A stretch of 64,000 nucleotides of DNA from Planctomycetota bacterium. Its GTDB lineage: Bacteria > Planctomycetota > SZUA-567 > H5-PLA8. The DNA is taken from positions 32,001-96,000 of the forward strand of contig JBBRPR010000028.1 in the NCBI GenBank assembly GCA_038227875.1. Reading direction: 5' to 3'. The position numbers and the translations under genes are program-made. A model generated the notes under the pieces. It was given only the letters and a program-made list of their open reading frames with translations, searched no databases and was not told where the DNA came from. Positions within the stretch are counted from its first letter, which is position 1, and each line of letters begins with the position of its first letter. Below are positions 1-64,000 of the stretch, piece after piece.

Positions 1-765
1 CGGCCGTACGCATTTTACTTCCCGAGACCACCGTGGGTCGCGGAACTCAAAGACTTCGTCGTCGATCAGAACAAGCCTGATCCGATGATTCAATGCGGAC
101 TGTACGGCTGGCCCGCGCCGGCGTATCCGTCGTGGAACTGGTTCGGCAACGGCGTTCCGGAAGGCGAGTTCCCTGCGCTGGCGCACTACACCGCCGAGAT
201 GTCGGACGCGCATATCGCGTGCAATTTTCAGAAATGGAATACACGGGCGCTGATTGTGGATGGCGTTGCGAACGCGATTGTTTTCACGGGTGTTATGTTG
301 CTGTGGTTTGCCACTCGGAAGCTCGTTGGGGGATTAAAATCGGTGACGTTTTGGCGGCGCTGGCTGCGCTTTGAGCTCTCGACTTGGATTGTCGCGGTGC
401 TGACGGCGTCGGCGCTGTTGGGGCTGAATCTACGGTCCGCACAAAATAAGCGGCCGCCGGAATGGCTTGAAATATATTGCGCTGTTCATCCGAACGAGAT
501 CTATGGTTGGCCCTGGCTGGCCTATCCCACCTATAGCACGGTTACCAAGTCATGGTCGGAAAGAATGAAAGAAGATATATTCTTCCAAAATCGATGGAAC
601 GGATATGGAGATGCCCATCTATTTTGGAATTTAGGCGCGTTGATTCAGGACATCCTGTTCAATCTATTGATTCTAGCGATCGTTGTAACCCTATGGCGAA
701 CTGGTCTTACGATAATCAAAAAATTCTCGATCCCACGGAATACGGCCGCCCGCTCATACATCTAA
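1..765 (+). CDS. Membrane protein with two tandem YGWP-containing modules, 5' truncated by the window
   Basis: Frame 1 is open from base 1 (RPYAFYFPRPPW...) into the 85..765 ORF. The pattern RPPxW...YGWP.xAYP...WN.xALIxD plus a hydrophobic helix occurs twice. Confidence 0.7.
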   Translation, partial: RPYAFYFPRPPWVAELKDFVVDQNKPDPMIQCGLYGWPAPAYPSWNWFGNGVPEGEFPALAHYTAEMSDAHIACNFQKWNTRALIVDGVANAIVFTGVMLLWFATRKLVGGLKSVTFWRRWLRFELSTWIVAVLTASALLGLNLRSAQNKRPPEWLEIYCAVHPNEIYGWPWLAYPTYSTVTKSWSERMKEDIFFQNRWNGYGDAHLFWNLGALIQDILFNLLILAIVVTLWRTGLTIIKKFSIPRNTAARSYI

Positions 766-772
766 TAAGTGT

Positions 773-852
773 CCGCTTCGGCCTGCGGATCCCAGATGCA
801 GGGAACCCCTCCCCCGGCATAGGGATTCACAGACCGAAGCGGCGTTTTTATT
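773..852 (+). terminator. Long hairpin followed by a T-tract between convergent genes
   Basis: CCGCTTCGGCCTGCGGATCCC (773-793) pairs with GGGATTCACAGACCGAAGCGG (822-842), then CGTTTTTATT. Confidence 0.6.
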
Positions 853-930
853 GAGCCACTTCGAATCGTAGCGGTAGACCTTTGGGCACAAAGGCCTGTC
901 CCAATCCATGCAATTCAAAACCAAGCATTT

Positions 931-1812
931 TTAGCGTGACGGCCGGCAGTCCAGCGCGGGCATGTCCGTGTCGCTGGAGTACGGGAAGTGCGGGACGCGG
1001 TCCCAGCCGACGGCCAGATCCGGCGAGGGGTGGTTGACGCCGCAGTGCTTCAAAATGTAATTCACCATCGAATTGCTGTTCTGTGCGGGTTTGTAGGCCG
1101 GGCCACCGAGGCCCACATTGCGCTCGCCATGTCCGCCCGTGCCGGGGTCGCCGGGATGTGCATACTTGGCGGCGTACTGGCGCAGTTCGGCTTCGACTTG
1201 GCGGTAATCGCAGTTCACAATTTCGTCGATGGCCATGTCGATGGGCTTGCCGTGCGAATCGACATCGCGGGGCTGGCGGCCGGGTACGATGTAGATGCCG
1301 TAGGCGTCGTACGCGGTCCCAGGGAATTCGCCGTAGCCGACGCGGAAGTTGGCGGCATTCTCATCGAAGTGCGTCGAGCGCAGTTCGCCGCGCCACCATT
1401 GGCCCTGATCGTCGCGCCATTCAAACATGCAGTGCACGGCGACTTCGTGTTCGCGGAACCAGCGCCGCCAATTGGTGAACGGCGGAAACGGGAACGGCGG
1501 CACGATCCAGCGGTAGCGCTTGGCGATGTCGGTTTTCAGCCCCAGCAGATGAACTTCCGGACCGCCAGAATCCTTCGCGGCTTCCTTGGCGGGAGCAGGC
1601 TTTTCCTCGGCAGTCTTTTGATCAGCAGGAGCCGCGGCCGGAGCTTGTGCGACGAGGACGTCCGGCTTTTTATCGTCAGGCACAGTCGTCGGTTTGGCGT
1701 CGCCAACGACCGGCGCGCTGTCCGCGGCGCTCAATATGTTCGAATGAAAACTCAGCATCAACGCGATGCCAAGGATGAGAAAGCGAACCCAGAATCGCGA
1801 CATCATCACCAC
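931..1812 (-). CDS. Secreted protein, DUF3750-like (possible permuted papain-like fold)
   Basis: Signal peptide, Pro/Ala linker, and AVH, YKPAQNSNSMV and PDLAVGWD motifs resembling DUF3750. Confidence 0.6.
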   Translation of the reverse strand: MVMMSRFWVRFLILGIALMLSFHSNILSAADSAPVVGDAKPTTVPDDKKPDVLVAQAPAAAPADQKTAEEKPAPAKEAAKDSGGPEVHLLGLKTDIAKRYRWIVPPFPFPPFTNWRRWFREHEVAVHCMFEWRDDQGQWWRGELRSTHFDENAANFRVGYGEFPGTAYDAYGIYIVPGRQPRDVDSHGKPIDMAIDEIVNCDYRQVEAELRQYAAKYAHPGDPGTGGHGERNVGLGGPAYKPAQNSNSMVNYILKHCGVNHPSPDLAVGWDRVPHFPYSSDTDMPALDCRPSR

Positions 1813-1989
1813 TCAAGGAGAAAAGTCAGTAGGCATCGGTGAAGGGCCTCGCGGGCCCTTTTACTCTGCACTCCGGTCTTAAACGGATGGTGCGTTAATA
1901 CGCCATTTCTGATGGAATGGAATTGAAAAACCACACGCGTGCAGAGTTGAATCCGTGCGCGGAAAAAAATGGAGATGCTTGCAACGAAA

Positions 1990-2025
1990 CGGCTTGCACG
2001 ATTGCGAAACACAACGTGCAAGCCG
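1990..2025. terminator. Hairpin just downstream of the pil ATPase operon, putative terminator
   Basis: CGGCTTGCACG ... CGTGCAAGCCG forms a perfect 11-bp stem, 22 nt after the pilB stop. Confidence 0.5.
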
Positions 2026-2047
2026 CGAGGTGCTTTTTTCTCAAAAT

Positions 2048-3799
2048 TTACTCGAACGCGAGAGTTTCGCGCACGACTTCGTCGATCGTGGTCAATCCGT
2101 CGAAGATTTTCAGGATGCCGGCTTCGCGCAAGGAGCGCATGCCCGCGGCCTGCGCTTCGGCGCGGATGACTTCCGTCGACTTCGACCCCAGGATCAGGTC
2201 GCGCATCTTGGAATCGGCTTTCATGATTTCATAGATGGCGTTGCGGCCGCGGTAGCCGGTCTTGTTGCAGTGGTCGCAGCGGCGTCCGAAGAAGAACTGC
2301 TTGCCTTCCACGTCGTCGGGACGCAGGCCGATTTCCATCAGTGCTTCTTCGGTTGGATGATAGGCGTCCTTGCACTTCACGCAGATGGTGCGCACCAGGC
2401 GCTGCGCAACCACGGCGTAGAGCGTGGCGGAGAGCAGGAACGGTTCGATGCCCATATCGAGCAGACGCGTGATCGTCGACGGCGCGTCGTTGGTGTGCAG
2501 CGTGCTGAACACCAAATGTCCGGTCAGCGAGGCTTCGATGGCGATCGAGGCGGTTTCCAAATCGCGGATTTCGCCGACAAGGATCTTGTCGGGATCTTGA
2601 CGCAGGATGGAGCGCAGACAGTTCGCGAACGTCACGTCCAGTTCCGGTTTGATCTGGCACTGGACGATGCCGTCGAGGTCGTATTCGACGGGGTCTTCGG
2701 TGGTGATGATCTTCACGTCGGCGGTGTTGGCGGCATTGAGCGCCGAATACAGCGTCGTGGTTTTTCCGGAACCCGTCGGGCCGGTGACCAGGCAGATGCC
2801 GTTGGGCTGATTGATCGCGCTATGGAAGAACGCCAGTTCTTCGTCGCGCATACCGAGGCGTTCGATGTCCAGCGAGACGACGCTTCTGTCGAGCACGCGC
2901 ATCACGATCGATTCGCCGAAGTAGGTCGGCAGCGTCGAGACGCGCAAGTCGATGGGGTTGCCGCCGACATTGAGCTCGATGCGATTGTCCTGCGGGATGC
3001 GGCGCTCGGCGATGTCCATGTTCGCCATAACCTTGATGCGGGAGCAGAGCGCCAGGGCCAGTCCGCGCGGCGGCGGCGGGATTTCCAGCAGCGTGCCGTC
3101 GATGCGGTAGCGGATTTTGAATTCCGTCTCAAACGGTTCGAAATGGATGTCGGAGGCCTGATCGCGGATGGCGGTGAGCAGCACCAGATTGAGGAACTTG
3201 ACGACCGGCGCGGCATTGACCATTTGTTCGATGTTGCGCTGGTCGACGGCGCCTTCCTGGCTGAACTCGGCCAGCTCGTCGCCGGACATGGTTTCGAGCA
3301 GTTCGCGGATCGATTCCTTCTGGCTGCCGTAGTGGCGTTCGATCGCTTCGTTAAGCTGCGCTTCGGTGGCGATGGCGCCGCCGATTTCAACGTTGAGCAT
3401 GAAGCGCAGGTCGTCGAGCGCATTGATGTTCTGCGGATCGGCCATGGCCACGATCAGCAGGTTGTTCTCGAAGCTGATGGGGATGATGCGGTAGACCTGC
3501 GCCATCGAGACGGAAACCATCTTCAGAACTTCTGGCGGAATCTCGATCTGATTGAGATCCACCATCTGCATGTTGTTCTGGATGGCCAGGGCCTGGAGCA
3601 GGTCTTCGGCGGTGATGGCTCCGCCTTCGATGAAGATCTGGCCGAGGGCGCCGCCCTTTTCGGCCTGGATGGTAAGACCTTGTTCGAGCCCAGCCTCGTC
3701 GATGAGTCCCATCTGAATGAGAATCTGGCCAATCGGCTGCCGTTCGGTCTGATCGGGTTCCATCAGGGTTGCTGACCTCGCCTTGTTGTCCTGTGCCAC
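2048..3799 (-). CDS. pilB: Type IV pilus/T2SS assembly ATPase PilB/GspE, copy 2
   Basis: MshEN-like N-terminus, ASDIHFEP, Walker A GPTGSGKTT, EDPVE, LRQDPDKILVGEIRD, TGHLVFSTLHTND and CxxC...CxxC. Confidence 0.92.
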   Translation of the reverse strand: MAQDNKARSATLMEPDQTERQPIGQILIQMGLIDEAGLEQGLTIQAEKGGALGQIFIEGGAITAEDLLQALAIQNNMQMVDLNQIEIPPEVLKMVSVSMAQVYRIIPISFENNLLIVAMADPQNINALDDLRFMLNVEIGGAIATEAQLNEAIERHYGSQKESIRELLETMSGDELAEFSQEGAVDQRNIEQMVNAAPVVKFLNLVLLTAIRDQASDIHFEPFETEFKIRYRIDGTLLEIPPPPRGLALALCSRIKVMANMDIAERRIPQDNRIELNVGGNPIDLRVSTLPTYFGESIVMRVLDRSVVSLDIERLGMRDEELAFFHSAINQPNGICLVTGPTGSGKTTTLYSALNAANTADVKIITTEDPVEYDLDGIVQCQIKPELDVTFANCLRSILRQDPDKILVGEIRDLETASIAIEASLTGHLVFSTLHTNDAPSTITRLLDMGIEPFLLSATLYAVVAQRLVRTICVKCKDAYHPTEEALMEIGLRPDDVEGKQFFFGRRCDHCNKTGYRGRNAIYEIMKADSKMRDLILGSKSTEVIRAEAQAAGMRSLREAGILKIFDGLTTIDEVVRETLAFE

Positions 3800-3863
3800 A
3801 CGTCCCCCTTTATCGTACAGCGTTGCGCCGGCGGTTTACCGGTGCGGGGTTTTTCACTGGTAC

Positions 3864-3923
3864 CGCGGGCGTCCCGCCCGCGTGTCGCTTTATTTTTCCT
3901 GACGTGCGGGCTGAACGCCCGCG
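3864..3923. repeat. Inverted pair of REP-like palindromes between pilT and pilB
   Basis: CGCGGGCGTCCCGCCCGCG (3864-3882) and the degenerate inverted copy TGCGGGCTGAACGCCCGCG (3905-3923). The core matches the REPs at 33114, 59829 and 61317. Confidence 0.6.
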
Positions 3924-3926
3924 AAA

Positions 3927-5168
3927 CTACGGTTTCTTCTTGCGCATTTCCTCGGTGTACGTGCGGACCTTGGTTTCCAGCGCTTCGGGGTCCTGGCTGC
4001 GGCGCATCATTTCGTTGTAGGTCACCTTTTGCGACGTCCAGAGATTGAAGAGGAAGTCGTCGAGCAGGATCATGCCTTCCTTGCCGGACGTCTGGATGTG
4101 CGAGTTGATCTTGTACGTTTCGCCCTTGCGCATCAGCGCGCGGATGGCGTCGCTGGCGAACATCAGTTCGAACGCCGCGATTCGGCCGGTGTTGTCGGAG
4201 GTCGGCACCAGCGTCTGCGAGATCACGGCCACCAGCGTCGCGGCCAGCTGCGTGCGGACCTGCGCCTGCTGATTGGTCGGGAAGACGTCGACGATACGAT
4301 TGATCGTTTCGGCCGCGCCGGTGGTGTGCAGCGTGGCCATGACCAAATGCCCGGTTTCAGCGGCGGTGATGGCCGTTTCGATGGTCTCGAGATCGCGCAT
4401 TTCGCCGACGAGGATCACGTCCGGGTCCTGGCGCAGCGCGCGGCGCAGGGCTTCGGCGAAGGTGTTGACGTCGACGCTTAGTTCGCGCTGGGTCACCACG
4501 CACTTTTTATGCTTGTGATAGTATTCGATCGGGTCTTCGATCGTGATGATGTGGTCGGCGCGCTCGGTGTTGATGAAGTCGATCATCGTCGCCAGCGTCG
4601 TCGTTTTTCCGGAACCCGTTGGGCCGGTGACCAGCACCAGGCCGCGCGGACGATGGCAGACGTCCTTGATCACCGGCGGCAGGCCGATTTCTTCAAACGT
4701 CTTGAGCTTGTTGGGAATCTGGCGCAGAACGAGACCGACGCAACCCTTCTGCTTGAAGACCGAGACGCGGAAGCGGGCCGCTTCACCGAACGCAAAGCCG
4801 AAGTCCGCGCCGCCGCGCTCGCCCATTTCCTGCTGATGGCGTTCGGAGGTGATCGACTTCATCAGTGCCATGGTGTCGTCAGGCGTCAGCGGAGTTTTGC
4901 CGAGGTCGCGCAGTTCGCCGCGTACGCGGGCGACCGGCGGTCGGCCCACGGCCAGATGCAAGTCGGAGGCATCGTACTTGATCACTGCTTCGAGCAGGCG
5001 CGCGATGTCGAGCTTGACCGGGGCGCTCATCCCGGTTGCCGCACCCGGCGTGGCCGCTGCTGCCGGGGGAACGGCCACCGGACGCGAAGCCGCGCCCATG
5101 CCCATGGCTGTACCTGGAGGCCGGATTGGAGCCGGACCGGACGGAGTTGCACCGGGAACGTTACTCAT
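3927..5168 (-). CDS. pilT: Type IV pilus retraction ATPase PilT
   Basis: ASDLHL, RFRVSVFKQ, GPTGSGKTTT, EDPIEY, LRQDPDVILVGEMRD, AETGHLV and an AIRALMRK variant of AIRNLIRE. Confidence 0.95.
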   Translation of the reverse strand: MSNVPGATPSGPAPIRPPGTAMGMGAASRPVAVPPAAAATPGAATGMSAPVKLDIARLLEAVIKYDASDLHLAVGRPPVARVRGELRDLGKTPLTPDDTMALMKSITSERHQQEMGERGGADFGFAFGEAARFRVSVFKQKGCVGLVLRQIPNKLKTFEEIGLPPVIKDVCHRPRGLVLVTGPTGSGKTTTLATMIDFINTERADHIITIEDPIEYYHKHKKCVVTQRELSVDVNTFAEALRRALRQDPDVILVGEMRDLETIETAITAAETGHLVMATLHTTGAAETINRIVDVFPTNQQAQVRTQLAATLVAVISQTLVPTSDNTGRIAAFELMFASDAIRALMRKGETYKINSHIQTSGKEGMILLDDFLFNLWTSQKVTYNEMMRRSQDPEALETKVRTYTEEMRKKKP

Positions 5169-5247
5169 TTAATCGCATCGCCTCCATTGCCTTCTGCCTA
5201 CTACCCTTTGCACGCGCTGAAACCTCAATCCGTACCAGAGCACCGCG

Positions 5248-6951
5248 TCAGTTGTAAATCTTCGCTTCTGCCAGCACCTCTTCGAGGGTCGTCCAACCGT
5301 CGAGGACCTTGCGCAGGCCGTCGTCGAGGAGGGTGTTCATGCCGTCGCGGCGGGCCTGATCACGCAGCGCGTCGGTAGTGGCTTTGCGGAAGGCCATTTC
5401 GCGCAGGCGGTTGTTCATCAGCATGATTTCATAAATGCCCTTGCGGCCGCGGAATCCGGTGCCGCGGCAGGTATTGCAACCGGCGCCCTTGTAGAGCTGG
5501 CGGCCTTCGAACTGTTCTTCGCGCAAGCCGACGGACTTCAGGCGGCTGACTTCCACTTCATCGGGAACCTTGCAGTCCGGACAGATCATGCGCACGAGTC
5601 GCTGCGCCTGCACGGCCTGGATCGAGCTGGCCACGAGGAACGGCGCGATTTTCATGTCGATCAATCGCGTGATCGCGGCGGGCGCATCGTTGGTGTGAAG
5701 CGTGGCGAAGACCAAATGTCCCGTCAGCGCGGCTTCGATGGCGATGTGCGCGGTTTCTTCGTCGCGGATTTCGCCGATCAGGATGACGTTGGGCGCCTGT
5801 CGCAGCATGGCGCGAAGTGCTTTTTGGAAGGTCATGCCGGCGGAGACATTCACCTGGCACTGGTTGATGCCGGAGAGCGTGTATTCAACCGGATTCTCGA
5901 CGGTGATGATCTTGCGGTCGGGCTTGTTCAATTCAGAGAGCGCCGAATACAGCGTGGTGGTCTTGCCGGAACCCGTCGGGCCGGTGATCAGCAGAATACC
6001 GTTGGGCTTTTTGCACAGGCCGCGGAATGTCTTCTGGTCGTCGACGTGGAAACCGAGCTGGTCGATGCCGAAGCTGATCGAGGCCTTGTCGAGGATACGC
6101 ATCACGACCGATTCGCCGTGGTACGCCGGCAGAGTCGAGACGCGCAAGTCCAGGTTGCGGCCGAGGACCTTGAGCGGAATCTTGCCGTCCTGCGGGCGGC
6201 GCTTTTCGGCCATGTCCATCATCGCCATGATCTTGATGCGCGCGATGATCGAGCCCTGCAGACGCTTGGGCGGCGCGTCCATTTCATAGCAATTGCCGTC
6301 GATGCGGTAACGCACGCGCAGGCGGTCGAGCATCGGTTCGATGTGAATGTCGCTGGCCCGGCTCTTCACTGCTTCAGTGATCAGCAGCGTCACCAGGCGG
6401 ATCACGGGCGCGTCGTCGTCGTCCACGAGCTGTTCGGCCGAATCGCGGATACCTTCCGTATCGACGACATTGATGTCGCTCTGGCTCAAGTTCATGATCT
6501 GGCTGCGCAGCTCGTCGCCCTTGCTGTAATAGCGTTCGATGGCCGCGTCGATCGATTCGCGCGTGGCGAGCACGGGGTCGACCTGGCTGTTGATCACGAA
6601 GCGGATGTTGTCGAGCGACTGCAGGTCGAGCGGATCGGAGATGGCGACCGCCAGCACGCCGTCCATCAGGCCAATGGGCATGATGTGATTTTCACGGCAC
6701 TGCTCTTCGGGAACCATGTTGATGACTTCTTTGGCGATCTCGAGGCCTTCGATATCGACCATTTCCATCTGGAACTGTTCGGCCAGCGCGCCGGTGATGT
6801 CGTTGGCAGTGCAGAGCCCTTCGGCGATGAAAATCTCGCCGATCTTGGCCTTCTCGCCGTTCATCTGTTTTTCAAGTGCGGCTTCGATGCTCTCCTGCGT
6901 CACGCAACCCATATCCATCAGGATTTCGCCGATGAAACGACGCTCGGACAT
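5248..6951 (-). CDS. pilB: Type IV pilus/T2SS assembly ATPase PilB/GspE, copy 1
   Basis: MshEN-like N-terminus, ASDIHIEP, GPTGSGKTT, IGEIRD, TGHLVFATLHTND and tetracysteine motif. Confidence 0.92.
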   Translation of the reverse strand: MSERRFIGEILMDMGCVTQESIEAALEKQMNGEKAKIGEIFIAEGLCTANDITGALAEQFQMEMVDIEGLEIAKEVINMVPEEQCRENHIMPIGLMDGVLAVAISDPLDLQSLDNIRFVINSQVDPVLATRESIDAAIERYYSKGDELRSQIMNLSQSDINVVDTEGIRDSAEQLVDDDDAPVIRLVTLLITEAVKSRASDIHIEPMLDRLRVRYRIDGNCYEMDAPPKRLQGSIIARIKIMAMMDMAEKRRPQDGKIPLKVLGRNLDLRVSTLPAYHGESVVMRILDKASISFGIDQLGFHVDDQKTFRGLCKKPNGILLITGPTGSGKTTTLYSALSELNKPDRKIITVENPVEYTLSGINQCQVNVSAGMTFQKALRAMLRQAPNVILIGEIRDEETAHIAIEAALTGHLVFATLHTNDAPAAITRLIDMKIAPFLVASSIQAVQAQRLVRMICPDCKVPDEVEVSRLKSVGLREEQFEGRQLYKGAGCNTCRGTGFRGRKGIYEIMLMNNRLREMAFRKATTDALRDQARRDGMNTLLDDGLRKVLDGWTTLEEVLAEAKIYN

Positions 6952-7284
6952 TGGAACCCCCGTTCACATGCAGATGATTGGCAGCCGTCGAAAACTTTCT
7001 GTTGCGCAATGCGGCGCACGCCAGCTCGTGAAGCCGGGTGACGCCTTAACTTTCGACCCCCACCTTTGGTCGTACGTCGAAAGGACAAGTGTACTTGCAT
7101 CCAACATTTCCGGCAAGACTTCAAACCCCATCGGAGACGTTGGAAATCAAAATTCTTTCACTCCTTACAAAGACTGCGAAACTTGCCGTCCTAACGCAGT
7201 CCTAAACAGCGGGGAGGTCGAAACACGTCATGTGGTTTCAACCGTTCAGCTCGCCCGCAGGACACGAGCGAAAATTGCCGCACG

Positions 7285-8964
7285 CTAACGTTCGGGCGGT
7301 TTGACCAGTTCGTATTCCGAGAGATGCTGATCGTACTGCGCGCGCTCGTCATCCGACAGATCGGGCGGGATTAGCGCGATCGCCTGCTTTTCCAAAGCCA
7401 GGGCCTTGTTGACATCATTGTTATGGAACCACGCCAGCGCCAGCGTGTCGAGGATCGCGTAATTTTTCGGATCCAACTCTGCCGCGCGCTGAGCCATGGG
7501 CAGTGCGGCCTTGGGATCACGCAGCGATTCGTCATCGCTCATCAGGAATTCCCACGCCGAATCGTTCAGGGCCAGAGCGCTCTTGGGGTTGGTCTTGATC
7601 CACTCCTTGCAGAGTTCCATTTTACCCTTGGGATCCCTGCGTGCGCCGTAGATCAGAATAAGATTTTTGTAGGCTTCTTCCGATTCATTGACCGTATCCA
7701 TTTGGATTGCTTTACGCAGATCGGCTTCGCCCTCGGACAGTTGTCCTTTCAGCGTGCGATAATATCCGCGCTGGAAAAATTCATGAGCCAGCTTCGGCTC
7801 GCGCTTCTCCAGCCGCTGTCCCTGCACGATCGCCCGACCGCGAAAGGCGGCATCGTTGACCCACCATTTCAGTTTGCGTTTGTAGGCGTCGTCCTGGTCG
7901 CACATCCTCATCATCTTCGCGAAATCGACGTTATAAATAGTGTCGCGTCCCAGCGCATATCCGGCGATGGCGGTCAGCGAGAGCGGGGTCCAGATTTTCG
8001 GGTCGACGTCGGCAGCCCTGGTGGCGTAGAGCAGACAGGCGTCATAATCTTCCACAAGGCGTGCAGCTTCCGCTCGGGCGACCAGAAGCGGCGCATTGAC
8101 GGGTTCCTGCTTGATCAAATCGTCGAGTTCTACAATCGCGTGGGCGTAGTCTCCGGCGTTGACGAGCCCTTGAATCCTGTTGGCGCTGAGAATCAGCGGA
8201 CTGGCCACCGGTGAGTACGATGCGGCAGCGCGTGGCGTCTCCGGCGCTTCCAATGCGGATGATTTGGGTGGCGAATCTGTTGGCTTTTTATCCGGAACAT
8301 TCGCCACTGCTGGCGGCTCCGGCTTTTCCAGTTTCTCGCGCAGCGTCCGCGCACGCGAGGCGACGATGCTGTCGTTCCACTTCGCCAGGTACGCGTCGAT
8401 CAAGGCGATCTTTTTGTTGTTCTCTTCGGCGCAGCACTGCGCCACTTCCTTATCCAACACCTCGAACGCCGCGGTCGCGGCCTTTTCGTCCAGAACGGGT
8501 TTGACCGGGACGACGGGATCGGGCCGGTCGCCCATCACGGGATGCGGGGGCGCCGAAATATGCGTCGGCGCCGGCGTGAGGTTGATGTTGACGAGCACCA
8601 CGCCGGTGATCAGTAGCAGCACGCCGGCGATCGTGGCGATGCGGATTTTGCTCGACCCCGCGCGCGGAGCGTTGCGGGCCCTGCGATGCGGACGCTCGTC
8701 TTCCGCTTCAGCTTCGACGGGCTCCGGCTCGGGCGGAGGCTGGACGGTATTTTTACCCGTGGACTTGCGGCGCAAGCCTTTGCTCGACGGACGCACATTA
8801 TCGGGTTGGACCAGCTTGGCCGCCTGCCGCGTGCGATCGGCCCGGTTTTCCTTCTTGAGGCAGTCTTTGCAGTAAACAAGCGTGGTGGTGCTCAGACCCG
8901 TGACGTTGCCCAGGTCGGCCTTGGTGACGCGCGCGCCGCAGGATTGACAGAACCAGATCTGCAT
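7285..8964 (-). CDS. Zn-ribbon/TM/TPR membrane-anchored protein
   Basis: Likely start MQIWFCQSC at 8964. Two CxxC pairs, a basic linker, one TM helix and C-terminal TPR repeats (ALNDSAW, ILDTLALA). Confidence 0.75.
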   Translation of the reverse strand: MQIWFCQSCGARVTKADLGNVTGLSTTTLVYCKDCLKKENRADRTRQAAKLVQPDNVRPSSKGLRRKSTGKNTVQPPPEPEPVEAEAEDERPHRRARNAPRAGSSKIRIATIAGVLLLITGVVLVNINLTPAPTHISAPPHPVMGDRPDPVVPVKPVLDEKAATAAFEVLDKEVAQCCAEENNKKIALIDAYLAKWNDSIVASRARTLREKLEKPEPPAVANVPDKKPTDSPPKSSALEAPETPRAAASYSPVASPLILSANRIQGLVNAGDYAHAIVELDDLIKQEPVNAPLLVARAEAARLVEDYDACLLYATRAADVDPKIWTPLSLTAIAGYALGRDTIYNVDFAKMMRMCDQDDAYKRKLKWWVNDAAFRGRAIVQGQRLEKREPKLAHEFFQRGYYRTLKGQLSEGEADLRKAIQMDTVNESEEAYKNLILIYGARRDPKGKMELCKEWIKTNPKSALALNDSAWEFLMSDDESLRDPKAALPMAQRAAELDPKNYAILDTLALAWFHNNDVNKALALEKQAIALIPPDLSDDERAQYDQHLSEYELVKPPER

Positions 8965-9074
8965 AGGTCCGGCTTTCGTCCAAGATTCCGTAACAAGTTT
9001 GCGCCGTTTTGTACACGAACACAAGTGCCGAGTGCCATACTGTCACAGCAGCCAGACTCGATATTCCGGCTGGG

Positions 9075-9100
9075 ACCTTAGTGACAGCTGTCGCTAAGGT
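9075..9100. promoter_or_regulatory. 26-bp near-perfect palindrome in a divergent promoter region, putative operator
   Basis: ACCTTAGTGACAGCTGTCGCTAAGGT, with one mismatched pair. Confidence 0.45.
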
Positions 9101-9190
9101 GGCATTGCTTGACAAACTGGCATATGGCGCGAAGGTGGCAGCCCGCTTGACAGTCCTTAGTGAATGTAATCGAGAGGAGACCTCCCGTCA

Positions 9191-11758
9191 ATGCACCTTG
9201 TGCGTTTAACCTGCTGTCTGGCACTAACCTTATGTATCACAACGTTTGCAGCGACAGATTTTAAAGTCGGACCGGACACCACGGTGGACAGTCTGGCCGT
9301 GTGCGCCGGGCAGACCAACTACCTCGTCAGTTGGCGCGACCTGCGCAATGGTCCGAGCACCCCGCGCATTACCGGCACGGTCGTCACCACCACCGGAACG
9401 CAGATTCCTGATTTTCCGATCTCCGATGTCGGCGGGCAGCCGGTCGCCGCGCCCGTTCAGCGCGCGACGTCGGCGTTCGACAACGCCAACTATCTGGTGG
9501 TGTGGGCCGACAACCGTTCCGGCGGCGCGGGAATTCGCGGGGCGCTGGTCTCGCCGCAGGGTGTCGTGGCCGGCGGGCATGATTTTCTGATCGCGCCAGT
9601 CACCACGTTGAACAACAACAATCCGCAGGTCATCTTCGCCGCGGCCGATTATTGTGTCGCCTGGCAGGACACTCCGGCGGGAAGCTCCGGTGGCACCCAA
9701 ATCTTCTACACGCGCATTTCGTTCGCCGGCGTGGTTCAGCCCGTGGTGGCACTGCCGCTGAATTCCGGCACCACGTCTTACAATCAGTCGCTGGAATTTC
9801 TCGTCCGCGGCCTCGATGCGGAAGTGCTGCTGGTCTACCAGGATCTCGCCGCCTCACCGGCCGCGTGCATGGGTGTGCGCATCGCTGCCGACAATACCAT
9901 CGCCGCGACTGCGGGCGTCAGCCAGACGCTGCTGTTCAAGCGCGAGATTGCCGACAACGGCTTCGGTGTGCCCGTCGCCGTGGGCTACGACGGCACGCAG
10001 TACATCGTGCTCAGTTCATTCGGCGCCCAGATTGATTCGACGATCTTCCAGACGCGTTTCCGCATCGACGGCACGGTGCTTCGCCCGGCCGGCAGTTTCG
10101 CCGAGATTGCGCAGGGCGCGACGGGTCTGGTCGAAGATGTGTTTCCGCGCGGGATTTACAATCCGTCCGTCTCGAACGTGCAGATCACGCCGAGCATCGT
10201 CAACAACACCGCGACGAGCGAATGGCTGTTCCTGCGGAATATCAAAGCCAGCGACACCGCGTATCATATTTTCTTCGAACGCGTGCTCAACGACGGCACC
10301 AACCGCGACCTCAATCCGGTGATCCAGGACAGCGCGCAGCAGGGCATTTTGAACGGCGTCGTCGCCGCAGTGATTGGGACGCAGTACTTGATCGTCTGGC
10401 AGGACGGGCGCCGCCTGCCTTCGCAGCCCAGCGCCGGCGGCAACATCTACGGCGTGCTTTACGACGACACACAACTGGGCGACGTGACCAAGCCGTTTCT
10501 GAAAGCCATCGCGCGGGCTGGCCCGATCAGTGGTGTCGCGCCGCTGATCGTGCAGTTTGTCGGCGATTCCTCGAGCGGCGCGGTCGATTCGTTCGGCTGG
10601 GATTTTGGCGACGGGACGTCCGTCGCCACGCTGAGCCCCCAGCACACGTACACCGCCGACGGCACGTACACGGCGGTGCTCTCGCTGCGGCGCTTCGGCT
10701 ATCAGCTCCACGATTTCATTCGCATCGCCGTGGGCGGAACGCTGCTCGGCGGCGGCGGCGGTCCGGCGCAGTCGACAGCCGGAACGCTGGGAGCGAATAG
10801 CAGCGGCGTCAATCCGTATCTGCTGGTTTCGAACCTGGTGCTGGCGGCCGATTACAAGACCGCCAACAGCGACCAGTTACGCTTCTTCGGCTATTTCGAT
10901 CCCAGCAACCTGCCGATCTCGCTGAAGGGAACCAGCGGCGTGCTGAACATCGGAAGCAACACCTACGCGTTCAGCATCGATTCGACTGGCAAGGTCGTGG
11001 TGCCCTCGACGGGTGCCAAGATTGTTTTCAACATCAACCTGACCTCCGGCGCGTTTGTCGTTTCCACCACCGCCGACAATCTGGCCCCGGTGCTCTCTGC
11101 GGTGGGCGCAAAAAACGAGACGGTGACCAAGCCGGGCAAGACGATCACGATTCCCGTCAGCTTCACGTTCGCGAATCTCAGCTACCAGGCCAACGTCACG
11201 GGCAATTACCTCGCGACGGCGGGCAAAAGTGGACGCTTCAATTATCAGTTCGCCGTGAAGGATCAAGGCGCGACGGACGCCGGGTTCATTCACATCAGCG
11301 GAGCGGCCGCGAAGGAAGGCGGAGCCTCACCCAACCGCACCGATTCATTTGGCGTCACCGGTACCGTGGGCGTCGGCACGACGTACGGCGTGATCAAGGC
11401 CGCCAGCGGCAACTGGACCATTGCACTGGGCAATTACACGGAGTCGATCCCTGTCAACCTGCTGACGACGACGAGCAAAGGAACGATCTACACCTACAAA
11501 CCTCCGACGGGAAAGAAGACGGGCATCGTGGTCTTTCAGTACGACACCGCCAGCGGCCGCTTCGCGCTGCAGGTCAAAAATATCCCCGCCGAAGGCGACG
11601 CCGCGTGCGGTTTGCCGCTGACGACCGCGACCGCTAACCGAGCCGACATGGCGTTCTCGGTGACGTTCGCGTCGGCGACGGGCTCGGATTATCAGTCGAG
11701 CATCTACGTGCGACTGGCGCGCAAGAAGAGCGGGAGCAAGAGTTGGGTGCTGCGCTGA
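9191..11758 (+). CDS. Secreted PKD-domain protein with N-terminal YLVVWxDxR beta-repeats
   Basis: RBS GAGGAG and a signal peptide. Repeated YLVxWxD motifs, PKD signature WDFGDG...HTYTADGTYTAVL, and beta-rich C-terminal domains. Confidence 0.85.
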   Translation: MHLVRLTCCLALTLCITTFAATDFKVGPDTTVDSLAVCAGQTNYLVSWRDLRNGPSTPRITGTVVTTTGTQIPDFPISDVGGQPVAAPVQRATSAFDNANYLVVWADNRSGGAGIRGALVSPQGVVAGGHDFLIAPVTTLNNNNPQVIFAAADYCVAWQDTPAGSSGGTQIFYTRISFAGVVQPVVALPLNSGTTSYNQSLEFLVRGLDAEVLLVYQDLAASPAACMGVRIAADNTIAATAGVSQTLLFKREIADNGFGVPVAVGYDGTQYIVLSSFGAQIDSTIFQTRFRIDGTVLRPAGSFAEIAQGATGLVEDVFPRGIYNPSVSNVQITPSIVNNTATSEWLFLRNIKASDTAYHIFFERVLNDGTNRDLNPVIQDSAQQGILNGVVAAVIGTQYLIVWQDGRRLPSQPSAGGNIYGVLYDDTQLGDVTKPFLKAIARAGPISGVAPLIVQFVGDSSSGAVDSFGWDFGDGTSVATLSPQHTYTADGTYTAVLSLRRFGYQLHDFIRIAVGGTLLGGGGGPAQSTAGTLGANSSGVNPYLLVSNLVLAADYKTANSDQLRFFGYFDPSNLPISLKGTSGVLNIGSNTYAFSIDSTGKVVVPSTGAKIVFNINLTSGAFVVSTTADNLAPVLSAVGAKNETVTKPGKTITIPVSFTFANLSYQANVTGNYLATAGKSGRFNYQFAVKDQGATDAGFIHISGAAAKEGGASPNRTDSFGVTGTVGVGTTYGVIKAASGNWTIALGNYTESIPVNLLTTTSKGTIYTYKPPTGKKTGIVVFQYDTASGRFALQVKNIPAEGDAACGLPLTTATANRADMAFSVTFASATGSDYQSSIYVRLARKKSGSKSWVLR

Positions 11759-11759
11759 G

Positions 11760-11972
11760 TCAGCGTTTGGTGCTGAGCTTTTCTACCAGCTTTATGACCA
11801 GCACAATCCACAGCACTTGGAGTACGGCAAACGAGATCCACGCCAAAGGACCCCACGGGCAACCCGCACTCGTTTTATTATCGATCAGGCTACCGAAGAC
11901 CGCCTGATTGACTAAGTAGGGAACCATCAGCCATTTGATGATGAACCACAACGCGCGCAGTCGAAAATACAT
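11760..11972 (-). CDS. Small hydrophobic hypothetical protein
   Basis: 70 aa with two hydrophobic stretches and GGAGGT upstream on the minus strand. Lower GC than its neighbours. Confidence 0.4.
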   Translation of the reverse strand: MYFRLRALWFIIKWLMVPYLVNQAVFGSLIDNKTSAGCPWGPLAWISFAVLQVLWIVLVIKLVEKLSTKR

Positions 11973-12146
11973 TTTTGATACCTCCGCTTATACTCGTCAC
12001 GCAACATGAACGCGTAATCGAGCTGAAAGTGAAAATAGATCCTATAAAACATCTTAACAGAAGTGTGAAAAGGCTATTTCAGTGCGAAGGGCTTTCAATA
12101 CTTTTCCGAGGCAAAAAGTTACACATGTGACTGGCGGTGAATGCGT

Positions 12147-13745
12147 TTACAACTCTCGCTTCAACACCTTACCCGACGGATTGCGCGGCAGCTTCTCCAT
12201 CAACTTGATCGTGCGCGGTTGTTTGAAACCGGCGACCCGGGTGCTCAGGAATACTTTTAACTCACGCTCGGTCAGCGTGAATCCCGGGCGCGCGACGACG
12301 GCTGCGTGGACGACTTCGCCCAGCGCGGCGTCGGGGCGACCGTAGACGGCGGCTTCCTGTACGCCAGCGTGTTCGCAGAGCGCGTTTTCGACTTCAATCG
12401 GGTAGACGTTTTCGCCGGCGACGATGATCATTTCCTTTTTGCGGCCGCGCAGGAAGACGTAGCCTTCCGCGTCGATGAACGCCGTATCGCCCGTGTGAAA
12501 CCAGCCATCGACGATCGCCTGAGCGGTCGCTTCCGAGCGTTTGAAGTAGCCCAAGAAGACGCTCGGACCGCGGATGCACAGTTCGCCGATTTCCCCGGAC
12601 GGCAGCGTCTTGTTCTTCTCATCCAAAATGCACAGTTCCAGTCCCGGCGGCGCGCGGCCGATCGATTCGCTGCGCGGAATCGCCTGGCTGTCTTCGAGCA
12701 CCGTGGAGACCGACGTTGTCTCGGTCAGTCCGTAAAAATTATGGAGCTCTACGCCGGGGAACATCTCGCGCAGGCGCTGGATGGTCAGCGTCGACATCGG
12801 CGCGCCGGAGTAGCAGATCAAGCGCAGCGACGGCGCGGGACTTTCCTTCGCGCCGCCGGCCGGAAGCGCGTTAGCCAAGAGGTAAAACGTCGTCGGCACG
12901 CCGAAGAACGTCGTACATTTGAACGCGTTGATGGTGTGGAGTAGATCTTCCGGATCAATGTTCGATGAGACGACGAGCACGCCACCCTGGCTCAGCGCCG
13001 TCGGCATGATCGTATTCAAGCCCGTGACGTGGAAGAGCGGCACGACCAGCAGGTGAATATCCGATTCCACCAGCCCGTGGCCGGCTTTTGTGGCCTCAAT
13101 GTTGAAGAGCACGTTGCCGTGCGTGAGCATCGCGCCTTTGGGCTGGCCAGTGGTGCCGGAGGTATAGATGATCGCCGCGACGTCGCCGGGCGCTGTCAGC
13201 ACGCCGGTGCTGGCGGAATCCAGTTCCGTCGGCAGCGGCGCGCGGTCGAGCAATTCCTGAAACGGAACCGTGCCCGGCGGCGGAGTATCAAATCCGACGG
13301 CGACGATCGGCTTGGTCCAGTTCAGCGCCGCGAGCGCCTCCTGCGCCGGTTTCCATGTGGCCGGGTGGACGAAGACGGCCTGCGCTTCGCAGTTGCCGAG
13401 GATGAATTTCAGTTCTTCAGCTTTCAGGCGCGCGTTGACCGGGACCGCGACGCGGCCGGCGCGCAGGATTCCGAAGTAGACCGGCAGCAGGTCGATGCAA
13501 TTGGGCATCAGAATCGCAACGTTGGCGCGGCGTTCCGCCACGGAGAACGAATGGAATTCGCCTGAGATGTCCGCTCGCACCTTAAAGCGGTGAACCAGCG
13601 CGACCGCGACGCGCAACGCCGCCTGCTGCAGCCCGGCGAACGTGTATTCCGCATTCGATTCTGCATCGACGGCAAAGCGCCGGTCCGGCCACTTTTCAGC
13701 GGCGGCGTTGAGCAGGACGGTCAGGTTTTTCGGCGTGGTTTGCAT
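12147..13745 (-). CDS. AMP-binding long-chain acyl-CoA synthetase/ligase
   Basis: YTSGTTGQPKG, YGLTE, FHTGD and PRNPSGKVLK. Start placed at MQTTP (13745) to avoid overlap with the divergent gene. Confidence 0.9.
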   Translation of the reverse strand: MQTTPKNLTVLLNAAAEKWPDRRFAVDAESNAEYTFAGLQQAALRVAVALVHRFKVRADISGEFHSFSVAERRANVAILMPNCIDLLPVYFGILRAGRVAVPVNARLKAEELKFILGNCEAQAVFVHPATWKPAQEALAALNWTKPIVAVGFDTPPPGTVPFQELLDRAPLPTELDSASTGVLTAPGDVAAIIYTSGTTGQPKGAMLTHGNVLFNIEATKAGHGLVESDIHLLVVPLFHVTGLNTIMPTALSQGGVLVVSSNIDPEDLLHTINAFKCTTFFGVPTTFYLLANALPAGGAKESPAPSLRLICYSGAPMSTLTIQRLREMFPGVELHNFYGLTETTSVSTVLEDSQAIPRSESIGRAPPGLELCILDEKNKTLPSGEIGELCIRGPSVFLGYFKRSEATAQAIVDGWFHTGDTAFIDAEGYVFLRGRKKEMIIVAGENVYPIEVENALCEHAGVQEAAVYGRPDAALGEVVHAAVVARPGFTLTERELKVFLSTRVAGFKQPRTIKLMEKLPRNPSGKVLKREL

Positions 13746-13881
13746 GGCTACAGCGTACCGCAGGCTTCCAGCCTGCAAGTGCGTCTGCGTGAAAGCTTCT
13801 TGCGGTAAAAGACAATTCCTCTCAAACTCCCCTATCATTTCATTTTCATCGCCGAATTGTTCTTTGTGAGGAAGGATTTTC

Positions 13882-16779
13882 ATGAAGCAGAAACCGGTCT
13901 CGTTTGCCCAGGAAGCCGAACAGATCCTCGCGCTATCGATCGCGCACCGCGTCAGCAAGATCGGGGGCTACGGTCCCGCGGGCGAGGTGATATACGAAGG
14001 CCATCCCTTCGGCTGCCCTTCCACGCTGGTCACCAATCGGCGCAGCGCCAAGAGCACGTTCATGTCGAACGGTTCGCTGGGCTTTGAAGTCAAGTTGCCC
14101 AGCGGCATGGACATCCGCGTCCTGAGCGACAGTTTCGACGCGACCGAAAAACGCGAGACCGGCGTGCCCTCGGCCAACGTCTGGCTCGACGTCTCAAGTG
14201 GAAAACTTCCCGTCATTACGTCGCTGATCAATCCGCGCTCCAATCTGAACTGCGAGCCTCAGGCGATCAAGATCGTCAAGCTCGGTGATCCCGGCCGCTC
14301 GATGTGGTACTGCGGCACGTTTGCGCCGGTCAAAGGCACTTCCTTCCAGACAGCCGTGAAGCTGTCGCTAGTGGACACGGCAAAAGGTCCGGCGCTGCTG
14401 CGCGAAGTCTTCGTCAAGAACACCGGCTCGCGTGTACTGAAGGGCAAACTCTGGGCCTTCTTCAATCTGCACGGCACGCAGCGCTTTGTGTACAACAAGG
14501 AAATCTGGTACGACTCCGGCCTGCCAGTTTCGCTGAATGAAATCGTGTCGGCGGCGACCGTTCCGTACACCAATATCGTTCAGATCAAATACATCTCGAA
14601 CGCCGCCACCGCCGGTCTCAAGGCCGTCGACGCGACCTGCGACTACTCGGCGTTTGTCGGCGACACCGCGGCGTTCGCCGCGCTGCCGCAGGCCGTTCGT
14701 GATGGCGCGCTGATCCCCGGCGCGGGCCAGCGTTTTAATCGTTTCACCATCGCCACGATCTCCGCCAATCAGTTTGCGCTCTCGCTTGCGCCCGGCAAGA
14801 GTGCGCAGTTGACGCAGAGCCTCCTCTACATCACCGACGAAAAGTTGATGGAGTCCTTCCGTAAGAAGTCCGCCTGCCGCTACCCCGATTATACGCTCGT
14901 CGCGAAGGCGTTTGTCGACGCCGCCAAAGACGTGATCAAGAATTCGCCCGGCGCAGCGCGCATTTCCGCGGACACCCGCGCTGCCAAAAAGGAGCTGGAG
15001 CGCCCGGCCTTCGAGCTGACGCTGCCCAAGCAGCGCGTCGTCTCCGAGTACGCAAAGTCCGTCTGGACCGGGGTGCAGGAATTGTACGAGAACTGCCGCG
15101 CGCACGGCGCCAAGCTGGCCAACGGCATCGAACTCGGCACGCGCGATCGCGGTCAGGACATGTGGCCAAAGATGAAGGAAGACGCTGGCCGCGTGCGCGC
15201 CGACCTGGTTCACGTCATGAGCCTGATGTGGGTGACCGTTGAGCCCGGCCACAAATGGAGCACGCCGCTGACCCGCGTCGAAAAACTGCATGGCATGTTC
15301 CCGCGTCAATACCCCAGCCGCTGGGACGATCGCACTCAGGAAGTGATGTGCGACAACCGCCCCTACTCCGACAGCCCGATCTGGCTGATCGATTCGTTGA
15401 ACATGTACCTCCGCGAAACCGGGGACATCAGCATTCTCACTGAAAAAGTGAAGACCGTGCGCCTGACCAACCCCGATGCGCCGGAGCAGTCGGGCATCGT
15501 TGGCCACGATCGGGAACACACAGTCGCTGAAGTGATGCTGGAAATCTTCGAGTGCTTCCAGCGCCACATCGAAGATTCGCCTTACGGCATGACGCAGGTG
15601 ATGTACGGCGACTGGTGCGATCCCATCGACATGTTCGGCACCTCAAAAATCGGCGACAGCACAACGCGCGGAAAGGGCAGGGGCTCGCACGTTCGTCTGA
15701 GCGCCCACATCTTCAACAGCATGATCGCCATGATCGATGCCTTTGAAGCCGGCAAGGTCAAGCAAGCGCTGAGTGGTCTGGCGCTCACGAAACGCATCGA
15801 CAGCCTGAAGTCCGTCGCCAACCGTCTGCGGCAGAGCATTGTGCGCGTCGCATGGGAAGCCGGAACGCGCGGCGTCCCCGGCGCGTTCCTCAATGTCATT
15901 CACGAACTCCATCGCGACGGCACGCGGCCGGACTACGCGAAAGGCGAGATCGGCTACACGATCGGCTCGATGCGCGGACGCGATTTTGACGGCATCAATC
16001 GTCGCGAACTGCTGACGCAGGCGCATTGTCTGCCGATGCTGCGCACGGTCCGCGCGTACCTCGAGCCGATTCCCGACGCCGACGCGTTGATCAAGGACAT
16101 CTTCGCGACCACGGACAAGGTACTTTACGACGACAAGCTGGGCCTGAAGTTGTTCGAGCCGCCGATCGCCAACAGCCAGCATTCGCGCGACTTGGTCGGC
16201 CGCATGGGAATTCTGCCCGCCGGTTGTGCCGAGAACGGCGAATACCACCACGCTCAGGTGATGATGCACCGCTTCCGCATGCAGGTGCCCGGCGAAGCCG
16301 ACACCGCGTGGCGGCAGTTCACCCGCATCGTTTCGGCGATGCGCGACGAATCGATCGCCGGCCCGTTCGAAATGCCGTGCACGTCCTACGCCTCAGACTC
16401 CGCCGATCCGCATTTCGGCAAGGGCATGTACTTTGGTCTCTCCGGCTCGACGGACTGGATTGTCGAAGTGCTTCAGGAAATCGCCGGCCTGCAGCTCAAC
16501 CTGCACGACGATGCGCAGCCGGCCGTGAAGATCACGCCGCATCTGCCAAAGGATGTGGAAGAGACGCTGACGTTCCGGCGCCCGATCCACGTGGCTGAAG
16601 CTGGCGGCGTTTTCCGGAGCATCGTGCTGACCGTCGAAATCAACCGCGAAGGCAGCGGCGCGAAGCTGCTTGAGACGCGGATCCGGATCAACGGTAAACG
16701 CGCCGAAGCCGCGGAGATCGGCAGCCTGGAGGGCGTGAAGAAGCTCGACGTGGCCATCACGTATGTGCGGGGGAAATAA
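13882..16779 (+). CDS. GH94-like glycoside phosphorylase, divergent
   Basis: GTRDRGQD, YSDSPIWL, YLRETGD, catalytic-loop GDWCD (cf. GDWND), ENGEYHHA and LSGSTDW. Confidence 0.75.
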   Translation: MKQKPVSFAQEAEQILALSIAHRVSKIGGYGPAGEVIYEGHPFGCPSTLVTNRRSAKSTFMSNGSLGFEVKLPSGMDIRVLSDSFDATEKRETGVPSANVWLDVSSGKLPVITSLINPRSNLNCEPQAIKIVKLGDPGRSMWYCGTFAPVKGTSFQTAVKLSLVDTAKGPALLREVFVKNTGSRVLKGKLWAFFNLHGTQRFVYNKEIWYDSGLPVSLNEIVSAATVPYTNIVQIKYISNAATAGLKAVDATCDYSAFVGDTAAFAALPQAVRDGALIPGAGQRFNRFTIATISANQFALSLAPGKSAQLTQSLLYITDEKLMESFRKKSACRYPDYTLVAKAFVDAAKDVIKNSPGAARISADTRAAKKELERPAFELTLPKQRVVSEYAKSVWTGVQELYENCRAHGAKLANGIELGTRDRGQDMWPKMKEDAGRVRADLVHVMSLMWVTVEPGHKWSTPLTRVEKLHGMFPRQYPSRWDDRTQEVMCDNRPYSDSPIWLIDSLNMYLRETGDISILTEKVKTVRLTNPDAPEQSGIVGHDREHTVAEVMLEIFECFQRHIEDSPYGMTQVMYGDWCDPIDMFGTSKIGDSTTRGKGRGSHVRLSAHIFNSMIAMIDAFEAGKVKQALSGLALTKRIDSLKSVANRLRQSIVRVAWEAGTRGVPGAFLNVIHELHRDGTRPDYAKGEIGYTIGSMRGRDFDGINRRELLTQAHCLPMLRTVRAYLEPIPDADALIKDIFATTDKVLYDDKLGLKLFEPPIANSQHSRDLVGRMGILPAGCAENGEYHHAQVMMHRFRMQVPGEADTAWRQFTRIVSAMRDESIAGPFEMPCTSYASDSADPHFGKGMYFGLSGSTDWIVEVLQEIAGLQLNLHDDAQPAVKITPHLPKDVEETLTFRRPIHVAEAGGVFRSIVLTVEINREGSGAKLLETRIRINGKRAEAAEIGSLEGVKKLDVAITYVRGK

Positions 16780-16787
16780 TCCACGCC

Positions 16788-17162
16788 ATGTCTGATACCA
16801 TTTACGCGCGGCCGGTATTTCGCGTTCGGGACGTTGCGGCCAGCATTGCGTACTACGAGTCGAAGTTGGGCTTTGCCAAAGCGTGGGTTCATGGCGATCC
16901 GACACTGATCATCGCTCAAGTCGGACGCGATGGCTGCGATATTATTTTGGATTCCAGCAGCGTGCTCCCCAAGCCCGGCACGACTTCGGCGTTGAGCCTT
17001 TCGGTAAACAACCTCGGCACGTTATATCGCGAACTTAAAGATCGCCGAGCAACCATTGCCGCGCCGCCGTTTTCGACGGTGTGGCAGCGCAACGTGTATC
17101 AGTTCGATGTCATCGACTTGGATGGAAATGTGTTGATGTTCTGGGGGGACAAGAACGAATAG
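16788..17162 (+). CDS. VOC/glyoxalase (bleomycin-resistance-like) protein
   Basis: PVFRVRDVAASIAYYESKLGF ... DLDGNVLMF. Confidence 0.85.
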   Translation: MSDTIYARPVFRVRDVAASIAYYESKLGFAKAWVHGDPTLIIAQVGRDGCDIILDSSSVLPKPGTTSALSLSVNNLGTLYRELKDRRATIAAPPFSTVWQRNVYQFDVIDLDGNVLMFWGDKNE

Positions 17163-17323
17163 AAACGGTCAGGTTCTCGCCTCGGTCTCATCCCGGTTGG
17201 AAATCAGGATTCGCTCGGCTACTCCCATCTTATAAGCGGAGAGGGCATAAATTTTTCCATTTTTTCCGCGTGATCGCGCCAATTCCTACGCAATAGTGGC
17301 AGACTCAAGAGGTGTGAGGGGCG

Positions 17324-17935
17324 ATGGAACAACTGGATACGACAGACTTTAAGACATTGCGGGCCGAGCTCGAAGCCGGGGTCAAAAACGGCGACGATAC
17401 GGTCCTGCAGCGTTTTTATAATGAGTACTTCGACTTCGTGTACCGCTACGTGCTCTGCCGCGTGGAATACAACCACGCCGACGCGGAAGAGCTGGTCGAA
17501 GAGATCTTCTTTCAGACCTTCCGCGACATCAAGCAATACGATGGCGCCCAACCGCCGTGCCGCTGGATGCTCGGCATCGCGCGCAACCGCATTGTCGACC
17601 GCTACCGCCGCAAAGGCCGCAAGCCGGTCGTCGAGCTGCTCTTCAGCCAGTTCGACGAACAGTTCGCGCGGCGGCTGTTCAATCTGGAAGCGCAGGAACT
17701 TCCCGATACGGAGATGGAACGCTCCGAGCTGGCGGTGATCGTCGAACTGATCCTTTCCCAACTGCCCAAAGATTACGAACGCGTGTTGCGCCTGCGTTAT
17801 TTGGAAGACAAGCCGGTGAAGGAACTCGCCGCCGACTTGAACACCACACCGAAGGCCGCCGAAGCGCTGCTCTTCCGCGCGCGCAACACCTTCCGCGATG
17901 CCTTCCGCATCGCCGAGAAAAACCTCGCTTTCTAA
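17324..17935 (+). CDS. ECF sigma factor
   Basis: Region 2 DAEELVEEIF...WMLGIARNRIVDRYRR; region 4 LPKDYERVLRLRY...LFRAR. Confidence 0.93.
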   Translation: MEQLDTTDFKTLRAELEAGVKNGDDTVLQRFYNEYFDFVYRYVLCRVEYNHADAEELVEEIFFQTFRDIKQYDGAQPPCRWMLGIARNRIVDRYRRKGRKPVVELLFSQFDEQFARRLFNLEAQELPDTEMERSELAVIVELILSQLPKDYERVLRLRYLEDKPVKELAADLNTTPKAAEALLFRARNTFRDAFRIAEKNLAF

Positions 17936-17963
17936 AATTTGAATTCACGACTGGAGCTCGACC

Positions 17964-20900
17964 ATGGACGGACCGCACGAACCACAAGACCTTCTCGACA
18001 AGAACATCACCAAACTGGTGCGCGGCGCGAAACCCGTCGAACCGGCGCGCGCGGGCGCTCAGGAACGCGTCTTCGGAAATGTGATGAACCGCCTCGGCGC
18101 GTCGCAGCGTCGCCAGGCCAAATCGCAATTCTGGACCATCGCCGTCGCCTCCGCCGCGTGCCTGGCACTCGGCGCGCTGTTGTTTACGCAGTTTTTTGCG
18201 CGCAAGGACGATACGTACGGCGCAGTCCCGGTGAGAGCGCCGCGCAAACTGGCCGTTCAGACCGTGCCGGTGACGCCCACACCGAATCCGGCGCCGACGC
18301 CTGAACTCGCCTCGACAGCGCAGTCGATGCAGATCGAAACGCTCGAAGAGCAAACCGCTCAACGCAAGCTCAGCGACGGCAGCGTGCTCGACGTCGCGGC
18401 CAATAGCCGCGTCGAAGTGCTCACGCCCGTCGATCCCACGCAGCGCCCGGAAGTCCGCATCCGTTCCGGCGAAGTGAGCTTCAACATTCCGCGCGGCAAT
18501 GGACGCGTGCTGATTCACTCCTCCGCCGGCGATGTGCTAGTCAACAACGCGCAGCTGAAGGTGGCCGTGGCGAAGACTACCGCACCGGTGCTGGAGCAGA
18601 ACTTCAACGGCCCGCCAACAATGGCGGCGCTGGCCTCATCGGCGCCGAAAGTCGCGATGAACGTCGCGGTAATCCGCGGCGAAGCGATTCTGCGTGAAAC
18701 GATCGGCAACGAAAAGCTGCTCGTCACCGGCGATACGTCCACCGTCGGTGGACAGAACGAAACTGCGTCCGCGGGCGTCGAGCACTGCCGCAGCGGTTCG
18801 CTGGTGCCGAAGCTCGAAGACGGCACGCAGGGCCAGCCGTTGGAAGTGCGCCGGCACATCGTCAAAGCTTCGATCACCGAACAGATTGCGCTCGTGGAGG
18901 TCGACGAGACCTTCTACAACCCGGGTAACCAGCGCATCGAAGGAACATTCGTTTTCCCGCTGCCCCACGATGCCACGATCTGCCGCCTGGCGATGTACGT
19001 CGGCGACAATCTGATGGAAGGCGAAATCGCCGAAGCGCAGCGCGCACGCCGTACATTTGAAGCGCTGAAAGTGCAGCAGGTCGATCCGGCGCTGCTGGAA
19101 TGGGCTGGCGGCAATATGTTCAAGATGCGCATCTTCCCGATTGAACCGAAGAGCGAAAAGCGCGTCCTCATCAGCTACTACGAAGTGCTGAAGAAGGACC
19201 ACGGCCGCATCAACTTCAGCTACCCGCTGGCGTCGGAAGCCACGCAGAAAAGCCCGGTCGGCGAAGTCAACGTTTCCGTCACGGTCGACTCGACGCCAGA
19301 GATTCAGAACCCGACCGTCCCCGGCTACGACACTGCTGTGCTCAAGGCTGCGGCCAACCATCTCGATGTTTCGTACGTCGCCAAAGCAGTGACGCCCGAC
19401 AAGGATTTTTCGCTGACCTACCAGACAGGCAAGAACGCGCCGCTGGTCACGGTGCCCTACTGGCATGCCAAGCGGAACGAAGGTTACTTCGTGATGATCT
19501 TCTCTCCGGAACTGGAGCAGACGTCGTCGGAGAAACATCGCCCAAGCAACTTTGTCTTCGTCGTCGACAAGTCCGGCGGACTCGGCGCGCGCCAGCTGGC
19601 GCTTGCGGTGCGCACGGTCAAGGGCGCGCTCACCTACCTCACGCCCAACGATCACTTCAGCATCGTCGCCTACGACACCGCGGCGAAGAAATTTCAGAAG
19701 GAGCTCGTGACCGCGTCGCCGAAGTCCATCTCGGAAGCCAGCACGTGGCTCGACAGCCTGGAATCGTTCGGCGCCAGCGATCTGACGCAAGCCTGGAAGG
19801 CCGCGTCCGATTTGACCACTGGCGGCACGACGCAGATCGTCTACTGCGGCAGCGGGCTCAGCTCGCTGACCAGCACGCAATCCGGAAAACTGCTGGCCGA
19901 TGCCGATGCCGCCTTCACGGGAAAAGACGTGCGCGTCCACTGCCTGCCGCTGGGGACGATGCAGGACCTGACGTTTCTCAATGAACTCGCGAAGAAGTAC
20001 AGCGGCACGGTGCGCCCGATTAAAGATGCCGACGACGCCACGACCGCGACCTCGGAACTGCTCGAAGATTTCGCCTGGCCGCTCTACAAGAATGTGCAGC
20101 TGGCCTTCGACGGCATTTCCGTGGGCGAAGTGTATCCGCTGGCGCTGCCCAACGTGACCGCCGGCCGCCAGTTGCTGGTCTTCGGAAAATACAAGAACGC
20201 CGCGAACGGCACGGTGAAGCTGACGGCCTCCCGCGACGGCGAACCGTTCACGCAGGAATTGAAAGTGAATCTGGGCCTGGACGCGACGCACAACTTCGTG
20301 CCGAAACTCTGGGCGACTCAGCGCATCGCGCAGTTGCAGCTCGACGTGAGCAGCGCGGCGCCGGAGGACGCCAAGCAAATCGTCAATGATGTGGTCGAGA
20401 CGTCCAAGCGCTACCGCGTGATGAGCCAGTACACGTCCTTTCTGGTGCTGGAGACGGCTGAGGACTATCTGCGCTACGGCATCGAACGCCGCCCCGACGA
20501 ATTCGATCCCAATGCGACACAGGATATCATTGAAGAATTGTCGGAGTTCGCGGGCGCTGCCGCGCCGCCCAAGCCTGCCGCTGCCAACGGTGAGTTCGGT
20601 GGCCTCAGGCAGCAGCAACTCCAGGGCGGCAAGGCCGGCAATGCAAAGAACGATATGAAGGATGAGCCCCAATCGGATGAATCGGAACGCCGACAGTCCT
20701 CTGGCTCCGATCGATTCGCAGCCCAGGACGCGCTGAAACGCTTGTCGAGCAACGACGGTGTTGAAGCGGGAAAATTCAAACAAGCAAATCTCCATTCCGC
20801 ACTGCGAGAGACGACAGAAAAAGAGGCCAAAGCACTGGAGTGGTCCGACAGCGACAAGTCGGCCAACCGTCTGGAAGGCGGCGACGATGCCAAAGCCGAG

Positions 20901-21824
20901 CGTCGCAAGAGTGCAGCGGCTCCGGCACAGGCACGTCGCGGGTTGGCGCTGCAGGACATCGAGACGCTGTCGTGGGAACGGCAGGATCTCTTCCCGGTGA
21001 TTGACCACGCCACGCTGCCGGCCTGGAATCAGCGGAATGCGCACAGCACCGAAAAGGCCATGAAGATCCTGAAAGGTCTGAGCAGCCGCTTTGACACGCT
21101 CTCGCTCTCGGTTACGGCCTACACGCTCGACGCGAAAAAGCAGGAAGTGAAGCAGGGCCGCGAACGCGCCATCGTGCTGGACCGCACGACCGGTGCGTTC
21201 AACAGCCGGTTCATGGGCGCGGATTTCGCCGACATCTGCGACGGCAAGATCTACTACCGCCTCTTCCCGCAACTCAAGTACGCGGTGCGCAGCGCGGCGA
21301 CGGAGAACGATCTGTCCGCGCTGGGCAATCAGCTTCCGGGCTACCTGATGCCGTGGGCCGAAGCGCTCGATCAGCAGTTCACCGTCAGCGTCGATCAGGA
21401 TACGGAAGAGGGCGTGATCCTGCGCCTGGTCGATCGCAGCAACATCAACCGCTACACGCTGGTTTACCTTACTTCGAAGACCGGCCCGTTGACGAAGATC
21501 GAAACGTTTGAACGCCGGCGCGTGAACAACGATTTCAAAGTCGTCAACACGCAGACGGTGCTGTGCGAAGACGTCCAGACGATCGGCGATTACAAAATGC
21601 CGCTGACCTTCCGGACCGTGCAGCATAACGACACGGATGTGGTCTCCGTGGTGCGGCTGACAAATGTGAAGATCAACGAGAAGCTGACCGCCGAATCGTT
21701 CAAGCCTGAACTTAGCGCCGACTGGGCCATCCGCGATCAGGACACCCGCCCGGCGCCCGGAGAACAGCGCAGTATCAGCCCGGCCGTAAACCCGTCGCCG
21801 AATTTCGGACCGCGGCGGAACTGA
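17964..21824 (+). CDS. Putative anti-sigma/sensor: cytoplasmic N-terminus, TM, FecR, VIT, vWA and LolA-like domains
   Basis: TM at about aa 57-78. FecR (LSDGSVLDVAANSRV...GEVSF), VIT (EGTFVFPLP...DPALLEW...RIFPIEP), vWA (FVVDKSGG), KLWA...SQYTSFLVLE, and a C-terminal CDGK...NVKIN LolA-like segment. Confidence 0.82.
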   Translation: MDGPHEPQDLLDKNITKLVRGAKPVEPARAGAQERVFGNVMNRLGASQRRQAKSQFWTIAVASAACLALGALLFTQFFARKDDTYGAVPVRAPRKLAVQTVPVTPTPNPAPTPELASTAQSMQIETLEEQTAQRKLSDGSVLDVAANSRVEVLTPVDPTQRPEVRIRSGEVSFNIPRGNGRVLIHSSAGDVLVNNAQLKVAVAKTTAPVLEQNFNGPPTMAALASSAPKVAMNVAVIRGEAILRETIGNEKLLVTGDTSTVGGQNETASAGVEHCRSGSLVPKLEDGTQGQPLEVRRHIVKASITEQIALVEVDETFYNPGNQRIEGTFVFPLPHDATICRLAMYVGDNLMEGEIAEAQRARRTFEALKVQQVDPALLEWAGGNMFKMRIFPIEPKSEKRVLISYYEVLKKDHGRINFSYPLASEATQKSPVGEVNVSVTVDSTPEIQNPTVPGYDTAVLKAAANHLDVSYVAKAVTPDKDFSLTYQTGKNAPLVTVPYWHAKRNEGYFVMIFSPELEQTSSEKHRPSNFVFVVDKSGGLGARQLALAVRTVKGALTYLTPNDHFSIVAYDTAAKKFQKELVTASPKSISEASTWLDSLESFGASDLTQAWKAASDLTTGGTTQIVYCGSGLSSLTSTQSGKLLADADAAFTGKDVRVHCLPLGTMQDLTFLNELAKKYSGTVRPIKDADDATTATSELLEDFAWPLYKNVQLAFDGISVGEVYPLALPNVTAGRQLLVFGKYKNAANGTVKLTASRDGEPFTQELKVNLGLDATHNFVPKLWATQRIAQLQLDVSSAAPEDAKQIVNDVVETSKRYRVMSQYTSFLVLETAEDYLRYGIERRPDEFDPNATQDIIEELSEFAGAAAPPKPAAANGEFGGLRQQQLQGGKAGNAKNDMKDEPQSDESERRQSSGSDRFAAQDALKRLSSNDGVEAGKFKQANLHSALRETTEKEAKALEWSDSDKSANRLEGGDDAKAERRKSAAAPAQARRGLALQDIETLSWERQDLFPVIDHATLPAWNQRNAHSTEKAMKILKGLSSRFDTLSLSVTAYTLDAKKQEVKQGRERAIVLDRTTGAFNSRFMGADFADICDGKIYYRLFPQLKYAVRSAATENDLSALGNQLPGYLMPWAEALDQQFTVSVDQDTEEGVILRLVDRSNINRYTLVYLTSKTGPLTKIETFERRRVNNDFKVVNTQTVLCEDVQTIGDYKMPLTFRTVQHNDTDVVSVVRLTNVKINEKLTAESFKPELSADWAIRDQDTRPAPGEQRSISPAVNPSPNFGPRRN

Positions 21825-21906
21825 AGTTGAGCGTGTATGAGCCGGCCGCGCGAACGGGTGTTAAGCACCCGTTTGCGCATGAACGAACACTCCACGAGGA
21901 ACTGCG

Positions 21907-24900
21907 ATGCGAAGCCTGCGAATTCTACACCTGCTGTTTCTGATGAGTGGCGTCGCGCTGGCGTGCCCTCTCGCGCGTGCCGAATCGCAGGCCGGAGCAC
22001 AGGCCAAGCTGGCCGATCCGGCGACGGAGGCCAATGCGCTCTTCTCGCTCACGTTCTTCTTCGAACAGGCCGGCCGGCCATTCTCGGCGTTGAAAGCCAT
22101 TGAGAAAGCGATTGCGAAGGACGGCAATATTCCGGGTTACTATGCGCGGCAGGGCCAGTTGTTCTTGTCGCGCAAACGCACGCGCGAAGCGGCGGCGGCG
22201 TATGGCCGCGCCGCGGACATGGATCCGGCGACCAAATCGTTCCGCGCTGCGCAGGCGCGCGCGCTGGTGAGTTGCTCGATGTTTAAAGAAGCTGCGGCGG
22301 CATGGGATCAGCTGCTGCAGCCAGCGACCGATTCAAAGGAAATTCTCGACGCCGCGCGCAATGTCGCGGAATTGCGCCAGAAGACCGGCGACCTCAGCGC
22401 CGCTGAAAAGGCATGGCAGACCGCGTTTGAAAAATTGTCGAACTGGGACGAACGGCTCCAGGCCGCGGATGCCGAGGCCGCGATCCTGATGCTGGAACGG
22501 GCCGAAGATCGCGCCGTGGCGTTCTGGGGCGCATGGCAGGCCAGCGAGACCGACTGGCAGAAGCGCTCGACGTTAGCAGGAAAAATGGCCGCTTGCGCGC
22601 AAAGCGCCGCGTCCGCCGAATCGCGCGAGCACATCCGCGCGGCGTGGGCGGCGCTGCTGGCTTCCGCGCCCAATGCCGGCAACAAACAGGCGGCCGCCGG
22701 CGAGCTGGGCAGCCTGCTGCTTAAGGACAATCAAGCCGCGGAAGCGCTGAAACTCGTCACGCCGCTGATCTACGGCCCGCCCGCTGTAGACCTGCGTCTG
22801 GCAGCCATTGCGGATGTGGCGCTGGCTGAACAGGGCGACACCGCCGCGCAGATCATGCTCTGGCGCGACTGCGTCGCCGCCAAACCCCCATACGCCGTGC
22901 GCAGCGAGGCCATCAACAGGCTCGTGCCGCTGTTGAAGGATCCCGTTGTCATCACTGCGCTGCGCCGGGAGGCTGTGGCTGCCTACCCCAACGATGCGCC
23001 GCCACAGTTGGACCTGGCGCAGGCGCTGACGACGGAGAAAAAATTCGCCGAAGCCGCCGACGTCACGTACGCGGTCTTTGCGCAGGCGAGATCCGGCAAC
23101 AAAAATAACTCCCGCAATGAAATCCAATATTGGGACACCGTCGTCAATGCCTTCGCCAACGCTCAGGATACGGCGCGGTTGGGTAAGGTAATTGGCGCGG
23201 AGTTCCAGGGCCTGGATATGTGGCGTGTCCAGAATTGGATGAGTTCAATTCAATCGATTTGCGGAGAAACACCCGCAATCGCGCTGGCCGAGCAGCTCGC
23301 AACAGGGGCCAATGGCACGCATGGCATGGCGCGGCTGGGCGCAGCGCAGTACTTGCTCAACGTCTACCTCGACCACGCGCGCGTCCTGCTCGAAGCCATC
23401 GCCAGCGACACCCGCTTGCCCGTCGAAGACCGTCGCCAGGCGCTGGAACAGCTGGGAAATTACGCCATGACACCGGGCGATCACGTGGCGTTGCTGCTGC
23501 GCTCGGTGAACCTCGGCGGTGATTTCTGGCGGCGCTGGAATTCCTACAATCAGCTCGGCATGTACATGGGCATGGATGGGCAGATCGCCGAAGGCATTGA
23601 GATGGTGCGCGGTGCGCGCAAGGTCGCCGAGAACAACCAGACGCCCGCCCCCCAGGCCTTGCGGGCGCTGGGCAGTGGGATTTTTCAGAATCAGGTAGTC
23701 GGGCGCGGGCTGCGCACGACGGAAGGCCTTTCTGCGGCCATCGACGCGACGATCAAGTTTTATCAGGAAGCGTCGGGCGATCCATACTACCAGGGCTGCT
23801 TCGACGATCTCTGCCGCAACCTTGCCGAACTGAAATCGCGCCGCGGCGACACGGCCGGCGCAATCGACCTGCTTCACACGCTCTGCGGCGCGCGCGAAAA
23901 TCCGGCGCTGCGACTGGCTGCCGCCGACCTGATTTCACGCCGCAGCGTCAACAACACCGAGGCGCTCTGGGCCGAGTATCTCGCTTACATCGACGCGTCG
24001 CGCCATCTCTACGCCGAAAGCTTGCGCGCCAACAACCGCAATCACTACTTCACCAACTTCGACGATCGCGTCGTGAAGTTCATTGCCAAAGAGAAAAAAG
24101 AGAAAGCGCTGGCGGACCATTTTGACGCGGTCTTGAACGATAAGCAGAATGGTGAACGCGAAGCGGCCGCCGATGTGCTGCTCTCCTATCAGCGCAACAA
24201 CAATGCGCCGGCCGACATGGTCGCCACGCTCGCGCGCCTGAAGACTCTGGGCATCACCGGGCCGTTTTACGATCAGCAGCGCCAGTGGGCCGACGCGGCA
24301 GTGAAACTCAACAACGCTGGCAGCCGCGCCGACGCGCAACGCCGCGAGCAGCTGTTGAAAGACGTCGACAATTGGAAAGGAATCTTCGCGGCCAATCCGG
24401 AGGATTACCAGGCGGCCTTCAACATCTACAAATCGCTGCAGTTGCTCGGCCGCACCACCGACGGCCGGCCGTTCCTGGAACAGGCGCTGAAAGTCGCGCC
24501 CGGCGATCCGCTCGTACTGGAAATCCACGCGCGTGAGTTGATGCTCGACAAGGCCTACGGCGACGCGGCGAAAGAGTTGAAGCTTGCGGCCACGACGGCC
24601 GGACGGATTGACGACGTCGAAGCGACCATCGCGTCGGCGTACGAATTGTCCGGACACTCCATCGAAGCGATCAAGCTCTCGCTCGATGCCTTGGAACGCG
24701 GCGTCAACAACGGCCAGGGCATCCGCTCGACGCAGGAGCTTCAGGATCTTGCCGAGCGCACCAACGCCCTCGATTTCCTCAAGACGGAATTGACGCAACG
24801 CCTGCAGGCGGCGAAGGAGCGCAAACAGGTTCCGTCCGAAATGATGGCGAACCTCGCGTTGAATGTCGCATGGGAGCGCAACGATACAGCGTTGGCGACG

Positions 24901-27096
24901 CTGGCCGTCGACGCGGTGCTCACACTGGCGTGGCAGCCCTCGTACGAGTGGCAGGCCGAATGGCAATGGCAGCAGTTGGCCCAGACAGCGCAGGAGCGTC
25001 GCCATTTGGAGGACGCCATTCGCATCCACCAGGCGTTGCAGACAGCCAAAACCAACCGGCACGAGCAGCCCAACGAATACGAGTACCGCAACCTCGCCAC
25101 ATTGATGCTGCAGGCCGGGCATGCCGAGGATGCCGCGGAGTTGATGTTCGGCGCACTGGCGCAGGCGTCGCGGCCGCCGGAAGCTTTCGGCGAACAGAGC
25201 GGGCAGCCCGTGCTGTGGAATGTGAAAGGAAACGTGCGTCGCGATGAAGGCCGCCGCTCGCAGCGCAGCCGGCCTGCACCGCATCAAGCGGGTTCCGATC
25301 GCCGCGTCTGGATTGCCGGAATTATTGAAATGGCCGCGCGCGAAGTGGACGGCGGCGCCGACACATTCCGCAAGGCCAGCGGCGATCGTTTCACCGCTCT
25401 GATCGACGAAGAACTGAAGGACATCGCCAACAGTGCGCTGGCCAACGTTCAGAACGCCGTGCCGCTGGGTCTGCGTGACCGCGTGGAGACGGCACTGCGC
25501 GACGCGAGCCAGGCACCCACGGCGACGGCCGATACGTTTGTCAGTCTCGCAACGTGGCGCATGATGCTGGCCGACTACGAAGCCGATCACAAACTACCGC
25601 GCGCGATCAAACTCGAGGACATCGTTCCGGTCGGCAAAGCCGCCATCGATCACGCCGCTGACAGGGAAAAAGTGCGTGTCAGCCTCGTGATTGCGAATCT
25701 GTATCAGGCCCAATTCAATCGCGCTTCCGAACTGCGCCTTCCCGGAATCACCGCGGAATTGGTACTGAGCGCGTACGATGCCGCGCCGGGTCTTGAGACA
25801 CTCCGTCCTGCGCTTCAGTTTGCGAAAAACGCCGGCCTCACCGCACGCCACCTGGCGTATGCGCAACAGCTCCACGCCACGTTCCCGGAATCGTTCTCCG
25901 ACGCCACGACCCTCGCCGACGCTCACCTTCTTATGGGCGATAGCGCCAGTGCTGCCGGCGTCCTCAAGCCTTACCTGGAGAGCCGCAATCAGGAGGCATC
26001 GTACACACAGGCCGCGCAATTGTTTCTCGTGCCGCGGGGCGACAAAGTCGACGCGGGCACCTGGCCGGTTGCCGCCGAGTACTTCTCAAAGGCCATCGCG
26101 CTGCACCAGGCCGCCGTCGGCACGCAGTTGGACGCGCAGGGCAAAGTGCTACCCGACGCCGCGTGCGCGGAGCTGCAGAGCCAGCTCTGCACGGTGCTGG
26201 CGCACAGCGGAAAGTTTGATGCGGCGCTCACTACGCTCTCCGATGCCGCCGCCAACGACGCCAACAATCCCTGGCGCCACGACCGCATCGTGACGCTCGC
26301 GGAGATCTTCAAGAAGGCCGGCAAGCTGAGCGATCTGGCTGCGGCGCTCGATACCAACGTCTCCGCGCAGCCGCGCAACGTGGCGCTGCGTCTGGCGTGC
26401 GCGGATGTCGCGGAGATCTCCGGCGACGATGTTGCGGCGCTTGACGCGCTGAGCGTGGCCAAGGCGATTTCCCCGGACCTTTCCACCGTTAAACGCCTGA
26501 TCGCACAGCAGCGCAAGATGGGCAAGAACGCCGACGCGCTGGCCGAATGCAAAGTCTGGTCGGCCAATTTCTCCAGCGATGAAGAAGCGCACCAGACGCT
26601 CGCCGCGATTTACAAGGACCTGCACGACGACGCCGGCGAACTCCAGGCGCTGACGATGCTGGTCGAAAGCGCGCCGCGCGAAGCCGTGCAGTGCCGCAAG
26701 GTCGCGGTGATGTTCGCCGCGCGCAATGATTACGTTCGCGCGCGTTCGTTGCTGGAACGCGCCGTCGAACTGCGCTCGGAGGAACCCTACCGCGTGATCG
26801 ATCTGGCCGAAGTCTGTTTCCTGGCTGGCGATTTCGCGCGCGCTGAACAGCTCTGCTCGGACGCCCTGGCCCGCGATTGGACGAAGGGACTCAGCCCCGC
26901 GCTGCTGGCGCGGATGCCGCGCTGGAAGGGTACGTTTGAGGACCGCGCGCATGCGATACTCGCCGATGCGTACCAGGCGCAACAGCAGACCGACAAAGCC
27001 GCGCACGAGCGGATGCTGCTGCCGCCGAATTACCAGCGTCCGCCATTGGCGGATGCGGTGCCGGTGCTTGCGCGGAACGGCTTTGCGCCGCGCTGA
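21907..27096 (+). CDS. Giant secreted TPR/alpha-solenoid protein (1729 aa)
   Basis: Signal peptide and many TPR-like units (AAAAYGRAADMDP, LEQALKVAPGDP, LERAVELRSEEP). Confidence 0.8.
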   Translation: MRSLRILHLLFLMSGVALACPLARAESQAGAQAKLADPATEANALFSLTFFFEQAGRPFSALKAIEKAIAKDGNIPGYYARQGQLFLSRKRTREAAAAYGRAADMDPATKSFRAAQARALVSCSMFKEAAAAWDQLLQPATDSKEILDAARNVAELRQKTGDLSAAEKAWQTAFEKLSNWDERLQAADAEAAILMLERAEDRAVAFWGAWQASETDWQKRSTLAGKMAACAQSAASAESREHIRAAWAALLASAPNAGNKQAAAGELGSLLLKDNQAAEALKLVTPLIYGPPAVDLRLAAIADVALAEQGDTAAQIMLWRDCVAAKPPYAVRSEAINRLVPLLKDPVVITALRREAVAAYPNDAPPQLDLAQALTTEKKFAEAADVTYAVFAQARSGNKNNSRNEIQYWDTVVNAFANAQDTARLGKVIGAEFQGLDMWRVQNWMSSIQSICGETPAIALAEQLATGANGTHGMARLGAAQYLLNVYLDHARVLLEAIASDTRLPVEDRRQALEQLGNYAMTPGDHVALLLRSVNLGGDFWRRWNSYNQLGMYMGMDGQIAEGIEMVRGARKVAENNQTPAPQALRALGSGIFQNQVVGRGLRTTEGLSAAIDATIKFYQEASGDPYYQGCFDDLCRNLAELKSRRGDTAGAIDLLHTLCGARENPALRLAAADLISRRSVNNTEALWAEYLAYIDASRHLYAESLRANNRNHYFTNFDDRVVKFIAKEKKEKALADHFDAVLNDKQNGEREAAADVLLSYQRNNNAPADMVATLARLKTLGITGPFYDQQRQWADAAVKLNNAGSRADAQRREQLLKDVDNWKGIFAANPEDYQAAFNIYKSLQLLGRTTDGRPFLEQALKVAPGDPLVLEIHARELMLDKAYGDAAKELKLAATTAGRIDDVEATIASAYELSGHSIEAIKLSLDALERGVNNGQGIRSTQELQDLAERTNALDFLKTELTQRLQAAKERKQVPSEMMANLALNVAWERNDTALATLAVDAVLTLAWQPSYEWQAEWQWQQLAQTAQERRHLEDAIRIHQALQTAKTNRHEQPNEYEYRNLATLMLQAGHAEDAAELMFGALAQASRPPEAFGEQSGQPVLWNVKGNVRRDEGRRSQRSRPAPHQAGSDRRVWIAGIIEMAAREVDGGADTFRKASGDRFTALIDEELKDIANSALANVQNAVPLGLRDRVETALRDASQAPTATADTFVSLATWRMMLADYEADHKLPRAIKLEDIVPVGKAAIDHAADREKVRVSLVIANLYQAQFNRASELRLPGITAELVLSAYDAAPGLETLRPALQFAKNAGLTARHLAYAQQLHATFPESFSDATTLADAHLLMGDSASAAGVLKPYLESRNQEASYTQAAQLFLVPRGDKVDAGTWPVAAEYFSKAIALHQAAVGTQLDAQGKVLPDAACAELQSQLCTVLAHSGKFDAALTTLSDAAANDANNPWRHDRIVTLAEIFKKAGKLSDLAAALDTNVSAQPRNVALRLACADVAEISGDDVAALDALSVAKAISPDLSTVKRLIAQQRKMGKNADALAECKVWSANFSSDEEAHQTLAAIYKDLHDDAGELQALTMLVESAPREAVQCRKVAVMFAARNDYVRARSLLERAVELRSEEPYRVIDLAEVCFLAGDFARAEQLCSDALARDWTKGLSPALLARMPRWKGTFEDRAHAILADAYQAQQQTDKAAHERMLLPPNYQRPPLADAVPVLARNGFAPR

Positions 27097-27139
27097 GTGA
27101 ATGAAAGCACATTTTAATAACGCAGCTTTATTTCGGGAC

Positions 27140-27263
27140 CCTCCGGCAAATTTGCCGGAGGTAGAATCTACCACGCCGACCTTCGTTCAAATTTGACCGA
27201 AGTTCAACGCGTAACGCAGGGATGAATGAAGTTCTTCACTTACGCATAGAACTTCATGCATCC
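27140..27263. other. Cluster of four inverted repeats in an intergenic region
   Basis: Perfect 22-bp palindrome CCTCCGGCAAATTTGCCGGAGG, GGTAGA-A-TCTACC, CTTCGTTCAAATTTGACCGAAG, and a 16-bp stem (27220-27235 with 27248-27263). Confidence 0.6.
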
Positions 27264-27279
27264 ATGGCACCCTTGCCTT

Positions 27280-27320
27280 CCGCGTGCGTTTTTGAATTTT
27301 GAATTATTAATTTTGAATTC
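27280..27320 (+). repeat. AT-rich heptamer (TTTTGAA-type) tandem repeat with conserved flank
   Basis: CCGCGTGCGTTTTTGAATTTTGAATTATTAATTTTGAATT. An inverted homolog lies at 34919-34957. Confidence 0.7.
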
Positions 27321-27438
27321 GCCGCACGCGCACGTCTATCTGCAAAGTTCAACCTGCGCCGGGACTTGCGGCACGTCGCCGCGGCAATTACAGTCTTCAG
27401 CTCAGGTGCTTTTACACATAGCGGAGATCACCCCACGC

Positions 27439-28812
27439 ATGCCCGGTCGCACTGTCGTTCTGAAATCGATGGCTCTGGTTCTGATGCTGCTGGCCGTCGG
27501 CGCGCGCGCCGCGGATACGTCCGCGCCCTCGGCGACGCTCACCAGCGCCCCGAACGTGAACAATTCCAACGCGGCCAGCTACTCGTCCTCGCCTTACCTC
27601 TTTACGGTCACGTACTCTGACGACACCGCCATCGATGCGACGACGTTTGGCAACGATAATATTCTCGTCTCCGGAGCCAAAGGCTCGACGACGCTGGCGA
27701 CGTTCGTCTCCGCGACGCCGGCCGGCAACGGCACGCCGATCATCGCCACGTATCAGTTCTCGCCCCCCGGCGGCGTGACGAATTTCGGCAACGACGACGC
27801 GTACTCGATTTCCATTCAGCCCACGCAGGTGAAGGACACCTCCGCCAAACCCGTGCCCACTGGCAAGCTCGGCGCATTCACGATCAGCATTCTCACCATC
27901 ACCAGCGCGCCCACCGCAACCCCGATGACCGTACAGACCGGCCAGACGGTGCAGTTCGTCGCCGCCGCGTCCGGTCTGGGCAACCTGACCTATACGTGGG
28001 ATTTCAGGGATGGCATCACGACTACCGGAACGCCGAGCCTGACGGGCACGACCAACACCACCAGCCACGTCTATCTGGTGACCGGCACGTTTCCGGTCCA
28101 ACTGACGGTCTCTGATGCGTTTGGCCAGAGCGTCACCGACACGGTGACGGTCACGGTGACCACGAACACCGGCACCAATCCCGGCACGCCAGGAACGCCC
28201 GGGGTGCCCGTGGCTGGCGCGGAAGATCCCGATGCGGATGCCGACGCTGACGGCTTCAACAACGGCATCGAAACCGCGCTGGGCAGCGACGCGCTGAACC
28301 CCGCCTCGACGCCATTTTCGCTGAAAGCCAACCCGTTGCCCAACGGCGTCTTCTACATCAACCACCTGATCGTGAACCTGGTCTTCAACAAGGCCAGCAG
28401 CGACCAGATTTACATGACCGGAACGCTGCAGCGCACGAAACAATTCGTGTTCAATCAGACCACGGTGATTGTGGACATCGGCCACGTGGTCCGCGCGTTT
28501 CAGCTCGATTCCGGCGGCTCGGCGGTGAATTCGGTTTTCTCCAACGGCCAGGTGAATTCGATCGACGACTCGCTGGTGTTGAAGCGGCAGAAGAACGGCA
28601 AGAAGGTGAATTTTCAACTGCGCATCGGCAACGGCAATTTCCAGAAGCAGTTTGCGTCTGAAAAGACACCCGACCAGGTCCTGACGCTCGACCCCGGCAA
28701 GACGCACATCCGCAATGTCCGCGCGACAATCTATATCAACAACTTCGTCTTCCAGACCACCAACAAGGCGCGTTACTTCGTCAACGACATGCAGGGAAAA
28801 TACGGGCGCTGA
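27439..28812 (+). CDS. Secreted PKD-domain protein with a DxDxDG Ca-binding motif
   Basis: Signal peptide ending ARA, Thr-rich Ig-like domain, PKD YTWDFRDG...VQLTVSD, and DADADGFNNGIE...DALNPAS. Confidence 0.8.
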   Translation: MPGRTVVLKSMALVLMLLAVGARAADTSAPSATLTSAPNVNNSNAASYSSSPYLFTVTYSDDTAIDATTFGNDNILVSGAKGSTTLATFVSATPAGNGTPIIATYQFSPPGGVTNFGNDDAYSISIQPTQVKDTSAKPVPTGKLGAFTISILTITSAPTATPMTVQTGQTVQFVAAASGLGNLTYTWDFRDGITTTGTPSLTGTTNTTSHVYLVTGTFPVQLTVSDAFGQSVTDTVTVTVTTNTGTNPGTPGTPGVPVAGAEDPDADADADGFNNGIETALGSDALNPASTPFSLKANPLPNGVFYINHLIVNLVFNKASSDQIYMTGTLQRTKQFVFNQTTVIVDIGHVVRAFQLDSGGSAVNSVFSNGQVNSIDDSLVLKRQKNGKKVNFQLRIGNGNFQKQFASEKTPDQVLTLDPGKTHIRNVRATIYINNFVFQTTNKARYFVNDMQGKYGR

Positions 28813-28831
28813 TATCAGCGCTCGCGTGGCC

Positions 28832-29518
28832 ATGATCCCGCACCGGTACTACACGCCGTCGCCTCCCGCTCCACCTCCGCCGCCCGACCGTTCACTGCAG
28901 ACGTTCAATCTCGTTACGCGCATCGGCTTGGTGCTCCTGGCCGTCGGTTTTCTCTGGTTCGTCAAAGCATTCGTGTGGCCGGAAAGCCGGGTGCGCCACG
29001 CGCCGGGAATCCTCGTCGCCGCTGAGCCTGAACAGAAGGACGTGAAGCCGCCAAAATCGTGGGACGCCAACGGCTATCACATTACCGCGCTGGCGAGCTA
29101 CTCCGTCGAAGCCGAAGTGCTCTCGAAAGCGCGTTACTACATGGGCCGAGAATGCGATCTTTCGCCGGTGGATTTCGCACTGGGCTGGGGGCGCATGTCC
29201 GATCAGGCGCTGCTCGACAAGCTGGAGATTTCGCAGAGCGGCCGCTGGTACAACTACCATTGGGACAGCGCGCCGCCGGCCGATCAGCAGGAGATCGTCC
29301 AGCACAGCGCCAATACGCACCTGCTTCCCGCCACGCCCGCGATCAGGGCGCAGTTGCTCGCCGTCCGGCCCGGCAGCATCGTGAAACTGCAGGGGTATCT
29401 GATTTCCGCGACCGGCAGTGATGGCTGGTCGTGGGCCAGTTCGCTCTCGCGCTACGACACCGGCAACGGCAGTTGCGAAGTGATGTGGGTCGAGAGCGTC
29501 AGCGCGCGGGATCAGTGA
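28832..29518 (+). CDS. Conserved membrane-anchored hypothetical protein
   Basis: Start MIPHRYY, one TM helix, and SPVDFALGWG, SANTHLLPA and GSCEV motifs. Confidence 0.7.
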   Translation: MIPHRYYTPSPPAPPPPPDRSLQTFNLVTRIGLVLLAVGFLWFVKAFVWPESRVRHAPGILVAAEPEQKDVKPPKSWDANGYHITALASYSVEAEVLSKARYYMGRECDLSPVDFALGWGRMSDQALLDKLEISQSGRWYNYHWDSAPPADQQEIVQHSANTHLLPATPAIRAQLLAVRPGSIVKLQGYLISATGSDGWSWASSLSRYDTGNGSCEVMWVESVSARDQ

Positions 29519-29551
29519 CGGTAGCGTAGCGTAGGACCAATTGGTCGGACC

Positions 29552-30418
29552 CTAGCGCAAATTTGCGCCAGGGTTGCTCCCGCCGGTCAGGCTGCGCCGC
29601 ACCCCTTCGCGATAGGCGCGGGGACTGACGCCGCAACGCTGCTTGAACAAGCGGCTGAAATGAAACACGTCGCGGTGCCCGACCCGTCCGGCGATCTCCT
29701 TGATCGGCGCGTCGGTTTCGAGCAGGAGCTGCTGCGCCGCCTGGATCCGCTGGCGCTGAACGTAATGCTGCGGCGCGAAGCCCGTGATCTGTTTGAAGAC
29801 TGCGTGAAAACGCGATTCGGAAAGATGCATCGCGCGCGCCAGCCGAGCCAGGCTGATCGCGCCGTCGAGCTGCTCGCGGATCAGCGTCAGCGCCGGCATT
29901 AGCCGCTGGAGCGCGTCGAAGGCTTTGGCGCCCGACGGCGATTCCGTCGAGACTTCCAGCAGCGTCGCTAGCAATTCAAAACCGAGCGCTTTGCGCTGGA
30001 TGCGCTGGCGGACATCCAGCGAGGGCAGAAACAGCGCCGCGAGGTCCGTGTTGATGCGCCCGATGCGCTCGGCCGCACTGCCGCGGATCAGCACGGGGAC
30101 ATCGAAGAGCGTCAACACGTCGATGCAGCCGAAGATCAGAAAATTCATGTGCGAGAAACGGCTGTACCCGGCCGTGTTGCCTGCCAGGCCGACGTGATGT
30201 TCGACGCTCTGCCGCACGAACACCGCTGAACCCCTCGGCGTGCGTACCATCCTGTCGCGCAATTCCACGTAGGCCGGATAATCCGTCTGAGCGCAGACGG
30301 CGAACGGCAGCAGCCGCCAGCCCATCGAATGCGGCGGATGGACTAGCAGCACGCCGCCGCTGTGGTAGCTGAAGTTCAGCGTGCGTTCGAGCTCCTCCAT
30401 CAGCTTGAGATCGGCCAT
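29552..30418 (-). CDS. AraC-family transcriptional regulator
   Basis: C-terminal double HTH (LSESRFHAVFK...FHFSRLFKQRCGVSPRAYR). Confidence 0.92.
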   Translation of the reverse strand: MADLKLMEELERTLNFSYHSGGVLLVHPPHSMGWRLLPFAVCAQTDYPAYVELRDRMVRTPRGSAVFVRQSVEHHVGLAGNTAGYSRFSHMNFLIFGCIDVLTLFDVPVLIRGSAAERIGRINTDLAALFLPSLDVRQRIQRKALGFELLATLLEVSTESPSGAKAFDALQRLMPALTLIREQLDGAISLARLARAMHLSESRFHAVFKQITGFAPQHYVQRQRIQAAQQLLLETDAPIKEIAGRVGHRDVFHFSRLFKQRCGVSPRAYREGVRRSLTGGSNPGANLR

Positions 30419-30556
30419 CTTAAAACCTCAATGCACCATCGGCAGTGGATTCCGACATGCAGACAGTAATCGCCGCTATAGCTAAGCGTTCATTCTCGGA
30501 GTAAATATACACACGTCGTTCAGAAAACACATCTCAAACCGGAGACCGATGAAGTC

Positions 30557-31204
30557 ATGAAAACAGCACAGCACACGACGGAGATCATGGAACGCGGCTA
30601 CTGCGCGCTCGAAGGTCTTTTCACGCCGGATGAACTTCAGGAAATGCGCGACCGGCTCGGCGCGTTCTACCGCGCGCAAGGCTCGCCGCCGATGAAGGGC
30701 TTTGGCTTCAATATCCATCCGCTGCTCCCGCGCATTCCGGAGTTGAAGCGCTTTCTGATCAACCCAGTGCTGATGCAGACGCTCGACGACATTTTCGGCG
30801 AGGAGGCGGTGCTGAAACACGGCGGCGCGCGCATGTCCGACCAGAATTGCGACGCGGCGATCGGCTGGCACGATCATTACTCATGGGATCCGTCGCACAT
30901 TCCGCAGCGCACCCGTTGCGAACGGCTGCTGGCTGGAATTTACGTCGACGGCTCGAACGCGAAGTCCGGTCCGCTCACGGCCGTTCCGCGCCGCTTCAAC
31001 GAACCGCTGGGCATCGCGCCCGTCGGCGACGACCCGCGCGAAGTCGCCGTCGATTGTCCGCCGGGCACAATGGTGATTTTCGACACGGCACTCTGGCACC
31101 GCGCCAAGCGCGGCAGCGCGCCGGCGATTCGCCATCTCTTCGGCGCGCATTACATGCCGCTGAGCGATAAGCGCGCGCATCCGGAAGACAACGACGTCGG
31201 GTAG
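30557..31204 (+). CDS. PhyH-family Fe(II)/2OG dioxygenase-like protein with HxH motif
   Basis: ERGYCALEGLF, GWHDH, GPLTAVP, GTMVIFDTALWHR and RH. Confidence 0.8.
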   Translation: MKTAQHTTEIMERGYCALEGLFTPDELQEMRDRLGAFYRAQGSPPMKGFGFNIHPLLPRIPELKRFLINPVLMQTLDDIFGEEAVLKHGGARMSDQNCDAAIGWHDHYSWDPSHIPQRTRCERLLAGIYVDGSNAKSGPLTAVPRRFNEPLGIAPVGDDPREVAVDCPPGTMVIFDTALWHRAKRGSAPAIRHLFGAHYMPLSDKRAHPEDNDVG

Positions 31205-31230
31205 CGAATTGATCGACCAGCCTCGCGGCT

Positions 31231-32064
31231 CTACACAAACGCGCCTGCTGTCTGCGCGCGGTATTGCCGGGGGCTCAAGCCGCATTTCTTCTTGAAGATG
31301 CGGCTGAAAAACAGCGCGTCATGCTGGCCGACGCTCGCCGCGATTTCACCAATGGAAAGATCGGTACGGATCAGCAGTTCCTGAGCTTTGCGCATCCGCA
31401 TGCGCAGGATGTACTGCTGCGGCGCGAGGCCCGTGCCTTCGCGGAAGACAGCGTGGAAGCGCGCGACGGACAGATGCGCGCGGCGCGCCAGGTCTTCGAC
31501 ACGGATGCGCTTGCCGGTGTTCTGATGAATGTAGGTCAGCACCGGCAGCAGGCGCTGCGTGTCGCGCACCAGCGGGTTGGTCTCACGCCACCGCGAGACG
31601 CTGGCGATGGTATCGAGCATCGAGAAGCCGAGAACTTTGCGGCGTGCGATCGGCTTTAGAGTCAGCGAGGACTCGCGCGCAAGCTGCGCGAGTTCCGTGT
31701 TGATTTCGCCCAACCGCGCAGCGGCAACGTCGTAGACCAGCAACGGCGTGTCGAGCAGCAGAAACAAATCGATGCCGCCGAAGACCGTGAAGGTCGTGCA
31801 TGACCATCGGCTCACGCCGCGTTTGGACAACAGCGTGCAGTTGTGGTGAATGCCCGGCGCGACGCAGATCGCGCTGCTTTTGTGGCCCAACAGCTTGCCG
31901 CGCCCCGCGACTTCGAGCATGCCCTTCGAATCGGTACTCGCGGTGACGAGATACGGGAGCGTGCGCCAACCGGTTGTGTGCGGTGCGATCATCTCCGTCA
32001 CGTCGCCGTGATGGTACGTGAATTCCAGCGTGCTCTCGATGATCTTGATCAACTCAGCGTGCAT
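31231..32064 (-). CDS. AraC-family transcriptional regulator, paralog of 29552..30418
   Basis: HTH LSVARFHAVFR...FFSRIFKKKCGLSPRQYR. Its N-terminus resembles that of the neighbouring AraC. Confidence 0.92.
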   Translation of the reverse strand: MHAELIKIIESTLEFTYHHGDVTEMIAPHTTGWRTLPYLVTASTDSKGMLEVAGRGKLLGHKSSAICVAPGIHHNCTLLSKRGVSRWSCTTFTVFGGIDLFLLLDTPLLVYDVAAARLGEINTELAQLARESSLTLKPIARRKVLGFSMLDTIASVSRWRETNPLVRDTQRLLPVLTYIHQNTGKRIRVEDLARRAHLSVARFHAVFREGTGLAPQQYILRMRMRKAQELLIRTDLSIGEIAASVGQHDALFFSRIFKKKCGLSPRQYRAQTAGAFV

Positions 32065-32191
32065 GCGCTGCACCTCAAACAATAGAAAAGTCCATATACA
32101 CACGAGTCCGCACCATAGCTAACATATTTTCGATGCGATATCTTATCTCCAGTACGTTCTCAACCAACAATTCTGTGGAGACTATCGAGAT

Positions 32192-33100
32192 ATGAGCTAC
32201 GCCGCTGTCGAAGACGCGCCTGTTGCGCCTGCCCTCAAAGCCAAGCGCCATCCCTACGCATTGAACGAAGAACAATTGGCCTTCTTCGCCGCGAATGGAT
32301 ACCTGCATCTCCGCGGCGTATTGGAACCGGCCGAACTGGCGGCGGTGCGCGAGGCGGAAACGCGCGTCACAGGTCCGGCGATGACGCTGCCGCTGAAAAG
32401 TCCCGACTACAAATACCACACCGATCCGGAAACCGGCCGCCCGGTACTGTTTCGCGTCGAAGTACTGCAGCAGAAGGATCCGGTGATAATGAAGCTGCAC
32501 GGCAACCCGCGCATCCTCGCGATCATGCAGTCGATTTTCGGAGCGGATTTTCTGCCCTTCAGTTTCAACATGGTTTTCAAAGCGCCGGGCTTCGGACCCA
32601 GCGTGCCGTGGCATCGCGACCCGGCGTACTGCCGGATCGATCACGGCATCAATTGCGGCATCTACCTCGACGACGCCGATGCGGAAAACGGCATGATCTC
32701 CGTAATGCCCGGCAGCCACAAACGTGCGTCGCGGATCCAATTGCAGGATGCCATCCACGAGCACGGTTTCAATCTTCCCGGCGCGGTTCCCGTTCCCGCA
32801 AAGGCCGGCGATCTGGTCATCCACAACGAGAACGTGCTCCACGGTTCGCGCACCGTCCGCAGCCAGCGGCAGCGGCGGGTGATCTATTACGGCGCCCGCT
32901 CGATCCGCGAACAGCTCGCGCGCGGCCTGGACATAAATTGGTGCAAGAGCGTTGGCCGCATCGCGAAATTCACGACGCGCCTGCGCAGCCGCAGTCCGGA
33001 ATTCGCGCACGAAATCCCGTTCGACTGGAAACCCGACCGCGAAGATTGCCGCGTCGCGATTGGCGAAGACGAGTACGTGGAATTTCGGCTGATCGAGTAA
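32192..33100 (+). CDS. PhyH-family Fe(II)/2OG dioxygenase
   Basis: FFAANGYL, PWHRD, ENGMISVMPGSH, AGDLVIH and LHGS...RR. Confidence 0.9.
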   Translation: MSYAAVEDAPVAPALKAKRHPYALNEEQLAFFAANGYLHLRGVLEPAELAAVREAETRVTGPAMTLPLKSPDYKYHTDPETGRPVLFRVEVLQQKDPVIMKLHGNPRILAIMQSIFGADFLPFSFNMVFKAPGFGPSVPWHRDPAYCRIDHGINCGIYLDDADAENGMISVMPGSHKRASRIQLQDAIHEHGFNLPGAVPVPAKAGDLVIHNENVLHGSRTVRSQRQRRVIYYGARSIREQLARGLDINWCKSVGRIAKFTTRLRSRSPEFAHEIPFDWKPDREDCRVAIGEDEYVEFRLIE

Positions 33101-33110
33101 CGCGGCGCTT

Positions 33111-33294
33111 TTTGTAGTCCGGGCGTCTCGCCCGGTCTAACCTCGTCACATGCGAGTTGGAGAATTCGTTCGATGGACGTTGCTCTCTTGCGAAGCAACA
33201 GCCGGTTGCTCTCGCGGTGGAATACGCATTAATCGAGTAGGTCATTTATCTAACTTGGGTGAGGTTGGACCGGGCGGGACGCCCGGACTACAAA
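33111..33294. repeat. GTAG-type REP inverted doublet (REPIN/MITE-like), about 180 bp
   Basis: Terminal inverted repeats TTTGTAGTCCGGGCGTCYCGCCCGGTCYAACCTC. Internal motifs are shared with 59822..60005. Confidence 0.85.
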
Positions 33295-33384
33295 GGGCGC
33301 CCCACTACTTGCTTTGACCCATGATCTCCTTCGTATAGGCTGAAGTCCCTGAAGGCTCGGCCTCTCCGGAGATTTCATTCTATC

Positions 33385-34911
33385 ATGGCTGCAAACACCG
33401 CCCGTCCGCGCACCCTCGGCGAATTGAAAAAGACCGGCTATAAACACCAGACCGTGCGCCAGGAATTGCGCACCAATCTGCTCGCCGCGCTGCGCGAAAA
33501 GCGGCCGATTTTCCCGGGAATCATCGGCTTCGACAAGACTGTCATCCCGCAGGTCGTCAACGCCGTCCTCGCCAATCACGATTTCATTCTGCTCGGCCTG
33601 CGCGGCCAGGCCAAGACGCGCATGGCCCGCCAGCTCACCGATTTTCTCGACCCGGAAATCCCCGTCCTCACCGGCTTCCCCCTGAATGAAGACCCGCTCG
33701 CGCCCATCACCAACAGCGCCAAGACGCACATCGCTGCCAACGGCGATCAGACCGAGATCCACTGGCTGGCGCGCGACGAACGCTACCGCGAGAAACTCGC
33801 CACGCCCGACGTCACCATCGCCGACCTCATCGGCGACATCGATCCGATCAAGGCCGCCAACAAGCGCCTCGATTACGCCAGCGAAGAGGTGATCCACTAC
33901 GGCATCATCCCGCGCACCAACCGCGGCATCTTCTGCATCAACGAACTGCCCGACCTGCCCGCGCGCATCCAGGTCGGTCTGCTCAACATCATGCAGGAAC
34001 GCGACATTCAAATCCGCGGTTTTCCCGTGCGCCTGCCGATGGACCTGCTGATCGTTTACACCGCCAACCCGGAAGACTACACCAACCGCGGCAGCATCAT
34101 CACGCCGCTGAAGGACCGCATCGACAGCCAGATCATGACGCACTACCCGTCGGATCTGAAGGACGCGATGCGCATCACCGATCAGGAAGCGTGGATCCAC
34201 CGCGGCACCGTGAAGGTATCCATTCCGCAATACCTGCGCGAAGCCGTCGAAGACGTCGCGTTCCAGGCGCGCAAAAGCGAGTTTCTCGATCAGAGCTCCG
34301 GCGTGAGCGCGCGGTTGTCGATCACGCTCCTGGAATCGGTCGTGAGCAGCGCCGAACGCCGCGCGGTGATCTGCGGCGAAGCGGAAGTCGCCGTGCGGCC
34401 CATCGATCTTCAGGCCGCCGTCAGCGCGGTGACCGGCAAGGTGGAACTCGTTTACGAAGGCGAACAGGAAGGCGCGCTCAATGTCGCGCGACATCTTATC
34501 GGCCGATCGTTGAAGAACGCCTTCGACCGCGCGCTACCCGACGCGTACAAGGCGACGAAAGAAGACGCGTCGTTCGGGCCGTACAAGACGATCATCAGTT
34601 ATTTCGCGAAGGGCAAGAAGGTCGAGCTCGCCGACGACATGCCGACTCCCGCGGTGCTCAAAGCGCTGCGGCAGGTCGACGGGCTTGAAGAGCTGACCAA
34701 GCGCCACATCACCGCGCAGAGCGAGTCGCTCGACTTGGCCGCGGCGATGGAATTCGTGCTCGAAGGTCTCCATCAGTCACGCGTGCTGGCCAAGGACGAA
34801 CTGGATGGCCACACGCATTACCGCGACATGCTCGGCAGCATGTTTGAGGGCATGGATCAGGGCAAGCCGCCGAAGCCGCCGCGCGAACGCGGCCGTCCGC
34901 GCGACGAATGA
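33385..34911 (+). CDS. Mg-chelatase-subunit-I-like/MoxR-related AAA+ ATPase
   Basis: Walker A GLRGQAKT, GDIDPIKA, INELPDL, TANPEDYTNRG and GVSARL. Confidence 0.85.
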   Translation: MAANTARPRTLGELKKTGYKHQTVRQELRTNLLAALREKRPIFPGIIGFDKTVIPQVVNAVLANHDFILLGLRGQAKTRMARQLTDFLDPEIPVLTGFPLNEDPLAPITNSAKTHIAANGDQTEIHWLARDERYREKLATPDVTIADLIGDIDPIKAANKRLDYASEEVIHYGIIPRTNRGIFCINELPDLPARIQVGLLNIMQERDIQIRGFPVRLPMDLLIVYTANPEDYTNRGSIITPLKDRIDSQIMTHYPSDLKDAMRITDQEAWIHRGTVKVSIPQYLREAVEDVAFQARKSEFLDQSSGVSARLSITLLESVVSSAERRAVICGEAEVAVRPIDLQAAVSAVTGKVELVYEGEQEGALNVARHLIGRSLKNAFDRALPDAYKATKEDASFGPYKTIISYFAKGKKVELADDMPTPAVLKALRQVDGLEELTKRHITAQSESLDLAAAMEFVLEGLHQSRVLAKDELDGHTHYRDMLGSMFEGMDQGKPPKPPRERGRPRDE

Positions 34912-34918
34912 AGCGGCA

Positions 34919-34957
34919 AATTAAAATTCAAAAGTAAAAATTCAAAAACGCACGCGG
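34919..34957 (-). repeat. AT-rich heptamer repeat, inverted homolog of 27280..27320
   Basis: The reverse complement starts CCGCGTGCGTTTTTGAATTTT, 21 nt identical to the 27280 copy. Confidence 0.7.
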
Positions 34958-34979
34958 CTGTCAGTGTGCCGCGGCAAAT

Positions 34980-35136
34980 GTGTGTCAGAAGCAAGCGGCC
35001 GTATGCTTGCTCCCTGCTGTTGTGCGCGTGATTTTCGCGCAAGCGGTTTCGGTTTCACAATCGGAAAGCATGCTTTTGTTCAGTTGGATTGCACTTAGCA
35101 AGGAGCAAGCAAACGGCCGCTTGCTCCTTGGCACAC
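34980..35136. repeat. TGTC-tagged REP-like inverted doublet, family 2
   Basis: GTGTCAGAAGCAAGCGGCCGTATGCTTGCTCCCTGCT ... AGCAAGGAGCAAGCAAACGGCCGCTTGCTCCTTGGCACAC. A homolog lies at 39080..39234. Confidence 0.85.
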
Positions 35137-35152
35137 AGTTGCGCAAGCCGAG

Positions 35153-37021
35153 CTAGCGGCTGCGGCTTTTGGTGGTGTCTTTGGATTTGCCGGTGGTGGT
35201 GAGCGATTTGCCGTCGGAACCTTCTTTGTTGACATTCAGGTCTTCCTGCCAGAGCAGGACGTGATCGTTGACGGCCACGGCGGTAGGGTTGTCACTTAGG
35301 TCCAGGTTGGCGACGACAGAATTCTTGGTCTTGGTCGACAGGTTGATCGTGGACTTGCCCTTGCGAACCACTCGGGCCGTGCCATCTACAACCAACACCT
35401 GCATCGTGCTGGTCAGCGCGTTGATGTTCACATCCACCAGGTCTCCGGAGCTCGCCTGCAGCGTGGTGGAATAATTCACGGTGACATTTCCGCCCTGCGG
35501 AGCGCGGTACGAGATCTCGCCGGAATCGAGCGTCAGGATCGTGTTCACGCCTTTGAGCTGCACGGTGACTTTCGTGCTCTTGTTGATCCACAAACGTCCG
35601 TCGCCGGGAAGTACCAGACCGAGACGCGTTCCGCCGGTGGTGATCGTCGTGTCGGTTGGCAGTTCGGCTTTCAACTGAAATGGCTGATCGGGCGGAAGCG
35701 ACGGCGAAATGGTGACGTCATTGGGCTCGCGAATCACGCCCACCACCATTTTTCCATCGACGGCCGCGACGATGCTGTTGTCCACTGGCGGCGTGGGCGT
35801 CGGCGCGGGATCGGGCGTCTGGGTCGATGGAACAGCTGTAGGATTCACCGACTGCGTGCCCGGATTGATCGAGGTGGCTGCAACCTTTGGGCCTATCGCA
35901 ACGTCGCCAGTGGTCGGCACGACCAGTGGTCCAGTTCCGTTCGGAATGGTGGGAACAATCGGCGGTCCGCCATTCGACTTCGGCTTGGAGTTTTCGACGA
36001 CGGTCTGCTGATCCGGTTCCACAATAGGAGCGGGAGCAGGTGCAGGCGTGACATCGGGTCCGTGTTTGGGTTCAACCGGTGCGGGCGGATACGGCTTGTG
36101 CTGTACCTTGGGCACGAACGGCGTCGGCACGGTTGCGGGCGCTGTGCTGCGTGGTTCGGTCGGCGTGACTGTGTTCGGATTCACCGCGCCATTGGGCGTC
36201 GGCGGCGCGGGCGGAACGTCGCTGGAAAGCGACGGCGCCGGCGGAGTCGGAACGACGCTCTGCGAATTCGGCGCGACCGGCGTAATAGGCGTGATGGGCG
36301 TTTCGTCAGGTGTGATCAGCGGCGCTTCGGGCGGATTCACCGGTGGCACGCGCGGCTGTGGTGGAACCTTGGCGGTGTTGGAGACGCCGTCGTTCAACGC
36401 TTTCAGGCCGAAAATCGTGCCTGCCGAAAAGACAATCGCCGCAGCAACAGCAACCGCCGCACGTAGGATGCGCTTGCGCCACGGGCTTTCCTGCGCGGCG
36501 TAAATGCGCACAGTCGGCGCGCTGGTGTGAAGCTTGATCGCGACGGTTTCATGAGCACCCGGAAGCATCGGCGACAAGGCTTTCGCCGGCAGCTTGGCGC
36601 TCAAACGGTCGATGAGCTTCCGGCCGGCGTTCGCCGATGCGGACAGCTCCGCATTTTTCAAGAAGGAACTCATCGCCCGTAACGATGCCAGTTCGCGCCG
36701 CGCAGCCGGTTGTTCGGAAAGCAGTTGATCGACGGTGGCGCGTTCAACGGAATTCAGATCGCCGGTAATGGAGGCCGCAAGCAGTTCGACCGGCTTGGGC
36801 ATGGAGCCTTCGACGCGGCGCTTGAGTTCGGCCAGCATCGCGGGAGTGACGGGGCGCTGAGCCTGTTTTAGGATCGCGGCGAGCGACTGCAATTCCGCCA
36901 ACTGGTTGCGCAGGGCCGGGTTATTGGCGAGGCGGTGCTCCACGGCCGCGCGCTCGGAGGGCGTAACATCGCCCGCCAGATATGCGGAGAGCAATTCATC
37001 GATGTGCACCTCGTTACTCAT
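35153..37021 (-). CDS. Anti-sigma-like protein: two anti-sigma domains, TM, Pro-rich stalk and FecR-like domain
   Basis: ELLSAYLAGDVTPSERAAVE and ELLAASITGDLNSVERATVD, then a TM helix, a long PT/PA linker and LPGDGRLWINKSTKV...LDSGEI. Confidence 0.8.
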   Translation of the reverse strand: MSNEVHIDELLSAYLAGDVTPSERAAVEHRLANNPALRNQLAELQSLAAILKQAQRPVTPAMLAELKRRVEGSMPKPVELLAASITGDLNSVERATVDQLLSEQPAARRELASLRAMSSFLKNAELSASANAGRKLIDRLSAKLPAKALSPMLPGAHETVAIKLHTSAPTVRIYAAQESPWRKRILRAAVAVAAAIVFSAGTIFGLKALNDGVSNTAKVPPQPRVPPVNPPEAPLITPDETPITPITPVAPNSQSVVPTPPAPSLSSDVPPAPPTPNGAVNPNTVTPTEPRSTAPATVPTPFVPKVQHKPYPPAPVEPKHGPDVTPAPAPAPIVEPDQQTVVENSKPKSNGGPPIVPTIPNGTGPLVVPTTGDVAIGPKVAATSINPGTQSVNPTAVPSTQTPDPAPTPTPPVDNSIVAAVDGKMVVGVIREPNDVTISPSLPPDQPFQLKAELPTDTTITTGGTRLGLVLPGDGRLWINKSTKVTVQLKGVNTILTLDSGEISYRAPQGGNVTVNYSTTLQASSGDLVDVNINALTSTMQVLVVDGTARVVRKGKSTINLSTKTKNSVVANLDLSDNPTAVAVNDHVLLWQEDLNVNKEGSDGKSLTTTGKSKDTTKSRSR

Positions 37022-37273
37022 TGCTTTCCCGCCCACAGAGACACATATAGGTGCGTAATGCCCCCAAGGGGATTACCACACCTTGGTCGGAACTCTCTAG
37101 ATAGGACAGATTATTGGGCTTAGAGCGTCGAGAAAGTTTAAAAAGAAGGTCGAATATGAATGCACATGTGCAGGCCAGAAGGTGTCTGATTCTAACCAGG
37201 GAGCGAATTTGCTCCCGGGTCATGTGAGAAGCTTCGAGGTTGCAAGTCCATCAGGCTTGGTCAGAATGTCCGC

Positions 37274-37456
37274 ATGAATCCGGGACTCTGCGCCACCTGC
37301 CGCCACGTCAAGCGACTCGAGTCGCCGCGCTCGGTCTTCTATATGTGCCTGCGCGCGGAGACCGATCCGAAGTACCGGCGCTATCCTCCGCTGCCGGTGT
37401 TGAAATGTGACGGGTATGAGGCGGCGAAAGACACTCCAACCAAATCGTCAAGCTGA
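37274..37456 (+). CDS. Small Cys-rich protein, possibly leaderless
   Basis: CATC...C...YPPLPVLKC. TTGCAA-N16-CAGAAT ends 6 nt before the ATG. Confidence 0.6.
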   Translation: MNPGLCATCRHVKRLESPRSVFYMCLRAETDPKYRRYPPLPVLKCDGYEAAKDTPTKSSS

Positions 37457-37458
37457 CG

Positions 37459-38208
37459 CTAAACCTGCGCCCCGCTCTCATCATCCGTCGGTTTCACATC
37501 GGCGCCGCAGGAAACGCAGAACGTGCGCCAGTAATCTTTTCCCGTCCCCAGTTGCAGTCCTTTAAGCGTCAGCGGACAGTACGGCATCCCGCAATGAACG
37601 CAGAAAGCGCGCGGACCCTCAGGCCTGCCGAGATTCTGTGCGCGTTCCGCCGTTTGCAGCACCTGCCAGTTCTCTTCCGAGATGCCGAAGACTTCGTGCG
37701 GCCGCTGCTTGGGCAGCAGCGCTTCCATGATCGAGTACACATAACGCCCGCCAGTGGCCGGAATCGCGACGAAGGATTCGGCATGCGCCCAGCAGCCGTA
37801 CTGAATGGCCACGGTGTAATCGTCGCGATCTTCTTCGCCCAGGCGATAGTCTGTAAAATTCACAGATCCCGCCATCATGCTCGCCATCAGCGGACTGACG
37901 TTTCCGGACATCACGGCCGTGGCGGCGCCGAGAACGTCCAGCATCATACGGCTGGCGTTGGGGCTTTTCTCGAAGACGCGCTGCCAGACGGCCGCGCGAT
38001 CGCACTGGGGTGACGAGCACCCGCGGATTCGACCGGTGTCGTCGCGCAGAATTTCCGAGAGGCGGCGCTGGCGGAATTCCGCGATCGATTCGGGCGTGAA
38101 GCGGCCGGAGTCAACAAGTTGCTTGACGGCCGCGTCGCTCATGGCGGTGCTCAGCGTCGCGCCGTCTGATCCAATTCCGCAGGCGGTATCGAGCAGCAGA
38201 TCATCCAT
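37459..38208 (-). CDS. Hypothetical protein with Zn-finger-like Cys/His motifs
   Basis: CSSPQC, CWAH, CVHC...C and CVSC. Directly downstream of hisN on the same strand. Confidence 0.6.
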   Translation of the reverse strand: MDDLLLDTACGIGSDGATLSTAMSDAAVKQLVDSGRFTPESIAEFRQRRLSEILRDDTGRIRGCSSPQCDRAAVWQRVFEKSPNASRMMLDVLGAATAVMSGNVSPLMASMMAGSVNFTDYRLGEEDRDDYTVAIQYGCWAHAESFVAIPATGGRYVYSIMEALLPKQRPHEVFGISEENWQVLQTAERAQNLGRPEGPRAFCVHCGMPYCPLTLKGLQLGTGKDYWRTFCVSCGADVKPTDDESGAQV

Positions 38209-38241
38209 GGAAGGTCTCCGCTCGATTGCTGCCGGGACGCG

Positions 38242-39021
38242 TTATCTCCGCTTCTCGTTCTTGGTGATCGCGATGACCTGGGCGTGGAGCGCGGCGTTGC
38301 TGGCGACGGCGTCCTTGCCCCAGATCGTCGGGGTGCCGTCCCAGGTCGTGAAGTGGCCGCCGGCTTCTTCGAAAATCGGGCCGAAGGGCGCGCAGTCCCA
38401 CGGGTTCATTTCCGGGTCGATCATCACGTCGGCGCGGCCGGTGGCGACGAGGACATAGCCGTAGCAATCACCCCAGGTTCGCTGCAGTTTCGTGCGCGCG
38501 ACGAGTTTCTCCCACGCATCCGAACGCGCGTTGGCGTGCGTGATCGAGGTGGAGAGCAGCGCGGCGTCTTCGAGTTTCGAAACCGTTGAGACGTGTGCGC
38601 GGCGACCGTTCCAGTAGCAGCCGTGGCCGAGAGCAGCGGTGACCATTTCGTCGAACGCGGGCAAATAACAAACGCCGACGGACGGCTTGCCGCGCACTTC
38701 GACGCCGATCAGCACGCCGTAAAACGGCACGCCGCAGATGAACGTCTTGGTGCCGTCGATGGGATCGATGATCCAGCGGTAGTCGTTGTCGCCGGCCTTC
38801 GCGCCGCCTTCTTCGCCGAGGATGCCGTGCGTCGGGTAGGTCTTCAAAATCCGCGCGCGGATGATCTCCTCCGATTCGCGGTCGGCGCGCGTCACCGGGG
38901 TGTTGTCGGCCTTGGTTTCGACGGCCACGCCGGCGTTGAAGTAAGCCAGCGTCCGGCGGCCTCCGAGGTACGCGGCTTCAGTGGCGACGGCGAGAAGATC
39001 CTGCAGCGACGGTTCAGCCAT
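38242..39021 (-). CDS. hisN: Histidinol-phosphatase, inositol monophosphatase family
   Basis: PVTRADRESE, GEE, WIIDPIDGTKTF, WGDCYGY, WDCAP and EEAGG. Confidence 0.85.
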   Translation of the reverse strand: MAEPSLQDLLAVATEAAYLGGRRTLAYFNAGVAVETKADNTPVTRADRESEEIIRARILKTYPTHGILGEEGGAKAGDNDYRWIIDPIDGTKTFICGVPFYGVLIGVEVRGKPSVGVCYLPAFDEMVTAALGHGCYWNGRRAHVSTVSKLEDAALLSTSITHANARSDAWEKLVARTKLQRTWGDCYGYVLVATGRADVMIDPEMNPWDCAPFGPIFEEAGGHFTTWDGTPTIWGKDAVASNAALHAQVIAITKNEKRR

Positions 39022-39079
39022 GATTTTTTGAGTCAACTCCTGATTGTTTTGAGACGGCCAGTGTCAAACGCACCGGGTG

Positions 39080-39234
39080 GTGTCAAGGAGCAAGCGGCCG
39101 TATGCTTGCTCCTTGCTGTTATGCTTGCGATTCACGCGCAAGCGGCTTGTAGAACGATTCCGGGTGCGCGCGTTCAATTCTTGATGGGGCGCGTTGAGCA
39201 AGGAGCAAGCATACTGCCGCTTGCTCCTTGACAC
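39080..39234. repeat. TGTC-tagged REP-like inverted doublet, family 2, second copy
   Basis: GTGTCAAGGAGCAAGCGGCCGTATGCTTGCTCCTTGCT ... AGCAAGGAGCAAGCATACTGCCGCTTGCTCCTTGACAC. Confidence 0.85.
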
Positions 39235-39247
39235 ACTGATCCACCGC

Positions 39248-40123
39248 CTACTTCCGCGCTGGACCGTGACCCCTGGCCCCCGCCCCCTGGGCGGCAGGTG
39301 CGGCGTGGCGGACCTGCGAAAACGCGGCTTCCCAGATGCGGTGAAAATCGCGGCGGCGTGTCATGCAGCCGCGGTTGGGATCGGTGACAGGATAGACCTG
39401 GCCCACGCGCAGCGCTTCGAAGAGAACCTTGCGGCCGTCGGCGAGTTCCGGCTTTACTTTCAGCGCAAATTGCAATTCGGCCTCGGTGATGCCCACCAGC
39501 AGCGCGACTTTGACCGCGTCCTGCAACTGATCGGCGATGAGCTGATCGGGCGGGCAGATCAGCCAATGGGGCAGGGCGGCGATGCCGGGGTTCGGCGCTT
39601 TTTCGTCGCCTGCGGCGAGCACCGAGCCGTGGGTCAGCGGCGCGCCGGTTTCAATGGCGTAGCGCGCGGCGTGGGAGAGCAGCTTCACCGGCATCTTCGC
39701 GTCGCGCGCTCGCCAGTGGACGAGCAGTTCCGTGTGGCCGCCTTTGCCGTGCTCGGATAGTCCGTGCGTCACCGAGACCCAGGTCATGCGGTCGGTGCGC
39801 GGCGAAAATTGGAGCACGCAGACGCCGTCATCGGCGGCGGCGGTGAGCGTCGGGCAGGTTTTTTCCTGGGCGTTGAGCGCCAGCTTGCCCAGCACCGCGC
39901 CGAAGATCTCGACGAACTTCTTTTCGCGCGCGGCGCCGTGGCTGGAGAGTTTCGCCGGCGCCTTTTTCGTCGCCGTCGCGGACTTCTTGCCCGGGGATTT
40001 GGCCGCGGACGAAGACGACGCGGCCGCCGAAACCTTGCCCTTCTTCACCGGTTTCGCGTGCTTGGCTGCCGGCTTGGCCGCCGGTTTGTTGCGCGTGCGG
40101 GAGCTCTTGGTCATCGTCGCCAT
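39248..40123 (-). CDS. Suppressor-of-fused (SUFU)-like protein with a Lys/Ala-rich N-terminal tail
   Basis: WVSVTHGLS...TELLV, LLVGITEAELQFA and VTDPNR, with a histone-like N-terminus. Confidence 0.65.
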   Translation of the reverse strand: MATMTKSSRTRNKPAAKPAAKHAKPVKKGKVSAAASSSSAAKSPGKKSATATKKAPAKLSSHGAAREKKFVEIFGAVLGKLALNAQEKTCPTLTAAADDGVCVLQFSPRTDRMTWVSVTHGLSEHGKGGHTELLVHWRARDAKMPVKLLSHAARYAIETGAPLTHGSVLAAGDEKAPNPGIAALPHWLICPPDQLIADQLQDAVKVALLVGITEAELQFALKVKPELADGRKVLFEALRVGQVYPVTDPNRGCMTRRRDFHRIWEAAFSQVRHAAPAAQGAGARGHGPARK

Positions 40124-40124
40124 C

Positions 40125-41840
40125 TTATGCCTCGCCATTCTCCACGCTGTCGGCAGCCAACTCTTCTTCGGTGGCCAGTCCGTAGCGGGTCATTTTCCGG
40201 TGCAACGTTGAGCGATGGACGCCCAACCGCCGCGCGGCATCGGAGATGTTGCCTCCTGTAATCGACAGCGTGCGCAGGATGATGCGCTTTTCTTCCTGGT
40301 CCAGCGTCATGATTTCGCCGTCCTGCGGCGCACGGATCAACGCGGGGTCGATGTTCGAATACGACGTAATCACTGGCGCGCCAGGAGCTCCGGCCACGCC
40401 AGGTTGTCCCGCGACCGGCGGTGCCGCGGGTGCAGGCACCCCGGGAAGCGGCTGGGCTTGAGCGGCGCCCGCCGTTTGAGGATTGGGCGGCGCAGAGGGC
40501 ACGGGAATCGACGATGCCGACGGATTGCGTCCCGATACCGGCACGGCTCCCGCCGGCGGCGCCATCATCGCGCGGAATTGTTCACTGGTGTACGTCTCAG
40601 TCAGCTTCGGTGCGGGCACCGCCTGCGGTCCGAGCGTGAATTTCAAGATGTCCGGCGGCAGACTGTTGGGCGTGATGAACAGGCTATCTTCGAAAACCAC
40701 CGCGCGTTCCACGGCGTTGCGCAGTTCGCGCACGTTGCCAGGCCACGGGTATTTCATCAGCACATCCAGCGCGGCCTGAGCAAAACCCTTTGCGCGGGTG
40801 TGGCCTTCCTTGCGGGCTTCGTCCAGGAAGTGCAGCGCCAGCGGCCCGACGTCTTCGGGGCGTTCGCGGAGCGTGGGCAGTTCCAGCACCAGGATGGCGA
40901 GGCGGTAATACAGGTCGATGCGGAACATGCTCGTCTTGATGTTCTGCTGAATGTTCTGATTGGTCGCCGAGATCACGCGGGCGTTGACCTTGATCGTGCG
41001 GTCGCCGCCGACGCGCCGGATCTCGCGGTTTTCCAGCGCGCGGAGCAGACGCACCTGCATGTCCGGCCGCATTTCGCCGATTTCGTCGAGGAACAGCGTG
41101 CCGCCATGCGCCTGTTCAAAGCAGCCCGCGCGCCGCCCGATGGCTCCGGTGAACGCACCTTTTTCGTGGCCGAAAAGTTCGCTTTCGAGCAGGCTTTCGG
41201 GAATCGCGCCGCAGTTGATCGCCACAAACGGTCCGCTCTTGCGGCCCGAATTGAAATGCATCGCGCGCGCGAGCACTTCCTTGCCCGTACCGCTTTCGCC
41301 CAGGACCAGCACATCGGAGTCGCTGACGCTGGCGCGCCGTGCCTGGTCGAGCACCGCCTTCATCTGCGGCGAGTGGGCGATGATCTGGTCGAAGCCGTGA
41401 ACCTTGACCAGCGCGCCTTCCAACTGCTGCACGCGCGCCTTCAGTTCGCGGAACTGCAAGGCGTTGCGCAGAATAGCCTGGAGACGGTCGAAGTCGAAGG
41501 GCTTGGTGAGAAAATCGTACGCGCCGCGCTTCATGCAGTCGACGGCCATCTCGACGCTGCCGGCAGCGGTCATCATGACGATGGGCAATTCTTTGTGGAG
41601 CGGATGAACTTCGCCCAGCAGCGCGCAGCCGTCGATGCCGGGGAGCATGATGTCCATGAGCACCACGTCGGGATCGATTTCCGCGAGCTTGGCCAGCGCT
41701 TCTTCGCCCGTGCGAATGATGAACGGCTCAAAGCCCTCGCGCTTCAATTGATAGCGGAGCAGCTCGCCGAAGCTGTTGTCGTCCTCCACCACCATGACGC
41801 GGCGGACGGCGGGGACTTCAGTGTGTTGCGCATCGCTCAT
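40125..41840 (-). CDS. Sigma54-dependent response regulator (NtrC/AtoC family)
   Basis: REC domain (EDD, DIMLP, KP), [28 protein letters not shown] and a Fis-type HTH. Confidence 0.95.
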
Positions 41841-41867
41841 AGACTTAAGACTCGCGAAGGGCCCGTA

Positions 41868-42986
41868 TTATAGACTCATTCCGTAACTGTTGTCTACGCC
41901 GGACTTAAGCTCTGATGAGAATTCGTGGTCGCGGGGGAAGAAAGTCTCCACCACGTGCACGAAATCGGCCGTCGTCACACAACGACTGGCGTGAGCCCGG
42001 AAGTCGCGCGCGCCTCTGCGCCCCTGGGCGTAGCAGCACGAGTACTTGCGCATCAGCAGGTTGCCCCGCTCTTCGCCAAACCGTTCGACGACCTTGGTCT
42101 GGTGGCGTAACAACAAGTCCCGCTGCTCAGCGAGAGTGGGATCGGGCATCGGCGTTTCGCCCTTCAAGGCCGCCGCAACCTGCTTGAACAGCCACGGCTT
42201 GCCCAATCCGGCGCGCGCGATCATTACGCCGTCGACGCCGTACTTCACGAACGCATTCACCGCCTGGGCCGGAGAGGAAATGTCGCCGTTTCCGATCAGC
42301 GGGATGCGCTTCAATACGTTCTTGATCGCGGCGATGCGCTCCCAGTCGGCATGGCCGTGGAAGAAATCCTCGGCGACGCGACCATGGCAGGTCATCGCGG
42401 CGGCGCCGGCATCCTCGATGGCGCGCGCGACTTCCAGGGCCGTAATGCAGCTATGCGTGCAACCCAGGCGGATCTTGGCCGTCACCGGCACCGGTTCGCA
42501 GGCTTTGACGACGCGGGAAACAATCATGTTCACGCGGCTGGGGTCTTTGAGCAGGTAGCTGCCGCTCTGTGCTTTCTCGGAAACTTTGCGCACCGGGCAG
42601 CCGAAGTTCAAATCGACCACGGAAACTTTGTAATCGAACGCCAGCCGCTTGCCGACTTCCGCCAGCGTATCGGGATCGTTATCCCACATCTGAACGGCCA
42701 GCGGCCGCGGTTCGTCGCGCACGCCCCAGAGCCGTTCGACGGTGCCTTTCAGTCCGCCCACCAGATGTACAAAGCCTTCGGCCGAAATCATTTCCGTGGC
42801 CTGTAGACCCGCGCCGCCGAATTCGCGGACGATCTGCCGGTAGACGTAATTGGTGAACCCCGCCATCGGCGCCTGGAGCACCGGCGGATCAACGACCAAC
42901 GGACCGATCTTGAGCGGCTTGGCGACGATGGATGTCGTGGGCAGCTCGTGGGTCGCATGATCGCTGGTGGGGATCGTGAAATTCAT
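41868..42986 (-). CDS. dusB: tRNA-dihydrouridine synthase
   Basis: QAPMAG, DLNFGCP, VTAKIRLG, HGR, IGNGDI and GVMIAR. Start uncertain (MNFTIP at 42986). Confidence 0.9.
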   Translation of the reverse strand: MNFTIPTSDHATHELPTTSIVAKPLKIGPLVVDPPVLQAPMAGFTNYVYRQIVREFGGAGLQATEMISAEGFVHLVGGLKGTVERLWGVRDEPRPLAVQMWDNDPDTLAEVGKRLAFDYKVSVVDLNFGCPVRKVSEKAQSGSYLLKDPSRVNMIVSRVVKACEPVPVTAKIRLGCTHSCITALEVARAIEDAGAAAMTCHGRVAEDFFHGHADWERIAAIKNVLKRIPLIGNGDISSPAQAVNAFVKYGVDGVMIARAGLGKPWLFKQVAAALKGETPMPDPTLAEQRDLLLRHQTKVVERFGEERGNLLMRKYSCCYAQGRRGARDFRAHASRCVTTADFVHVVETFFPRDHEFSSELKSGVDNSYGMSL

Positions 42987-43133
42987 GACTCGGAGTATAT
43001 CGGCAATTTCTTCAATAGCGACGGAGGAATCGTAGACAGAATCCTGCTGCTCCGCGCGACATATTTCTGCTGTTTTCCGGTAAAGGTCAACGGGTTGATT
43101 CGGAATATACGTTGTACGAACAGGGAGGCCAGG

Positions 43134-45005
43134 ATGAGCGACGCGGTGAAGCACGACGGACAACTCTTGGAGCAGTTTGCCTTATCTGGCGCGGAAGAGC
43201 CTTTCGCCGAGCTGGTACGTCGCCACGAGTCATTGGTCTTTGGCGCTTGCTACCGCGTGTTGGGACAGACGCACGACGCTGAAGATGCGGCTCAGGCCGT
43301 GTTCCTGACGCTGGCCCATCGCGCGAATGCACTGAGAGGTTACCGCTCCGTGGCCGGTTGGCTTCACACCGTGGCGTGGAACATTTCGCTGCGTGCGCGG
43401 GATGCGTCACGGGCTCGCCGCAACCGGGAACTGGAGGCAGGAAACATGGCGATGACGTCACGCGAAGAAGCACCGGGCCGTCCCGGCAACGAGGAGTGGG
43501 CGCAAGTGGGCCCGCTGCTCGATGCTGAACTGGCGTCGTTGCCTGAAAAGTACCGCATCCCTCTCATTCTTCACCACGTTCAAGGCCACACGCAGCAGCA
43601 GATCGCGCAGCTGCTGGGTTGCACCGCCGGCGCGCTTTCCCGGCGGATGAGCCGCGCGGAAGAACTGCTCCGCGGACGGCTTTTGCGCCGCGGCATAGTG
43701 TTTTCGCCAGCCGTTTTGTTCCTGCTGATTTCAACGCACGCGCCCGCGTCGGCGCCTGCACATTTGATGGCATCGGTGGTACACGCAGCGCCTTTGATCT
43801 GGGCGGGGCATGCCGCGACGCCTCATCATTTTACGGCCCGGGCAAGGGCCTTATCCGAAGGAGCACTGAGAACCATGTACATCGCAAAATTGAAGATCGC
43901 GGCCGGAGTATTTGTTGCCGCCGGAATCCTGGGAGCGGCGGCGATCGCCATGTATCCGGCGTCGGCCGCGGAAGGGCCGGCCGTCCCTGTCGCTGCGCCG
44001 CTGGTCGCACGAACCGCTGTTCCGGTTTCTCCTGCCAAACGTGATCTGAAAGATTCAAATCCCGTCGCGCCCGTTTTGCACGCTGCGCCTGCCGCACCTG
44101 TCGATCCGGAGATCGCGACGTGGATTCAGCAGTTGGCACATCAGGACGCGGAAGTCCGCCTGGCGGCGATGGAACACCTCCGCAAGTCTGGTGAGAAAGC
44201 CCGGACCGCACTCGAAGCTGCCGCCGCGAATGGACCCGACGACATCAAGAATCGGGCGGCGGTGTTATGTGGCGTCTTGAAAACCGCGCCGCTGGTTCAG
44301 ACGATCGCGGCGCAATCGCAACAACTGAAGAGTTATCAGGCTGACCTGGATTTCAATTGGATCATGGGCGGCGTTCCGGTTGCCTTGAAAGGGCGAGTCA
44401 AAGCTCTCCCGGAGAAGCGCTTCTTTGTGACGGATCTGGCCATGACGTGGGGGATGAACATCACCAGCCATTCCGTCTGCGATGGCAAAGCGGTCTGGGC
44501 GGAGTCCACGGTTCCAGGACCCGGCATGGCAACCCGCAAGCCGGTGCTCAAGACACTGCTGGACGATGCTGACGCCGATGCCAACCCGGCCAATTTTATG
44601 AGCTACGCCGGCAAAATCGATTTCACCGCCACGAAGGATGACGTGCTCGGCAACGTCGCGGTCCGCGTCTTGGACGGAGTCTTGCGGGACGACTATCGCA
44701 GTAAACAGCCCAAGGTGCTGGGACCGATTGGCGCGATTATGTCGGATCAGTACACCTCCGCCGCCCGCTGTACGTTGTGGGTGGGCAAGGATGACGGCCT
44801 GCCGCGAAAGCTGGAGATGAAAGACGAGCAGAACAACACGATTGTGACCAACACATTCACCGGCATCGTCTTTGGAATAAAATTGGACGACGCGCAGTTT
44901 GTTTACTGTCCCCCGCCCAACACTGTGGTGACGGACCTCGACGCCGTCGAGCCGGCGGAGAAGCCGGCCGACAGCGGTGCCGCCAGCAAGGGCAAGGATT
45001 TCTAG
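43134..45005 (+). CDS. ECF sigma factor with C-terminal TM, HEAT and LolA/RseB-like extension
   Basis: RBS GGGAGG. DAEDAAQAVF...GWLHTVA and LPEKYRIPLILHH, TM at KLKIAAGVF, HEAT WIQQLAHQDAEVR, and LolA-like VCDGK...LWVGKDDGLPRK...FVYCPP. Confidence 0.9.
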   Translation: MSDAVKHDGQLLEQFALSGAEEPFAELVRRHESLVFGACYRVLGQTHDAEDAAQAVFLTLAHRANALRGYRSVAGWLHTVAWNISLRARDASRARRNRELEAGNMAMTSREEAPGRPGNEEWAQVGPLLDAELASLPEKYRIPLILHHVQGHTQQQIAQLLGCTAGALSRRMSRAEELLRGRLLRRGIVFSPAVLFLLISTHAPASAPAHLMASVVHAAPLIWAGHAATPHHFTARARALSEGALRTMYIAKLKIAAGVFVAAGILGAAAIAMYPASAAEGPAVPVAAPLVARTAVPVSPAKRDLKDSNPVAPVLHAAPAAPVDPEIATWIQQLAHQDAEVRLAAMEHLRKSGEKARTALEAAAANGPDDIKNRAAVLCGVLKTAPLVQTIAAQSQQLKSYQADLDFNWIMGGVPVALKGRVKALPEKRFFVTDLAMTWGMNITSHSVCDGKAVWAESTVPGPGMATRKPVLKTLLDDADADANPANFMSYAGKIDFTATKDDVLGNVAVRVLDGVLRDDYRSKQPKVLGPIGAIMSDQYTSAARCTLWVGKDDGLPRKLEMKDEQNNTIVTNTFTGIVFGIKLDDAQFVYCPPPNTVVTDLDAVEPAEKPADSGAASKGKDF

Positions 45006-45083
45006 TCGCACGCGAAGTGCACGGTCTTACGGGATTCGGAATCCACGCGCGGATTCCGAATCTCGTTTCGCTGTATGTCAATG

Positions 45084-45412
45084 CTGAACACACTGCCAGC
45101 CGTGCGATACGAGCAGCCATTCGACAGCGTGATCGTCAGCGCGACGCCGCGGTCGTGCTTTGTGATTCCGATGATTCCATTTATTTGCCTCTGGTCGGGT
45201 GGATCACTGGGCGGGATCTACGGCTCGCAGATCATGAAGGGTCAATTCAATCCCGCCATGTCGTTGTTCGGTCTGCCATTTCTGGCTGCACGGTGTTTCT
45301 CGTCGGCTACGTCTTGATGGGTATTTTCGGACGCGTGGAAATCCGCCTGCGCGGCGACGACGGAGAAGTGTTCACGGCGTTGGTCTTATTGGCCGGACGA
45401 AGCGCTTTCAAC
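45084..45412 (+). pseudogene. Degenerate internal copy of the gene at 46915..47589
   Basis: Aligns by hand to 47086..47419 with 19 substitutions and 3 small deletions (3, 1 and 1 nt), two of them frameshifting. Confidence 0.9.
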
Positions 45413-45504
45413 GCCGCCGAATTCGCGGACGATCTGCCGGTAGACGTAATTGGTGAACCCCGCGATCGGCGCCTGAGCACCGGCGGATCGATGACCAATG
45501 GACC
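45412..45504 (-). pseudogene. Degenerate dusB 5' fragment
   Basis: Aligns to 42812..42905 with 4 substitutions and a 1-nt deletion. Confidence 0.9.
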
Positions 45505-45516
45505 ACAGCTTCCGGA

Positions 45517-46791
45517 TTACTCCGTCCAAATGGCGGGTGGCGCAAGCCGTTCCCTTTGGCTGGCGCGCAGTCTAGCTTCCTGGCGCCGTTTGATAATGCG
45601 TTGACGCACAAATTCCGGCGTGAACTTCAGGCTGCTCTCCGGATCCTGATTGGCGATGTAAAAGACGAGGTAGACAACTAGGATGGTCAAGCAGATCACG
45701 GGAATGGCTTTCCATGAGCCGGGGAGCGAAAGCGTGAGGGCGACCAGTCCTGCGGTGCTCATCTGCACCAGGAACACGCCGCGCAGCGAAAATTTGCAGA
45801 AGCATACCGCCACCAGCAGCAATTGAAGGAGCGCCAGCGGTACCACTGCAATTAAGCTGCAGAAGGCGATCGGCAACGCTAATGTACTCAACGTTGCAAT
45901 CCAGCTTGCGGCATACAGCCAGCCCGGAATAGCCCACAGCGGCTGCATGGCGTTTTCCAGAGCGACGCATCCGGCATAAATCATCAGCCACCCTATCGAT
46001 CCGTACAGCACTGTTCCACTGAGGCGTCGAAGTCCCAGCACCCAGCGCCGCGAAGCCGGCGTGCCGGGCATCGGCTGTCCGGCTGGAGTTTTCGGCACGT
46101 CAACCACGGCTTCGATAAAGTCGAACAGATGCAGAACCATCAACGCCAGAGTGACGATGTCCCAGAGGACAAATGCGCCACTGAAAAGGAAAAGAAAAAC
46201 ACTTCCGGCGACTTTGTGGATGGGCCTGAATTCGTCAAGATTTCCGTAGGTCATTTGCCCGAGAAAGAACATTGTCAGCAGTATGCCGGCGGCCGCCGCA
46301 GCCCCGGCAGCGCAGCGGATCAGCATGGCCTGCGGGAGCATGACAATCAGGTTGCAGCGCGGATTGCGTACGATCGCTTTTTGAGAGATGCCAATTTCCT
46401 TGTAGCACGCCGGCGACCTATACAGGATTCCGACACACAACTGGAAGATCTGCTTCAGCAACGAAACGCAGATGAAATACAAGGGGACGCACGGCAGCCA
46501 AACCGTGAGCGGGGTAATCCACGGCGGCAAAATGTATCCGCACAACAGCGCGACCATCGTCAGGATCGTCCACAACTTGATGTATCTTGACATCGGTGAA
46601 GGCGGCGGAGCGGGACGCGTACGTAAAGGAAGTTTCACACGCTGTCGCGCGGTAGTGGCGGGCGGCAGAGGGGACTGATTGGGAACCACCAATTCCGGTT
46701 CTGTCACCGGAGCGACGGCCTGCGCTTCAGAAACCGGACCCGGTGGGGAATCGCCAGCGGGAGATGGAACATCGGACTCGATATCGGCCAC
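45517..46791 (-). CDS. Multi-pass membrane hypothetical protein
   Basis: GTG start with GGAG upstream, Pro-rich N-terminus and about 8-9 hydrophobic segments. Confidence 0.65.
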   Translation of the reverse strand: MADIESDVPSPAGDSPPGPVSEAQAVAPVTEPELVVPNQSPLPPATTARQRVKLPLRTRPAPPPSPMSRYIKLWTILTMVALLCGYILPPWITPLTVWLPCVPLYFICVSLLKQIFQLCVGILYRSPACYKEIGISQKAIVRNPRCNLIVMLPQAMLIRCAAGAAAAAGILLTMFFLGQMTYGNLDEFRPIHKVAGSVFLFLFSGAFVLWDIVTLALMVLHLFDFIEAVVDVPKTPAGQPMPGTPASRRWVLGLRRLSGTVLYGSIGWLMIYAGCVALENAMQPLWAIPGWLYAASWIATLSTLALPIAFCSLIAVVPLALLQLLLVAVCFCKFSLRGVFLVQMSTAGLVALTLSLPGSWKAIPVICLTILVVYLVFYIANQDPESSLKFTPEFVRQRIIKRRQEARLRASQRERLAPPAIWTE

Positions 46792-46914
46792 GCGCGTTCT
46801 CCAATAATGTGTTTTTAACCAACCACCCGCCGCGGTTCAGGTCACCGGCTTCTGCACGGCACGTAATGACACCTGTCTCTGGCGTGGCTGTGTGGCATAG
46901 ACTAAAACAGCCTC

Positions 46915-47589
46915 ATGACCGCACGCTGCCCCAAATGTTCCGGCGCGATTGCCGAGGGCGATTTGAACGTCTCCGCCAACATCGCACGCTGCGCGGCGTG
47001 TAATGAGGTGTTTCCGCTCTCGGAATTGGTGACGGATAAAACCAGCGAGGAACGCGCCTCGGTTCTGGCTCCCCCTGTGGTCGATCTGAACACACCGCCA
47101 GCCGGGGTGCGGTATGAGCAGACGTTCGACGGCGTGATCGTCAGCGCGACGACGCGGTCGTGCTTTGTGATTCCGATGATTCCATTTATTTGCCTCTGGT
47201 CGGGTGGATCGCTGAGCGGAATCTACGGTTCGCAGATCATGAAGGGCCAATTCAATCCCGCCATGTCGTTGTTCGGTCTGCCATTTCTGGCGGGCACGGT
47301 GTTTCTCGTCGGCTACGTCTTGATGGGTATTTTCGGACGCGTGGAAATCCGCCTGCGCGGCGACGACGGAGAAGTCTTCACCGGCGTTGGACCCATTGGC
47401 CGGACGAAGCATTTTCAACTGAGCGAAGTGACCGGCGTGCATATGGAAGTGACGAAACGAAGTAAGGGCGGCATCACGAAACAGATTGTGATCGACGGCC
47501 CTACGCCGATCAAATTCGGTTCGATGCTCAATTACGCGCGTCAGGAATTTCTGCTGGCCGTCTTGAAGAAACTGACGGCCAAGCAGTGA
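46915..47589 (+). CDS. Zn-ribbon plus two-TM hypothetical protein
   Basis: CPKC...CAAC, two TM helices and a C-terminal beta-rich domain. Confidence 0.75.
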   Translation: MTARCPKCSGAIAEGDLNVSANIARCAACNEVFPLSELVTDKTSEERASVLAPPVVDLNTPPAGVRYEQTFDGVIVSATTRSCFVIPMIPFICLWSGGSLSGIYGSQIMKGQFNPAMSLFGLPFLAGTVFLVGYVLMGIFGRVEIRLRGDDGEVFTGVGPIGRTKHFQLSEVTGVHMEVTKRSKGGITKQIVIDGPTPIKFGSMLNYARQEFLLAVLKKLTAKQ

Positions 47590-47592
47590 CAC

Positions 47593-48267
47593 TCACGCCA
47601 GCTTGCCGTCTTTCAAGCGCACGGTCCGGCTTGCGATTTTGGCGGCGTCTTCCGAATGCGTGGCCATCACCAGCGTCGTCTGATGTTCCTTGACCAACTC
47701 TGAAATCAACTGCAGCACCACGACGCTGCTGGCGCTATCGAGATTCCCGGTCGGTTCGTCGGCCAGCAGCAAGACCGGACTGTTGATCAGCGCGCGGGCC
47801 AGCGCGATGCGCTGCTGTTCGCCGCCGCTCAAAATGTCCGGATGGCTCGTGGCGCGTGCACCGAGGCCCACGCGATCCAACAATTGCTTCGCGCGCTGTT
47901 GCAGTTCGCCTTCGGGCAATCCGGCGAGGCGGCCGGGCAGGACCACGTTTTCGATCACGTTCAGCGTCGGCAGCAGGTGGAAGAACTGAAAGACGAAGCC
48001 GATCCGCGAGCGGCGAAAGTGCGAAAGCTCGGTGTCGTTGAGCTTCATCAGTTCGCGGCCGTCGACGTTAATCTCGCCGCTGGTCGGCAGATCGAGTCCG
48101 CCGAGCAGATGGAGCAGGGTGCTCTTTCCCGAGCCGCTGGCGCCCATCAACGCGACAGCTTCACCGCGCGCAACGTCGAGATCGACGCCGCTGAGCGCCT
48201 GAACGGCGGCCGCGGTGGGACCGGCGGCTTCAAAGCGCTTGGTAATGTTGCGGGCGCGGATCATCAA
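47593..48267 (-). CDS. ABC transporter ATP-binding protein, LolD/MacB-like
   Basis: GASGSGKST, IGFVFQ, LSGGEQQR, LLADEPTGNLD and ATH. Confidence 0.93.
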   Translation of the reverse strand: MMIRARNITKRFEAAGPTAAAVQALSGVDLDVARGEAVALMGASGSGKSTLLHLLGGLDLPTSGEINVDGRELMKLNDTELSHFRRSRIGFVFQFFHLLPTLNVIENVVLPGRLAGLPEGELQQRAKQLLDRVGLGARATSHPDILSGGEQQRIALARALINSPVLLLADEPTGNLDSASSVVVLQLISELVKEHQTTLVMATHSEDAAKIASRTVRLKDGKLA

Positions 48268-48273
48268 GAAGCT

Positions 48274-49923
48274 TTATTGCTTGCCGAGTCGCGACAACGC
48301 TTCGCTCAGCCATTCCGACGGAATGGTGCCGCTGATCTTGATCTCATCCATGGCAATGCCGTCGCTGAGTCCCTGCAGCCAGAGCTGGCCGGGTTTCTCA
48401 CCAAAGTTAGGCGGCAGCGTGTAGCCGGTGCTCTTCTCGTCGCGGGAGGACATCGAGGCGCGGTAGCCGCCGCGATCGGTCTTGATCTCCAGCCCGAGCT
48501 TCTCCGGCTTGTCGCTCTCTTTTCGCGCGGAAAGATTGGAACTGTGGGCGCGCGTGTTGTTCTCGCGCACCTGCATCACCGCGTCGCGGCTGACGTCGAC
48601 GGACACTCCCCGCTCCGGCGAGTACAGCGCGCCAAAGGCGAGGCTCCGTTCCGCGCGGACATCGCGGTTGAGCGTCAGCGTCATCGAAATCGGTCCGGCG
48701 AACGGGACGATGTGAGCGAAGCGCGCGTTGGGAACGGCAATCGCGCCGTCCGGGCGCTTGGAGAGCGTGGAGGGTCCGGCCGGTTCGGGCAACCAATCTT
48801 CCGTGAGTTGCTTGGTTTCGCGGCCGTAGGTCAGTTCCACTTCGACGCCCGACGACGAGCGGCTGCGCAGCTTCACGCGTCCGTTGAACAGGCGCTGCAG
48901 ATCCGCCTCGGTGGCCAGTTCCACGCGCCAGCCGGGCACGCGCGCGCCGACAACCGATTCGGTGCGGCCCTTGGGTTGACCGCTGCCTTCGAGGTACTTC
49001 GAGCCGGGGCCGAGCGTCGTGGTGACTTCCGTGCCCGCATGCCGCGAGACGACAATCGCGCTGCCGGAAACGACCAGCGCGCTGCCGTCGAAGGCGCTGC
49101 CGTTCTTGGTGACGTTGACGAACAACTGCGTGCCGGGATCGGGCAGGACCAATCCCAGGTCCGAATGGACGTCCCACTTCATCAGTCGCGGCGCGTTCTT
49201 GTCGGGGTTGGCCAGCGGCTTGTTGACGCCCAGTTCGCCGCTCTCCACGGAGATGCTGAACGCGTCTACGGAACTGGATTGCGGTTCCAGCGTCACGTGC
49301 GACGACGGGCCGATAAAGAGCGCCGTGCCGTCGTTGAGGTCGATGCGCGCGCGGCCGCCTTCGGGCGTGATCACCGTGTCGCCGGCGTAGATCGTCTCGC
49401 CTTCGTGCGCTGCGCGCGGTGAGCGGCCTTCGCTGGCGTTGCCGGTCTCAACCGCGCCGTTGACCAGCGAGAGCGCGCCGAGTTGCGTGTGCGGGTAGAG
49501 CAGACTGTTCTTGCCGGTAAAGAAAATCAGAATCAGTGCGGTGACGCCGATGATCAGCGCCAGCACCACGCCCCAGACGCGCGAACGGGAGACTTTTTCG
49601 CTGCGCTGACTGGCGAATTTGGTCAGTCGCGCGGCGCGGCGGGCTTCGACGCGCAGCCGTTTTTCCGGCGGCAGCGCGCGGATGATCTTGGCCGATTCCA
49701 CCGACGCTTCCGCGCGCACCGCGCGCGAGAAATCCGGCGTGCCTTGAACGGGACGCATCGCGGGGACGGCTTCCAGCATCTTCCCTGTGCCCTTCAATTC
49801 GCGATACGCTTTCATACACGCGGGGCAAAGGTTCAGGTGCTCCTGGATTAACACCGCTTCGGCTTCTGGAAGTTCATCCAGAAGGAAGTCGGCCAGATAT
49901 TCGGTGCACTTTTCACAGTCCAT
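48274..49923 (-). CDS. zf-HC2 anti-sigma factor with TM and FecR domain
   Basis: MDCEKC...HLNLCPAC, one TM helix and GDTVIT...LNDGTALFIGPSS...GEL. Confidence 0.88.
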   Translation of the reverse strand: MDCEKCTEYLADFLLDELPEAEAVLIQEHLNLCPACMKAYRELKGTGKMLEAVPAMRPVQGTPDFSRAVRAEASVESAKIIRALPPEKRLRVEARRAARLTKFASQRSEKVSRSRVWGVVLALIIGVTALILIFFTGKNSLLYPHTQLGALSLVNGAVETGNASEGRSPRAAHEGETIYAGDTVITPEGGRARIDLNDGTALFIGPSSHVTLEPQSSSVDAFSISVESGELGVNKPLANPDKNAPRLMKWDVHSDLGLVLPDPGTQLFVNVTKNGSAFDGSALVVSGSAIVVSRHAGTEVTTTLGPGSKYLEGSGQPKGRTESVVGARVPGWRVELATEADLQRLFNGRVKLRSRSSSGVEVELTYGRETKQLTEDWLPEPAGPSTLSKRPDGAIAVPNARFAHIVPFAGPISMTLTLNRDVRAERSLAFGALYSPERGVSVDVSRDAVMQVRENNTRAHSSNLSARKESDKPEKLGLEIKTDRGGYRASMSSRDEKSTGYTLPPNFGEKPGQLWLQGLSDGIAMDEIKISGTIPSEWLSEALSRLGKQ

Positions 49924-50013
49924 AGTATTGGCTTCGCGGCTCACGAAAATGAGTGAGCGATCCCCTTTTTAACTACACCGTCACAGTACGGGTTTCAGCA
50001 TCTTGTACTATTC

Positions 50014-50676
50014 TCACAAGTAATCCTTGATGGACTTCCGCAGGCGCTCCAGTGCAGAATAGATACGCGCCCGCACCGTGCCCACGGGTACGCCGACGAC
50101 CTCGGCGATCTCGCGGTACTTCAGGCCCTGAAAGCGGTTGAGGATAAGCACTTCACGTTCCGCTTCGGGCAGTGCTTCCAACGCTTTTTCCAGCCGCTGA
50201 TCGCGTTCGCGGCTGACCATTTCGTCGAGCGGACTGGTGCCGGCCGATTGCAGGTAATCGCCGACGCGCGCCGAGTCCTCCCCGCCGCCGTGCGATGACG
50301 AGAGGCTGTCTTCGATCGAGACCGTCGGATGGCGCGAACGCCAGCGCAGCTCGTTCTTGCAGAGGTTGCGGACGATGGTGTAAAACCACGTCGTGAAGCT
50401 GCGCGGGTACTGGTAGCTCTTGGCATCTTTGAAAATGCGCAAAAACGCTTCCTGCCCCAGCGCCTCGGTGCGGCTCTGGTCGCCGACGAGCCGGTTGATG
50501 AACGACAGCGCCTGGCCTTCGTAGCGCTGGAAGAGGACCTCAAACGCCGCTTCGTCGCCGTCCTGGCACAGATGCATCAGGTCTTCGTCGGACATCGAAT
50601 CGACCGATTGGAGCTCATCGATTTCCGGAATTTCCGACGGCGCAGCGGCAGACTTGCTCGGAGTTTCTTCCGGCAC
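50014..50676 (-). CDS. ECF sigma factor
   Basis: SDEDLM...GDEAAF, FTTWFYTIVRNLCKNELR and YREIAEVVGVPVGTVRARI. Start uncertain. Confidence 0.93.
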   Translation of the reverse strand: MPEETPSKSAAAPSEIPEIDELQSVDSMSDEDLMHLCQDGDEAAFEVLFQRYEGQALSFINRLVGDQSRTEALGQEAFLRIFKDAKSYQYPRSFTTWFYTIVRNLCKNELRWRSRHPTVSIEDSLSSSHGGGEDSARVGDYLQSAGTSPLDEMVSRERDQRLEKALEALPEAEREVLILNRFQGLKYREIAEVVGVPVGTVRARIYSALERLRKSIKDYL

Positions 50677-50896
50677 GCCCGCGGTTTCAGCCGGAACGTC
50701 GGCCGCCGGCTCGGGCGGAGGTGTGGACGGAGGCGAAGATTTGTCAGCGTGCTTGCGTGCGATAGCCGGGTCACTCCTGGCGATGAAGGCGCTTTAGGAT
50801 ATCGGGAAAGCGCTGCGTTTGCAATGGGCGTCGGTGCCGCGTCGCTGAACAAGCGCACTCGTGAGTCCAATTCCGTCCGGCTTGTGCGCGGGGTTT

Positions 50897-51958
50897 TTAA
50901 CGCGCAGCGATTCGTTTCTGGACCAAGACTGCAATCAATTCGACGGCTGAATCCGGAAAGGGCGCAACGCTGCTGACGTTGATCTCGCACAGCACGTATG
51001 TATCCCGTCCGGACTCGTCACGTTTGCCGAGAAGGAAATCCGCATCCCAGAGGGCCGGAAGATCCTCTGTTGCGATGCCCAGGACGCGCTGCATGTCCGA
51101 CACCCAGCGGCTTTCAAGCCGTTCCTTGAGCGCTTGAAACTCCGGCTTTGTCGGCGGGAAGTACAACCGGGGGCCCGGCTGAGGCGCGGCGCTTTCCGGC
51201 ATACCCCGCGGCGCGGGATACAACGCGTTAATCTGCTGGTGTCCAAAGCCGGCCACCTGATTTCCCACCAGATAGCAGCGGATCATTCCGTCCTGCAGGC
51301 GCTCCTGAAACGGTTGATCGATCATGCGGCCCGTACCGGCGAAGTAGGGTTCGCAGGTCGCCAGGAATTCGTTCAACGTCATGAGCGTTTCGACACTACC
51401 ACGTTTGGCATGGCGAACTCGAACGGGCAGAACTGTCCCGGAGGACGCCGGCCCCGGCGACTGTGCCTGAATTTTCCAGACGCCATCGCCGCCATTTCCG
51501 CGGTGTTGTTTGAGAACGCGGACTTCGCCGCGCGCCAGTCGGTCCGGCAATTGTCGGCGCAGTTCGTCCATGCTGCGGTACATCTGGGTGTCGCAGCCCC
51601 ACTCCAGGCTGCGCGTTTCATACAACACTTCCTTCGTACCCATTTTTAGAATGACATCAGGATGAGCGCTGACGATCGTGCCGCGCGCCGCGATCTCGCG
51701 CAGCATCGCATCCAGTACCGAGCGATCGCGCCCACCTTCAATCGGATTGACCCAGACGAGGACAGCCTGCGCGCCCAGCAGCTGCGACTTGACGTCCGAC
51801 ACCCAGTCGTCGTGATAGACCACCGGTTCCGCGTCGATTCCAATCCCTGCCAGGGCGCGGAATATGGCGGCGAAGCGATTGTTCTCCGGAGTGGCCTCCT
51901 GCCTGACTTTCTGATCTCCAGGATAAAGGATCGCGACGCGATGTTTGGTGCTCATCAT
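50897..51958 (-). CDS. Cj0069-like ATP-grasp protein
   Basis: LVWVNP, HPDVILKMGTKEVL, RVLKQHRGNGG, LWDADF and CEINVSSV. Confidence 0.75.
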   Translation of the reverse strand: MMSTKHRVAILYPGDQKVRQEATPENNRFAAIFRALAGIGIDAEPVVYHDDWVSDVKSQLLGAQAVLVWVNPIEGGRDRSVLDAMLREIAARGTIVSAHPDVILKMGTKEVLYETRSLEWGCDTQMYRSMDELRRQLPDRLARGEVRVLKQHRGNGGDGVWKIQAQSPGPASSGTVLPVRVRHAKRGSVETLMTLNEFLATCEPYFAGTGRMIDQPFQERLQDGMIRCYLVGNQVAGFGHQQINALYPAPRGMPESAAPQPGPRLYFPPTKPEFQALKERLESRWVSDMQRVLGIATEDLPALWDADFLLGKRDESGRDTYVLCEINVSSVAPFPDSAVELIAVLVQKRIAAR

Positions 51959-51975
51959 AATTTTGTCCTGAACCG

Positions 51976-52587
51976 TTACTTTCCGCTGTACGTGAAGTCG
52001 TCGAATAGCGTCACGCTGTCGGCCTTCGTCCATACGCCTACTGCGCCCGCGTCCGGGAAAGTCGCGTCCTCCGCTTCGATCACCACTGCGCCGTCGAAGG
52101 AAACTTTGAAACTGTTGCCGCTGAATTCCACTTTCAGCGTATGCCAGACCTGGGTCGCGACTTTCGTGTCGATGCTCTTGAAGGCGACGCGGGAGCCCTT
52201 CACGGTGTGATAAATGGTGACGTTGTCTTCCAGCGCATTGGCGCGGGCGATGTAATAATTGTCGCCGTCTTTAAAGCGCCAGACCAGCCCGCCCGCCTGG
52301 TCTTCCTTGCCCGCCACGGGTTTGAATTTCACTTCCACCGTACCGTCCTTGACCGCCGCGTCTTTCAGCACGCAAAACGGATAACGGCCCTCGCCAGATT
52401 GTTTGAGCACATTGCCCTTGCTCGGCGCTGAGTCGTCGGCCACGACGCTCCATTTTGGCGTGCCGCCACCGGTGACACCCGCCATCCATCCGTTGGGCAA
52501 GTCGCCCACCTTCGTCGCATCAAAATTCTCAGACGCAGCATGAAGTGAGGACGTGACGACAAGTAGTGCTAGTATGAAGTACCACAT
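51976..52587 (-). CDS. Secreted DUF1080-like beta-sandwich protein
   Basis: Signal peptide MWYFIL..., DQAGGLVWRF, WHTLKVEF and GAVGVWTKADSVTLFDDF. Confidence 0.75.
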   Translation of the reverse strand: MWYFILALLVVTSSLHAASENFDATKVGDLPNGWMAGVTGGGTPKWSVVADDSAPSKGNVLKQSGEGRYPFCVLKDAAVKDGTVEVKFKPVAGKEDQAGGLVWRFKDGDNYYIARANALEDNVTIYHTVKGSRVAFKSIDTKVATQVWHTLKVEFSGNSFKVSFDGAVVIEAEDATFPDAGAVGVWTKADSVTLFDDFTYSGK

Positions 52588-52610
52588 GGATATGTTCTCC
52601 TGCTGTCGCC

Positions 52611-53462
52611 TCAACGCTTCACCAACCGCATCGCATCCCCATGCCACAACGTCTCGATCCCATCGATGCCCCATTTCTCAAGGCCGATGGACGGGTCGCC
52701 CATCTCGACGAGATTGTTCGGCAGAATGCGGCTGAAGAGCACCGAATGCGCCACGCCCGGCGTCCAGCCCCAGTTCTGTTCGTAGCGTACGTCGGTGCCG
52801 GGCTTCTTGTCGAGCCGGACACTCAGGATCAGCGGGCCTTTCAGCTTGCCGCTTTTCAGGTCGTCGACGGTGCCGCGGAGCACCTCCACGTCGTAGGGCG
52901 TGCCGGCGGTTTTCAGTTTCAGGCCGCGGTAGAGGCCATACCAGAGCGTCCCGTTGGTGCGCGTCAGGCAAAGGCGGATCATCTCCTGCTCGGTGGTCCG
53001 GATGCCGACAGTGCGCAGCAACGTCGCGGCGCAGGCGGCGCTGCAGCTGGAATCCGACGACTGAATCGCGACGCCTTCGCGCGTCCAGTAATCGCCACCC
53101 TGCGGCACGGGTCCCACCAGCGGCGCGATCAGCGTGTAGGTGCAGGCGACGATCAGTAGCACGCAGTAGATCCCGCGGCGCAGGCGGCCGCCGGGGATGC
53201 GCTTGACCACCAGCCCTGTCAGCAGCCCGCCAAACAGGATCAGCCAGTTGCCGACGATGATTGCGTTGGAGAACGGTAGCATCCGGATCAGCAGCGCCGA
53301 TTCGCGCAAGAAAATGGCGTACAGAAAAAGCCCGACAATGGTCAGCGTGATCGCCGCCAGCGACGCGCGCTGAGATAGTCGCGCGTCGGCTTTCAGCCCC
53401 AAAAATAACAGGACCGCGGCCAGGCTGACCATGATGCCGAGTCCAATATAGATGTCGGCCAT
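52611..53462 (-). CDS. Membrane-bound C39-like cysteine peptidase
   Basis: Four N-terminal TM helices, then QSSDSSCSAACAATLL, HSV and DP. Confidence 0.8.
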   Translation of the reverse strand: MADIYIGLGIMVSLAAVLLFLGLKADARLSQRASLAAITLTIVGLFLYAIFLRESALLIRMLPFSNAIIVGNWLILFGGLLTGLVVKRIPGGRLRRGIYCVLLIVACTYTLIAPLVGPVPQGGDYWTREGVAIQSSDSSCSAACAATLLRTVGIRTTEQEMIRLCLTRTNGTLWYGLYRGLKLKTAGTPYDVEVLRGTVDDLKSGKLKGPLILSVRLDKKPGTDVRYEQNWGWTPGVAHSVLFSRILPNNLVEMGDPSIGLEKWGIDGIETLWHGDAMRLVKR

Positions 53463-53665
53463 CTTTAGCGTCTGCCTCTATAAAGCGGGAGATGAGCGAA
53501 ACTTATAACGAATCTTGAGCACCGCAGCGATTCCGTTGCAAATCCAGTGTAATCAACTCAGCCCACGTGGCTCTTTATATCGGTTACGCGCCGCCAGCTC
53601 AACCAGTTCGGCGTGCAGAAGCTTCCGGATCTTACGACAGGTAGTGAACACGGGATGAAAAGACT

Positions 53666-54196
53666 TTGCTCCTGACTGCTGCCGGCCAATTTACGGCTGA
53701 TGCCACCGAACGCGAGTTGGAAGGACTCTTCCAGCGCTACGCGCCAGGCCTGGGCAGCTATTTTCTGGCGCGGCTGCGCGATCCGGAGCTGGCTGAAGAG
53801 CTTACGGCGCGCGTGTTCGTCATGGCGGTGCAGAAGTTCGAGCAATGCCGCGGCAATCGCGCCGGCTGGCTGTGGGCGATTGCGCAGAGCGTCCTGTCGC
53901 GGTACGTGCGCGACCGCAATCGCGTGCCGCCGCCGCCGCTGAACGTGGCCGAACGCGACCCGGGCGAGGCGGCCGAGCAGCGTGAATTGCAGGCGCGGCT
54001 GCCGGAGATCCTGAGCGAATTGAACGAGCAGCAGCATGAAGTGGTCTACCTGAAATACTTTCAAGATTTGAGCAACACCGAGATTGCCGAAGCGACCGGC
54101 ATGACGCCGGCGAACGTCGCGGTGGTGCTCCATCGAACGTTAAAGCGCCTGCGCGAGCTGATCGATGCGCCCGCGGCGCGGGAGAAAATGGCATGA
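53666..54196 (+). CDS. ECF sigma factor
   Basis: LAEELTARVF...GWLWAIAQ and LSNTEIAEATGMTPANVAVVLHR. TTG start; the stop overlaps the next ATG (ATGA). Confidence 0.9.
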   Translation: MLLTAAGQFTADATERELEGLFQRYAPGLGSYFLARLRDPELAEELTARVFVMAVQKFEQCRGNRAGWLWAIAQSVLSRYVRDRNRVPPPPLNVAERDPGEAAEQRELQARLPEILSELNEQQHEVVYLKYFQDLSNTEIAEATGMTPANVAVVLHRTLKRLRELIDAPAAREKMA

Positions 54197-57100
54197 CCGA
54201 CGGTGACCTGAATCCAGACGACGCGCGACTCGGCGCGCAATTGCGCGCCGCGCGACCGCAGCTTTCCGCGGCCGCGCTGGCGCGCGCGCATGCCGCGATG
54301 CGCCGCGAACTCAACATCCGTAACGAAACGCGCCGGAGCTTTCAGGATCGACGCCGCCCGCTGGTCGCCGCCATCGCGGCGCTCTTTGCCGTGGGATTGC
54401 TGATCGCGTGGTACGCCGTCACGGTGACGCCGCATGCCACGGAAATCGTGCAGGTGAAATCGCCCGGCGAAGCCTTTCACGCGGCGGAGCTCGAACAACG
54501 GCGCCGCGAGGAACTCAAGGCGAAGTACGCCCTCGCCAAATCGCCGGCGGAGCAGGCGGCGCTGGCCGCGGAGCTGGCGAAGATCACGCCGGATAATCAG
54601 ATTCCGCAGTGGATGCGCTTCGACGCGGCGATGGGCCTGGTGAATCCGCGGCTGAAGTGGCACGCAGCGGGATTCGCGTACGGGTCATACTTCCAATCAG
54701 CGGACCGCCTTAAACATGCGCGCGCCGACCAATACCGCTTCGAGGCACACAATGGCGAACAGTGGATGCGGGACGCGATTCCGGCGAACGTCAAATTTGA
54801 CCTCAAAACACATTCGAATGGCAGACTGGCACGGCAGGAAGCCCGGCTTCAGAGTGCAAACGAGCCGGAGTTTTTCTGGACCGTCGACGACCCGAAGTCT
54901 CCCGACGTGACGCGTGCCGTGGCGCTGCTGGGCAGCGTCCACGACGACGTCAGCGCACGTTGGGTCGACGCGCTGCGGATCAACAACACTGTGCTGACGA
55001 TGGATGTGCGCGGCGGGTATGCCTCCGGCAGCGCCGCGCCGATTGTGCTGGACGCGCGCGCCGCCGACGAGATCACGTTCAAGCTCTACCGCGTCGCCGA
55101 CGCCGCGAAACTGCAGGCCGCGGCGCAGCGCATCGGCACCGATTACATCTTTGCCGACCATGCTGAGATCAGAGCTGAGCAATTGGATATGGTGAAGTAC
55201 GCCATACAGGATGAAGTCATGAAGGACCTTCGAAAAAAGCTCGATCCGCTGCCCGAATTCTCGAACGCCGAGCTGGCGGGGTCCTGGCACGTCGCGGTCG
55301 GTGAGATGAAAGCGCTTCACATTCAGAAGTATGAGTTCCGGGACCGCTGGTGGGACGACGCGGAAGAGAACGACGAGCCCGACGCCGCATACTTCGACGA
55401 TGCTTGCTCGCAATTTGCCGCTCGGCTTCACCGTGAGTACTGGCCGGAGGAAGATGAACTCAGTGCCTGGACCTGCGCCCGCAAGTTCGAGATCCCCGCC
55501 GCCTCGCTCCAGCCTGGCGCATACGTGCTGGTCGCCGAAGCCAACGGCACGCGAGCCTGCGCGCCGATCCTCGTCGATTCGCTCAGCCTGACCCTGCGCC
55601 GCTGCCGCGACGGCGTGATGGTTGTCGCCAGCGACAATCAGGGCGCCGCGCCGGTCGCAAGAGCTCGCGTGCTCGCCGACGGCATGCTGCAGCCCAGTTC
55701 CACCGATGCAAGCGGCGTGGCGTTCGCGCGCGTCTTCGCGGCCGGCGACAAACCGATTCTCGTCGAAAAGGACGGCCGCTTCGCCATCGGCGGTTTCGGA
55801 AAAGTCTTCGACGGGATCTACAACGGTCCGGAGGAATATCAACGCGAACGATGGGATCTCGCCCGCTCGAGTTTGCGCCAGGCCCGCGCGACGGAGCGCG
55901 ATCTCGCCTCGGAAGACGCCGTCGGACAGGTGTTCGAAGACCGTCACGTCGCCGCCGCATACACCGACCGGCCGACCTACCGGCCGGGCCAGGACGTTCA
56001 ATTCAAGCTGATCGTGCGCACGCTCGGCCAGCCGCTGGATGTCGAAAAGTCCAGGGCCCCCGGTTTCCGCGATGAGGACTTCGACCGCGCCCGGCTGCTC
56101 CAATTGCCCAACCCCGGCACGACCGTGGCGTACGAAGCGCTCGACAAGAAAGGCCGCTCGATCGCCAGCGGCGCGATGGGCCTCAACGAATTCGGCACGG
56201 CCAGCGGCACGATCCATCTTTCCGACGAATGCGCGACCGGCGCCTGCGCGCTGCGCATCAACCTCAATGGCACGGCGCGAATCCTGCCCGACATCTTCAC
56301 GGTCAAGAATTACCGCCGTCCCAACTTCGAAGTCGCGCTCAAAGGCCTGCCGGAAAACCTGACGAAGCTGGCTGGCCAGAAGCTCACGCTTGAGGTCTCC
56401 GCGAAGTACTACTTCGGCAAAACCGTCGCGGGCGGGACGGCTCACGTCCGGCTGGTTCACGCCGACAGCTGGCGGCCCCTGGCGGAGAAAGACGTGGTGC
56501 TTTCGAACACTGGCGACACCGTCGCGGTGCTTCAACTTCCAGAGAAATTGATCGGCGGCGCGTACCACGTGATCTGCGCGGTCACCGACGACAGCAACCA
56601 GACCGTGACGCAGACGGCGGCAGCGAACGTCGACCTGCCGCCGGCGGTGAAAGCGGACTCGCTGGCCGACCTCCCGCGCTTTGCTCCGGCCAGCGAAGTG
56701 CTGCACATTTCTGGTTTGTCCACGGAAGTCACGGCCAAGCACGGCGACGTCACCGCGCGCTTCACACCCGACGCGAAGGGCGTCGCCGAACTGAAACTGG
56801 GCACCGGTTGGTGGACGCTCAGCGCCGATGGCAAATCCGCATCGCTCTTCGTTTACGGCGAGGGCGCGTACATCTTCAGCAACTTGAATGATGAAGAAAA
56901 GGGCTTCGTCAACATCGCCAACTACGGCAGCGAAGAGAGCGGCATGACTTACGAATACAACGGCCGCAAGCCGGAACTGTGGGCGCTCTTCGGCCGCCAG
57001 CACGCCGAGGTCGGCGGCACGATCAAGGTTCTGCTTTACGCTCCCAACGCGACGCGCGCGCTGCTGACGATGGAAGGCCGCACCGTGCTGGACTACGTGA

Positions 57101-59790
57101 TCGTCCCGCTCGACGGCGCCAGTTCGTACCACGTTGTCGAGATTCCAATCCGCGAGCGCCACGTGCCGAATTTCTACCTGCAAGGCTGCGCGATCGGGCA
57201 TCTGCCGGGCAATATGGCCGTTGCTAAAGAGGTGGATGAGCAGCAAAAGCTGGCCGAGGAATTGATCGGCAACGAGGGCGAAGACCCGAAGTGGTGCCGC
57301 GTCGACGTGCTCGATCCGCACGCGAAGCAGGGCGGCGAAAAGCTGAACGTCGAAGTGCGCTGCGATGCGGCCGAACACAAGCCCGGCGACGAGGTCGGTG
57401 TGACCGTTCGCGTCACGGGCCTTGACGGCAAGCCGCGCGAAGCGGAAGTGAGCCTCGCCGCCATCGACGCCAGTCTCTACGCCTTCGGCGAAGACCGCTC
57501 GGGCACACTCGCTCAAACATTCGCCGACGCGCGCCCGGACCGCCGCTTCCTGCCCAAGGCCTGGAAGATCAGCACCGGCAGATTGTTTCACGAACGGGAA
57601 CGGCAGAAAAACATGGAGATGTTGCGGCAGGCAGACCAGGCGAAAGCCCAAGCGGCAATGGCCATGGATGAGGCCTCGCAGAAGTTGGCGCAGAGCGCAA
57701 GGCTGGAGCGGGCGCTCGACCGCGCGCTGGAAGGCACGCCGTTGGGCAACCTGGGGGAGATGCCCGTCACGCAGATCCCGCTCACAGGCTGGCGCACCGA
57801 CTTCCGCGAAACGGCCGCGTGGCTGCCGCAGTTGCGCACGGACGCTCAAGGCCGCGTCGCCGCGCATTTCAAGCTCCCCGATTCGCTGACGCGCTACCGC
57901 GTCAACGCCGTGGGCCTGACGCGCCAGACGGAAATCGGTTCGGGGCGCAGCGACTTCGTCGCCACGCTGCCGCTTTCGGTCCAGGTTTTCCTGCCGCGCT
58001 TCGCCGTCGAAGGCGACCGGCTGCAGGCCACGGGTTTGATTCACAACACGACGGGTAAGGACGTGACCGTGCCGTTCGCGTTTGAAATTCAGAACGCGAC
58101 CTGCGCCGGGCCCGCCGCCGACACGGTGGCGCAGATGAGCTTCGATGGCGCGTCTACGCTCGTCCAAGGCAAGGTGCTCGTCGCCGCGCACGGTTCGGCG
58201 CATATCGGCGCGTGGCTCTCGATCGACAAGCTCGGTTCGGTCCGCGTGGGTTTGAGGGCCGGCGATAAGGACGCCGCCGACGCCGAGCAGCGCGACTTGC
58301 CCGTGATTCCCGACGGCCGGCCGCTGGACGTGGCGCTGAGCGGCGCGTCCAACGGCGAGATTCAACTGCCCATCGGTTACGTGCCGACCGATCTTCGCTT
58401 GAGCGTCTCGCGCAGCGTGCCGGCGGAAGCGTTGCAAGGTCTGGGGTATCTGATCGATTATCCCTATGGCTGCGTCGAGCAGACGATGAGCCGCTTTCTT
58501 CCTTCGGTCATGGTCAAGCACGCCTGGCAGCAAGGCGTCTGCGAGGTTCCCGCCGACGTGATGAAGCGTGCGCCTGACGTCCTGCAGAAGGGCCTCGAGC
58601 GCCTCTACAATTTCCAGCACACCGACGGCGGCTGGGGCTGGTGGGAGCATGACGCGACCAACGATGGCATGTCCGTGTACGTGGTCTACGGTCTGGCGCG
58701 CTGCAAAACCACTGGCACGCCGGTGAACGCCGACGTCTTCGCGCGCGGCTGCGCGTTCCTCAAGTCGCGCCTCAATGACGATAAGTTCGACCGCCAACTC
58801 TGGGCGCGCGGCTGGCAGGCTCTGGCGCTGGCCGGGACCGTTTCCGCCGACGAGTTGAAAGTGGCGCTGAAAAAAGTGGATGCCACGCTTCCGCCCGAGT
58901 CGCTGGCGTCGCTGGCGCTGGCCTGCAAGACGCTTGGTTTGGACGATGACGCAGCCGCCTTGCGCGCGAAGTTGCAAACCTGGGCGCCGCAATCCGCCGA
59001 GTCCCTCGCCATGAAGCTGAACGTCGAGACCGCGTTCGGCGACGTGGCTCCCGCCCGCATCACCGCAGATGCGCTGATGGCGCAGCGCACCGGTTTGCGC
59101 TGGCTCAGCACCAAGGATACGTCGTGGGCCATCGAAGCGATGACCGGCCTGGTCACGCATCTGCCGCCGCTGGGACCCGCGCGCGCTTTCAAATTGAGCA
59201 TGGCCGGCCAGACGCTGATCGAAGCGACCACCGCCGCGCAGCTCACGAAGCGTGTCTTCGATCTGCACCTCACCGGCGCGCAGCTTCCGCTCGTGGAACG
59301 AGCGGTGCTGACGCTCAACGCGGACTTTCCCGAACCGCTCCACTACGCGCTGAATGCCACGGGTTACCAGCATCTGCAGAAAGTTGAACCGACCGGCACC
59401 AGCGTACAGATGACGCGCAAGTACCTCACGACCGACGACAAGCCGCTGGCCACGACGAGCAAAGTCGGCGATTGCATCGCGGTGCATGTCACGGTCAAGC
59501 TGGAGCGCCGCCAGGAGTACGTAATGCTCGAAGACCGCCGCCCGGCCGGCTGGGAATTCGCCGCCGATGTCCTGCACGGTGAAGCCGCCGGACACGCCGC
59601 GAACACGGAGTTCCGCGACGACCGGTTGTGTGTCTTCTTCGATGCGCTGGAAGCCGGTGAGCATGAGCTGGTTTACTACCTTCGAGCAGAGACGCCGGGA
59701 GTGAGCCACGTGATTCCGGGCTGCACGTATCCGATGTATGGTGAGAAGACGCGCGGCGAGACGGGGGCGGATGTGTTGGAGATTAAGTAG
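54193..59790 (+). CDS. Alpha-2-macroglobulin-family protein with anti-sigma-like N-terminus and TM anchor
   Basis: YTDRPTYRPGQ (MG2), NEFGT, YRRPNFEV, AKYYFG, RTDFRETAAW, LPDSLT, thioester PYGCVEQ (CVEQ at 58471-58482), DGGWGWW and YYLRAETPG...YPMY. Confidence 0.9.
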   Translation: MTDGDLNPDDARLGAQLRAARPQLSAAALARAHAAMRRELNIRNETRRSFQDRRRPLVAAIAALFAVGLLIAWYAVTVTPHATEIVQVKSPGEAFHAAELEQRRREELKAKYALAKSPAEQAALAAELAKITPDNQIPQWMRFDAAMGLVNPRLKWHAAGFAYGSYFQSADRLKHARADQYRFEAHNGEQWMRDAIPANVKFDLKTHSNGRLARQEARLQSANEPEFFWTVDDPKSPDVTRAVALLGSVHDDVSARWVDALRINNTVLTMDVRGGYASGSAAPIVLDARAADEITFKLYRVADAAKLQAAAQRIGTDYIFADHAEIRAEQLDMVKYAIQDEVMKDLRKKLDPLPEFSNAELAGSWHVAVGEMKALHIQKYEFRDRWWDDAEENDEPDAAYFDDACSQFAARLHREYWPEEDELSAWTCARKFEIPAASLQPGAYVLVAEANGTRACAPILVDSLSLTLRRCRDGVMVVASDNQGAAPVARARVLADGMLQPSSTDASGVAFARVFAAGDKPILVEKDGRFAIGGFGKVFDGIYNGPEEYQRERWDLARSSLRQARATERDLASEDAVGQVFEDRHVAAAYTDRPTYRPGQDVQFKLIVRTLGQPLDVEKSRAPGFRDEDFDRARLLQLPNPGTTVAYEALDKKGRSIASGAMGLNEFGTASGTIHLSDECATGACALRINLNGTARILPDIFTVKNYRRPNFEVALKGLPENLTKLAGQKLTLEVSAKYYFGKTVAGGTAHVRLVHADSWRPLAEKDVVLSNTGDTVAVLQLPEKLIGGAYHVICAVTDDSNQTVTQTAAANVDLPPAVKADSLADLPRFAPASEVLHISGLSTEVTAKHGDVTARFTPDAKGVAELKLGTGWWTLSADGKSASLFVYGEGAYIFSNLNDEEKGFVNIANYGSEESGMTYEYNGRKPELWALFGRQHAEVGGTIKVLLYAPNATRALLTMEGRTVLDYVIVPLDGASSYHVVEIPIRERHVPNFYLQGCAIGHLPGNMAVAKEVDEQQKLAEELIGNEGEDPKWCRVDVLDPHAKQGGEKLNVEVRCDAAEHKPGDEVGVTVRVTGLDGKPREAEVSLAAIDASLYAFGEDRSGTLAQTFADARPDRRFLPKAWKISTGRLFHERERQKNMEMLRQADQAKAQAAMAMDEASQKLAQSARLERALDRALEGTPLGNLGEMPVTQIPLTGWRTDFRETAAWLPQLRTDAQGRVAAHFKLPDSLTRYRVNAVGLTRQTEIGSGRSDFVATLPLSVQVFLPRFAVEGDRLQATGLIHNTTGKDVTVPFAFEIQNATCAGPAADTVAQMSFDGASTLVQGKVLVAAHGSAHIGAWLSIDKLGSVRVGLRAGDKDAADAEQRDLPVIPDGRPLDVALSGASNGEIQLPIGYVPTDLRLSVSRSVPAEALQGLGYLIDYPYGCVEQTMSRFLPSVMVKHAWQQGVCEVPADVMKRAPDVLQKGLERLYNFQHTDGGWGWWEHDATNDGMSVYVVYGLARCKTTGTPVNADVFARGCAFLKSRLNDDKFDRQLWARGWQALALAGTVSADELKVALKKVDATLPPESLASLALACKTLGLDDDAAALRAKLQTWAPQSAESLAMKLNVETAFGDVAPARITADALMAQRTGLRWLSTKDTSWAIEAMTGLVTHLPPLGPARAFKLSMAGQTLIEATTAAQLTKRVFDLHLTGAQLPLVERAVLTLNADFPEPLHYALNATGYQHLQKVEPTGTSVQMTRKYLTTDDKPLATTSKVGDCIAVHVTVKLERRQEYVMLEDRRPAGWEFAADVLHGEAAGHAANTEFRDDRLCVFFDALEAGEHELVYYLRAETPGVSHVIPGCTYPMYGEKTRGETGADVLEIK

Positions 59791-59821
59791 GGATTGCCTC
59801 TTTTCCGCGGCGAGCTGCCGG

Positions 59822-60005
59822 GCTTTTTGTAGTCCGGGCGTCTCGCCCGGAGTCGCAAGTATTCAGCACTAAAGATGAATTCGTTCGATAGCCACTTCAT
59901 TTGCGAAGCACTAAAGCTGTCGCGGTAGACCACGAAACGTGACTGGCTTACCCAATTCGTGTCGCAGTTACTTTCTCCGGGCGAGACGCCCGGACTACAA
60001 AAAGC
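59822..60005. repeat. GTAG-type REP inverted doublet (REPIN/MITE-like)
   Basis: Perfect 31-bp terminal inverted repeat GCTTTTTGTAGTCCGGGCGTCTCGCCCGGAG between convergent genes. Confidence 0.88.
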
Positions 60006-60026
60006 ACAGCGCGCCCGCCGAATGCA

Positions 60027-61283
60027 TTACTCCACTACATGACGCCGATACATGCGACAAACAGGCACGATCATCACCAACCACAACGTCCCCGCCCCAC
60101 ACGCCAGCACCGAATACGTCAGGTCGTTCACCGCGAAGCCGCCCACTTTCATTAACGAGAGCAGCCAGCCGGTGCTCCCCTTGCTGAAGCGGTAACCCCA
60201 GACATCGATCAACTCCTTGGCACGAAAACGGACGTCGTACGAGAAAGGGATGTACAGAATTTCCTTCCCGGCGCGGAAGACGGAGTAGTCCATCGTCTTG
60301 AACGCCAGCAGCGCCCACCACGCCGACGAGAGCGACGGATTTTTCCACGCGTAAAAACAGATGCTTAAGTTCACCAGCGGCATGAGAACGTGGACGAGCG
60401 TCAGCGGGAGCAGGCGGAGCATCAGCGGGCTGAAAATGAATTGGCCGACAGCGGCGGCGATGTTGACGTGGTACCAGAAGTCGCCCTGATAGGCGTTCTG
60501 CGCATCGAGGTTGGGAATCGCGTCCTGCAGGCGTCCCTGGAACGAAAGATCGAGCACCGAGGCGAGCGTCTGCGTGGAGAGGATGACCAGCAGCATCAGG
60601 ATCAGCATCGGATTGGATTTGAAGAGCGTCAGTCCCAGCGTGTCGACATGGCGCGCCGCTTCGGCGGGAGATTCCTGCGGCTCGCCGCAGCGGTGATAGG
60701 CCAGATCCGCCAGCAGCGCGGCGGGGATCACGGAGAGCGCGGCCAGGATCAGCAGATTGGCGGTGCCGAAGGTGCCGGAATATTCCGCGACCATCTTCGC
60801 GCCGACAATCGCGCCGGCCGATCCGAGCCCGCAGATCGGACCGTTCCAGTTCTTGGCCTGAAGCGTGCCGAGACGGCTATTCAGGAACGACCAGTATTGT
60901 TCGACCAGCAGCACGACGTAGGCTTCGCGCACAAGATAGAGCGCGCCACGCGCCGGCCGGAATCCGGAGCGGATGAGTACGTAACACGCGGCCATTCCCA
61001 ATCCGGACAGCAGCGACGTCGCCAGCAGCGTTTTGCGCGGGCCCAGCCACGTCAGCAGACGTCCGTAGCCATAAACGACCACCAGCACCGCCACCGGCAC
61101 GAGCGCAATGGCGTAGGGCAACGCTTCTTTGCCGTAGCCCATCGGCGCGGCTTCTTTGAAGAGCGAGTTGGACGTCGTGCGGATGAATTCATAGCCACAG
61201 AACAGAAACCCCGCCGCGATGCCAATGGCAATCGCCGCAAACGGCGCATGATTGTCGCGTGGGCTGAGCGTGACTTCGGGCAC
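60027..61283 (-). CDS. Npt1/TLC-like (ATP/ADP translocase family) MFS transporter
   Basis: About 12 TM helices and DYSVFRAGKEILYIP...RAKELIDVWGYRFSKG. Confidence 0.78.
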   Translation of the reverse strand: MPEVTLSPRDNHAPFAAIAIGIAAGFLFCGYEFIRTTSNSLFKEAAPMGYGKEALPYAIALVPVAVLVVVYGYGRLLTWLGPRKTLLATSLLSGLGMAACYVLIRSGFRPARGALYLVREAYVVLLVEQYWSFLNSRLGTLQAKNWNGPICGLGSAGAIVGAKMVAEYSGTFGTANLLILAALSVIPAALLADLAYHRCGEPQESPAEAARHVDTLGLTLFKSNPMLILMLLVILSTQTLASVLDLSFQGRLQDAIPNLDAQNAYQGDFWYHVNIAAAVGQFIFSPLMLRLLPLTLVHVLMPLVNLSICFYAWKNPSLSSAWWALLAFKTMDYSVFRAGKEILYIPFSYDVRFRAKELIDVWGYRFSKGSTGWLLSLMKVGGFAVNDLTYSVLACGAGTLWLVMIVPVCRMYRRHVVE

Positions 61284-61316
61284 GGGATTCAGGTTCCTAA
61301 AGATGTTGCGTCCGTT

Positions 61317-61344
61317 GTAGTCCGGGCGTCCCGCCCGGTCTAAC
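61317..61344 (+). repeat. Single GTAG-type REP
   Basis: GTAGTCCGGGCGTCCCGCCCGGTCTAAC. Confidence 0.8.
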
Positions 61345-61425
61345 GCCTACCGTGGAATTAAGCTGCTCTTGCTGGGCGCGGTTCGTATACTCGCGGCGTT
61401 CGCACCCTTACTGAGATCACTGACT

Positions 61426-62661
61426 ATGCAACATTCACTTCGATTATGTTCGATTCTTCTGCTGTCGCTGCTCTGCGCCCAACTGCGAGCGGAGAGTGCG
61501 CCGGTTTTCTTTCCTGAAGGGACGACGGAGACGACGGGGTGGACCGGCCGGCTCGTGCGCGTCGACGAACACCTCGCGATTTTGACGGTGCGGGGCGGCG
61601 CGCCCGAACGCGGCGTGGCTCACGGCAAGCTGCTTAAGGCCGAGGTCGCGCTGTTGGTCAAGAGTGTCCGCGCGTATCTGACCGGGACCGCGGCTGACGG
61701 CGCGGAACACTACAAGCAGTGTCTCGACGGCGCGCGGACGATGGGCAAGTTTCTCGACGAAGACGTGATGACCGAACTGAAAGCCTGCGCCGCCGCGGCG
61801 GGCGTGGACAGCGACGAGCTGCTGCTGGCTCAGTTGTTCGGCGACGTCAATCGTGCCAAGGGATTCACCTCCTATTGTTCCTCGTTTGCAGCCTTTGGCG
61901 AGGCGACGGCCGGCGGCAAGCTGCTCGTGGGCCGCAATTTCGATTACGCCGGACACGGCTTGGAAGGCGGCGTGCCGTTGATTCTGCAGGAGATTCCTGA
62001 TGGCAAAGGCGCCGGCCGGCCCTTCGTGACGCTCTGCTACGCCGGGATTCTCAATGGCTGGACGTCGATGAATGCCGATGGCCTCTGCGCGAGCAACAAT
62101 ACCTTGTTCGGTGGCAAGGGTTCGGATTCTCTCGAAGGAATCTCGACGTGCTTCCTGCTGCGCAAGATTGTCGAGCAGGCGACGACGGTCGAGGACGGCG
62201 TCGCGATCATCCAGAAATCCCCGCGCGCCTGTACGACCGGGATGCTCGTCGCCGGCAAGAACAAGCAGGGCGCGTGGGACGGCCGGTTCGTGGAATTTGA
62301 TGCGAAGTCTGTCGTCGTCGTCGAGCCCAAGGACGGCATGGTGCTCGGTACGAACAAGCGGCAGATTCTCGCCGTGAACGGCATTGACCCTCCGAAAGTG
62401 GTGGAATGCGGGCGCTTTCAAGCGCTCAAGAAATACCTGACGGGACTGCACGGCAAATTGTCCTTCGATGACAAAACGCAGAATCCGGTAGCTGAGAAGG
62501 ACGTCACGCTGACGATCAACCTGCACTGCGCGCTGCTCGACCCGGTCGGCCAGCGCATCCGCGCGGCGTTTGTCACGGGCGATTCCAAGCCCGCGGCGGA
62601 GAAGCCCTTTCGGGATTTTGAGGTGAAGAGCACGTCTGTGGTGCTGACCAAGAAGGAGTGA
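61426..62661 (+). CDS. Secreted C45-family (AAT-like) Ntn hydrolase
   Basis: Signal peptide, GAPERGVAHG, nucleophile CSSF, GRNFDY and MNADGL. Confidence 0.82.
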   Translation: MQHSLRLCSILLLSLLCAQLRAESAPVFFPEGTTETTGWTGRLVRVDEHLAILTVRGGAPERGVAHGKLLKAEVALLVKSVRAYLTGTAADGAEHYKQCLDGARTMGKFLDEDVMTELKACAAAAGVDSDELLLAQLFGDVNRAKGFTSYCSSFAAFGEATAGGKLLVGRNFDYAGHGLEGGVPLILQEIPDGKGAGRPFVTLCYAGILNGWTSMNADGLCASNNTLFGGKGSDSLEGISTCFLLRKIVEQATTVEDGVAIIQKSPRACTTGMLVAGKNKQGAWDGRFVEFDAKSVVVVEPKDGMVLGTNKRQILAVNGIDPPKVVECGRFQALKKYLTGLHGKLSFDDKTQNPVAEKDVTLTINLHCALLDPVGQRIRAAFVTGDSKPAAEKPFRDFEVKSTSVVLTKKE

Positions 62662-62716
62662 GTCCAAGTGGCCCGGGACCGGACCACCTTTCGACGTTTC
62701 GACATTACATCAATCC

Positions 62717-63517
62717 TCATTGCGCCACGGCCAGCTCCGGAATTCGTTCGATCAAGTAGTCGGGGATGGCGATCATCTTGGTCAGGCGGTCGTACTTGTC
62801 CTGGCTTAGCGCACAGAGATCGAACGCGTTGCGCTTCAGCGTGTCAAGCGGGTGGCGGGGGACGAAGTTCATGTTCAAGCCCTTGCGCACCTGATCGCTG
62901 CAGTTCTTGGTGCTCGAATGCCACGTCTTGCCACTGTAGACAGCGGTGGTTCCCGCGGGTCCGACGTTGTATCCGGCGACGCGGCTCCAGCCCATGTGCT
63001 CGACTTTCAGTCCCGGGCGTTGCTGGAAGAATTCCCAGCCGATGTTGAATTTGTGCGTGCCCAGCGCCAGCGCGAAGGGGCCGTTTTCCATCTTGAGCTC
63101 TTCGAAGTTCACCCACACGCAGACGAATGTGTCGCGCGCCTGCGGGACGGGGACGTCGGAGTAGACGCAGTGATCGGTGTGAAACGGCGTCGTCTCGGGT
63201 GTCGTCACGACGTCTCCGTTGCGTGGCGTGGCGACGACGGAGTATCCGGCGAGCTGGAATTCGCCGATCGTGTTCCGCACGATCTGTTGCACGACCGGAT
63301 GCGTGGCGAGCTTCGCGAACGCAGGTTCGGTGTAGAGTTTGTGGTCGATGATGAAGCGCTGGTTTTCGAGCTTGATCGACGGGTCGGTGAAGAGGCGCTG
63401 CCAGGCGGCGAGCAGGTCGTCGAGTTCGGCGCGCGTGAGGTAGGGCGGCACGAATCCGGACTTCTCGCGCTCGATCACAGCGAGGGCTTGGTCGACTTCC
63501 GGAGAGAAGGTGGGCAT
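62717..63517 (-). CDS. PhyH-family Fe(II)/2OG dioxygenase
   Basis: FHTD, ENGPF...GTH and WHSS...RK. GGAG RBS and an AT-rich upstream region. Confidence 0.8.
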   Translation of the reverse strand: MPTFSPEVDQALAVIEREKSGFVPPYLTRAELDDLLAAWQRLFTDPSIKLENQRFIIDHKLYTEPAFAKLATHPVVQQIVRNTIGEFQLAGYSVVATPRNGDVVTTPETTPFHTDHCVYSDVPVPQARDTFVCVWVNFEELKMENGPFALALGTHKFNIGWEFFQQRPGLKVEHMGWSRVAGYNVGPAGTTAVYSGKTWHSSTKNCSDQVRKGLNMNFVPRHPLDTLKRNAFDLCALSQDKYDRLTKMIAIPDYLIERIPELAVAQ

Positions 63518-63666
63518 GTAGGGCTCCTTGTTAAAAGATAACATTATTTATTTAAACTATATTAAATATACACGATCGATTGAGCGTTGCCACGGTTATG
63601 ATCGAAATTTTGGACTGTTCTTGTAACTATAATGATATCAATGTATTGCGGTAGAGTTTGAACCTT

Positions 63667-64000
63667 TCAGGTGAGAGCGTGGAACTCCTTGGAAAGTTCG
63701 GCGACGGCTTCGGGGCTTTCGGGGGCGCCGAAACGGACGTCGGCGTAGTGCTGGGCGAAGGCGGCGGCGGCCTCGGTTTTGAAGGGCAGCGTCGGGTGCG
63801 TTTTGGTCAACACGCGGAGGTGTTCCAGCCACGTGCGGTGGGCGGGGCAGGGGACCTGGTGGGTCCTCAACAAGCGCTCGAACTTGTCGCTCAACGCAGC
63901 CAGTTCAGCGCCGGGCGACGCGTAGGCGAAGATCACCGGCCTGGTCTTGGAGCGCGCACGGAACGCGCGCAGCCATTGCAGGCCCACGACCAGCACCAGC
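63667..64000 (-). CDS. C-terminal fragment, DUF4129-like tail (often on transglutaminase-like proteins)
   Basis: TM end followed by FAQHYADVRFG. The ORF runs off the window edge. Confidence 0.55.
   Translation of the reverse strand, partial: LVLVVGLQWLRAFRARSKTRPVIFAYASPGAELAALSDKFERLLRTHQVPCPAHRTWLEHLRVLTKTHPTLPFKTEAAAAFAQHYADVRFGAPESPEAVAELSKEFHALT

Follow-up and report, generated by a model that had tools for sequence, protein, structure and literature searches.

Why does the gene of an ECF sigma factor run directly into that of a giant macroglobulin? The initial annotation of the window (the whole 64,000-nucleotide stretch of Planctomycetota DNA analysed here) had placed an alpha-2-macroglobulin (A2M) in the slot of an anti-sigma factor, downstream of an ECF gene. 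The two genes meet as follows:

53666-54196, + strand: ECF (group IV) sigma factor gene, 176 aa (Pfam region 2 and region 4 matches, TIGR02937 above cut-off)
54193-54196, + strand: ATGA stop/start overlap, translational coupling (read from the sequence)

The ECF gene opens with TTG, the first in-frame start, and its exact start is uncertain. Its product matched Sigma70_r2 (PF04542, E 4.5e-6) and Sigma70_r4_2 (PF08281/PF04545, E 4.7e-13) and scored 71.7 bits against TIGR02937 (cut-off 42.9); no NCBIfam subfamily matched at its own cut-off. It has sigma-2 and sigma-4 only, the domain set of group IV sigma factors (about 170-220 aa), and shares 34-52% identity with 34 orthologs (alignment A4). 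As first described, its stop overlaps the next start, the TGA (54194-54196) overlapping the ATG (54193-54195) of an 1865-aa ORF (54193-59790, + strand). This overlap and a gene order kept in orthologs point to an adjacent, co-transcribed cognate regulator.

The long protein begins with two features that bear on its possible contact with the sigma factor:

54193-54360, + strand: residues 1-56, cytoplasmic anti-sigma-like segment (conservation, homology to small proteins, co-fold)
54361-54423, + strand: residues 57-77, single transmembrane helix, a signal anchor, probably N-in (Kyte-Doolittle 2.41, Arg-rich stretch before it)

A charged N-terminus followed by one transmembrane helix and no lipobox had been described, and this was borne out. 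Residues 1-56 are hydrophilic and Arg-rich, the one hydrophobic helix (about residues 57-77) follows the Arg-rich stretch, and the first 80 residues lack Cys and hence a lipobox. In place of the lipoprotein signal peptide of ECAM-type A2Ms, the protein therefore carries a long hydrophilic N-terminus and a transmembrane helix. The length and conservation of this segment also speak against a cleaved signal peptide; L17, R21, P22, L24, A28, M36, R38 and E39 are invariant in six fused proteins that are 31-43% identical overall.

The segment did not resemble a catalogued anti-sigma domain. Pfam anti-sigma models (zf-HC2, RskA and others) gave no match to it even at E values up to 10, and Pfam searches with the cytoplasmic segment and with residues 1-600 returned no meaningful family. 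Residues 1-56 contain no Cys and no zinc motif (ZAS pattern H-x3-C-x2-C). The NCBIfam model NF052375, 'anti-sigma factor', reached E 0.02 (14.9 bits) with the window protein and E 4.6e-5 to 3e-4 with three small relatives, all far under its cut-off of 100 bits. Class I anti-sigma factors have a four-helix domain that family models recognise; without a Pfam anti-sigma match, the segment cannot be recognised as a class I ZAS domain. Among solved structures, a profile of the segment (A5) gave no related entry (best E 0.13); searched against the genome of the window, it matched strongly only the window's copy (E 4.4e-20), with five weak matches besides.

Relatives of the segment were found elsewhere in the phylum. 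It is homologous to a stand-alone, unannotated single-pass protein of 100-190 aa, and Planctomycetota have a conserved operon in which an orthologous ECF gene is followed by this small protein and then by a signal-peptide A2M of the window's subfamily. As had been proposed, linked ECF and A2M genes were searched for. Of ten A2M-subfamily loci in species-representative genomes, nine had an ECF immediately upstream; L060 lacked an ECF, and L056 had one but no recognised small protein. A single-pass ORF came directly after the ortholog ECF in 29 of 33 metagenome loci, the other four having at most 254 nt of downstream sequence. Where at least 3.5 kb of downstream sequence made a metagenome locus evaluable, an A2M of the same subfamily lay downstream of the ortholog ECF in 11 of 13 cases, versus 0 of 11 for comparison ECFs (at most 34% identity) from the same metagenome scan. 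Two ortholog loci, L069 and L070, have long downstream sequence and no A2M. The one full-length ortholog among 41 related genomes likewise has an ECF upstream. Linkage of the ECF and this A2M subfamily is thus kept across families of the phylum and, with relatives arranged as ECF, small protein and then same-subfamily A2M, the A2M belongs to the sigma factor's own operon.

Co-folding of the ECF with the N-terminal segment, another suggested check, predicted a complex. The ipSAE was 0.81 over three runs, compared with 0.02 for the best of three controls; of 157 solved complexes, 116 reach the mark applied to this score, as do 2 of 215 mismatched pairs. The runs shared at least 92% of contacts, with a partner pLDDT of at least 79. 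In the predicted interface, residues 7-47 of the partner sit between sigma-2 and sigma-4 and touch both domains (sigma residues 11-56 and 101-166). Because the anti-sigma profile has no relative in solved structures, it is unlikely that the co-fold succeeded through memory of a sequence-related anti-sigma factor. Predicted sigma binding, homology to the small protein behind the ortholog ECF and conserved linkage together make the anti-sigma role of residues 1-56 well supported, and agree with the initial placement of the A2M in the anti-sigma slot. Could the adjacency instead be incidental, with the N-terminus a mere signal anchor or cleaved leader and the ECF regulated otherwise? The failure of any curated anti-sigma family to score above threshold would fit. 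Yet ECF linkage and the cytoplasmic motif are both conserved, the co-fold passes with controls at or below 0.02, and 56 hydrophilic residues before the helix are too many for an ordinary signal peptide, so that we disfavour this explanation as very improbable.

At a threshold of E 0.001, the family of the small anti-sigma-like protein counts 254 cluster representatives; where these carry a name it is 'hypothetical', save for one 'LptA/OstA family protein'. Among the best 150 of these 254, a single protein exceeds 1000 aa. The anti-sigma motif is also joined to other periplasmic parts, namely a short tail, an LptA/OstA-like domain (L070, L077, L093) or MG0-NIE-MG1 only (L065). Neither the N-terminal extension seen in separate A2Ms nor the tail of the small protein is present in the fused form. 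It is a rare derivative, the two downstream genes having joined into one in the window's lineage. An assembly or frameshift artefact was ruled out, the fused form being present in six proteins at 31-43% identity from separate assemblies, and the absence of both the extension and the tail also opposes it.

A second fusion of an ECF-linked anti-sigma domain and an A2M, unrelated to the first, was found in the window's genome (G000:C14:162143-167793) and in other Planctomycetota. Here too the ECF gene overlaps that of an A2M which crosses the membrane once, has its N-terminal domain in the cytoplasm and keeps the thioester intact; for this type the ECF adjacency was verified with Pfam in four further genomes. 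Its N-terminal domain is longer than that of the window protein and looks like a classical anti-sigma domain (a relative, L171, matched zf-HC2 at E 2.6e-7), and its A2M, of a different lineage, ends in A2M_recep and has a thioester of the GCFEQ type. Differing in both parts, the second fusion arose independently. Not all four A2M paralogs of this genome are ECF-coupled: the copies on contigs C73 and C2 have signal-peptide-like N-termini and no adjacent ECF.

These gene arrangements bear on what the A2M does for the sigma factor. Since the usual form is a three-gene operon with a secreted A2M, the A2M is a co-regulated product at the least, and not necessarily a sensor. It may be only that, a regulated product and membrane cargo whose N-terminus binds sigma while the A2M body senses nothing. 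Fusion would then anchor the trap in place of the ECAM lipid anchor, with the inducing signal acting elsewhere on the anti-sigma segment or on sigma, and would provide one-to-one negative feedback, since each new trap molecule sequesters one sigma. The majority form with its separate third gene, the other periplasmic partners of the motif and the rarity of fused proteins are what such an account expects. On the other hand, the fusion has been retained down to 31-43% identity, and a second lineage made its own fusion, from another anti-sigma domain and another type of A2M. Moreover, the stand-alone small protein has a conserved periplasmic C-terminal tail in 9 of 9 metagenome loci with a separate A2M (degenerate in two) and lacks it in the two without; this co-occurrence points to a periplasmic contact between anti-sigma protein and A2M beyond mere co-expression. 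We regard the cargo account as possible but doubtful. A separate secreted A2M, as in the common three-gene form, fits a product as well as a sensor.

E. coli ECAM (YfhM) and the Salmonella A2M are periplasmic protease traps. The remainder of the window protein comprises the following parts:

54424-55932, + strand: residues 78-580, juxtamembrane stalk, helical bundle and MG0-NIE-MG1-like beta domains (AlphaFold2, Foldseek)
55957-56475, + strand: MG2 (residues 589-689, PF01835) and MG3 (residues 710-761, PF17791) (Pfam)
56998-57483, + strand: A2M bait-region domain (A2M_BRD), residues 936-1097 (PF07703, E 3.2e-9)
57568-57762, + strand: hypervariable bait-like stretch, residues about 1126-1190 (conservation minimum in 48 aligned homologs)
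57811-58071, + strand: A2M domain, residues 1207-1293 (PF00207, E 2.1e-15)
58435-58758, + strand: Pfam-matched part of the thioester domain (TED), residues 1415-1522 (PF07678)
59410-59739, + strand: bacterial MG10 (bMG10), residues 1740-1849 (PF17973, E 3.2e-17)

The six Pfam A2M domains, all above their cut-offs and running from MG2 to bMG10, confirm the full macroglobulin that had been described and constitute the domain set of the ECAM/YfhM type. Residues 78-580 were modelled with AlphaFold2 at a mean pLDDT of 80.7 (pTM 0.78), and the best Foldseek match of the model was the MG0-NIE-MG1 part of the E. coli A2M (4zjg, E 6.8e-7); 4u48 was matched as well (E 5.3e-4). The thioester reported at first sight is intact: CVEQ spans Cys1427 to Gln1430 (58471-58482), giving the protein the Cx-EQ of ECAM-type A2Ms, and this motif is kept in 47 of 48 aligned subfamily proteins, the sole exception being a truncated entry of 1234 aa. 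The bait-like stretch noted at about 57590-57760 coincides with the least conserved segment between the BRD and the A2M domain, where column conservation falls to 0.26-0.33 (residues 1126-1175) against 0.57-0.77 in the flanks.

Such anatomy also bears on whether the ectodomain might sense other envelope damage (peptidoglycan, outer-membrane or LPS defects), its thioester serving attachment and not protease capture. Sister anti-sigma proteins of the same family bear LptA/OstA-like periplasmic domains, the A2M homolog P0014 is recorded with PF03968, and large ORFs that look by eye like PBP1C follow other A2Ms in related genomes (L041, L043, L044). Against this, the full trap anatomy of BRD, hypervariable bait-like stretch and near-invariant Cx-EQ has been retained, and the window A2M has no adjoining pbpC-like gene: none lies within 4 kb downstream, where the ORFs match the TLC, AAT and PhyH families, and the pbpC (PBP1C) neighbour of the ECAM type is absent from this locus. 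We consider damage sensing of this kind improbable.

Signals for transcription were sought around the two genes:

53548-53553, + strand: -35-like block of a two-block motif (conserved upstream of orthologous ECF genes; putative function)
53569-53574, + strand: -10-like block of this motif, separated from the -35-like block by 15 nt and from the TTG start by about 92 nt
59808-59830, + strand: terminator-like hairpin with T-run, 18 nt past the stop of the A2M gene (weak evidence)

By pair counting, the top block pair occurred in 12 of 38 upstream regions, compared with a maximum of 4-7 in 20 shuffles; counted by eye, both blocks with a 15-nt spacer were present in at least 31 of the 38. We infer a putative promoter that the ECF itself would recognise, and thus autoregulation. 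A scan of 53300-60400 for sigma-70-type promoters returned 0 sites. The terminator-like hairpin is weak evidence, because the region holds no more such sites than shuffled sequences do. An RseP-type site-2 protease is encoded in the window's genome (167 bits).

E. coli RpoE-RseA and B. subtilis SigW-RsiW are pairs of an ECF and a single-pass anti-sigma factor under regulated intramembrane proteolysis. The window pair resembles them in a sigma factor with sigma-2 and sigma-4 only, in a directly downstream, co-transcribed partner gene whose product is single-pass, probably N-in and predicted to lie between sigma-2 and sigma-4, and in a site-2 protease homolog and a group-specific promoter-like motif. 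It differs in that the cytoplasmic segment has only about 45 residues, without zinc motif or Pfam anti-sigma match, and in its ectodomain, where a thioester A2M of 1790 residues takes the place of a small sensor domain. CnrY and NepR, examples of short (class II-like) anti-sigma factors, also have a very short sigma-binding segment of few helices; no sequence relation to them was found and we claim no membership. Like ECAM and the Salmonella A2M, the window protein has an MG0-NIE-MG1-like start, then MG2, MG3, BRD, A2M, TED and bMG10, with Cx-EQ, and like ECAM it is tethered to the inner membrane. Unlike ECAM, it has no lipobox but is anchored by a transmembrane helix with a predicted sigma-binding cytoplasmic segment; its gene is coupled to that of an ECF and not to pbpC, and an extra helical bundle follows the helix.

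Taken together, this giant membrane protein probably binds the sigma factor with its short inner tail, and its outer part has the build of a complete protease trap. To the fuller reading, a two-gene and probably self-regulated ECF module in which cognate anti-sigma factor and periplasmic trap are one polypeptide, we give an even chance. In this module the helices of residues 7-47 or so would wedge between sigma-2 and sigma-4 of the co-translated ECF and keep it inactive at the inner membrane; residues 57-77 would cross the membrane, and the remainder would be a complete ECAM-type thioester A2M tethered in the periplasm. In the likeliest mode of action, periplasmic proteolytic attack would consume or clip the tethered trap, whose remnant would become a substrate of the site-2 protease. 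Destruction of the cytoplasmic segment would free sigma, and the operon would then be induced from the conserved promoter-like motif, making more sigma and more trap. A bait cut at about residues 1130-1190 leaves more than 1000 periplasmic residues on the helix, and extra clipping near the membrane must therefore be assumed. A transmembrane helix bearing so many periplasmic residues is not a typical site-2 protease substrate.

More tentatively, the tethered A2M may be a true sensor: a foreign protease arriving in the periplasm would cut the bait, thioester-driven collapse of the trap would expose the juxtamembrane stalk to clipping, and intramembrane proteolysis would free the ECF. This is possible, but we hold it with some doubt.

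Judged by titles and abstract openings, we found no paper linking an A2M to ECF/anti-sigma signalling, and none covering the regulation of bacterial A2Ms in the literature searched. In the ECF re-classification (PMC7826278), the main text and the part of the supplement covered contain no 'macroglobulin', 'A2M' or 'MG2 domain'.

To our knowledge, the cellular role of bacterial A2Ms is still largely deduced from structure. Through this locus and the conserved operon of ECF, small anti-sigma-like protein and A2M, a protease trap with a thioester is linked, both physically and genetically, to a sigma factor of its own, and one protein would join envelope defence with gene control. Locus and operon offer a testable regulatory circuit for bacterial A2Ms. 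They also bring to light a new, unannotated family of short anti-sigma-like proteins, and the natural fusion suggests which of the proteins are likely to be in contact. Should the trap act as a sensor too, detection of protease activity would be a new type of ECF signalling input: the cell would detect an attacker's protease activity and respond by transcription, a bacterial analogue of sensing by effector activity ('guard' type) that uses a thioester protein of the complement/A2M family and was invented at least twice in Planctomycetota.

In the 9.3 Mb genome carrying the window (G000, 176 contigs), the stop codon of an ECF sigma factor gene overlaps the start of a gene for a 1865-aa alpha-2-macroglobulin (A2M), just as the initial annotation had placed it. 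The features of the locus are listed below; the A2M ORF and the overlap are direct readings of the sequence.

53548-53553 and 53569-53574, forward strand: blocks of a two-block promoter-like motif upstream of the window ECF
53666-54196, forward strand: ECF sigma factor ORF, 176 aa, TTG start, Sigma70_r2 and r4 (Pfam)
54193-54196, forward strand: ATGA stop/start overlap, ECF stop and A2M start
54193-59790, forward strand: A2M ORF, 1865 aa
58471-58482, forward strand: thioester motif (residues 1427-1430), present in 47 of the 48 subfamily proteins aligned
59808-59820, forward strand: terminator-like hairpin after the A2M stop, a kind of site not enriched over shuffles

As an ECF the sigma factor is unremarkable: it scores 71.7 bits on TIGR02937 (cut-off 42.9) and reaches the cut-off of no narrower NCBIfam family, and the solved structures nearest to it are 6dxo, 2q1z and SigL. 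A second ECF/anti-sigma pair lies 3 kb from the main locus on the reverse strand (48274-50676, ECF gene 50014-50676). The partner in this pair is a 556-aa anti-sigma that matches zf-HC2 (E 1.7e-6) and, weakly, a FecR-like domain, and the pair is an ordinary ECF/ZAS pair. Divergent from the ECF promoter region is a 283-aa multi-pass membrane protein (52611-53462, reverse strand) whose Peptidase_C39 match (E 3.9e-4) stays below threshold, at 20.7 bits vs a cut-off of 22. On the forward strand, 1.6 kb beyond the A2M, 61369-62661 encodes a 430-aa protein that begins with a signal-peptide-like segment and carries an AAT domain (acyl-CoA:6-aminopenicillanic acid acyltransferase / peptidase C45-like).

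The A2M opens with 56 hydrophilic, Arg-rich residues followed by a single hydrophobic helix (approximately residues 57-77), and no Cys occurs in residues 1-80. This bears out the charged N-terminus and lone transmembrane (TM) helix described earlier, and the topology is probably N-in. After the helix come MG2, MG3, A2M_BRD, A2M, TED and bMG10 (Pfam); these six domains and the thioester motif confirm the full macroglobulin with an intact thioester that had been annotated, and the sole aligned subfamily protein lacking the motif is a truncated entry. The bait-like stretch, too, had been placed where the least conserved stretch between the BRD and A2M domains is found, at residues 1126-1175 (conservation of 0.26-0.33 vs 0.57-0.77 alongside). 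Residues 78-580, modelled with a 19-row alignment (pLDDT 80.7, pTM 0.78), form a helical bundle, with beta domains after it. Structurally, this model matches best the MG0-NIE-MG1 of E. coli A2M (4zjg, E 6.8e-7), and Salmonella A2M (4u48) is also among the matches. Given the domain set, the thioester and the MG0-NIE-MG1-like fold, the whole periplasmic part is an ordinary ECAM-type trap; the unusual features of this A2M are its N-terminus and its neighbour gene.

Co-folding of the ECF with residues 1-56 (alignments of 35 and 33 rows, respectively) gave an ipSAE of 0.81 in each of three runs, compared with 0.02 for the best of three controls, in line with the proposed pairing. The same ipSAE mark is attained by 116 of 157 solved complexes and by 2 of 215 mismatched pairs; these counts are approximate here because custom alignments were used. 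At least 92% of contacts agreed between runs, with a partner pLDDT of at least 79, and in the model residues 7-47 contact both sigma-2 (sigma residues 11-56) and sigma-4 (101-166). The predicted complex supports sigma binding by residues 7-47. The window N-terminus matched no Pfam anti-sigma family, and its match to NF052375 ('anti-sigma factor') was far below the cut-off of that model.

Scanning species-representative genomes with the N-terminal alignment and one peptide pattern returned 10 loci, and the expected linkage was found in nine of them, where an ECF gene lies directly upstream of the A2M (seven loci Pfam-checked; L061, the G003 contig, checked apart; L059 counted as nearly identical to L058). 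Between the two genes, six loci (L055, L057, L058, L059, L062 and L063) encode a small single-pass protein of 126-170 aa whose cytoplasmic part aligns with the window N-terminus. L064 has a 172-aa ORF in this slot whose alignment is poor (17% identity), L056 has an ECF and no recognised small protein, and L060 (Verrucomicrobiales) is an A2M locus without an ECF. By record title, the loci come from Gemmataceae, Singulisphaera, Phycisphaeraceae, Tepidisphaerales, Planctomycetia and Methylacidiphilales, and the three-gene operon is present in Singulisphaera and Gemmataceae records. At the sequence level, the window N-terminus is therefore homologous to the protein that follows the ECF in relatives, which upholds the earlier proposal that the A2M occupies the anti-sigma slot. 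An anti-sigma role for the N-terminus, taken by itself, is highly probable.

A reverse scan of metagenomes with the ECF alignment gave 69 loci: an ortholog group of 33 (L065-L097; 36-58% identity, E 1e-32 or better) and 36 others (ECF identity 34% or less) that served as the internal control. A single-pass ORF follows the ECF at 29 of the 33 ortholog loci, at the four misses the downstream sequence extends over no more than 254 nt, and P22 and L24 are conserved at 90% or more in an alignment of 33 such N-termini. Where at least 3.5 kb of downstream sequence was available, an A2M of the window subfamily was found at 11 of 13 ortholog loci (all except L069 and L070) vs none of 11 control loci. 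L092 is fused as in the window. At the nine loci with a separate A2M, 1346-1483 nt separate the end of the small gene from the region matching residue 131-134, indicating an A2M with a long N-terminal extension of roughly 350 residues. At L065 (7480-9231), whose ECF is the closest, a 583-aa protein joins the anti-sigma segment and TM helix to an MG0-NIE-MG1-like region only, and no trap core was found within 7 kb. The gene overlap, the complete trap anatomy and the conserved ECF-A2M linkage are all directly evident.

Some A2M is present in 40 of 41 related genomes, and a full-length ortholog of the window A2M in only one (G003:C429; 44% identity over residues 14-1865), with an ECF gene 31 nt upstream. 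Residues 1-560 as the query retrieved 47 proteins, four of which (P0003-P0006) share the hydrophilic N-terminus and TM helix; the remaining proteins have signal-peptide-like starts, and many of them, at about 2200 aa, carry an additional N-terminal extension. L17, R21, P22, L24, A28, M36, R38 and E39 are invariant in six fused proteins (31-43% identical). Other A2Ms with a short TM anchor occur at L041, L043 and L044 (G024, G030 and G038), where an overlapping large downstream ORF resembles, by eye, a PBP1C-type transglycosylase, i.e. the classical A2M-pbpC pair without a lipobox.

A search of 1.84 billion proteins with the small-protein profile retrieved 254 cluster representatives at E values up to 0.001, 139 of them at E values up to 1e-10. 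Against solved structures the profile found no relative, its best hits (E 0.13) being to unrelated proteins. Among the best 150 of the 254, 135 are shorter than 200 aa, seven measure 233-252 aa, another seven measure 467-583 aa, and P0005 is the single fusion of A2M length; where sources give a name it is 'hypothetical protein', with the one exception of an 'LptA/OstA family protein'. From these sizes and names, the window architecture is a rare fusion within a sizeable, unannotated family. The tested 240-540-aa forms (L070, L077 and L093) have an LptA/OstA-like periplasmic domain. In this branch (L070 7516-9129, L077 702-1442, L093 4693-5427) the domain replaces a short tail; no A2M lies in the 4.9 kb downstream at L070, and the downstream sequence of L077 and L093 is too short to judge. 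For the A2M homolog P0014, PF03968 is on record as well. A conserved periplasmic tail ends about 22 of 29 stand-alone small proteins; it is present at all nine metagenome loci with a separate A2M (degenerate in two) and absent at the two loci without an A2M. Fused proteins have neither this tail nor the A2M N-terminal extension. This pattern, a correlation only, suggests a contact between tail and extension in the unfused form, which the fusion would have replaced.

A second such fusion is found on contig C14 of the same genome (G000:C14:162143-167793; locus L035 2144-7794), where an ECF gene overlaps that of a 1689-aa single-pass A2M. Its N-terminus is longer and resembles a classical anti-sigma domain, a TM helix is present, and the A2M belongs to a different type that has an A2M_recep C-terminus; its thioester is intact. 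Of 301 genomes sampled from the phylum, 30 contain a match to its first 300 residues, and in seven of these 30 (counting G000) that match extends into the C14-type N-terminal domain. ECF adjacency and A2M domains were Pfam-verified in four further genomes (L165, L166, L169 and L170), and full A2M domain sets were found in the relatives L167, L168 and L172; the shorter L171 has a zf-HC2 match (E 2.6e-7). With this independent case and its relatives, A2M-ECF wiring thus arose at least twice in Planctomycetota.

An ECF with a membrane anti-sigma is a well-known kind of system; the A2M ectodomain and the operon of ECF, small protein and A2M are not described in the literature searched. Our search for a link between A2M and ECF or anti-sigma factors found no paper, and the text and part of the supplement of the ECF re-classification paper (PMC7826278) contain no mention of A2M.

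The two-block motif recurs upstream of ECF genes: 12 of 38 regions share the best 5-mer/4-mer pair, compared with maxima of 4-7 obtained from 20 shuffles. Visual inspection places the two blocks, separated by a 15-nt spacer, in at least 31 of the 38, while L070, L091 and L093 lack them (L077 was outside the scan). The motif is probably the sigma factor's own promoter, which would make the system autoregulated. The A2M might be product and cargo only, with the fused segment giving one-to-one feedback; this main rival to a sensor role strikes us as possible, though rather unlikely. The sensor reading itself has a weakness: if only the bait is cleaved, the helix still carries a very large ectodomain, and an extra cut near the membrane therefore has to be assumed. 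The genome encodes an RseP-type site-2 protease (167 bits), and we infer that sigma is released by proteolysis. The best account, which we hold with about even confidence, is a self-regulated anti-protease module: the tethered trap would be lost or clipped, this would lead to site-2 cleavage, and that cleavage would in turn release the sigma factor.
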